A stretch of DNA of 64,000 nucleotides from positions 9,608,196-9,672,195 of the forward strand of contig CAVNZM010000008.1 in assembly GCA_963693365.1 (NCBI GenBank). The letters are read 5' to 3'. The DNA is from Amoebidium appalachense (taxonomy: Eukaryota > Protista > Ichthyosporea). The position numbers and the translations under genes were made by a program. Numbering within the stretch: position 1 is the first letter of the stretch; every line of letters begins with the position of its first letter. The notes beneath the pieces are model-generated. The model saw only the letters and a list, made by a program, of their open reading frames with translations. It made no database searches and was not told where the DNA came from. Shown in pieces: positions 1 to 64,000 of the stretch.

Positions 1-879
1 TCTCTTTTTTCAAGGCTTCTTTCTTCCGCCCCCAACCCCCCCCCCCCCCCTTCCTCCCCTTGTTTGTGTCTTTGCGTGTGCACCACGTGTTTCCTGCTTG
101 TGTGTGGATGCACATGTGAGATTGTCATCGAACGTTCCGCCTTTTTCTCAAGAGTTCGTGCGAGTGAATACGGATTGGCTCAAAATCATGCACCTTTGAA
201 GGTAGCTTTTGCTTTTAGACTTTATGCACATGCACCACACGGTGTGTCTCTTCACACGTGTTATAATTTGTTTTTCTGTGTGGGATTCGAATTTGACCAA
301 GAGAGGGTGTGCAAGGGGTTGTGTTTGCACCCTCAAAGGCTCAACCACTGACTGGCTCAAAATCACGTGAACTGTGTGCCCCCCCACCACTCCCCCCCCC
401 CCCCCCCCCTTTCCAACTTCCCCTCTTCCTAGCCCCCCTTTCATTTCACAGATCCCTCCCCCTCCCCCCCCCCCCCCCTCCCACTCACCTCTCCCTTGCC
501 CCCCCTTTATTTCACAAATCCCTCCCTCTTTTATTTCACAGACTCCCCCCCCCCCCCCCCCCCCCCCCGGCGCCTTCCCCCCATCTCACAAACCCAATCA
601 GTCAACTCTTCTCCAATTAATGGCTGGTATTTCTTTTCGAAAAGGCACTCCCCCTTTCCCGCGCGAGACGTGTGCACACGCATCTCATTTGCAGCAGTTC
701 TCACAAACCAGAACTGAAATAGAATCTGTCATATATATTTAAGGAATAGAGATTCTATTCGAGAAAAACGGGGATTGGATGTAAATTAAGATTAATGACA
801 TCTCCCTCGCCCCACACAACACACAATGGCATGCACACCCGCGCACACATACACACTCGACTCACACCCAAATACCATA

Positions 880-1372
880 AGGGCCCAACCACATCGGCTG
901 AGTCAACTTGCTCCGAGCAGAATTATTCTGCAAAAAGCAGAATTATTCTGCAAAAAGCGGAAGTTTTGCTAAGAGCAGAATTATTAATCAAAAGCAGAGT
1001 TATTCTGCAAAAGCAGAATCATTCTGCTAAAAGCAGAATCATTCTGCAAACAGCAGAATCAATCTGCTAAAATCAATCTGCTAAAAGCAGATTGATTCTG
1101 CTGTCGCGGCAGAATAATTCTTCTTTTTGCGGAATAATTCTGCTAAAAGTAGAATAATTCTGCTAAAAACAGAGTAATTCTGCTTTTGCAGGATAATTCT
1201 GCCAAAAGCAGCACTTGCTAAAAGCAGGGTGATTCTGCTTTTGCAAAATAATTCTGCTTTTGCAGAATAATTCTGCTTTCTGCAGAATAATTCTGCATTT
1301 TGCAGAATCATTCCGCATTTGCAGAATAATTCTGCTTTTTGCAAGTCGACTCTGCCGACGTGGTTGGGCCCT
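880..1372. mobile_element. Foldback MITE (non-autonomous DNA transposon), copy 1
   Basis: ~32-bp terminal inverted repeats (AGGGCCCAACCACATCGGCTGAGTCAACTTGC ... GCAAGTCGACTCTGCCGACGTGGTTGGGCCCT). Exact 6-bp flanking direct repeat ACCATA (874-879, 1373-1378). The interior is tandem palindromic units like GCAGAATTATTCTGC. A related copy lies at 21175-21416. Confidence 0.9.
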
Positions 1373-1624
1373 ACCATAGGACGCACATGCTCACATACTC
1401 AAACATACATACATACACGGTAACACTAACACACACACACAACCAGCTATGCGTGCAAAAACCAAAAACAGAAAAGGAAAAAAGAAGAAAAGAAACAAAG
1501 AAAGAGAGAAAATACCGTTGAACATAATTTTCAAATCGTGCAAGGCAGAAGCATCGAAGATCCGCGAATAAGTGGGGAGGTCTACCGGTGACTTTTGCTT
1601 ATATTTCTTTTTGTTACCCCCCTC

Positions 1625-1669
<45 letters not shown>

Positions 1670-1792
1670 ACACAACACACCTTTTTCTTTTTTTTTTTCC
1701 AACAGTGTGTCCGGATGGGCTGGGTCTCCATGGGTGGGTGGCCTGGAGGGAAATGTGTGGTGCGTGTGTGTGTTACGCACGTGTGTGCGTGT

Positions 1793-1865
<73 letters not shown>

Positions 1866-1886
1866 TGTGTGTCTGTACGGTGAATG

Positions 1887-1924
<38 letters not shown>

Positions 1925-1970
1925 TGTGTGGGTGTGGGTGTGTGTGTGGGTGTGTGTGTCTGTACGGTGA

Positions 1971-2060
<90 letters not shown>

Positions 2061-2104
2061 CCGCAGGGGGGAAGGGGAGGGGAAGTGGGGGGGGGGGGGG
2101 GGGG

Positions 2105-2161
<57 letters not shown>

Positions 2162-3193
2162 AGAGAGAGAGAGAGAGAGAGAGAAAGTTTGGGATTCCAG
2201 GATGAAAGAGGAGGTTTTGAAGTGACCAGAGGCTTGGGCACATGGCTTGCAGTTTATCGGTGTGTGCGTACATCATATTTTTCGTTAATGCTTTGATGTT
2301 TTTCCTTCTCCCTCCTCCTCCCCCCCCCCCCCCCCCCCCCCCCCTAGTGTTTTGCAATGGAGAGAGATCTTGTTCAGCGCAGTGAATGACCGGCCCACTC
2401 GAAATTTTACCAAACCCACAGAATGAGCCCGTTTCAGAGACATGACGGAATGATCATGGTTGCAATTTAATTAATTTGAAATATAAAATTAAAATGTGCA
2501 GGTATGCAATTCAATTCACATTGTATAACGGGTATTAAATGTGTACATGTATGGTATGGCCTCTGCACAATACAAAACTATACCGTGACTTCATCCACTT
2601 TGAAGTACTGTATAGTGTCATATGTACACCAACAGTTTGGGCAGTTCTTATTCTCACGTTGGGCAATGATACACCAGCTTGTTAAAAGAAACAAAATCAC
2701 ACAAAATCCAGAAAATAATTACCAAAAAGGGCTGTCGACACAAAGCTTAACTAGTAAGTCACATGTTTATTTACTGTAAATATCTGCAACTCTGTATCAT
2801 TACACAGTTGCTAAGCCGAAGTCGATAATCAAAACCACACACAAAACCAAAAAGAGGCAAGGGACGAACAAATGCTATCAAAAGAAAAATCGTAGGCCCA
2901 GACCACCTGAAGACGGCAGCCAAAGATAGAGATTAAGCGAAAAGAGAAAAGTTCACACACAAAAAAAAAAAGAAAAGAAGATGGGATATGAATAATAACT
3001 GGAAACAAGACGGGGATTGGGGTGTGTGGGGGGGGGGGGGGAGGGGCGGGGGAGAGGGGGAGGGGGTTCAGACTCTAAGAAAAATGAAAAGAACGGCAAG
3101 AACAGAGGCCGGAGGGCAAACGTTGCGGAGGAGCATGAGTGCACGAACTGTGGTAAGGGATCCTCGGGAAAGTGTGTGCATGCGTGTGTGTTT

Positions 3194-3252
<59 letters not shown>

Positions 3253-3319
3253 AGGAAGGGCTCAGGGGGTTACAAACCAAAAAAAAAAAAAAAAAAAGGA
3301 ATAATTAGAAGAACAGTTA

Positions 3320-4765
3320 CTAATAGTATTGATCAGAGAGCAACATCCGTGCCGTAGACCACCTCTGGAACGGGTCACCTCCCACGAATGCCTTTGGGCC
3401 CTGCTTGATATATTTGGCCATCTCCGATGGTGTGAGCAGGCACGAATCGAGAGCCTTTGTCACCGCCTCCCGATCCAGATTAGCACCGATCATAACGATC
3501 TCCTGCCGGCGATCTAAGTAGGTACCAGAGTAGGGCCCCTTCTCCAACGCGTAAATAGCGCCGGGGGGCAGCATGTTACGGGGGAATTCACACATCCATA
3601 TGCCGCCAAGGGTGAACTGGAGAAAAACGCCTGCCTGGGACCACTCCCCAATTACGCTCTCGCGGCTGGCGAGCCACACGAACCCCTTCGAGCGGAGAAC
3701 CGTAGCAAAGGGGCCCTTCTTCTTGCTCTCGACGCACTCTTGCCGCCGATCTTTCCCGTCAATGTTCGTGCCTTCCTCCCTCTGCGACTGCTCCTGAAGA
3801 ATAAACGACTCATAGAAGAGATCGTGAAGACGTACGGGGTGGAACGGGCGTATGGCGCGGTAGACAAACGACGTGATCCCGTACTCCGGGTTGTCTGGGT
3901 CCGCCTGCCCCTCGTTCAAGCTGTCCATCCACCCATCGCGCTGCCTCGCCTCTTCAATATCAAACAACCCCGTGTTGAGGATCTTGTTAAGGTCGACCTT
4001 GGCGTAGTTTGCCGTGAGGATCTCCGCCTTGGGGTTTAAGGTGCGTATCAGCTGCGTGATCCGGGAGACCTCCTCCGCACTCACCATATCAACCTTGTTC
4101 ACCACTACGACGTTTGCCCATTCCAACTGGTCATTCAGCAGGTCGACAATGTTTCTCTCGTCGTCCTCCCGGGTGGAGTCTTCATCGCTAATCTTCTTGT
4201 AGGAGTTAAAGTTGTTAAAGAAATTCGCCGCATCCACAACGGTAACCGTGGTGTCGAGCCGGGCCTGGCTGGTGAGCGACTCGAGCGCCGACGCCGGGAC
4301 CAACTTGGTTTTACCACGAGGCCCGCCCTCCGGTACCATCATCCTCGCCCCATCCTCCACCTTAAACGCAAACGTCTCCGCGACCTCCTTGGGTTCGCTG
4401 ATTCCCGAACTCTCGATAATGAGATAGTCGAAATCGCCGGTCTTTGCCAACGCCGCCACCTCGTCGAGTAAGTCACCGCGAAGGGTGCAGCAGATGCAAC
4501 CGTTTTGCAGCTGTATCAGCTTCTCTTCCCGTTGAAGAATTTTCCGGTTGGTTACTATCTCCGCGTCTATGTTCAGTTCTGCCATGTCGTTAACTATGAC
4601 GGCGCATTTCAGGCCTTCTTTGTTCTTGAGAATGTGCTCGAGAAGAGTGGTCTTTCCCGAACCAAGAAACCCGGAGAGGAGAGTCACCGGGAGCGGCTTC
4701 GGTGTTGGTTGGGCGAGCTCGATGGCGCCGGTCGTCTTGGGCCGCTTGGTTTGCATGGTAGGCAT
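3320..4765 (-). CDS. COG0523 / CobW-family (G3E) P-loop GTPase, putative zinc metallochaperone, intronless, 481 aa
   Basis: Walker A GFLGSGKTT, AVIVNDMAELNIDA, metal-binding GCICC, Walker B LIIESSG, NKVD (NKxD), and a CobW C-terminal domain (RPFHPVRL...RSKGFVWLASR...DRRQEIVMIG). Confidence 0.96.
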   Translation of the reverse strand: MPTMQTKRPKTTGAIELAQPTPKPLPVTLLSGFLGSGKTTLLEHILKNKEGLKCAVIVNDMAELNIDAEIVTNRKILQREEKLIQLQNGCICCTLRGDLLDEVAALAKTGDFDYLIIESSGISEPKEVAETFAFKVEDGARMMVPEGGPRGKTKLVPASALESLTSQARLDTTVTVVDAANFFNNFNSYKKISDEDSTREDDERNIVDLLNDQLEWANVVVVNKVDMVSAEEVSRITQLIRTLNPKAEILTANYAKVDLNKILNTGLFDIEEARQRDGWMDSLNEGQADPDNPEYGITSFVYRAIRPFHPVRLHDLFYESFILQEQSQREEGTNIDGKDRRQECVESKKKGPFATVLRSKGFVWLASRESVIGEWSQAGVFLQFTLGGIWMCEFPRNMLPPGAIYALEKGPYSGTYLDRRQEIVMIGANLDREAVTKALDSCLLTPSEMAKYIKQGPKAFVGGDPFQRWSTARMLLSDQYY

Positions 4766-6278
4766 GGTGCAATATATTTGAGGGGGAATGCAGAGGGGAA
4801 AGCTTGTGTTGTTTTGGTGTTATTACGTAATATAAACAGGAAACCTGCACCGAGGCTCTACCTAATAGGCCTTTGGTAGACCAGTGTGTGTGTATTACGT
4901 CGTCAAAACGAATATACCAATGCTTGGGCATATACTGTACAGCAGTATATAGGTGGGATTGTCGACCAAAGATGTTTGTTGTTGTGTGTGTTGTTGCGAG
5001 CGCTGTCTGTCTCGATCACTGTGGACAAACTTCTGGCACCGGCTGGCAATTTATACATCCGACTTGGCAGTCGCCATAAACCCAAACTTTCAAGAACTTG
5101 TGGAATTTTGCAATGAGGAATCTAATCTCATGATGATGATATGTATGTATCCTTCAGTCCTCAAAACCTCGGCTGAAGTGGAACCCTGAACGCCCAAAAA
5201 AAAATAAAAAAATAAAGCAAAAGGCGCTTGAATAGTATACCTGAAGAGTTTTCTGTTTAAAAAATATTTTCGGGCATTGATTTGCAGTTTAACCAAACTC
5301 TGAGTTTCATTTTCCTGTAACCACTTGGAAAGCATTCCACATGGCACTGACGCTTATATACAGCAAAAACAACATCTTATTTCGTAACCTTTGTTACATA
5401 AGCTGTTTCTCTGGTGCGAGATGTAACTGGTGCACATATTCATTAATTCGGAATTGTGAAGCACACCTTTCCTGCGGGGGTTTCATCTTGAATTGGTTTT
5501 GGGAGAATATAGGTGCACTCCGAACCAATCAAAGCGACGAAGGGCCCTGACGTGTTTTTGCCAATCCCAGGGTTCCTCAGGCGACATCCGCGCATTCCTT
5601 TACAACTTTGTGCGTGTCACCTCCCAGAGGTTGAACATTTACAAATTTTACGGATCCCCCTAATATTAATAACAATTTAAAAAACATGTTGCGCTGTGAT
5701 CATGACACGGCGACGGCACACTGCCCGTTCTGGCTTCTGACTTCACCCACCACCTTGTCATGCCCACGGCATGCATACACGGAATACACAGTTCCCCAGT
5801 GCCCACCCAAAGGTTGACTGGTGCTAACTAAAGGTTTACGGAAAGTACCGGCATTGCTGCAAACACACAAACGCACAATTAAAAACGCACGCACGCACAC
5901 ACACACACACATGTACACAAACACACACACAAACACACACACACACATGTGTACATGTCGGATCATGAGGTATATATATGTAAGTAAGGTACACATTGTA
6001 CAGACATGCAATACAATCATGAAGAGGTGTAAGTTGCATGTACATATAAGACGATAAGCACATGTACAGAGATACTTAAAGGTACGTACAACACATGTAC
6101 AGATGCGAGGCCCCTGGTGATCCACTTTGTTAACAGATACATGTGGTACATCCGATAGTACAGACCATATTAATGTATACGTACATATGCATCCACAAGG
6201 AATCAACAACAGGTAGAAAAGGAAATATATAGGGGTGATCATTTTACGACACAGTGCATGCATGGCGGTGTTGTTGAA

Positions 6279-6309
<31 letters not shown>

Positions 6310-6390
6310 CGGAAGAGAGGGGAGGGGGGGGGGGGGTGACGGAAGAGGGAGAAGGGTGAAGGGGGGGGGGGGGGGGAGAGGGGTGGAGGT

Positions 6391-6421
<31 letters not shown>

Positions 6422-7141
6422 TCAATCGCGCGCATGTAGGTCCTTGGAGTGTCTGAACCACGCTTGTGTAATCACCGTTCTTGATTATAATTAGATCATA
6501 AAAAATTCGGTGAAATACGATTGGGGAGCCGGTATGTATTGATGTGCATATTTCCCTCTGGCAGATGTGGTCCGTTTCCGGCCTTGTTATACTTATAGTA
6601 TCATATTCTTGTGGTCCAATCGATCTTTGTAGTAGCTGTTATTTGGCCAGATAGAGTGTATTATACTAGAGACTCTGGCAGGTCAAACTCTACTGGTTAG
6701 CACTTTGCCAATAATAAGGAGAGCGCAATTATGCTTGTGGCGATGGGGATGGGTTAAAGGGGATATAATGGGAAAAGACGGGAAATGAGGATACAACACG
6801 GAAGGATGGGGGAAACGGCACTGCGTGTGGAAAATAGGGGGGGAATGGGGAGATAACACGGAAGATGCTACTAGGAACTGTCAGGTGTGAACGACGAGAT
6901 AATTCGGAAAACACGGGCTCTTAGTAGACACTGAGCAAATCACCGCCACCATTCCCCATTATAGCCATATTCATTATTAAGGTACCGTAACGGCAGTAAA
7001 TCTGGCAAGCAGCTTTCCGCATTTACATAATACCACAATACGAACTCTTGGCATCGTATTTGAACAAATGAGAGCAGGTCTTGAAAAAATTATTGGCAGG
7101 CTTTGGGTGGAGGCCTGAACTTAACCTGCTATGTCTAAAGG

Positions 7142-7176
<35 letters not shown>

Positions 7177-7220
7177 CTCGAGGGTCGTAGCTTTTTTTTT
7201 TTTTTTTTTTTTCTTTTTTT

Positions 7221-7263
<43 letters not shown>

Positions 7264-8149
7264 TCGGGGCAAGTGACCCCCCCCCCCCCCCCCCCCCCCC
7301 CCCCGCCCCTCCCGCCCCCTTCCTCCTCCCCGGCCTCCCACCTCTTAAGAGTGGGGATGTCACACCCATCAATCCGGCTGGCGGGGGCATTTAAAGGTGG
7401 GAGCCGGGGCCCCCACCACACACTGTGGGGCCCAAGCTTGGTGGGTTCCCCCGGGGGCCGGTGAAGAGGGATTGGGAGCGGTGGCCCGAGGAGGGGGGAG
7501 AGGGAGGGGGAGAGAGGGAAGGGGGGGGAGGGCCGGTTAGAAGGAGGGGAGAGGAGGGAGGGTTGTGTGTGTCACGGTGTGTGTGTGTGTCTGACACTCG
7601 ATGATGGCATTTTTATGTATACTGTGTGGAGGACCCGGGCCTACTAATATTAATAGGGGGTAAGTGGGTCGAAGAAGGGAGTACTAGTCGGTCGATTCGA
7701 AGGCCCACCGTACACATTAACCGGAGCGGCCCCGCCGCATATATACTGTTGTGACTCCATAAATTGGCATGGAAATATTTTCTTAGCTCAGAAGGAAAAC
7801 ATTAGGCTACAAATATCATACCGTTCCGAATATTATTTCTGGATGCCGAGTGAGTCAGTGGATGGCATGCATGCATATGCTCATCGGTACTGTAGGCCTA
7901 GGAAGCTTGGAACGTCAGTCTTGGATTCATATGTCTTGCGGAGGGTTCACTGAAGAACATTTCCGCAGAGTCTAGACTCGGCGCTTCTACTCACTGACAG
8001 CTAAGTACTCAATTGATTTTTAAATAAACAGCTTTGATACCACATTGCATACAGTAGGCTACATCAACGTCGTGTATGAAGAATCTCCGGCTGTGTTTTC
8101 ATGTTTGATCCGGTGAAGGATGACTATGGTCCCTATGGATGATTATAGG

Positions 8150-8259
8150 CCAATAGGAATGCGGATAGTTTAAAGGTATTTTGGTACAGCCAATCGGAAT
8201 CCCTCAAAAAGCTAAGAGCATTTGATTGGTCAATCATCATCCCTTGGAGGCTATATATA
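8150..8259 (+). promoter_or_regulatory. Candidate Pol II promoter: three CCAAT boxes plus TATA
   Basis: CCAAT at 8150 and 8190, ATTGG at 8225 and TATATATA at 8252-8259, ~150 bp upstream of the ATG at 8413. Confidence 0.45.
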
Positions 8260-8412
8260 CCCAGGGTACTGAGTACCAATCTCATTTGCTCACTTTGCAC
8301 ATCCCAAAACAACATTCGCCATCTCGGACGCTAGCCTTCGAGAAAAAACCGCGCGGAAGCAGACTGTTGACACTTGGTTTATGTTCTAACTTCGTGTTTT
8401 GTGGCTCGAAGA

Positions 8413-9911
<1,499 letters not shown>

Positions 9912-10096
9912 GTGAGTGCATGCCACGTGGAAAACATCAAATTTCCGTGCTATGATGCCGGTATTTTTCGCTGTTGTAAGGGTATACATAGTAGCATGTG
10001 GTTTCAGAATTTGTCCATACAGTACAGGTCGTCATCACACGTGCACAACCACATCCTTTTGTTTAGGCACTGCACAAATCAACAGCATAAGCCTAG

Positions 10097-10537
10097 ATGC
10101 GAAAATGGGTGAAAATTTCTTCTTTGCTCGTTTCCGCTTTGTCTCCCCCTTTTATTTGTTGCCAACTATTGCCCGTTTTTCGATCTGGTAACCCTTCAAA
10201 AGTGATTAACAATCAAATTCTCGATACATGCTCAACGAATGTTCCCACGCAGGCCGCAGTCACCAGCAACCAAGACCTCGCCACCGTTCTCGTGCAACAA
10301 AACTACATTATCGCCTGCCAGTTCATCCCCTACCCATCCATATTTCGCGCGGTTCCTTTCCAACAGCGGAGGCACAAATTCGAAACGCACACCTACGTGC
10401 TCCCTACGTGCTGCTCTGTGTGCGAGCACATGTTGAAGGGGGTTGTTTGTCAGGGCCTGCAGTGCAAGAAATGGAAGTACAACGTGCACTCTGACTGTGT
10501 GGATAAGGTGCTACATTACTGCTCCGGTGCCAAGTGA
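10097..10537 (+). pseudogene. ORF/terminal exon with a degenerate C1 (DAG/phorbol-ester-binding, PKC-like) zinc finger at ~10373-10525
   Basis: HKFETHTYVLPTCCSVCEHMLKGVVCQGLQCKKWKYNVHSDCVDKVLHYC fits the C1 pattern H-x12-C-x2-C-x13-C-x2-C-x4-H-x2-C-x7-C, except that one zinc-ligand Cys is Trp (TGG). The start and splice context are unclear, so it is either a pseudogene or an atypical C1. Confidence 0.6.
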
Positions 10538-10631
10538 TTGAGCTCGCTTTTTTTTTTTTTCTTTTTTTTTTCTTCTTTTTTTTCCCCTTTTAAAGTTTTC
10601 CATTTTCAAGTGACTGTATTTTCTTTCCTTT

Positions 10632-10671
<40 letters not shown>

Positions 10672-11220
10672 TTTTTTTCTTTTTTTTTTTTCTTTTTTTC
10701 ACTTCTCCCACTTTTTTTTTCTTTTCGTGGTGCCGGTTTCCGAGACTGAGGCCCCAGAATTAGGAGTAATGTGAATGTATCACAGACAGCATGGGTATGA
10801 ATATGGGCGAATGCAGGGGATGAATAGTATCCTGGAGAAATTAATGTAAATTAGTATGATAATGAAATCAGAGAAAACATTCGAAGATGTTTAATATGCT
10901 CCTCTTCAAGCTAGGGTCTGCAATTACAGTGGCTTGAGAGCTTTTGGAAGTTCAACTTACTATCACAGTGACTCCGAGCTCGCATATTCTACCCGAATAA
11001 TTCTATTCATCATGATGTGATTAGTGTACCTAAATGAGCCATGAAGTCATCGTATTCTTAAAAGTAATTTGTGATTAATAAATATCTGAATTAGGACACA
11101 ACGACACTGGAGCACAAAAGCTTTCGTGGGCCGATGTCAGAGCCCACACATTGTTTGTGCCGGGTGTAAAAATAAATCACTCTGTATACTGTCTTACTTC
11201 GGCTGTCCGCCCCTTTCTTA

Positions 11221-11255
<35 letters not shown>

Positions 11256-11422
11256 CCCCCGTCCTTTCCCCCAGCCCCTCGGGAAGAAAAAAGAACAAGA
11301 TAGAACTTGTGGAAATGAGAGGTACTATTCGGAAAATCATATGGCTATAGTTTCTATGACTTGTTTTGGGAGAGGTGACCCCCCTCCCCCCTCCCCCCCT
11401 CCCCCCCATGCCCCCCTCCTCC

Positions 11423-11453
<31 letters not shown>

Positions 11454-12101
11454 ACCACCACCACCAAAAACCAAAAACCAAAAAAAAAACAAAAAAAAAA
11501 AACAAAACAAAAAATCAAAAAAACAGATAACTTAAATAGATAAACAGAAAACTTTGAAAAGAAAGAAGAAGAGGTGCATACTGAGCAGTAATTTAATTTG
11601 AACAAAAATGTAAGGACCCTTTCAGTATGCAGGGCATTCCCCCCGGCCTGTCTATCGACACCTTGTGCAATTTCTATGCTACCTCTAAGCCACAGGCACA
11701 CACCTGTATCTCACTTAAGGACGCCTATTTTCCTATTTTTCTTGCAAACTTTGTGCGAAATATAAAAAGTTATAAAGTTTGAGACGGAAATAGTGATTGT
11801 TTCCGCTCAAAACCCTTTCCAGCATATCCCATTCGGTATCTCAGCCCCGGATTTATGGTAGGCGCATTTCCAATCCCGGAAAGTTTAAATTTATCTGCTC
11901 CTTTCTCGGGCTCTAAGACTTTGCTGACACCAAAACAGGTATCCGCGATCCCCCCTCCCCCCCCCCCCCCCCCCCCCCCCCCAACAACCAACCAATCACC
12001 CACCCACCCCCACCCCCCGCCCTCCCCCCCCCCCCCCCCCCCAACAACCAACCAATCACCCACCCCCCTCCCCCCCCCCTCCCCCCCCCCTCCCCCCCCC
12101 C

Positions 12102-12139
<38 letters not shown>

Positions 12140-12470
12140 ACACACACATTTATTTATTTATTAATCCCGTTTCACTCCCAGCGAGGCACTGCCTCAGGGG
12201 AGCTTACCGTCTTCCGCCTAGACACAGATCGTACTGTATAGCACACTCATCTGGCAGGATTCTAACTTGACCCCAACTGGCCGGTGCTGTTCATGACGTC
12301 ATGTCTTGCGGCTGGATGATAACAAATTGGTGGTGCTGCTTGACGTGGTCTGGGGTGATGGCTTCTAGGAGGCGGCCAGACCGGTGGACAGCGAGCAGAC
12401 AAAAATCGGCAGTAACCAGGATCGATCCTGCGACTCGGAGCTTGACACGCAGAGATCTTACCATTGCACC

Positions 12471-12512
<42 letters not shown>

Positions 12513-12907
12513 ACACACACACAAACAAACACACACGCACACACGGACGGACGTGCACATACTGCACGGGCTATGTGAGCAAGAGACACAGCGCCTACTC
12601 AATTTCTCAGCATATTTCGAAGCATTTCAAACTCCCTCTCCCTCTCCGACTCTCCGCCCCTCCCTCCGAGCCTTTCTCTTCCTCCCTCTCAGCATCTCCC
12701 TCTCTTCTTCCCCCGCTCTCCCTTCCACATATCTAGCGCTCTCCCCCTCTCTCAAAGCTTGCTCCCTCGGATCTCTATCTCTCCGTCCCCCCCCTCCCCC
12801 CCTCCCCCCTTTCCCCTTGTACTTTCCCTCTCCTTCTCCTGCTCCCTCCTTCCCTCCCTCCCTCCCTACCTCCCTACCTCCCTCCCTCCCCCCCCCCCCT
12901 CTCTCTC

Positions 12908-12942
<35 letters not shown>

Positions 12943-13431
12943 CCCCCCCCCCCCTCTCCCTCTCTCTGTGTGTGTTTAAAGTGTCCCCCATGCAACTCCC
13001 CCCCCCCCCCCCTCTCCCCGTAGTCCTCCCCCCTCCCCCCTCCCTCCCTCCCCCCTGTCCACCCGCCCCCCCTCCCCCTCAAAAAAAACAAAAAAAAAAA
13101 CAAAAAAAAAACGGCACATCACACTCCCAGTGGCACCCAAACATCTACACAGCCTCCCGCAATTTGCCGGAACGAAACAGTCCGTAATAGAAGAAATTTG
13201 GCACATGTGTCACGGTAAGATGGGACTGGTTCATTTACAAGATCGAGGCTTTTCTTCAGACTATTGACGACTTTCCTTTTTTCCCTTTTCTTTTTTTTCT
13301 GTTCTTCCCCCCCCCCCCCCCCCCCCCCCCCCTCCCCCCCCTTTTATTTTGAAAGTTTACTTTTTCCCCTTTGAATGCAAGGGTTGGGGGGGGGGGGGGG
13401 GGGGGGGGGGGGAGGGGGGGGGGGTGTCAAA

Positions 13432-13495
<64 letters not shown>

Positions 13496-13547
13496 TTCGG
13501 GGGGGGGGGGGGGGGGGGGGGAGAGGAGTTATTGGGTGTGTGTGTGT

Positions 13548-13583
<36 letters not shown>

Positions 13584-14707
13584 GAGGGGGAAGGATTATT
13601 GTCGTTAGGCTGGCAATCAAACAATCATCACTCGATTCTGCAGTCCGTCGAGTTTTGATCACATGTACAGGAAGTTGACGTCACATCGTGACTGAAGCAG
13701 TTTGTAAAATATTCGAATTCGGACCGTCAAAGGTGATATGAAAAACATATTTCATTTATTGACCCCCATACCTGAGGCTGGTCTCTCTTTGCCTCGAGCA
13801 AACAGCGTAAACCCCTTTATGTATACTATGATTACAGTTCGAATTAGTTTACAACGAGACATTCCTACTGTACATGTCTGTCACGTACAACAACAACTCT
13901 TACAGTGTTTACTCGGGTTGTAGGCGTACATATACGTATCAGGTATTATCTTTGGGTGATTTAGTAGGCATCCAATGGAATACACAGCCCTTTAAACCTC
14001 TGTGCACACAGTAGTGCACACACAGGTGTACGTGAACAAACCCCCTTCCCTTGTTCATCATAGTTAAAGATGCTTATTGAGCAGTAATAAAGATTGTAGA
14101 TTTTGGCTATTCTATCTATATCTTCTCTATTCAGTACACGTGTAGCCTACACTTGCGAGTTGAGTGATATCGATGCATTGGCGCGTCGGCAACGTTTGAA
14201 CGATCATAACCACGGATAAAGTCCGACAGTAAGGTTGCTCGTTCGCATGTCGGTCATGGAGGGGAACTTGGCTGGTAAAGTGCATCCAAGAAAAGTAATT
14301 TCAAGAAAAGGATTGTAACAGAGTGTAAATTTTACGAAAACATGGCATTTCTGTTTGAGATTCTGCACAAGCAATACAGTATTTGTGATTGAAAGTTCCC
14401 TGAGCCAAGAACTGATAATGAAGATCTTATGCTTGGCACAGCTATTTACATCACGAACCAAGCCCGGATCCTGACATGCATTCCACAGAGGCCACATGCA
14501 CAAAGGATCTACCCGCTTCCATGCGCAGAATCTATACCCAAGGTGTGAGATTTGTCCTCCACAGCATGAAAATATTAACAAACAGAACATATATACTAGC
14601 TAGAAATGTTTCACCTAAAAGGAACACTATATCATAAGTTGAATGATGTCATTCTTTGCACGCAAAGACCCAGAGTCTTGGTCACATAGCGGGCAGCCAT
14701 TTCAGCG

Positions 14708-15030
14708 ATTGGCTCAATGCTGGGATTTCGTTTTTCCTATTGGCTATTTGTTAGGTTGCCAGCATATCGAAATTATACATTACAAATACCAACTTTTGTG
14801 CACCTGTGGATCTGCGCCACAAAATTTCCTAGAGAGCCCCAAATTTCTTTAAAAACAAGAGCCCCCTTTTCAACTTACATACTTTCAAAAACTACATAAA
14901 TCCAGACAAAAAATTTCAATGCGGGGGGGCTCAAAATGATGATTTGCTTTTTTAGACAGCATCCAATCACAACGCTACTTGCAAATTTGCATTTTCATTG
15001 GCTGCTGAACCATCCCTGCCGCCTATATAT
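14708..15030 (+). promoter_or_regulatory. Candidate PMCA promoter: four CCAAT/ATTGG boxes plus TATA
   Basis: ATTGG at 14708, 14739 and 14997, CCAAT at 14963, TATATAT at 15024-15030; the ATG is at 15196. Confidence 0.5.
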
Positions 15031-15195
15031 TTCGGTCATCCCTCCCTGCAAAGTGTCAGTCAACGAGTCAACCGCAAAGGGATACACGAAGGGTTCGCCG
15101 TATACTTTTGAATACGGACCATTTTCTAGTTCCCAAAAGCAGGAGTTTCTTATTGCCGAGTTTGCTTTTCAAAGCCTTAGGGCCAGCGTCAGAGA

Positions 15196-18100
15196 ATGTC
15201 TGGCCAACGCCAGTTTAGGCTCTCCGTTAGCGCTCTTCGCGCTCTTCTGGAGGAGCCACACAACACACAAGTTGAGATCCTGAAGAAGGCCGGGGATGTG
15301 GAGGGGATCGTTGAGGCCCTGTATGTTGACCTGGAGAGTGAGTTTCCCCTTCCCCATGTTTTGATATATGGACACATACATACACATACGCACGCACACA
15401 AGCACACAAGCACACAAATAATTACATGCTCATGCTCACTTCCACACTCGTGCACAAATCTTGGATCGAGTATATGGGGGGAAGTGTAGGTGTCTCAATT
15501 CTTTGACAGAGTTCACCCACGATATTTCTCTTCGTTATTGTCTTGAGCTTTTCCTTCTCTGTATCCTGTTTGCTAATCCATCTTTTCTTCTTGCAGAGGG
15601 TCTATCAAGCAACGATGTAGCCGATCTCAAGCAGCGTGTTGCCGTGTACGGTGAGAACCGTATTCCCGTTGCCAAGTCCAAGTCCCTTTTCCGCCTTATG
15701 TGGGAGGCGCTCCACGATCCGATCCTTATTATCCTTATGATTGCCGGTGCCGTTTCTCTTATCATTGGTATGGCGTTTGAGGAAGACAAGTCCCACGCGT
15801 GGATTGAAGGCGGTGCTATTCTCCTCGCCGTTATTGTCGTCACCCTCGTTGCCTCCCTTAACGATTGGCAAAAGGAGCGCCAGTTTAAGAAACTCAACGC
15901 CGTCAAGGAGGATACCAAGGTCAGCGTACTGCGTGACGGCCACGTTGCCCAGGTGTCCAAGTTCGATGTTGTAGTTGGCGATGTTATCATCCTTGGGCAG
16001 GGTGACGAGATCGTTGCCGATGGGTTGGTTGTGGAGTCCTCGGGGCTTAAGGTTAACGAGGCATCACTCACCGGTGAGTCGGACGATATCAAGAAAGACC
16101 GCAACAGCAGCCCGTTTGTTCTCAGTGGCACGCAGGTCATGGACGGTATTGGCCGGATGGTTGTCTTGGCAGTCGGTCAGAATTCCCAAACCGGTATTAT
16201 CACTGCACTTATTCAGGGAAAGCGGGCAGCGAAATCGGCGAAAGCCGAAACGATGGCTGATGTTGCCTCCACGTCTTCCCCCGCTGACGAAAAGGAGAGG
16301 TCTCTGGTTTCTAACCCTGACGCTAACGTTATTGAGCTCGGTGAGACCAAGGCTACCACCCACGCGTTTTCTGGGCCAGCGGCGGTTGAAACGAACGAGG
16401 TTGAGGTTGATAGTGACGAGGACGAGGAGGAGCTGACGATTCTTCAGAAGAAGCTGGCCCGGCTGGCCACTCTTATTGGTTACCTCGGTCTTAGCGTTGC
16501 CATCCTCACCGTTTTGGTCCTCGTTATTCGCTTCTGCGTCGAGAACTACTCCACCCGCGGGTTTAAGAAGGAGGACTTGCGCGAATTCCTCAATTATTTC
16601 ATCATCGGTGTTACGGTCGTGGTTGTGGCTATTCCCGAGGGTCTGCCCCTGGCCGTGACCCTGTCTCTGGCCTTCTCCATGAAGAAGATGCTCAAGGACA
16701 ACAACCTTGTTCGTCACCTCGACGCCTGCGAAACCATGGGTGGTGCCACTGCCGTTTGCTCCGATAAGACCGGCACGCTCACCACTAACCGGATGACCGT
16801 TGTGCGTGCACAGCTCGCCGATACACCCACCGTCGACGCTGCAAAGTCTATTGCCGACGCGGCGCTTTCCCCCACGGTTGTCATCTGCCTGATTGAAGGT
16901 ATCGCCCTCAACTCTACCGCCGAGGTGCAGCGCCCCGAGTCTGGTGTCGGCCTTTTGGAACATGTCGGCAGCAAGACTGAGTGCGCGCTACTGCAGTACG
17001 CCATGGAGAACGGCTACGAATACGTTCCCATCCGCCACGCACACAAGCCCCTCGTCCTCTACCCGTTCAACTCGGCGCGCAAATCCAGCGGTGTTGTTGT
17101 GGCCACGACCCTCGTTGACGGCCAGTCCGGTTTCCGCCTTCATGTCAAGGGTGCCTCCGAAATTGTCCTCGGTCGCTGCACGCAGATTGTCATGCCAGAC
17201 GGTAGTGTCCGCCCGCTCGACGGCGGGACCCGCCAGGCTCTTCTGCAGAAGATTGAGTCGTATGCGATGGAGTCTCTCCGCACGCTCTGCCTCGCCTACC
17301 GCGAATTCACAGTCGACCGCAACTGGGAGACCGTTCAGGCTGAAGAGATTGACGGGGATTTGGTGCTGATTGCTCTTGTTGGTATCGAGGACCCGCTCCG
17401 CCCGGAGGTGCCCGGCGCCATTGAGAAGTGCCGCCGCGCCGGAATCACTGTGCGCATGGTTACCGGCGATAACGTCGTCACGGCTACTGCGATTGCAAAG
17501 AAGTGCGGTATTCTCATTAGCGAGGACGATTTGGTTATGGAGGGCCCCGAGTTCCGCAAGCGTGTTTTGGACTCCAACGGCAACATCATCCAGTCCGAGG
17601 TCGACAAGATTTGGCCCCGCCTGCGCGTTCTCGCCCGCTCTTCCCCCACCGACAAGTACACTTTGGTCTCCGGTATGGTCAACACCAAGGTTAACCCCCA
17701 GGTTGTGGCTGTGACGGGGGATGGTACCAATGATGCCCCCGCTCTCAAACGCGCCGACGTTGGTTTTGCCATGGGTATCCAGGGCACTGCCGTCGCCAAG
17801 AACGCCGCCGACATTATCATCATGGACGATAACTTCAGCTCAATTGTTGCCGCCGTCAAGTGGGGCCGCAACGTGTACGATAGCATCGCAAAGTTCGTTC
17901 AATTTCAGCTGACGGTGAACATTGTCGCGTTGGTGCTTGCGTTCACATCCGCGTGCATCGTGCGCCAGTCGCCACTCACCGCCACCCAGCTTCTGTGGAT
18001 CAACTTGGTGATGGACACGCTGGCGTCTCTCGCTCTCGCCACGGAGAAGCCCACCGAGGCTCTTCTCGACCGCAAGCCTTATGGCCGCAACAAGTCTCTT

Positions 18101-18844
18101 ATCTCTCGCCGCATGTGGGTTTTCACGCTGGGCCATGCCGTGTTCCAGATGATTCTCCTGTTCACACTCACTTTCGCCGGTCACAAGTTCTTTGACATCA
18201 GCAACGGCAAGGGGCAGGACCGCTCTGTGCACTACACCATCGTGTTCAACACGTTTGCACTGTGCCAGTTTTTCAACGAGGTCAACGCGAGGAAACTTCA
18301 CGGCGAGCTGAACGTCTTCAAGGGGTTCCTCTCCAACAAGTACTTCCTCGCCATCATGTGCATTCAGTTCGGCGTGCAGATTCTGATCGTGCAGTTCGGC
18401 TCCCGCGCTTTCAACGTCATGGGTCTTACGGCCGGCCAGTGGGCGTGGTGTTTCCTGTTTGCGTGCCTCGAAATTCCCTACAACGTTCTTCTCGGGTGCC
18501 TTCCCAAGATCATCCCTAAGAGCTGGAAGGTGTCTATGTCTCGTCCCATGGCCAAGTCTTGGTGGGTCAACCGCGCCACCCGCGTCCGTCGCGCTTTCGG
18601 TTTCAAGCCAAAATACCGCGAGAGTCCGTGCAATAGCATCAACGCCGAATGTGGGGATGATGTGCTTTTGGTTAGCAGTATGCCATATTCCAAGGTGGTG
18701 CATAAGGATATGTATGAGGCGACACTTTTCGCAATGCTCGCAAACACCAAGTCTCCGTCGACTCGGTTGCGTACGGCGGCAAGAATCGTTTGCTATAGGC
18801 AAAAGTGTGAGTTTGTGGATAAGGGCAAGGGGCCCCTCTTGTAG
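15196..18844 (+). CDS. PMCA: Plasma-membrane-type Ca2+-transporting P-type ATPase (P2B); exons 15196-15337 and 15597-18844, ~1129 aa
   Basis: Motifs TGES, VVVAIPEGLPLAVT, DKTGTLT, KGASE, MVTGDN, TGDGTNDAPAL, QFQLTVN, LLWINLVMD and FNEVNARK. The phase-1 intron GTGAGT(15338)...TTGCAG(15596) joins LYVDLE-K-GLSSND in frame. Confidence 0.97.
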
Positions 18845-19323
18845 ATTACCGGGGCTTGATATGTTATGTTAGTTTTTTAGTTGTTGGGTTTGTCACGGGA
18901 ATTTGCATGAATGGGTCCTCGGGAATGTGTAGGCGCAGGGACGGCTTACCCTGTATATATGTACATACATCGAACATATACATATGAATATACATATGGT
19001 AGCAGCCGTGAATGGAAATACAAATATCTTGTTCATCATACTCATTACTAATTAGTGCAGGTCTTCCCTCCCCCCCCCCCCCCCCCCCCCCCCCCCCTGG
19101 ACCCAGCCCAGCCCAAACCTCTCTTGGATAACTAGTCTTGCAGCAGTTGTACTCATTTGAGTGATCGTTTTCTGCTTCAGGTCCTGCCCCTCCCCCTCCC
19201 CCCCCCCCCCCCCCCCCCCCCTCTCTCCCCCGGGCCGAAAAAAAGGAGCTGTGTTATTTGTGTTGTTTTTCTGTGGTTGTAAGTTTACCCACACCTGCCC
19301 CTACCTTCCCTCCCCTCCCTCCC

Positions 19324-19359
<36 letters not shown>

Positions 19360-19480
19360 CACGCTCGTACAAATTATGTCATGCACACACCCACAAACAC
19401 AAACACGAACCACAAACACCAACACACACACGCACACCCCCTTGTGTACACACACACACACACACACATACACGCACACG

Positions 19481-19511
<31 letters not shown>

Positions 19512-19520
19512 ACGCACACG

Positions 19521-19595
<75 letters not shown>

Positions 19596-19667
19596 TGCCT
19601 TGAGAATCACTCACACTTATCCTCCTCCGCACCACTGTGATCCCTGGCCACCGGAACTTGGTAAGTG

Positions 19668-19698
<31 letters not shown>

Positions 19699-19902
19699 AA
19701 GGGGAGGGGGGGGGGGGGGGGGGGGGATGGGGGGGAAAAGGGGGGGGGGGGGGGGGGGGGCACGTGTGTGCACACACACACATACACCGTGGCACACACA
19801 CACAAATGCACACACGAACACACATACACGCACACACACCCGCACCCGCACACACGCACACACACACACACACACAAGCACACAAACACAAGAAAGCACA
19901 CA

Positions 19903-19938
<36 letters not shown>

Positions 19939-20943
19939 CACACTCCCCCCCCCCCACACACATGAACGCGCGCGCACGAAAACGCACACACACACACACA
20001 ACTAATATTAACTCCTGAGAGCTTTCCTCAGCATACTCATCTCAAGACATCTATGGTCTTGTTCGCAGGCTAGGATTCAGGCCTTCCCAGCCTCCTGCGT
20101 CTTTTGTCCTTCAGATGTGGCTTGTAATGTGATGCACAGCTTTGTAACAATCTCAGGTAGCCGTAAAATCTCTTATTTTCTTTTCTTTCTCCTCTTTTTT
20201 TTGTTTTTAAGTTTTCAAGTTTTGGGCTTTTAAAGTTTACGGTTGGGGGGGGGGGGGGGGGGGGGGGGGGGAAGGGGGGATGGGGCAAGGAGGGAGAAAA
20301 GGAAAAAGCTTTGTGGAAGAGAAGGAGAAAGGTGGAGGTTAGGGCAGTGTGCACATGTTCTGTAGGAGCATGCGCGTGCGCGTTTGTGTTTGTGTGTGTG
20401 TGTTGGGTGGGTGGTGTGGGGGGGGGGGGGGGAGGAGGGGTGGTGGTGGTTGGAGATGGAAGAGGGATTGGACTTTAGGGGGAGGAGTAGGGGCAGGGGT
20501 GGGAGGTGGGGTGGGGTGGAATGGGGAGGGGGGGGGGGGAGTTCATTGGCTGCCCGGTACACCTACATGTCTGCACACGTGTGTGCACTAATGTGCGTGT
20601 AAATATTGCTTCAATGATACTGGTGTGTCTATATGTGGGGGACGTGTTTGTATGTAACTGTTGTTTGCGTATATATTGTGCAAGCAGGTGTTCATGTTAT
20701 CAGGGTTGGTTTATGTGTGCACCCACTGCACATAAGTCTAACAACGCATGTGCAACACATGTGCATCTGAGTGTATGGTTTTCACAGTGTGTTTTGCTTG
20801 TGCGTGAATAGTCACGGGGTGTGTGTGCGTGTGTGTGTGTTTGGGTGTCTGCGTGTGCCTGTGTGTGTGTGCGTGCGTTTGTGTCTGTGTGTGTGTGTGT
20901 TGTTTGTGTGTGAGTGTTTGTCCAGGTGTGCTTGTGCGTGTCT

Positions 20944-21006
<63 letters not shown>

Positions 21007-21012
21007 CGTGCA

Positions 21013-21045
<33 letters not shown>

Positions 21046-21174
21046 CTGTATGTCTGTGTATGTGTGCACGGTGTGTTTGCGTGTGTGTGCGCGCATGTGT
21101 ATGTGGGTGCGTGTATGTATGTGCATGTGCAGTGGTATGTGTCATAAACTTGGAGTCTGTTCCTTCTGCTTGAG

Positions 21175-21416
21175 AGGGCCCAACCACATCGGCAGAGTGA
21201 ACTTGCAAAAGGCAGAATTATTTTGCAAAAGCAGAATCAATCTGCTAAAAGCAGAATGATTCTGCAAACACAGAATCATATGCTTTTAGCAGAATCACTC
21301 TGCTTTTAGCAGAATTATATACCGAGAAAGCAGAATCACTCTGCTTTTAGCAGACTTATGCAAAAAGCAGATTTATTCTGCTCGGAGCCAGGTATTAGCC
21401 GATGTGGATGGGCCCT
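21175..21416. mobile_element. Foldback MITE, copy 2 (shorter, opposite orientation to copy 1)
   Basis: Same AGGGCCCAACCACATCGGC...GCCGATGTGGATGGGCCCT termini and GCAGAAT..TTCTGC internal units. Exact 6-bp flanking repeat CTTGAG (21169-21174, 21417-21422). Confidence 0.9.
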
Positions 21417-21587
21417 CTTGAGGCCAGTGCAGATATCGTATTTTCCAATGGCGAGTGTGTGTCTAAAAATGCGTGCGCGAGCTGCGTGCGTGCTCATGTG
21501 TGCGTGCGTGTGTGCGTGCGTGCTGGCGTGCGTGCGTGCGTGCTGCGTGCGCGCGTGCGTGATTGCGTGCGCGCGTGCGTGCGTGCG

Positions 21588-22083
<496 letters not shown>

Positions 22084-22230
22084 CCAGACATATGCACTTA
22101 GAATTTGGCACCCAGTGCACGTGCACTTGTGTGCATATGCACAACAGTGACGGTCAGAGAGAGCATGTGCGGTTGCGAGCCATGGCCATCCCGACGAAGC
22201 ATGCAAGCTTGCACTTGCGGAACGGTCTGT

Positions 22231-22290
22231 ATTGGCTTTATAAATAGAGCGCAGCGTACTATCGACATCAAGCTCCTATTGGCTCCAATT
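22231..22290 (+). promoter_or_regulatory. Candidate RhoGEF promoter (ATTGG, TATAAATA, ATTGG/CCAAT)
   Basis: ATTGG at 22231, TATAAATA at 22239-22246, ATTGGCTCCAAT at ~22278; the ATG is at 22503. Confidence 0.4.
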
Positions 22291-22502
22291 TATTGTGCTA
22301 TTTTCATAGCCATATACAGGCAATCGTCATCCCTTTGCCGCTCGCACCGGTTCCCCGGCGCACCGTGCACAGTTGGCAAAAGTTTTTCTCACAGCTTTTG
22401 CCAGTTATTCCGGCAGTTCATGTTAGTGCGAGTCATTCTCATATAGGAGAATTTACAATAGTAGTGATTTTTTGGGCGTAACAGCCCACCCACGTAGTCA
22501 GC

Positions 22503-24731
22503 ATGGAGGATCTCCCTGACGCGCTCCAGTGCGTCTTGAACGAGCTGGTGACGACAGAGAGAACGTTTGTGGAGGACATGACTCTTGTTGTCAACGAGTA
22601 TATGATTCCCTCTATGGTAGGTGGATCATGGGGCGTTTTTGAGCGTGAGTTTGGTCTGTGTGTGTGTGGTTGTGTGGGGTGGGGGGAAGTGTTGTGTGCG
22701 CGCGGCGCGCGCGTGTGCGTGCGTGCATGCGTGTGTGTGCACGTGTGTGTGTCTGTGTGCTTGTGCATGGGTGCATGTGTATGTGTGTGTGTTTGGAAGA
22801 GAGAATTTGCCGGGGGGAGGGGGTGGGGGTTGGGGGGAGGGGGTAGAGGGGCGGAGGCAGGAGAGGGGCGCGACCAGGACGAGGAGTTGGAGGTGATGTT
22901 TTCCTGTCATTTTTGAGTTTGTCGTTGAGGAGAGGGGGAGGGGGCGAGGAGACGAAGAGTTAGTTGTGCTCTGTGCGTGAGAAAATTGCTTGGTATAAAG
23001 CACCGTCAGATAGAAGGAACCAAGTCAGAAGAAGGGCCACGCGAGGACAGGGGCGGGCGGGGGGAAGAGGGGGGTGGGGGGAGGGGAGGGGTGGGGGGGG
23101 GAAGGGGGGAAATTGGATTTGCCTGTCGGGGGAAATTGCTTGTTAGTGGAGAGTTGAGGCAGGTTGGGTGAAGGCGTGGCTTCGGCTCCTCTTCATCGAA
23201 TTTTGTTGTTTTTGAAGTCTACCCTTCTTTCAGCGTGCTCTCTCTTTGGTGCTACTGCTTAGGCCCTACTAGGACAAGCAGATTTCCCCCCCTTCCCCCT
23301 CCCCCTCCCTCCCTCGCCAGTCCCCCACCCCCCAACCCCAGCACAAACACACACGCACGGAAACACGCAGACGCACACACACATACAGCAAACACACACA
23401 GATGCACACAGGTCGGCCACACAGCCAAAGCCGAATCCCTCCGTCTTATCATCGTTTTTCCCTTTCCCTATATTGCAGCTCTGATCTGTTGCCCTCCCGC
23501 AAAACTGAACTGCACCTATTCCCCATCTCCTTTGCAACCCCCCCCCCCCCCCCCCACTTGCTGGCTACCCTAGTTCTTGTCAGTCCTTCTTAGAGTTTCA
23601 TCCTTGTACACATGCTTGCTCTCTTCTTTCATCACCTCCTAGGTCTTGCTAACAGCATAGTCTTGTTTCTCCTTTTCCAGCAACAACCCCACCCCCCCCC
23701 TCCCCCCTCTCCCCGCCCTTTCCCCCCTCCCCCTCCCCTCTGCCCCTGGTGTGGGTGAAGGGGAGAGGGGGTGGGGGCGGTGGGGGGGAGGGGGGGAAGG
23801 GGAGGGGGAAGGGGTTGGAGGGCAGGTACATACTCTCACCTTTATTCTGCCTAATGTGCCCTTTCTGTTTCTTCCATTGAACTCTACGACTTTCCTGCGA
23901 ACCCTCTCCCCCCTCCCCCGTTCCCCTGCCCCTTCTCTTTTCCTTGCATCACCGTCTGCGGATGCTTGTTCTGTGCACTGGTGGTAGCAGACGGATATGT
24001 GTTGGTGGTGGTGGTCGGGAGAACACCTGGGGGAGGGGGGAGGAGGGGGGGGGGGGGGGGGATGGGGGGAGAGGGGAAGAGGAGGTGGGGGGGGGGGGGG
24101 GGGGGTATTGCGGTGGGAAAAAAGGGAAGGCGAGGTGAACAGGCAAGGGTTGGGTGTATCTGCTTAGGGCAAGAGGTTTGGGGGGGGGTGGGGGGGGGTG
24201 GAAAAGGTGGGGTGGGGGGAGAGGGGGGGGGGGGAGGGGGCAGGAAGGCTTGAAGAAAGGGTGAGGGGTAGGGGATGAAGGGGAGGGGGATTGTGGGGGA
24301 AGGGAAGGGATCCGTCGTATCTTTATGTTCCGTGAACAAGAACAGCTGTTTATTGGCTTGGGCTGACATATGTCTCAGTCAGCAAATATTCCCGGATTTG
24401 GACCCAAAAAGTGGAAGTTTGTCTTCAACAACGTGCAGGACGTAGTGGCATGCCACGTGAGGTTTCTGTCCAGTTTGGAGGTAGTTATCTCCCCTCCTGT
24501 ATATCCCCAATCTGTATATCTTCACTGTGCATATTCCCATTATGGATATCCCAATGTTGGCTATTCCTCAATCGGTATATCCCCATGCGGATAACGGATA
24601 TCCCTCTTCTGTATATTCCCATGATATATACCCCCAACCACCCACCCACCCTCCCCCCCCCCTCCCCCCTCTCCCCCCCCCCCCCCCCCCCCCTTCCCTT
24701 GCTTCGACCAATCCCAATCCGGCCCCCTCCA

Positions 24732-24764
<33 letters not shown>

Positions 24765-25429
24765 ACCCCACCCCTCCCCCCCTACCCCACCTCACCCCCC
24801 CCCCCCCCCTCTCCCCCCTTTCCCCACATCGCCCCACTCCCAAGGAAGAGGCTCTGTTCAGTTGTTTTGATTTCGATTGTGGTTTGGTTTTGGAGCTCTT
24901 GTAAATGGGCTGGGTTCCATGTTTGCCACCCTCTAAGGCATTCTTATCCCCCCTCCCTCCCCCCGCCCCCCCTCCTCCAAGCCCTCCTCAACCGCACCCC
25001 CCATTTTCCCTCATCCCACCCCTCCCTCCCCCCTCCCCCCCTTTCCTCCATTTCACATTTGCAAATTTCACAGGAATGGTGGCCGGATGTTGAATCCTCG
25101 TTCTTCGAGCTGAGTGAAAACTACGAGGTGTACCGGCAGTACATCAGCAGGCTCAGCGAGGCCCAGAATGTTCTGGATGACGGCTACAAGAATAACCCTG
25201 GGGTAAAGGCATGGCTGGACCAGCGCCAGAGGGTATGCTATATATATATAGATGTATAGATGTGTAAGTGTATGGATGTATAGATGTATGGATATATGGA
25301 TATATGGATGTATGGATGTGTGGATGTATAGGTGTACATGTGTGTGTACATGTTTATATAAGTGTGGGTGAGTAGGTGGGTGGGTGGGAAGTGAGTGGGT
25401 GGGTGGGTGGGTGGGTGGGGATGGGGCTG

Positions 25430-25522
<93 letters not shown>

Positions 25523-28170
25523 CGCGCGTGGGTGTGTGTGCTACATTATTTCATACCTCCCCCCTCCCCTCCCCCCCCCCCCCCCCCCCCCCCCCCCAAC
25601 ATCGTTAGGATGAAGGAGCACCTCCTTGCTTTCCCCACCGGCATTGCTCAACCTCGCCTTTCACAGATTGCTGCGTGCCTCAAACGTGAATTACGTAGTC
25701 GTTTTGAACTTGAACGTGTTGACATGTCGCAACCCCATGTGATGTTGGTGTCTGTGTTTCATAACTCCGGGCTCGATAGAATCCCTTTGCAACGCATCAT
25801 CAAAGACAAAGAAATACATGCTCTCCTGCCGCTTGAAATGCGTAAATTCCGTATCTCTGCTGTGTGGAAATATGTGTCTACCCTGGGCTACACCACTATC
25901 AACTGCAAACACACCGCACGACTCCCGCAGGACACCATAGCAAACATCCATGCACAACCCTGCCCTTGCAACGACCCGCACTATGCGCCATACGTACACC
26001 CACAACACGGACACGTGCTTACATCGCGCTTAGACATTCCCGGCCTGCCCGCAGACTTTGCATCGCTCATGCATTTTGGAACCAAGTTCCGAATGCAGGT
26101 CGAGCAGACGGAGGACACCACCTGTAGCAATTTATTGACACAGGCGTTGCAAAGTTTCTGTAACAAGATGTACGATCTTGGTATGGCAGCTTATCCCTCT
26201 TTGAATCCGTGGGCAGCCGCCGTCTTTACTAAGTGTCGCCCCTTCCTGCCATATGCACAACACGCACCCAACACACACACCGTACCACAAGCTTCTGTGC
26301 TTCTACTGCGTCGCTTCCAAAAACGTTTCGTAGTCACCACAATGGATAAAGCTAGCAACACGTTCGTGATCGTCTGCAAAAAACACTACGTTAGCAGCAT
26401 TACAGCCGAACTGCATGCACCTGCCGCAACATACACCGTCTGCAACACTGCACCAAAAGACATTGTTGCACAACACCTTGCATTTCTCAAAACACATGAC
26501 ATAAAAGGCACACCAGGACGTCGCACTGCACGCTTGCCCACATTTCAGGCCATAGTTAAAATGCACAAAACACCACCCACCTTCCGTTTCATTGCCAACT
26601 CCTCTGCCACATCACTTGAACCTCTCTCCCGCCTTCTCACTAGTGTGTTTAAGTTCGTCTCCCCTGATGTCGAACGTATGTGGTGTGATGTTGTCAAACC
26701 CCACCTGCCACACAACACTAGCTCTTGGATTCTCACGGATAGCACCGCACTCACACACACAATCAACGCCCTTAACCGTACCACACGCCAACATGAAAAT
26801 ACGCCCGTGTCTGTGTTTGATTTTTCCACACTCTACACCAAGATTGACTTGCATGATTTGAAAGCTCGCCTCACTACACTGATTGACGCAATATTTGTCA
26901 AAAAATGCACGGACGCTCGCAAACCACACATGTTTATTAAGAAAACCGGCTCCACGTTGTCCTGGGTGGATCGTGTAGATGATGATTCCCAGGATGATTC
27001 CTTTGAGCCTAAAGAACACTCTCTACATCTCTCTAAGGCACAGCTTGTGGATTTTCTATGTTTCCTCGTAGATAACATATATGTTGTGTTTGGCGATACC
27101 CTCTACAAACAGGACATTGGTATCCCCATGGGTACAAACTGTGCTGTTTTCTTGGCTAATTTCTATCTCTTTACTTATGAGTTGGATTTTGTTCGCAAGC
27201 TTATTGCACACGAACGCATTGATGTCTTGGTAGATTTTCAGTTTACTCGCCGCTACATAGATGATTTGATCTCCCTTCATAATCCTCGCATTCTCTCCCA
27301 CCTCTATTTAGAAGATTGTGATTTCGGTCTATATCCCAAGACCAGCCTTCAACTCAACCCTGCCGGTTCCTCCCCCTCTGTCCCCTACCTCGACTTGCAT
27401 ATCACCTGCACTAATCACGGCATTCACACAACCATCTACAACAAGCTCGACACACCCACGTTCAATACACTAGACATCGTTCGTTTCCCACATCACGACT
27501 CATTCATCTCCCGCACTGCAAAATACGGCATCATGACAAGTCAAATGCATAGCTACCAGCGCAAATGCTCCACACTTGCTGCATTCACCACATGCACTGC
27601 ACGACTTGCTAAAACATTGCTTAACAAAGGCTACTCGTTTAGACTCTTGCACCACAAAATGCACAGCTTTCTCGCCACACACCCGCACATATACCGTGGC
27701 ATTCACTCCTCTCACATACTCTCCATCATCACTAAAAAGATCAACACTCCCTAGTCCCCCACTCTATCCCGGTTCCCCCCCCCCCCCCCCCCCCCCCCTC
27801 CCCCCCCCCCCTACCAGCCCCTACACCTCCCCCCCCCCCCCCCCCCTCCCCCCCCCCCCCTCCCTCTCTCTCTCCCTCTCTCTCTCCCTCTCCCTCTCTC
27901 TCCCTCCCTCTCTCTCTCTCTGTCTCCCTCTCTCGCTCTCTTTCGTTCTCTCTCGTTCTCTCCCTCCCTCTCTCTCTCTCTCCCTCTCCCCCTCTCCCCC
28001 CCCCCCTTCCCCTCCCCCCCCCCCCCCCCCCCCCCCCCCCTCTCTCTCTCTCCCCCCGCTCCTTTTCCCAAACAATTCCCCCGCCGTTCTTCTTTCTCAG
28101 CCGGCTAGGTTTTTTGGGTTGCCTGGTAAGTTTTGAAATGGAGGTCTCGTCTCTGATCTGTCCACCACAG

Positions 28171-28216
<46 letters not shown>

Positions 28217-28241
28217 CCCTCCCTCCCTCCCCTCCCTTCCC

Positions 28242-28319
<78 letters not shown>

Positions 28320-28826
28320 CCCTTCTCCTCCCCCCCCCCCCCCCCCCCTTCCCCTCCTACCTTCTTTTTCCCCCCCCTTCCCCCCCCCCCCCCCCCTGGC
28401 CAAACCCTGTATACACTCTTCTCATCAGCAGGTCTCTAACCCACTCTGCAGAACGTTTTACGCATTTCTCCCCTCGGAGAACTTGGTCGTTGGTGCGTTT
28501 TTGTCTGACATCTAACGACTCTGCAGGGTCCCCTGAGACTACTGACACTCTAACATTCCCTCCCCTCTCTTACTTCCCCCCCCCCCCCCCTCCCCCTTTC
28601 CCTCCTCCTTCCCCTCCCATTTTCTCTGCACACCCAACAGGTCTTAACCAGATCTGCACATCGTTAGTCACAATCTTCTCACATATATGAGAGAATGATC
28701 GTATTGGTACGATTTGTCTAATATCTGACGATTCTGCAGCATCCCTAAGACCCCCCTCCCCCTCCCCCTCCCCTCCCCCCCCCCCCCCCCCCCCCACCTT
28801 CTCTCTCTCTCTCTCTCCCTCTCTCC

Positions 28827-28925
<99 letters not shown>

Positions 28926-28930
28926 TTCCT

Positions 28931-28966
<36 letters not shown>

Positions 28967-29027
28967 GCGCCTGTTGTTTTGCTTGTCATTTGTTGTTCTG
29001 GTTGATTACCTGTAATCTTCGCTTATT

Positions 29028-29062
<35 letters not shown>

Positions 29063-32000
29063 TGTGCGGGGTTGCACATACCGGTGTCTACTTTTCTTCT
29101 TACTGTTTTTCTCTCCACACACTTCATCTGTCCACTTCTGCATACCCCCTTTCATAGCTATAGACACACTTCACACATTGCGTTACGCGCACGCATGCAC
29201 ACACCGCTCTGTTGGCGACAGCTCCCTTGGAACCCATGCGGCATGTTACCCGCCGGCGTAACATAACTCGGACTATCGGTTTGGCTTTTTTCAAGCCCAA
29301 AGCAATGGGTGATACCATATTTCCGGCTGACATCCGGGGGCATAGCTTTCCGTTCGAAGACGATAAAGTTCCGCCCTAGTAAGCGTGTTACTACCCTGCG
29401 GCGTGGGTCAAATCTCATATTTTCCCCTCTGATTACGAATTCTGTGGCCTTCGGGACTTAATTCTTTTCAGCTGGTGTAGTATGTTAGCCAGGGAAGTAT
29501 CGACTTAGGTATCGACGGGGGAGCTTCCTAGAAGCCCCGTCTCCTGAGTTCCTATCTATATTTTTCTTGCTTCTGCTTACTGCTGCAACTTTAACCCCCG
29601 GCCTTTCCCACTGCCCTTGCCTGCATAAGCAACCCTGCTCGTCTCTGATCAAGACGGGTGACCTACTCATGTTCAAGTGAAACAGTATCTGAGTTGGGTT
29701 TCGTTAACGAGGGGAATAGGTCGAAACTCGGGTACTGTGGATGACGTGGGCCCCCCCTGAGGATGGGCTCTGCTTATTATGCATACTCTTTATGTATGGC
29801 TTGCATTCTGCATCGTGTTATCCGTTTGTTCTTGTGTACTTCGTACTTTTTGACGCATTCAAACCCCCCCCCCCCCCCCCCCCCCCCCTCTCACACACAC
29901 AACCACCACAACCACCACCACCACGCCGCCACCACCACTCCCCCATTCTTTTGGAATTTTCAATCTTCTTCCCTCCTGAAAACGGCCCACCCTTGCACCA
30001 GAATAGCAGCCTCCCCCCCCCCCCCCCACCCCCACCCCCACCCCCCTTTCACTTCATACACGGACACTAACACACACACACGCACAAAAATCCCTCCCCA
30101 TGCCCCCCCCCCCCCCCCTCCCCCCCCCCCCCCCCCCCCCCCCCCCCACACACACTCAAACAGCAATCTCTCCTCCTTCTTTCTCCCTACTCCCTATCCG
30201 TTTCCACTCACCCGTTTTTCCAACCTTTCTTCCCTTACACACTCGCAGGCACTAGGGCTTGGGCTCAACGTGTTTGCATACATCGTCAAGCCATTCCAGC
30301 GCATGACAAAGTACCAATTACTTCTGGACGCCATGCTCAAGCAGATCCCCCCTGACGACCCAAAATACGGACAGCTCTACCTGGCCTCGCAGGCTACAAA
30401 GGTCTCAAAACACAAGCATCCGCACAGACGCGTGGGCAAATGAAAAATGTGTGTTGCAATTATGTGTTGGGCGGGGGGAGAATGGGGGGGGGGGGAAGAG
30501 GGGGCGCGGTGGGGGAGGGGGAGGGGAGGGGAGGGGGGAGGGGCCAGATATTTGCAGCTGACCAAGACCATGGTGGTCATAGACCAGAAGTTAACCATTT
30601 TTTCAATTTATTTCCCCTGGTTTTCCCACAGAGCATGCATCTATAGCTAACCGAGACCAAGGTAGTCATAGACCAGCGGTTTGCCGTTTTTCCAACTCAT
30701 TTCCCCGGTTTTTCACAGAGCATGCATCCTAGACCAGCAGTTTACCATTTTCCCAACTTATTTCCCCCGGTTTTCCCCACAGAGCATGCAGCTGCAACTT
30801 AACGAGGCCAAGGGTGTGATGGACCAGCAGCTTTCTCTTTTGCGCAAAATCAGCAACATGCCCATATCTGATGCAAATGCACGCCACACACTACTTGGTC
30901 AGCTGGTCTTGGAGGCCGACGTAGTCGAATCCCCTAATGTATATAACACTTCCCCCCCCCCCCCCCCCCCCCCCCCCGCCGCCGCCGCCCAGCACGAACA
31001 CAGACGCACGCAGACGCGCACGCATGTGTGCTTGCACACATGCACACGCACACACACATGCACGTATGCATGCGCGCGCACACACACACACATACACATG
31101 CACATGCACGCACACGCAAACACACACAAAAACATAGGCACACAGACACATGCGTGTGCACACACACACAGACACTTACTCACGTATGCACGCATGAGGT
31201 CCGGTCCTTCCTACACACCCAAGCACCCACACACCCACCCTAAAACTAGCTCCTCCCCCCCCGCCCCCTCCCCCCTCGCCGCCGCCCCAACACACACACG
31301 CGCACACAAACACTCGCACACACACAACCACCCACCTTATACCCACACCCTCCAACACCACAGGCAAAACAACGGGACAGGCATCTTTTCCTCTTTGAAA
31401 ACGGTCTAGTGGTGTGCAAGCGAATGGGTGCGGCGGGGGGCGCTCAGGGGCAATTCCAATACCGCTACGGTATACACGTAGATTGGATCATTTCGACACG
31501 ACAAGTTCCGGAATCACCACAACATTTCGAGGTTTCGTGCGTGCGTTTGGGTCTGACGGAAAACGAAGCGGTGAGGCAAAACGTCGGGACGAGTTTGGGT
31601 GGGAGTAGGAGGTGTGTGGTGTATAGTATGAGGGATGAAAACATAGCGCATAGGTGGCAGAATCTCGTTACTGTGAGGTTGTTTGAGCTTACGTTTGTAA
31701 GGTCTACTGCTCCTACGTCGGTGGGGGGGATTCACCACCCCCCTGTCTCTCCTACACCGAGTGGGTTACCTGCACTTCAGGAAAAGGTAGTTTGTGTGTG
31801 TGTGTGGGTGTGTGTGAGTGGGTGGGTGGGTGGGTGGGTGGGTGGGGGGTTGAGTGGGGCGGTGGGTGGGGGGGGGAGGGCAGGATGGGGAGGGAGCGGG
31901 GGGTGGGGGGGGGGGGGTGAGGGGGAGCTGCCCGGGGGGGGGGGGGGGGGGGGAGTGTTTGGTTGAGTGTGTGTGTGTGTGCGTGTGTGTGTGTGGATGT

Positions 32001-32260
32001 TGGTTGGTTGGTGGGTGAGTGTGTGTGTGTGTGTCTGTGTGTGCGTGTGGGTGGGTGGGTGTAGGTGGATGGGTGGTGGGTGGGATGGGCGGGTAGGTGG
32101 GTGGGTTGGGGGGAGAGGGGGTTTGGGTGTGTATGTGTGAACGTGGTTGGGTTTACGAAACAGAGAGAAGTGGAACGGAAACAGAAATGCTAGGGAGAGT
32201 GGTTGGTAGGAAACAGTATATGGTCGTAAGGCGTTGTAGTGTTGGTGGCGTGCAGCTCAA

Positions 32261-32298
<38 letters not shown>

Positions 32299-32413
32299 AC
32301 ACACACACACATACACACACACAATCACACACTTTTGCAAGCTGCATTGTTTTGTTCGTCGTGAATGTGTACTTCATAGTCTGTAGCACATTCTAACCCC
32401 CCCTTCCCCCCAA

Positions 32414-32503
<90 letters not shown>

Positions 32504-34675
32504 TCTATTCAGGCACCCGTCCTCCCCGCAATCAACTCACTCCCAGATCTTGATCTCGATATGCTCGTTGGAGACCCAGAGTTTCAAACCGTAAGCCTAC
32601 CCCCCCCCCCCCCCCTCTCCCCCCCCCCCCGCACTCGCATCCTGCTTACGCTGCATAACCGTTTTATGTTCATATCTGTTCTCTGTTCAAGTTAACTTTT
32701 AATGCACAAAAGATCGGTTTCTGTTTTCTTGTCTTGTTCTTTGTGGTTTTCGTATGCCTTTCCTTCCATCTTTGCCACGGTCGAATGCATACAAGCCCCG
32801 ATCCCCCCCCCTCCCCCCTCCCCCCCCCCCCCCCCCCCCTTTCCCCCCTCTCCCCTTGCCCCCCTCATCTCTATGTGATCCCTACCTCTTTCCAGGGGAC
32901 TGTGTGCCCCCCCCCCCCCCCTCCCTCCCTCCCTCCCTTCCCCCTCTCCCCCCTCCCCGCCACCGCCGCCGCCCTGCCCCTATGATGGGCTCTACTCGTG
33001 TTGCAGGAAAAACGGACAAAATTCTGAAAATATTAAATCAAAAATTCCCCCCCCTCCCTCTCCCCCGCGCAGTGGTTGAGATCAGCGACTGAGCTGGAGC
33101 TTCTTGGGGAGTTGGCCACCAAGGAGACAAAACTGGTGACGGAGAAGAAGAGTCTGGATGGTGCAAAGAAGTTGCTGGAAACTTACATTGTAGGTGTTAC
33201 TACCCCTACTAGTAATAACACTACTAACACTGCTTACTGCTGTAAATATATTAGTATTACTGATAGTGCTTCTACCACTAATACCATTACCACTATTACA
33301 ATGCTGCCACTACTACATACGGCTTACTGCTGCAACTAGTGAAATGTACTAATAGTGCTAGGGGGGGAATGTGCTGTTTATTAACGACATGTAGGTGAGC
33401 TGTGATGAGTTGTCGGCACCAAGGCCAACAAACAAGATATACATTGTAAAAAACCAACGTTACGCTTACATCATACAATTATATGTGGAGATATAACGTA
33501 TCAGATAGACATCATATATGTTGAGATTTAACGTTATCTTTTATAATACTACTACCGCTACTATTACTAGTACTAGTACTACTCCTAATACTGCCACCAC
33601 CACAACTACTAATATAGCTGCAAGTCTGATTTCTACCACCACACCACCACTGTCACCAATATTTTCACTACTTCTCCCCCCCTCCCCCCCTCCCACCCCT
33701 TCCCCCCGGCCGCCCCCCTTCCTTGCTTACATGCCCGCCTAACCCAACACATTTCTTTGTGTTCCATGTAATGGTCTACATACCAAATGATCTGGTATAC
33801 CTATTCAAAGTGGATGATTTACTAAATATCAAAAGTATTATATCCCCAGGAATGTCACATTGACTCCCCTGCCATTTACCCATTTTCCCTTGGTGTTATA
33901 TCCATATCCAAGGACATCACGCTCACTCTCTGAATGCCTATCCAAATCGGATGATTTACCAATTCTCATCAGTATTGTATTCAAGAATATCCAAGAATGT
34001 AACATAAACCCCCTGTCTTTTACCCATTTTCGTTGGTGTTATATCCATATCCAAAGACATCACATTAACTTTTTATCATTTTCCTGTCTCAGAGGATGAC
34101 AGATGAGTTCCAACCACATTTAATTCCTGTCGTTTACCCATTTTCATTGGTGTTTAATCCCAGGATATCACATTTTAACTCTGTCATTTTTCTGTCACAG
34201 AGGATGAAGGATGAATCCAACCGGAGGGCGGTTGAGGGATTTGTTGCCACACAGGAGGCTGTGGTCAAGGTCACACAGCAGGAGATAGGTAGGCGGTGTT
34301 TATATCTCCCCATATACACATATGCATAAAGACACACACACGCGCGTGCATGTGAACATACACACATGTGCGCGCACACACGGATATACACACACATGTA
34401 CGCACACATAAACGTGCAGAGATATACACAAACAGGGACACAGGGGCATACTTGCATACACACACACACGGGCATGTGAACATACGCCCACACACACTGG
34501 ACATAGACACATATGTACGCAAACATAAACGTGCAGAGACATGCACACAAATAGGGACGCAGGGGCATCCATGCATGCATACACTCACATAAAGGCACAC
34601 TCGCTGGCACAAAGGCACATAGGACACAAACACTACACATGAACGGATGGACGCAAGCAGGCAGCATGCACACAC

Positions 34676-34730
<55 letters not shown>

Positions 34731-34853
34731 AAACACACACACACAGCACACACACATAGCACACACACCATTGGGCTACTCTTGGCCCCTTCTCGTGTCC
34801 AAACACCATTTCCTCCCCCTCCTCCTCCCTCCTTCCCCCCCCCCCCCCCCCCC

Positions 34854-34891
<38 letters not shown>

Positions 34892-35209
34892 CCCCTCCCC
34901 CCTCCCTCCCCCCTTTTCCCCTTATCCAACGCTGGTGGTTTCCGTAATTGGTTGCATGCTTCATGTGTCCGGGTGCACCTTTAAGGTGTGCATGCATGGG
35001 GAGGGAGGGAGAGGGGAGGGACTCGAGAGCAAGAGCCTTAACTGATGTTGGGAAGAACTTGGATGTATGATGTTAAGTCTTATCGCTCCGTCTGATTGGG
35101 CTGTGGCTTGCAGATGTGATTCAGGCACGTGTGGAGCAGCTGAGAAGGAAGGAGGTCGTGCCTGAGGTATCAGATCCCCCCCCCCCCCCCCCCCCCCCCA
35201 CCACCACCA

Positions 35210-35299
<90 letters not shown>

Positions 35300-35310
35300 G
35301 GGGGGGGGGG

Positions 35311-35345
<35 letters not shown>

Positions 35346-36656
35346 GCGCACACAGGCACACTCCTCCGCGCTCACACACACATACATATAGCCACACATC
35401 CTACAAATGCGCGCGCACAGAGACACCACACACACACAGACACATACACGCGTGCGCGCGCACCTAGTACAGGCCCATGTGCCGTGCCTTCGCTATGTGC
35501 TGTGTGTGGAATCCAAGCTCTCTATGTAGGAAACTTCGTGGGGAAAGAAGGAAAAGAAAAAAGCAAAAGCAAAAGCAGACCGAAAGGAACAAGCCAAAAA
35601 GAGAAGGAGAAACATATAACTGTCTTAGGTGCATCCGTATATACACCAGCAAGACAAGATCACACGTTCAACTCGTTATCTTCTTCTTTCACAGCCGGTG
35701 GAATTGGAGCCCAGTGAGAGTGGTGATGGCTACCAATCAGACGGTGCTGAGTGTTTGGACGATATGGATTTGGATGAGCCGGGGTTCTGGGCAGTGGTGA
35801 TGTATGACTTTGTGCCCGAGGAGGAGGGAGAGCTGGCTGTGCAGGGTACGTGTGGGTGTGGGTGTGGGTGTGGGGCGGGGGGGGGGGGGGGGGGGGGGGG
35901 GGGAGGGGGGGGGGGGGGGGGGGGAGAGGGCTTGGGTGGGTGGGAGGAGTGGAGGTACGGGTGGGGGGATGGGGGGGGAGGGGGGGGTAATGTCTGTGGG
36001 TATGACTTTGTGCCCGAGGAGGAGGGAAAGCTGGTTGTGCAGGGTACGTGTGTGTGTGTGTGTGTGTGTGTTTGGGGGGGGGGGGAGGGGGGGGGGGTTT
36101 GCGCACGGAGGGGGGGAGGTGGGGGGAAGGGGGGGAGGGGGGAGGGGGGCTAGTGTGTTGGTGTGGGTGTAGATGTTTTGATGGGGGGGTGGGCTGGTGT
36201 GCAAAGAGTAGGTGTTGTGTGCGGATGTGTGTATATGTGTGTGTGTGTGTTCGTGCGTGTGTGTGTACACCTCTTGCCTGGGGGAGGGATGGGGGGGGGG
36301 GGGGGGGGGGGGGGGGGGGAACAATGGGACTGACATTGGCTACGTGTGAGATGGTAGGTGTGTTTGTGATTTGTGTGTTTTTTTTTTGGGATGGAAAGGG
36401 GAGAGGGCGGGAGGGAAGGTCTGGGGAAGAAAGCGGGTAGGGAGGGAGGAAGGTAGGGGGAGGGTGGGGCTGAGAGAGTCAAATAGAGATATGCAAATAG
36501 AGAGTTATCCGAAACAAACAGAAAAAATGACAAAGACACAGAGGCGAAGAACAAAAGCAGACACACATCGATCCACACAAAACCAAAGGGATACCAAGGT
36601 TGAGACCATGGATTGGAACACATCACATGACCACCAGTCGCTTTTTTTTTTTTTTT

Positions 36657-36704
<48 letters not shown>

Positions 36705-36991
36705 GCGAGAGAGAGAGGAGGATGGGATGGGAAAGATATTTAATCATAAAAATTAACGATCAAATTTCATTGCATCACAGAGGGACAAAGAGTGTTTGTG
36801 TACCACACACGAGACGCAACGGGAGATACGGAGTGGTGGGTGGTGGGCCCGACGGAGGAGGAGGTACCCACCATATGTGGCTGTGTCCCTGCTAGCTACC
36901 TGGCTCCTTTGGATGAGGTACGTTGCGAGGGGAAAAAAAAGAAGAAAAAAAAAAGAAAAAAAAAGAACAGAAGGCCCGGGGGATGAGAAGT

Positions 36992-37022
<31 letters not shown>

Positions 37023-37599
37023 TGGGGGGGGGGATTGCTGCACGTATGTGAGGGGGGGGGGGGGGGATGGGGGGGGGGGATTGCTGCACGTATGTGTCTG
37101 TGTGTGTGTGTGGGGAGGTTTGGGGGGGGGGGGGGGGAGGGGGGGAGTGTTTGCTCACATGTGTTGGGTGGATACACACGCAGAATGGCAACGCGGAAGG
37201 GGGATTTGAGTATGACGTGCATATGGAGGGTAGGTGGTGTATTCATCAACTGTCATCCTCCCAACACATGCGCATGTGCACAGACAAGGACACAGAAACC
37301 TACCATACACACAAATGCTGACACACATGCACACGCATGCACCTGCACGCATGCGCACACACACACACACACAGGCACTCCCACGCCCACGCATGCACGC
37401 ACACACGCAGACACAAATACAGACACACACATTTGGACACACACACACCACGCCACCATTACCGTATTGGCTACAACCACCAATATGATCACGATACTCT
37501 ACCTCATCACTCCTCCCCCCCCCCCCCCCCCCACCACCACCACCAATACCACTCGTACACACACCCACCCTTTGAGTTTTTCACCCAGCCTCTCATACA

Positions 37600-37639
<40 letters not shown>

Positions 37640-38262
37640 ACCACCACCACCACCACCACCACCATCCCCCCCCCACCACCACCACCCTTTCTTTCTTTTT
37701 TATGCTTTTGCACACACACACACACACACACACACAACCGGCACCGGCCTTGCTAAAGGGCTCCTTTTCCTGCCGCTGTGTTTGAGGTCACCGTGTATTT
37801 CCATAAAGATTTGTAATTTTTGTTCTGTTGGCACAAGTTAAAGAGCTTGTGAGACACATCCCATAGATTAAAGTGGTTTCTTTTAGGCCGACTCATTGTC
37901 ACGGCTTTTTGGTCCTCGGGTCGGGCCAAATGCTGTTTGATGCGCACCAAGCCAATCATATTGCATAAATCTCATTTGGGTCCGACCCGACCCGGATACC
38001 TAAGCGAAACCCCCCTTAAGCTGATAAGTTATTTCCTCGCACACGTACAGGGTCATACTCACTCGATTGAATCACAGAGATTCCCGAGGAACCCGAAGAC
38101 GGTATGAAGTACGTATACTCACTCGATTGAATCACAGAAATTTCCGAGGAACCCGAAGACGGTATGGAGGAAGCATATGATGTGCCCAATCATGATGCGG
38201 TGCCATCCGAAGATGTGCACATGGAAGACGCTGTTCCAGATCACGATTGGCAGGTATAGACC

Positions 38263-38293
<31 letters not shown>

Positions 38294-38484
38294 AAGAAAG
38301 AAAGAAAGAAAGAAAAGAAAAGAAAAGAAAAGAAAAGGCAGCAGAAACATGAATGGAGTAAAGAAGATTGTTAGATTAAAACGGCGGAACACACTTGCAC
38401 ATGTACAAACAAGATGCAAAAGCATGCTGGTGTGCATTCGAGCACACACACGTCTCACACACACATGCCTCAACACCACACGCG

Positions 38485-38532
<48 letters not shown>

Positions 38533-38570
38533 CACACTCACACACTCACCCTCACCCTCACCCACACATC

Positions 38571-38605
<35 letters not shown>

Positions 38606-41232
38606 ACACTCACACACTCACCCTCCCCCTCCCCCTCTCACCCACGCACACACACACACATACTCCCCACACCCACACATCCTCCACACACACGCGGGCG
38701 CTCTACACCCTTACTTACCTCCACACCCCACAGCACGAATACCCGGAGGAACCCCACCACCACGACGACTCCCAATACCACCACGACACCGCCGATACGG
38801 ATCACCACGACCCATCCATAGAACAGCGTGCTCCACAAATCGGCGATGAAAGCTATGACCAACCGTCGTTTCTCGGTCCAGACAGCGACGCGTCATTTGA
38901 CAGAATGGAAACCTCCGTCCCGGGACAGAACGACGAAACACACCAACAAGAACACGTCCCCACCTCACCTTCCTCACCACCGCCCGTCCACCCCCCTGCC
39001 TCCCCACCATCTTCCGTCACCCCCACCCGTTCTATCACCCCTCCTCCTTCCACCGTTCCCGTACGCCCGGCTTCGCCCCCTCGCCCAACCCGTCCGGCCA
39101 CACCCCCACGCACCACCCCTCGCGGCTCGCCAATTTCTTCCCCGAAAGCAGTGCACCGGTCCCCCGTTTCTTCTCCCAAAGCTGGTTCCAAATTTGCGTT
39201 GTCTCAACCCCACACGGAGCAACAACAACAACAGCAACAACAACAACAACGACAACCTACACCCATGGAAATATCACACGACGAAGAACCCCCCCGGGAA
39301 ACACCCCCAGCAGCCGCAATTTCAGAGGAAAAACCGCCTGTTTCATCCTCGGTGGAAAACAAAGAACGCCTCGTTCCGGTTCCGGCGGTGCGTGTTCCAC
39401 CCACGCCAACGCATGGAGCAACCGTTCCCGAAACTAATCGGGAGGATGAGAAGGAGGTATCAGGGGCTAAGAGATGGGGTCTGAGGAAAACTTCGGGAGA
39501 CCGTTCACCGGGTATCAGCCCAACCCCATCAGCCGCCGAAAACGAACTTATGGCGATTTTCAACCGGCGACAACAGAGGAAAAGCGACGCGTCGGCGACG
39601 GAAACTCAATCGCTCACCACCGCCCAAATTTCGGCAGAATCACCGCATACCTCTCCCATCCCCCAACACCCATCCCCACCCCCGGCGGCAAAACCAAAAC
39701 CAACCCCGGCGACCCGGCCCCCGACGCGGGGCCCGTCGTCCCCGTCGACCTCCGCTGTCCAATCAGATCTATCCGCTACCGTTGCCATGGAAACGGATCA
39801 TGAGGAGCCAATTAAGTCGCCAGCCCCTAAACCTCGTAGCCTGTCATCGCCGCCGCTCCCAAAACATGATCTGATCCCACCCGCTCGCCCTAACCCTCCC
39901 GAAGAACCCACTATTTCACAGGAAACAAAATCTCAACCGGTACCCGCCGGCCGTCCTTCTATCTGGGCTAAACCCGGACTTGCTCCCAAACCTGCCGTAG
40001 CCGAAAAACCCACCATTAACTCCAAACCCACCCCACCAGCCAAGCCCACACCCCCTATCCCTTCCACCCAACCATCTACTCATTCAACCCCCACCCCGGC
40101 AACCAAAATTTCGTCGGAACCTTTTTCGACGGGGACCCAACCTTTACCGTCCCCACGGAAAACATCGGCCGGCGAAATCCGAACGCAGCCACAAGAAAGT
40201 TCCCCTCCGGCACCAGTTCCGGCATGGAGAAGTGGTTTGAGGAAAACACCAATCGAGGTTGGAGTCCCGAAAGCGCCGGCCCGGAGCGATCTGTCGTGGT
40301 TGAATCGAAAATCGGAATCGCAATCGCAATCGGGATCGGCGCAACCGGTAGCCGAATCGAGCCCGGCAATCGCTCCGGAAGCCGCGAAGCCTCTTCCAAG
40401 TCCGACGCCCAAATTTGCTGCAGATATGCAACAACCCACACCCGCACAAAACCCCCCCCAAACCCCACCCAAAGTTTCTCCTCCCGCTGAAACCACGAAA
40501 ACACAACCGGTGGCTTCAAAACCATCACCCCGTCCTCCGGTACAACCAAAACCGGCACCGGCCATCGCGCCAAAACCGGCCATTGCGCCAAAACCAGTCC
40601 CTGCGCCAAAACCGCTTCCGAAGCCCGTGCGGACCCCGGCCGAGGAGGAAAAACGACAGAGGGAGAAGGAGGAGGAAAGGAAACGTGCAGATAGAGAACA
40701 AGAGGATTTGCGAAGGAAAAAGGCGAAAGAAGACGAAGAACATAGATTGGAGAGGGAGAAATGGGCGCGAGATTTGGAGGAGCAAAAACGGAAACACGAG
40801 TTGGAAATCGCCGCGAGCAGGGCCGCGGAAGCGGCAAAACTTGCGGAGATCGAAGCGAAATATCAAGCGGCGGCCAAAGAAGCAGAAAAGGAAAACACAA
40901 ACGTTACAACGGAGAAACCAAAACCAGATGTGGATGTTTGGGAGAAAAGATGGAGTTCTGTGCACGGGGTAACAGGGACTCCGCGTGGGGAAGGGGAGTT
41001 CGAAGGGGCGGGTAAGGGTGGCGCGTTTGAGGGTAGGAAGGGGCAGAGTCTGTTGGTGCGTCGGGGCACGGTCAACATGATGGAGTCCCAGGCGAGAATG
41101 ATGGCTCGGTTGAATTCCGTCCGCAATTCAATTTCTTCGGGTACGTTACTACGCGCCCCCTTCCCCCCCCCCCCCCCCCCCCCCCCCCCCGCCACCACCA
41201 CCACCACCACTCAGACACACACACACCATTCC

Positions 41233-41284
<52 letters not shown>

Positions 41285-41385
41285 CCGCCGCCGCCGCCTT
41301 CCATCCACACATGCGCACACACAATTTTAAAGGCTCTTTGCTTTAATGACTGCAATCATCTAACACATACGTCATACCCCCCCCC

Positions 41386-41448
<63 letters not shown>

Positions 41449-42396
41449 CCCCCCCCCCCCCCCCCCCCCCCGGCGCTTCCCGGCAACTATCATATCCTCT
41501 CCCATCCATCTCTTCCTCCCCCCCCCCCCCCCCCCCCTCCCCTGCCCCCCCCCTCCCTCGCCTTCCCGTGCCCCATGTCCACCCCACCCCAGCCGCCTTT
41601 TCTTCCTCTTCCAGCACGACACACAAAAACAAACAACACAACTACACACACATGCACATGCACACACCCCAATACCACAATATATCCCCACTGTTTTTGT
41701 GCCTGACGCTACTCCTTTCACTCAGCTTTCTAATGCTGTCATATTCGTCGCTTTGCCATTTTTGTTTTTCCCTCTTGTGTACGGCACCGGATTCCCCCCC
41801 CCCCCCCCCCTCCTCCCCCCCCCCCTCCCAACATTTCTTCCATGGTTGCCACCTCCAAATTTATGCCCTTCTCCCCCCCCCCCCCCCCCCCCCCGCCTTC
41901 CCCTCCCCCGTTCATGGCACCTCTACTTGCTCTTTAAAACACGGAAACTTCGCCCTCTTCACCTGTTTTTCTTCTTTCTCTTCTTCTATCTGTATGTTCC
42001 CTGCTTCCCTGCTTACTGTCCTTAAAGTTGCTATTTGTACCTTAACTCTGCAATGATTGTTCTTGTTTCTGACCCTCCCACCTCCCCCGTCCCCATCCAT
42101 TCCCGCCCACGCCCTCCCAACCTCTTCCACATGCGCATGCGCACACACACACACATGTACGCATGAACACATGCACACACACACAAACATGCACACACAT
42201 GCACATACAAATACATGCATACATGCACACACAAATGTATGAATGCAAGCAAACACACAAAACATGCGTGCGCGCAAACACACACACTCAACTCACTCGC
42301 TCGCTCGCTCGCTCACTCACTCACTCACTCACTCACTCACTCACTCACTCACTCACTCACACACTCACACACACACACACTCACTCACAAACCCCG

Positions 42397-42433
<37 letters not shown>

Positions 42434-44253
42434 AGAATCAGACCTGCACCCGTCCAATGACTCTAGTGCAACCTCAGTTGCCCCCGTCCCCTCCACCATT
42501 GTTGGCCCTGGCCCGATGGACCTCACCTCCGACCCGTTTGCGGCCCGTTCGACCCGGAGACCACTGGGTGCTGCTGGAAGGTTGCGGAACTCGGTAGGTG
42601 TGCTTGTGCTTGTGTGGGTGGGTGGTGGTGGTGGTGGGGGGGGGGGGGGGGGGGGGGGGGGGACAGGGCATGTGGTGCACGTGTTTGTGCATGCATGTGT
42701 TTGTGTCTGTGCCTGCGCATGTTTTGTGGGTGTGCCTGTGCACGTTCGTGTGTGTGCCTAATGGCGCAGGTATGCCGTGTCTGTGTATCTGTGCAGAGAC
42801 ATTCATGCCTTTGCCTATCCCCCTATTGCTCTTCTCTCCACACATGCATGCCTTTGCCTAACCCCACCTATAACTTTTTCTTTTTTTTTCCCTCCCCAAA
42901 TACTAATAAGCTAATTGCCAATTATCCCTCCCCCCCTCCTCCTCCTCCTCTCCCCTCTAATCCCCCCCTCCCCCCCCCTCTCCTCCACCCCCTTCTCCCA
43001 CCACCACCTTTCCCGTCCACCAGGTGCCACCCCCCTCCCCCCTCCCTCTCCCCCCCCCCCTCCCCCCCCCCCCCCCCCCTCCCCCTCCCCTTCCTCCCTC
43101 CCTCCCTCCATGTACATCACAGGTATATGGTAACCCTCTGTCCACGGTTCAAGAAACGAAGCAAGTCACCGGCCAGCTCACACACAGCACACTCGCACGT
43201 CATTCCACCCGCTCCTCCACCCGCTCACGAGAAAGCGTCAACAGTAATTTCTCGCGTCAATCCACCCGTCGTTCCCTCTTTTCCAACGCCTCCTTCCGTC
43301 TCTCTCACCGAAAATCCCCGGCACCCGTGCCCAAACCCCGGCCCCCGCGTGAACCTGAGCCTGATTTGGAACCAATCGCAACTACAATCACACCCAAACG
43401 TCCCGTGGGGTCTATTCCAACGCGTCCAGTAAGACCCCCCCCTCCAACTATCGCAAATGTTTCTACGACGTCGACGGCAGGAGGGGCAGGTGGGGTTTCT
43501 GGGGCAGGATCAGCAAATTTAGTCGGTGTGAATCAACCAATCGGAAATTCTGATGTCACTGTGCGCACATCTGCCAGCCGTCAGTCTAGCCGTGCGTCGT
43601 TTACACGCCCATCCTCCACCTATTCCACTACCAGTAGTAGTACGGATACATCGACAATGAGCCTGGCGGAGAAACGACGTGCAACACTACGCGCACTCGA
43701 TCACGCACCATCACCCGTTCAGGTACCCGCGACCACCATTACCGTTTCCGCACACCCAAGTCTCGTCCGACAACCATCAAACCCATCCGCTATACGCACG
43801 GCGCCTATAACACCTGCAAACACTCTTTCACCCAAGGTTAGCTCAGGATCCCTACGTCCGAAATCGACGGGAAGTATGGAAAGTGGCCAGAGTTTATCCG
43901 GAGTATCTCCCGCCCCACCACCACGCACCGGGGTATACAAGCGTCCTAGCTCACCCGGGCTTACCCCATCACCCCGCGCAAGTACTACTAGTACAACAAC
44001 AACAACAACACCAACACCAACTTCTACTATACAGACAGTACCTCCTAGAAGGACCACCCTAGACTCTGGCTCAACGGGTGTGAAGAGGGTTTCTGTCACC
44101 TCGGCCGGAACCAATCAGAACGCACCGATTGCGGAACAGAGTGCTACACAGGAGGATTCTGGAGTGATTAAACCACGCCCGGCGCCCAAACCGACTCCCG
44201 GAACGACCGGTGCACGACCGCCGCTTCCTTCGAGGGCTTCTAAAAAGTTGTGA
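22503..44253 (+). CDS. Dbl-family Rho guanine-nucleotide exchange factor: DH-PH-HR1-like coiled coil-SH3-long Pro/Ser/Thr-rich tail; 17 exons, ~1860 aa
   Basis: Hand-built GT-AG, phase-consistent model: 22503-22616, 24379-24480, 25074-25232, 30249-30401, 30783-30938, 31364-31786, 32513-32590, 33073-33189, 34201-34288, 35114-35166, 35695-35845, 36781-36917, 37184-37229, 38138-38253, 38734-41140, 42436-42593, 43123-44253. DH motifs [27 protein letters not shown] and [23 protein letters not shown] motifs [14 protein letters not shown]...RWQNLV. SH3 motifs [23 protein letters not shown]...EWW...GCVPASYL. Confidence 0.88.
25598..27754 (+). CDS. PLE reverse transcriptase ORF (open frame, first Met at 25610; no GIY-YIG endonuclease in the retained part)
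   Basis: CPCN...HPQHGHV Cys/His motif, [69 protein letters not shown], and a PLE-type thumb region ending at the stop with no C-terminal nuclease. The ORF-track start at 25376 is microsatellite read-through. Confidence 0.93.
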   Translation, partial: NIVRMKEHLLAFPTGIAQPRLSQIAACLKRELRSRFELERVDMSQPHVMLVSVFHNSGLDRIPLQRIIKDKEIHALLPLEMRKFRISAVWKYVSTLGYTTINCKHTARLPQDTIANIHAQPCPCNDPHYAPYVHPQHGHVLTSRLDIPGLPADFASLMHFGTKFRMQVEQTEDTTCSNLLTQALQSFCNKMYDLGMAAYPSLNPWAAAVFTKCRPFLPYAQHAPNTHTVPQASVLLLRRFQKRFVVTTMDKASNTFVIVCKKHYVSSITAELHAPAATYTVCNTAPKDIVAQHLAFLKTHDIKGTPGRRTARLPTFQAIVKMHKTPPTFRFIANSSATSLEPLSRLLTSVFKFVSPDVERMWCDVVKPHLPHNTSSWILTDSTALTHTINALNRTTRQHENTPVSVFDFSTLYTKIDLHDLKARLTTLIDAIFVKKCTDARKPHMFIKKTGSTLSWVDRVDDDSQDDSFEPKEHSLHLSKAQLVDFLCFLVDNIYVVFGDTLYKQDIGIPMGTNCAVFLANFYLFTYELDFVRKLIAHERIDVLVDFQFTRRYIDDLISLHNPRILSHLYLEDCDFGLYPKTSLQLNPAGSSPSVPYLDLHITCTNHGIHTTIYNKLDTPTFNTLDIVRFPHHDSFISRTAKYGIMTSQMHSYQRKCSTLAAFTTCTARLAKTLLNKGYSFRLLHHKMHSFLATHPHIYRGIHSSHILSIITKKINTP
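29620..29786 (+). ncRNA. Conserved structured RNA domain with a probable pseudoknot near the PLE 3' end
   Basis: Helices ATAAGCA/TGCTTAT, GCTCGTCT/AGACGGGT, CTCATGTT/GACGTGGG, ACAGTATCTGAGTT/AACTCGGGTACTGT and crossing GACCTA/TAGGTC. All are preserved, several with compensatory changes, in the copy at ~61025-61200 (-). Confidence 0.65.
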
Positions 44254-46158
44254 TGTGAGCGTGTAGGCTGGTTGACTTAGGGGGGTGTCACTAGTGTGTG
44301 TGGTTTTTTGGACGAATTTACCTTTTTGGTTTAGCATGTGGTGTTTGTGTTTCTTTGATATGTTTTTTCTTGTTTGGTTTGCTGGTGGTTGGCGGTGGCG
44401 GTGATGATGGTGTGTGGTGAGTGTGTTTGCGGGGGTGCGCTTTGGGGGGGGGGGGGGGGCACTTTTGGGAGAATTTTCTTGTGTGGTTAATACACACGTG
44501 TTTTAGCGAGTACTGTTGAAGCACGTCACATGTAGTCTCGTGATATGTAGTGTACATTTATGTAGATTTTGCATGGTAGCTGTAATGAAAATCCGATATG
44601 TTAGCTTATTTTATTATCTCTGCCATACACATTATAAAAGCGCCTATTTTCGGTCTTGTGTAGTAACTGCATAGTCTATGACGGTGTATTGTATAATGTG
44701 GTATGTGCAAGTTACAGTACGTTTTTTAGACAGTATAAACCTGGATTGTGTCATATAGGAGATACGTATGGCCCATTGGAATACCATGTGCCTGTGCAGG
44801 CCTAAGAGGTGTGGCTTTTAAATTCAACAATGTAAAATTTAAAAGCTCTCTGCCGGGCATCTAAGATAAGATACAGGGGCGGCTTCTATATATAAAAGTC
44901 ATTGCCGGCTGGCCAAGAAGTGAGATGCCGACTACCATTTTGTACCGTCGTCAAGAGAGTCTTTTCGCTCTTTCTCACTCTCTCTCTCTTTCTCTCTCTT
45001 TTGGCCGGGCGGTGGGGGGAAGGGGGGGCTTTTCCTTCCCGTGCCGAAGCTTTGGCATCCCTCCCTCTTTCCCTCCTCCCGCCCCCTCCCCCTCCCCCCC
45101 CCCCCCCCCCCCCCCCCCCCACACTCACCTTTCCTTATCGTGCACCCCCTCCCCGCCGTGCCCCCCGATTCTCTCTTTCCCCCCTCTCCCCCCCCTCCCC
45201 CTCCCCCTCTTCCCCTCCCTCTGGCCCCTTTTTTTTTTCTCTCCCGTTTTTTTTTCCCGGGGGTATACGTATTGTGGAGGCCCGGGGAGTGTGCACGTGT
45301 GTGTATGTGTGTGTAGGGAGGGGGAGGGGGGGGGGGGGGGGGGGGGAGAGGGGGGGGGGTATATCAGCCATGTTACCATAAGTGGGTCCCCTTGCAAACG
45401 GTTGCTATTTGTCTAATAACCTATTCAATGCACAGCTGCAGAGTCACACCGTGATGCACACACCGCCTGCCCATACACACACCTATACACACGCACACGA
45501 GCACACCCATGCGGCTGTGGGCACACATGCTCACCCGCGTGCACACACAGACTCGGAGACACCAGTCTGCCACCAAGCTTGAAGGGGGGGGGGGGGGGGG
45601 GGGGGGGGAGGGGAATAAAACCGTTGCACCGTATGATTACTGGAATTGAGGTGTGCACAATAACCTAGCTTATTAGATCTAAATAGAGAGAGTATTGGAG
45701 GTGAGTGCGTGGTGTTTGCCCGAGGGTCTTTTCACGTGTGAGCACATCGTGGGAAGGAATGCATGCGTCATCACTATTATTTGCGTGTGCTGTGTTTTGG
45801 GGGATGTCACGTGTGCACCTGTGCGGATGCAAGGAGGAAGAGGATCTTTTTTTTTTTTTTTTTTTTGCGGCGCGGGGGAGGTGGGGAGGGGGAGGGGGAG
45901 AAGGGGGGGGGGGGGGGAGGAGAAGGGGGGAGGGGGGGGGGGAGGTTGTGATTGTTATCACTACAAAGCAAGTATGTGTAAGGGTGACCACGTACACATG
46001 CAAGCGGCACGAAGAAGTTGAAAAGTGAAGTATTCTTAAGACACGACAGTATGCAACAAGCACAAAAAGTGGTGGCAAATGGTTACGGTGTTGGTGCCAC
46101 CGTTGTGGTGGTGGTGGCAGGTGTGTGTGTTTGTGGGTGGGTGGGTGGGTGTGTGTTT

Positions 46159-46197
<39 letters not shown>

Positions 46198-48683
46198 CAC
46201 TGTAACAGCTGATCCAACCAACACACCACCAATCATATTAAATGGATGATGCCGCGTGAATGTGCCCTAGGAGTTGAAAGGGTACGTGGGCACGGCACGA
46301 AATAAAGTTACAGTTGATACCTTGTGGATGTGTGGTGGTGATTGTCATCACCGCCGTTTGTGGGTTGGGAACACTGTACACCCGGAAAGTTTTTATTTCA
46401 TCTACGTACACAGCATACGTGAGGTATAACGAGGGCCAATGTAACCGCCCTGTGATACAAGGTGAAAACCAAGAAAAATTCACATGATGTTGAATCAGAC
46501 TGCAGAACGTATCCTGCTGCCAAATGATGTGAGCAACTAAGTGCACTTGTCTTGGGGAAAAAAGTGCACACATAGTGACCTCCTGACAACAAAAAGACCC
46601 CCCCCCCCCCCCCCCAAAAAAAAAAAAAATAAGGCCAATAAATATTCGTTCAATAACTGATTCAGCAGGATTTCGAAATGTTGTGAAAGAAAATAGACCG
46701 GGAATGGGGCAACAATCATCATGGAGTTATGCAGGGAGAAGAACAAATCGGGCACGGGTTCCTACGTGGAGTGTTGGTAAATGAAGAAGAGAAAAAATTA
46801 AAGGAGGGGGGGGGGAGGAGAAAGAAAGAAAATCGATCGACTATTTGCCGTTGCAGGCACGCGCGTAGTCTTGTAGAGGTATCGGTAACTTTTTCCAGTT
46901 CCTTCCTTCTTCATTCTTTGCCCAAATTAGGCAGTGCCACGTTAAAACAGAAAGAGCGAGCTAGCTGCCATAAACCACACCCACAGCCCTTCTTTGCATT
47001 TGATATTCTGTGTGCATTTGTCGGTTGTGGTTCCCTGCACCAGCATCCGCAACCTGACGCGTCCCTTCCCCCGCAGTAGACTTGATAGCAAACATGTCGG
47101 TGGCAATAGCTGTTGAAACGCATGCATACACGCGCTTGTGGTCGGAGGGAATGTGTATTTCGGCCCCAAATTGCCCTGGAGGGATGGTAGTAACGTGAGA
47201 GTCCTTGATGTGGTTGCTTAGCCTCCTCCCACCACGTACGTTGGAGCCCCGACGAGAAGCAGCTCGGTCTGTTGATGTTTCGTTCCCCATTCTCCTTGGG
47301 TTTAAAGCGAATTTGATATTTTAAAATTAATTTTCTGGGGAGGCAAATTGGAGAGCGAGTGTGCAAGTACACGTGCAAACAGTAGGAGTTGGGGGCTCCC
47401 TCGGTGTGATGGAGGGGGTGTAATTCGATTGAAAAATGGGCCAAAATCAGGGGCTAAACCCCCCTACGACTAGTACGAGGGACAAGCGTACCTAACTAGA
47501 CTAAAAACGGACAATTTGGGACAACAATTTTGATACAAGTCTACCCTGTGTTGTTCCTCGAGTTCCAAAGGGTGCAACTGCCAGCTGCACACAAACTTTG
47601 AAAGGTGTTGTAACAGGGCAGCCTTTGTAGAGCCAGTAAAGCGCCGTGCAAGCTCAGTGCTTCGAAAACTACACTGTAGGACGTCACGTAGGGGCTATCA
47701 TTCAAGAAATTCTCAAGTTGCACAAACTAGACTTTTAAATGTAGGCTGATATAATGTTGGATTTGAACTTGACAGAAAAGCAGTCGAACAGTTGGTGAGT
47801 GCATAAATGTAGCTCAAACGTAAGTTACATTATGATTATTTTTTATAGATAAGCTGTAGCACCCACTCTTGAAGAACGAGCAGTGATGACTATGCAATTT
47901 CGGAGGTGGTGTGTGGAAAACGAAGCTCCTTTTACATGTCAAGAAGGGTCACGAAAGTTTCCACGGTTGCCTACGTCCGCGTCGCCCGATAGTCCGTGCA
48001 CGATACGAAAAAGCAGTGGTAATTTTTGTGATAGTAAGCCAATAGTTCTCAACAATAAAACTTGTAGCCAATGATATCGAGTACTGTTTAGCCAATCGAA
48101 TGCTAAAGAGCAGAGCGGCTTTTTTTAACTGTAATTAGATGAAAATACCCTTCTCATTATTTACCAGGAAGAAAGCACTGTAGCACATGAGAAAAGATTA
48201 CAACAGTCTAGCTTACCCTCTGGTTTTTTTCCCTTTCTCGCGCCCAAAACGGTCCAGAGTGGCACGCACTGCTCCCACGCACGCCCGTGCGCAGGTAAAC
48301 TATTCGGCCATCATCTGATTGGCTACTGTTGTTGCACCTATATTTGGATCAACAACAAACCGAATGATTGGCTAGTATGTCATCTGTAGGAATCCTCATT
48401 CCTCACTGCCAGTGCGTGCCCATATGTATGTTACGCCCTGGGCTTCGAACAAGCATTTGCTCGCCTTTTTTTTTTTTTTTAACAGCCATCTAGATAACAC
48501 AAATAATAGAAGAAGTACCATTAATGCGTTTTGATACCAGCTGTTATAGTGATCTATCATATTTCGCATTGGTTTGACTTGAAGATGTACTGGGGACTCG
48601 GGAGTCGGAGACTGACTTGGGAGCCGGGAACAGATGACGGGAAAAGTTTGGGGCCAGGCTCCCGGCCAGCCTTGCAACAGATC

Positions 48684-48923
48684 GCATGCATGCAGGCCCG
48701 ACCATAAGTCCATTTGGACCCTCCAAAATACCATCCAAATTCTGAAAGCACCATCGGATTCCGGATCGATGGTACGGTCCCGAAAATCGGATGGGTACGG
48801 ATGGTACCGGGGGGATTTTTAGTTACATAATTATCCCCTGAGCCTTCTGGGATAGTTTTCTCAATATGCATATACTTTTTGCGCATATTTTACGCAAAAA
48901 GTCAAAAAAAAAAACCTCGGGTG
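48684..48923 (-). mobile_element. DNA-transposon end (CAC... terminus, CACTA/CMC-like) with subterminal repeats
   Basis: Ends AACCTCGGGTG, has several GTACCATC/GATGGTAC-like motifs, and shows inverted homology to 51014-51185. Confidence 0.5.
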
Positions 48924-48936
48924 ACTATCTACATAC

Positions 48937-48984
48937 CACTGCCCTCTGAAATAAAGAGGGCCGTCTTTATTTCAGAGGGCCGTG
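48937..48984. mobile_element. 48-bp hairpin mini-element with an 8-bp TSD
   Basis: CACTGCCCTCTGAAATAAAGA-GGGCCG-TCTTTATTTCAGAGGGCCGTG, flanked by CTACATAC at 48929-48936 and 48985-48992. Confidence 0.75.
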
Positions 48985-49124
48985 CTACATACATACACTG
49001 GCCGGACCGCAGTGCAGCCCGGGCCCTATGCCACGTATATAGCTCACGTATATATCATCAGCGCATACGAGCACGGCGCTGGGTGCACGTGTGCATTTTG
49101 ATGCTCGTGCGTACGATTGCGCGG

Positions 49125-50910
<1,786 letters not shown>

Positions 50911-51013
50911 ACATATATATGCACGCACACATGCTGCATGCACATGTCTCCGTGCGGAACACATGCACAGAACACGTGCGTGCACTTGTGTACATGATGA
51001 AAGGGCGAACAGA

Positions 51014-51185
51014 CACCCGAGGTTCTCTCAAAGCAATTGCGCAAACGATGCGCAAAAATGCTATATTTAAAAAATTATCCCAAAAAGCGATGGTACCGAA
51101 AGTACCATCGAATTTTGTCAAAATTAGAGGCCGGGGTTTGAAAGTACCATCCGGAAAATCTGAATTTTCGGGCCTGCATGCATGC
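51014..51185 (+). mobile_element. Second DNA-transposon end of the same family (CACCCGAGGTT...)
   Basis: Shares CACCCGAGGTT, TGCGCAAAAA, TATCCCA, GTACCATC repeats and CGGGCCTGCATGCATGC with the reverse complement of 48684-48923. Confidence 0.5.
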
Positions 51186-52530
51186 CACAGTGGTATGCTA
51201 AAAGATCAAATGGGCAAGTTTCTATTGGCTTGTAAATATATTCAGAATCCCGAGATGTTGATTGGCTGATACGAGTCGCGTGGCTCAGTGAGTTAGCGAG
51301 CCACCAGAAGATTCTCCTCGCCACATAAGTGCGGAACAGAAGCAATATTGGCGCTGTGTTTTGAAAGCATGAAAGAAAGTATTGAAATTTGAAAGCCCCA
51401 CACCTCGTTCCAATGTATAGCGCGTCTAGCCTCCACGGGCTTGTGTCTATGTAAAACTATTTGTGTGTGAACATATAGAGATCCCATCCTTTTTCCCAGC
51501 CTCGCGCGCTGCGGCCAAATTCGAAGTTGTGCAGGTACACCTACCACCTACTGAGGCGGTGTCTCCTTTCTTTTTTTTTTTTCTTTTTTCTTTTTACTTT
51601 AAAACGTCGCACGTGCGGCAACACGTCAGTACGTGTTAGCAGGTACACCACTACGGTAACGTTTGCAGAGTCTCCTGCAGGCTTGGCCGACGGCCCCAGA
51701 GCAGCACATGTAGCACTTTTCAATCAGCAGTATATCATAACTTACTCACCGTACTCTGGGTATTATCGAGCTGCTTGCAATTGATCTTCCAAGCAATTGC
51801 ATCGAGCTATGCCTGTCACCTACTGAGGTGACTCGTATTTTTCCTTACACACACAGCGAACACTGGACTCTCGGGACCGTAGAGCCGCCGCGAGAGAAAG
51901 CATGCACGCGGTCGCGAGAGTGTAAGGAAAAATGTGAGGCGAACGGCAAGTTGTCATAGCAGCCCAGGCACCGTCAGTACGTGCCAGGAGCTATGCGGCC
52001 TGGTTTTCTCTACGGTATCTCTCCACAGGACGCCCTCACCTTCTGCCCATGCCGATGCATCAGTGTCACCCACACCCCAGAATAGTGCATATATATCAAG
52101 TGTGTGCCTCACTGTGGCAGTCTTGCTGTTGCAGTGAAGTTGAGTGAGCCTCGCGGCGCTCACGGTGTAGCTATATAGCTAGGCTATAGCTAGTATATTA
52201 TCACGGTTGCGGCAGCCATGGCGCCAAGAATCTCAACGTCATTTTCCGGGGACGCTGGTGCTGCCCGAACCAATCATAATCGCGCTACCCGGACAAATTC
52301 GCCGCAACAGCCAATAGGAACGCGTAAGACAATCGTTTGTTGTTGTGGTTATCAGCCTTTTGTGTTCAAGTTCCACCTTCAACGATCATCCTGCCCTCCT
52401 GAGAACAAAGCCCGCCAGCCTTCAGTATTCGAGTTCCCCAGATGGATATCTTGCCACCTACCACATATCTGTAGCCCGGGAGGACCCACAGTCCCACACC
52501 CGAGCAGCTCCTGCAACTGCCAGGGCCCCC

Positions 52531-52565
<35 letters not shown>

Positions 52566-52579
52566 TCACACACACGCAC

Positions 52580-52696
<117 letters not shown>

Positions 52697-52903
52697 GCCG
52701 GTACCAACCCTCCCCCCCCCCCCCCCCCCCCCCCCCGCGCCCAAATTGCAACCACTCAACCCTTCAATCCCCTCACAGTGACTCGCCAACCCCACCTTCG
52801 CCCCGTAAAAAGACATTTCAGACTCGGACATTTCTTTCATACTTCTTTCATTGATCGAATCAGGCTCCCGCTCCTCCCTCCCCCCTTCTCCTTTCTCCCC
52901 CCC

Positions 52904-53024
<121 letters not shown>

Positions 53025-53954
53025 CCCCCCCCCCCCCCTCTCTAGATCTGACTCTCGCATCTCTCTCTTCTCGGTGACCCCCCCCCCTCCCTCCCCCCCC
53101 CAAAAAAACCACCACCACCCTTCTCCATCCTCTTCCTCTGGAAGCATGCGGTGTGGATTTCATGGGTTCTGTTTCTTCCACGTGGTTGCCTGGTACCCCC
53201 CCCCCTTCCCCCCTCCTCCCCGGGGGCCCCTCCGGGCCCCACTCCCCCCTCCCTCTCCGGATCCCCCGTCCGAGGCTCCCGCCTGCCTCCTCCTCCCCGG
53301 AACCCCGCGGTGTCCGCGTCCTCCCTACTCAAAAAAAAACAAAAAACAAAAAAACAGTTCCTTATGTGCCTTACTAGTAGATATATCATGTTGATCATGA
53401 TTCGAGAAAAAAAAAAAAGGGACAAGTCACCAACTGTATCGAACCACGATACCAGGTCTTACTGTGTCTCATGATGTGACAAGATATTATGCTGACGTAT
53501 GTTTCAAAGTGGCACCCACATTGTACTGCAGGCCTGTGGGAACTACATATGTAAAAAAACATCATTAAAAAAAAAAAAAGAAAGAAAACCACTTTCACTT
53601 ACTTACACATTCATCCGTTGAGTAAATCAAGTCAAAAGTTGAAGTATTAAAGCCCCTTCCCGGGCCGGCGAACCCCAAAAAAAGGCAATACCTGGCCTCA
53701 CTGTGGCTTTCTGCCTTTCTGACAGGCTCTTTTGCCAGGCTACAACAGGAGATTTTTTTGGACTGAACTCTTTGAATATAAACTTGAGCAGGTTTAGCAA
53801 TAGTACTCTTGTGGTGACCTATATCTTACATTCATACCCCACTGGTTATGCTTGATGTTACAGTTGTAGCTGCACAGGAACCAACAAGACAACCACCGTT
53901 GCACACCAACTTGCCGACTCGGAGCTCGGAGGGAAAACTACGGGGTATCCTCCC

Positions 53955-53986
<32 letters not shown>

Positions 53987-54528
53987 TTCCCCCCTTCCAA
54001 AAAAAATAAAAAGTATTATGATAGTTTGTGCATATGTCAAGTTTTTATTTCCCTTGTCCTTTTGATAGGAGTGAGGGGGGGGGGGGGGGGGGGGAGGAGG
54101 TCCCCCGATATCTCATTCTCTCTCTTTCAGAGCCTCTCTAGATCCTCTCTCAGTATCCCCTCCCTTCAGGCCTGCGGGCCGTTTCCTTCTGCATTTCAGA
54201 CTCAAGCTAAGCACAAAGCAAAGCCCCCCCCCCTCCCCCCCCTCCCCCCCCCCCCCCCCCCCCTCCCCCCCCCCCCCCCCCCACAAACACCCACCCACCC
54301 ACCCACCCGTCTCGTTGTCCACATACATAGCACAACGGCAATGTGCAAAATACCACACACACACCAGATGTACACACACACACACATTTGTACAAAAACC
54401 TTCCGGGAGCCTAGGTTATGTTCTCCCATTTGCTATATGCCCAGTCCCACCGATCTGCCCCTTTTCATTTCTAGTGTCCCCCCTCCCCCCCTCCCCCCCC
54501 CCCCCCCCCCCCTCCCCCCCCCCTCCCC

Positions 54529-54560
<32 letters not shown>

Positions 54561-54786
54561 AAAAAAAAAAAAAAAAAGACATACTTTTTTTTTTTGGACA
54601 CCCAAAACAAAACCATCAAGTTAATGATCTACTTGCACACACACATCCTTGAATATCAGGGATAATAAGAGATGTAACATTTGCTTCTTACTATTCCCTA
54701 TCCCGGCCCTGGTTGTCGCCTAACCCTCCCCCCCCCACGCCCCCCCTTCTCCCCCTGCCCCTTCCCCTTCTCCCTCCTCCTCCCCA

Positions 54787-54819
<33 letters not shown>

Positions 54820-55494
54820 ACCCCCCTTACACACACACACACCACCACCACCACCACCTCCCTTCACCCCCACAAAAAGAAAAAAGTATTTATCAGATTT
54901 TTCGTTGAGTCGCTTGAAGCCATCATGGTTGATGCGGTCAAGTTGACGGTGGAGGGTCATGAGGTGGTGGCAAACAGGCCTGGAATCATCGAGAACGAAA
55001 ACGAAACAATCAACACTAAAACAGAGAGGGTAAACCATGGGGGAGAGGGAGCGGAAGGAGTTGAAAAGGGTGGTGCGGTAGATGACATGAGAGTTGAGAA
55101 AGGGGGTGTGGGGGAGGGAGGGGAGGGAAGGGAGGGAGGGGAGGGAGGCGATGTGGGTAGGGTAGATGACCTGCATCCGGTGCATTGGAGAGATGGGGTG
55201 AACGCTGCGGATTGATTGGTCAAGAAGAGTGGTAGTGTATGACTTTCTCGCGGTTTCATTGGGTGAGGTTCACTTTCATCAAAGCGGTTTTTCCCTCCTT
55301 TTCATCATCATCTATGCATGCACCCAGAATCCTCAAAGTTCAAAGAACTATGCAAACTTCCTTTCTGTCAGTTTCGTGTTATGGTAAATGTAGTTCCTTT
55401 CGTGGCCAGTCTCAGGGTGTTCTTATTTCTCTTGTTTATGGCAGTTGACTTTTGACAGAAGATGGGTGTTTTTGGTGGTGGTGGTCGGTTTGGT

Positions 55495-55531
<37 letters not shown>

Positions 55532-55862
55532 CTGCTTGCTCGAAATGATCAAAGGTTTATTCAGGCAAATTCTATAGCCTATGAGCTTGTGCCAAACAAT
55601 AAGAACAGCACCATTTTTTTTTTTCCGGCTCATATTTATCTACCAACCGGAATCACCAAGGGCAGTGTTCTACATAGAACAGCATGTGTGGACTGGATAT
55701 GTCTACCTCTGTGAATCCGATGTTCATATGCCGTGATGATTATGTTCGAGTCCCTCGGGCAAAGAAGTATGGGGGTTATCTATCCGGATTTGGTGCACGT
55801 GTTCAACTTGCAGAAACATAACATGTGCTGGGCAATGCAACTTTTGCAAACTTTATAGGAGA

Positions 55863-55906
<44 letters not shown>

Positions 55907-56978
55907 AAAAACCTTTATTCCAACTTGGCATAGTGCACGTGAGCGTGGTGTGTGGCCCTGCAGCCCGAATCGGATTGATTATGTAGGTTGTATCTCGTGG
56001 TGTGGGATAGGGGTGCATTTGGGTGTGCCACTGGGTGGAACTTCGTATTTGTGTGTGCGCGCGCGCATGCTCGCCTGCATGGGTGTGTGTGTCCGTGTGT
56101 GTGCGTGTGTGATAGAATGATGTGTGTGTGCATGTGTGATAGAAGGCATGTGTGTGTGCGTGCATGCCGCGCGCAATTGTGTGACTGAGCATGTGCAAGC
56201 CGCAGCATTTTGTCCGGCTGCTCAAGGGGTGGAGAAGAGAAAACATTGTTGCTAGAGATCATTCTGTGTTTAGCATCTACTAGCTAAACAGCAGATTTTG
56301 GATTGAATATTGTCACAGTTTATGGCAAGCCACGGTAATTCCTTCTGAATTGTGGCAGTGGATGCTGCAGTGCAGAAAGGGTGGGTGGGTGGGTGGGTGG
56401 GTGAGTGAGTGCTGGTGGTGGTGGTGGTAGTGGAGGAGGGGAGGGTGACTTGAAAATAGATTGGAGAGAGACACATTTTGACAAGGTGCTAATCAACAAC
56501 GATAAGACTGGGCACGATTTTTTTGTCTCCTTCTCCATATCTGAGCAGGTACCTTTATTCCACACATTGTTCAAAAATTTAAAGTCGAGGTACTTTGGAA
56601 TAACACATAATGCATCGATGCAGGCATTAACACTTCAAAAATATGGCATCACAAAGGATTATCACAATTCGTGCACACGAGATTACTGGTTAATCAGCTG
56701 TCATAATATTTGGAATTCGTTTAAATCGGGTGTGTGCTGTGTCTAGTGTAACACCACGGATATACCAACAGCAGGATTCGGAGTAAACTATATCGAACAA
56801 ACTATTGTTAATCTCAACGAAGAATAAGGAAAAACGATCAAACATAAAGTGAAAAACAAGGGAGAAAGGGTAGTGTGTTTCATGCATGTAGTGCCATTCG
56901 GTGCCTGCTTAGTTCTTGCCCCCCCTCCCTCCCCCCCCCCCCCCCCCCCCCTCCCCCCCCCCTCCCCCCCCCCCCCCC

Positions 56979-57027
<49 letters not shown>

Positions 57028-57693
57028 CACCCCTCTTTGGCCGAACGTTGAATCTAATCTGCACTTTGACATAAGAAACAGAAAATCGACTTGTGCATTT
57101 CGAACCCTGGCCAAACATATGAGAAACCGACCCCACCAGCAAACTTCGAACACTTGTATTCTAAATTGATAATTCTGTCGATTGTATATCCTGCATGCAC
57201 ACTGAAGCGCATATGTAGTATGGTACCACAAGGTGATATGCAAAACTGATAAGCACTTATCATAAACGCTAATAACGCACATCAATGCGATTATTTAAAC
57301 TGTTAAAACTTAAAAAAGCCAGTCATGCTGTATTCTATGCAAATCCTTCCCACCTTGCCTCATTGAGCATCACCTCTCCCCATCCCTCTCAATCACAAGC
57401 ACCACCACACACGCTCATTCACTCCACAAAGCCAACAAGAGGAGAGAGAAACTCTTTGCCTCACTGCCATCACTCTACCACCACCACACACACTGACACT
57501 CGCGTGCGCGCACAACCTCCCCCCTCTATCCCCCCAAACACACCCAACCATGCCGCCACCGCCAAACGTCCCCCCCCTCCCCCCCCCTCCCCCTCCCTCC
57601 CCCCCCCGCCCCACAAAAAAAAAAACAAAAAAAAAACGAAAAAAGAAACAAAAAAAACCCAATCAGGCGCTTGTATACAACCACCACTAACAG

Positions 57694-57724
<31 letters not shown>

Positions 57725-57780
57725 TTTCATCCCATCCCCACCCCACCTCACCCCCTCCTCGGCTCCCCCTCTCCCCCTCT

Positions 57781-62851
<5,071 letters not shown>

Positions 62852-63326
62852 CTAAAGTCCAAACCCCCCATCAGAATAAATAACGACCAATCATATCATC
62901 TTTCCTTTGGTTCTAGGCTTGAACCTTTAACTAAAGTCCAAACCCCCCATCAGAATAAATAACGACCAATCATATCATCTTTCCGTTGGTTCTAGGCTTG
63001 AACCTTTAACTTAAGTCCAAACCCCCCATCAGAATAAATAACGACCAATCATATCATCTTTCCGTTGGTTCTAGGCTTGAACCTTTAACTAAAGTCCAAA
63101 CCCCCCATCAGAATAAATAACGACCAATCATATCATCTTTCCTTTGGTTCTAGGCTTGAACTTTTAACTAAAGTCCAAACCCCCCATCAGAATAAATAAC
63201 GACCAATCATATCATCTTTCCTTTGCTTCTAGGCTTGAACCTTTAACTAAAGTCCAAACCCCCCATCAGAATAAATAACGACCAATCATATCATCTTTCC
63301 TTTGGTTCTAGGCTTGAACCTTTAAC
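62852..63326. repeat. 79-bp minisatellite, 6 near-identical copies
   Basis: Unit CTAAAGTCCAAACCCCCCATCAGAATAAATAACGACCAATCATATCATCTTTCC(T/G)TTGGTTCTAGGCTTGAACCTTTAA starting at 62852, 62931, 63010, 63089, 63168 and 63247. There are no unique spacers. Confidence 0.95.
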
Positions 63327-64000
63327 AAGCAAGATGCATTGTAGCACTCCCTTCCCCTCCCCTCTCCCCCTCTTCCCCCCTCCCCCAATAAAATAAAAAG
63401 TAAATGCATAATTAAAATAATAAAAGCCGACAGGCCCTCCCTCACGTGGTGTAACCCATCCACACCAATACACCCTCTATCTTCCATCCACCCTTCCCCT
63501 CCCCGCCTCCCCCCCCCCCCCCCCCTTTTTTTTTTTGTTTCCACGCTCCTTCCATAGGCAATATCAACCACCCCTACTTCAACCCTCGACGTCTCAACCA
63601 ACCCCCCCCCCTCCCCCACAAAAAAAAAGTAATAAAATAAAAATCAAAATAATTTATCAATAGAAGTGAAACAAAAAGAAATAAAAGACCACGCCCCTTC
63701 TCTCTGCATTCCACCAAACGTCTTCTTCCTCTTCTCCGAAAGTTACCCACCTACTACACATGCCACAGCGCCCCCCCCCCCCCCCCCCCCCCCTCCCCCT
63801 CCCTCCCTTTCCCCCCTCCCCTCCCCCTTCCCCCCCCCCCCTCCCCCCCCCCCGCCCCTCTTCCCCCCCAGGGCGAAGAAATGAAACATCCAACTCTATG
63901 TCTCCACATACAGACACACACATACACACACACACACACCCCTACATTCTTTCCTCAGATATTGTCTAGCACCACAACAATGAAATCCCACAAAAAAACA

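Follow-up and report, generated by a model that had tools for sequence, protein, structure and literature searches.

The window, the whole 64,000-nt stretch of DNA that was analyzed, holds a 5'-truncated Penelope-like element (PLE) inserted in sense orientation within an intron of a gene for a DH-PH RhoGEF protein (window 25074-31471, + strand). The features of this region are:

25598..29863, + strand: 5'-truncated Chlamys-type Penelope-like element, in the host intron and flanked by poly-C
25598..27754, + strand: ORF remnant with CPC (CxC) motif, DKA motif and reverse transcriptase (RT; GIPMGTN, YIDD)
29784..29863, + strand: 3' tail of the element, terminating at poly-C
25074-25229 (weak), 30249-30401 (RhoGEF, E 4.5e-10) and 31364-31471 (PH), + strand: exons of the RhoGEF gene
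60923..61262, - strand: short copy (copy 2) of a second subfamily, with the motif at 61197-61029, U17 at 61123, G12 at 61091 and C3 at 61057

The element and its relatives in the window

The endonuclease part was absent from the ORF remnant, having been lost through the 5' truncation. The 718-aa ORF used as a query was 100% identical to part of the 938-aa protein P0002 (EukProt transcript assembly), which carried all features of the Naiad/Chlamys group: an N-terminal GIY-YIG (E 3.4e-4, below the Pfam cut-off), CxC, a DKA-type motif and the RT. The P0002 endonuclease lacked the CCHH cysteines, with none between GIY and YIG. In a quick tree of 32 rows, characterized by long branches and built without the published Chlamys RTs, P0002 was placed with the CCHH-less rows (SH-aLRT 99). 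Chlamys elements have been described as having GIY-YIG without CCHH, (C)n/(CA)n targets and 5' truncation (Craig et al., 2021; PMC8557442, available text). Like them, the element has an N-terminal GIY-YIG without CCHH, CxC, DKA, poly-C at both ends and 5' truncation, and no canonical hammerhead ribozyme (HHR). On its sequence it belongs to the Naiad/Chlamys clade of PLEs and is of the Chlamys type. It differs from the elements in the available text of PMC8557442 by the split hammerhead described below, and its host, to judge by the matches of one host gene, probably belongs among the unicellular relatives of animals, whereas the Chlamys hosts named there are an alga, a spike moss and a slime mould. 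Ichthyosporeans are a group missing from the hosts given in that text.

Copies of the element were sampled via contigs from two DNA runs, and the copy number was high, with 8,924 and 9,776 contigs on one 383-nt stretch. Several contig joints led from the 3' end of the element back to 29620-29755, the pattern expected of partial tandems. Two stubs of related elements that consist of the tail only, without the motif, were present at 32335-32403 (+) and ~58503-58560 (-). Elsewhere, the window contained long uninterrupted frames for a PMCA-type Ca-ATPase (15422-18844, +; best named full-length matches ichthyosporean, ~51%) and for a CobW protein (3320-4819, -), a cluster of inverted and tandem repeats common to 880-1372 and 21175-21382, and a 79-nt tandem array close to the window end (62851-63326).

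Anatomy and covariation of the RNA

The RNA ahead of the tail is described here in the customary hammerhead core numbering. This numbering agrees with the one drawn in Eckert et al. (2023). The parts of the RNA in copy 1 are:

29623..29635, + strand: P1 5' strand, closing helix (29623-31 and 29633-35), from co-folding
29637..29659, + strand: P2 hairpin, 8 bp, loop CUGAUCA, one pair broken in copy 2
29660..29664, + strand: stem II 5' strand, off the core, G10.1 at 29660, two double changes
29666..29673, + strand: P4 5' strand, linking the stem II strand with the stem I strand
29685..29698, + strand: block S, with stem III 5' strand, U16.1 at 29694, U17 at 29695 and stem I 5' strand GGG (29696-98)
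29718..29735, + strand: block G, with stem II 3' strand, G12-A13-A14-A15.1 (29723-26) and stem III 3' strand
29743..29750, + strand: P4 3' strand
29754..29763, + strand: block C minus the stem II strand, with stem I 3' strand (29754-56) and CUGAGGA (C3 at 29757, A9 at 29763)
29765..29782, + strand: P1 3' strand, from co-folding

From 5' to 3' the order is P1, P2 hairpin, stem II, P4, stem III, U16.1-U17, stem I, linker, stem II 3' strand, GAAA, stem III 3' strand, P4 3' strand, stem I 3' strand, CUGAGGA and P1 3' strand. The blocks follow each other as S-G-C, a non-circular order that does not match the circular orders CGS, GSC and SCG of types I, II and III, which have a three-way junction. 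Both copies contained the core CUGAGGA, GAAA and a GUU triplet (NUH, U16.1-A15.1); GUU triplets also occur among the listed PLE hammerheads (PMC8557442 File S2, available part). The predicted cut site lies between stem I (3-4 bp) and stem III (9-10 bp), which connect it with the strands of the core. Stem II is the covarying 5-bp helix GACCU/AGGUC, whose first pair is the canonical G10.1-C11.1. Its partner strand is drawn from ~100 nt upstream and not from the bases after CUGAGGA: a direct stem II at that position had 0 bp in both copies, with no base downstream of CUGAGGA paired to those ahead of GAAA. When the flanks were co-folded, P1 and P2 formed in copy 1, copy 2 and a distant locus introduced below (L078), with two U residues facing each other at the junction. 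The linker between stems I and II was ~19-22 nt in the window copies and 5 nt in L078 and in a second distant locus (L085). The P2 loop held a palindrome, UGAUCA (window 29645-29652; 61176-61169 on the - strand; L085 ~193-201), with UUGAUCAA in copy 2 and L085. It is a possible kissing-loop dimer signal, and the L078 loop is not palindromic.

Copy 2 (61205-61027, -) was 77.7% identical to copy 1 over 179 nt, and identity between the two was 75% in the motif, 53% upstream and 55% in the tail. A model of 46 pairs over both copies had 91 of its 92 pair cells paired (98.9%), with five double and five single changes between the copies and at least one double change in each of stem I, stem II, stem III and P4. 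P4 (29666-73/29743-50) carried one double and two single changes, the stem III helix (29685-94/29726-35) one double and three single changes, and the stem II helix (29660-64/29718-22) two double changes. In stem I (29696-98/29754-56; GGG/CCC in copy 1, GGAG/CUCC in copy 2), which forms a second crossing helix, the third pair changed from G-C to A-U, and copy 2 gained a fourth pair. P1 showed no covariation because it is invariant between the window copies. Pairing fell to 33-42% once the 3' partners were slid, and the observed covariation was matched in 14 of 500 shuffles, in a test on two sequences from which the structure itself had been derived. Nested minimum free energy (MFE) folds were weak against shuffles (z -1.28 and -2.29) and did not recover the pseudoknots. 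A rival hairpin was predicted over the core (-3.4 and -6.0 kcal/mol) and was present in the MFE fold of copy 2. The RNA is real and conserved.

These results bear out most of the structure given in a preliminary description of this DNA, which had placed a pseudoknotted RNA with a multi-helix fold, shared by two diverged copies, at the 3' end of a PLE. The helices, including P4 in both copies, were found where it had put them, and UGAUC, CGAAAC and CUGAGGA, reported as invariant, were identical in the two copies. Its helix P5 is real and corresponds to stem III, except that its innermost pair, U29695-A29725, more plausibly represents the hammerhead residues U17 and A14. The two compensatory pairs of its crossing helix were recovered as double changes, and the second crossing helix, the covarying stem I, had been missed. 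The statement that the motif is essentially all that the short copy retains was too strong: the motif makes up ~170 of the ~340 nt of copy 2, and the two stubs hold only the tail.

Contig variants, tabulated unphased from two subfamilies that cross-map, revealed three states of stem II across the family: GACCU/AGGUC, GACCC/GGGUC and GGCCC/GGGCC. At the position of copy 2, ~95-99% of the contig depth had GACCC and GGGUC, and in copy 1 the changes 29664 T>C and 29718 A>G were each seen at 3-4%. The GGCCC/GGGCC of copy 2 is, as far as such variants tell, a second compensated state of stem II. A variant that appeared to break a P4 pair, 29746 G>T, is best read as the letter of subfamily 2 in an A-U pair, brought in by cross-mapping. 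No core position varied at 1% or more in copy 2, and U4 was the sole varying core position in copy 1 (2.3%, in one run); core invariance lends weak support, because many non-core positions were invariant too.

The split layout in related loci and published elements

An RT-based scan of metagenomes yielded 528 confirmed loci, and the best 80 (266,516 nt) were searched with a descriptor derived from the window, which itself demanded H and not G at the cut site. The split layout was found in five of the best 80 of 528 loci, in three families and always on the sense strand of the RT. Three matches (L021, L023 and L027) lay directly 3' of the ORF and belong to one family, 94-95% identical; those in L078 and L085 lay upstream of the ORF, at the expected position of the pseudo-LTR. 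In L078 and L085 the endonucleases are of the Naiad type, and the RTs are ~26% identical to that of the window element. None of their stem sequences is shared with the window, yet the block order, G10.1-C11.1, NUH and P4 are kept. The co-fold of L085 differed from that of the window copies. The L021/L023/L027 family was without P2, had ambiguous peripheral pairing and a stem II beginning with U-A. Across all seven descriptor matches the detached stem II had 4-6 bp; the direct stem II had 0 bp in six and 1 bp in L085. L088 carried the motif of L078 in truncated form. L021 (7340-7900), L023, L027 and L018 form a Chlamys-like family with a split core in which stem II has two alternative partners; L021 has additional CUGAnGA motifs downstream at 7739 and 7872, and block S is deleted in L018.

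On shuffled sequences the descriptor gave four matches in 40 and 20 in 200 (0.1 per shuffle, at most one each). These scored 12-19, and the five real loci scored 18, 18, 18, 22 and 25. Shuffles of the window gave no match in 100, the window's own matches being there by construction. No match was found in 75 of the best 80 of 528 loci, or in 23 of the 26 loci among them whose 3' flank reached 600 nt. Several other candidates were set aside. A search of the best 80 of 528 loci for intact hammerheads in any order returned four weak matches with short stems, attributed to chance, and two further descriptor matches in the window (39481-39552 and 28410-28481) were dropped, being without stem II and P4. 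Viral contigs held no RT relatives, and their 13 and 7 pattern matches all failed the descriptor.

The supplement of Craig et al. (2021; PMC8557442) was searched for core heptamers, layouts were judged by eye, and names were assigned by means of the header that followed and the sequence of entries in File S1. Among heptamers not broken across lines, and with 7 of the 43 CTGAAGA places covered, at least six entries showed the split layout, with stem II starting on a G-C pair: Naiad_Amil, Naiad_Anas, Naiad_Obim, Naiad_Ovul and two entries in parts 12 and 19. In Naiad_Amil and these last two, P1 directly followed the core and P2 directly preceded stem II. Naiad_Bfor fitted the split layout loosely, and Naiad_Aacu had mismatches in stems I and II. 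The tails of Naiad-1, -2 and -3_Nbra (Nippostrongylus; File S5) appeared by eye to be intact type CSG with P4 and all four helices, and in Naiad-2_Nbra stem II, GUCCC/GGGAC, directly followed the core. The green-algal Chlamys consensus passages contained no clear split case by eye.

Searches with existing models gave little. Rfam had no match to the window at the gathering score, and a clean match to a known ribozyme class, as the preliminary description had proposed to look for, was absent. At E values up to 10, three sub-threshold matches fell in 29500-29900; a partial match to Hammerhead_1 (14.2 bits, E 2.4) aligned GACCU/AGGUC as stem II ahead of CGAAAC. Telomerase RNA combines a template with a pseudoknot and triple helix to which the RT binds, and its Rfam models had no match in the window. 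Measured against the consensus features of the HDV, twister, pistol and hairpin classes, the core letters fit the hammerhead, and Rfam gave no match for these four, which were rejected. A covariance model built from the two copies recovered both of them, and none of the distant loci, among 81 sources.

Topology, alternatives and possible function

The core letters are complete, though their order is scrambled and one helix stands apart from the core, and the RNA is therefore likely to cut itself, in a shape that standard searches miss. We consider it probable that this RNA, with the hammerhead core letters in S-G-C order and stem II detached, is self-cleaving, with a predicted cut after U29695 that would trim the retroelement transcript. 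The best reading is a hammerhead variant with a new topology, neither type SGC as defined nor telomerase-like. The preliminary description had found no fit to hammerhead types I-III, in agreement with the S-G-C order and the Rfam result, and had suggested an undescribed ribozyme. A ribozyme is likely and its form was not found in print, although it does not lie outside the hammerhead class: the core letters and stems I-III can all be placed if the blocks may follow each other as S-G-C and the strand may be interrupted between A9 and G10.1.

With type-SGC ribozymes (HRIMA-1 and variants) the RNA shares the S-G-C order, two core pseudoknots and all core letters, as well as the link between a stem I strand and a stem II strand and P4 as a stem I-II interaction helix with joined far sides (PMC10085705, available text). 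It differs in that the SGC stem II strand directly follows CUGAnGA, whereas here it stands at the 5' end and P1 and P2 bridge the gap, and in the I-II linker, typically 3 nt in type SGC versus ~19-22 nt in the window copies (PMC10085705). The cyclic block order is that of type CSG, and joining A9 to G10.1 and opening past stem III would turn the split form into CSG; CSG ribozymes, unlike this RNA, have an intact block C and no four-way junction (PMC10085705). The type I hammerheads in the pseudo-LTRs of canonical PLEs resemble it in core and in location, near the 3' end or in the pseudo-LTR, and differ from it in their circular order, lack of core pseudoknots, very short stem III and often dimeric action (PMC8557442 File S2; PMC6765202; available parts).

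In vitro cleavage has been shown for ribozymes of both type SGC and type CSG (Eckert et al., 2023; PMC10085705). The available text of that study defines block C as CUGAnGA together with the stem strands on either side of it. It puts the insertions between CUGAnGA and these stems in known hammerheads at no more than 1-2 nt, which counts against the present reading. The CSG set there comprises only two, metagenomic sequences, and the SGC source is metatranscriptomes and not genomes of known organisms. The split fold would break the assumption that block C is uninterruptible, and searches that use this rule would therefore undercount. Craig et al. (2021) stated that Naiads and most Chlamys are without canonical HHRs, that some retain a core fitting no descriptor, and that there are 'HHR_core' and 'half-core' motifs, which the available text leaves unexplained (PMC8557442). 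If true, the split fold would account for these motifs and restore a ribozyme to a very abundant retroelement clade reported without the usual hammerhead. For the wider proposal, we judge the case to be evenly poised: that this is a seventh topology beyond the six-permutation scheme, built on a four-way junction, acting as the ribozyme by which much of the Naiad/Chlamys clade ordinarily processes its RNA, in hosts as far apart as unicellular relatives of animals, corals and octopus, and clamping the cut RNA ends for circularization or RT template jumping.

A search of the literature, with most subscription papers outside it and an earlier description therefore possible, found no paper on the split form or on permuted hammerheads in Naiad or Chlamys elements. 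Hammerhead variants with extra helices are reportedly credited also to Weinberg et al. 2015, said to be reference 13 of a later paper. In its available text that paper (PMC13725137) credits its references 13, 30 and 31 with such variants, reference 30 being Eckert et al. and reference 31 PMC10162972. The available text of PMC10162972 and PMC7936874 held nothing resembling the split form, and that of a 2026 retrozyme preprint names Naiad only for classification.

Among the alternatives, it is unlikely that the fold is right and the single RNA inactive, with cutting dependent either on dimer formation via the palindromic P2 loop or on a protein that opens the core hairpin. The palindrome is invariant in the window copies and recurs in L085, a competing hairpin is predicted over the core, and many PLE hammerheads cleave as dimers (PMC6765202, available text). 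Against this, the palindrome is missing from L078, and the usual reason for dimer cleavage is absent because stem III is long in the window RNA. Very unlikely is a non-cleaving structured RNA, perhaps hammerhead-derived, that binds the RT or positions the template, even though 168 nt separate the motif from the 3' end, the expected start of reverse transcription, conservation is higher in it than in its flanks and its core linkage is unorthodox. Against such a role, elements with ~26%-identical RTs retain G12, G8, C3, A15.1-U16.1 and a non-G at position 17 while every stem sequence is altered; unsplit type-CSG versions exist in the same clade, no template-like sequence was seen, and the tail-only stubs exist. 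The telomerase-like pseudoknot for RT binding or template positioning that was proposed earlier likewise received no pointer from the tests made here. Least likely is that the RNA is a plain type-SGC hammerhead whose stem II, directly after CUGAGGA, is vestigial, with the crossing helix as a side structure or off state. In its favor, a U-C mismatch and then one pair are possible in the window RNA, and natural stem II may be 1-2 bp or begin with a U-U mismatch (PMC3088659, available text); against it, the detached helix is the one that is 4-6 bp in every descriptor match and covaries.

In the split hammerhead, the GACCU/AGGUC helix would take its usual hammerhead place on the G12-A9 face, P1 and P2 would replace the A9-G10.1 backbone link, giving a four-way junction, and P4 would take the part of the stem I-II tertiary contact. 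The split form would represent the CSG/SGC cycle circularly re-opened at a new point in block C, A9/G10.1. The RNA would fold to a hammerhead core and cut after U29695, by the chemistry assumed from the class, and the hairpin over the core may serve as an off state. Hammerheads in PLE pseudo-LTRs are thought to release unit-length RNAs from tandem transcripts and perhaps to permit circles (PMC6765202, available text). By analogy with other PLEs, the tail of one copy in a partial tandem would be the pseudo-LTR of the next, and two cuts in a tandem transcript would give a unit-length RNA. The two RNA ends could re-pair via P1, II, P4 and III (~35 bp), and products held in this way would favor ligation to a circle or a jump of the RT across the nick. 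The ribozyme, if active, would also cut the pre-mRNA of the RhoGEF host gene.
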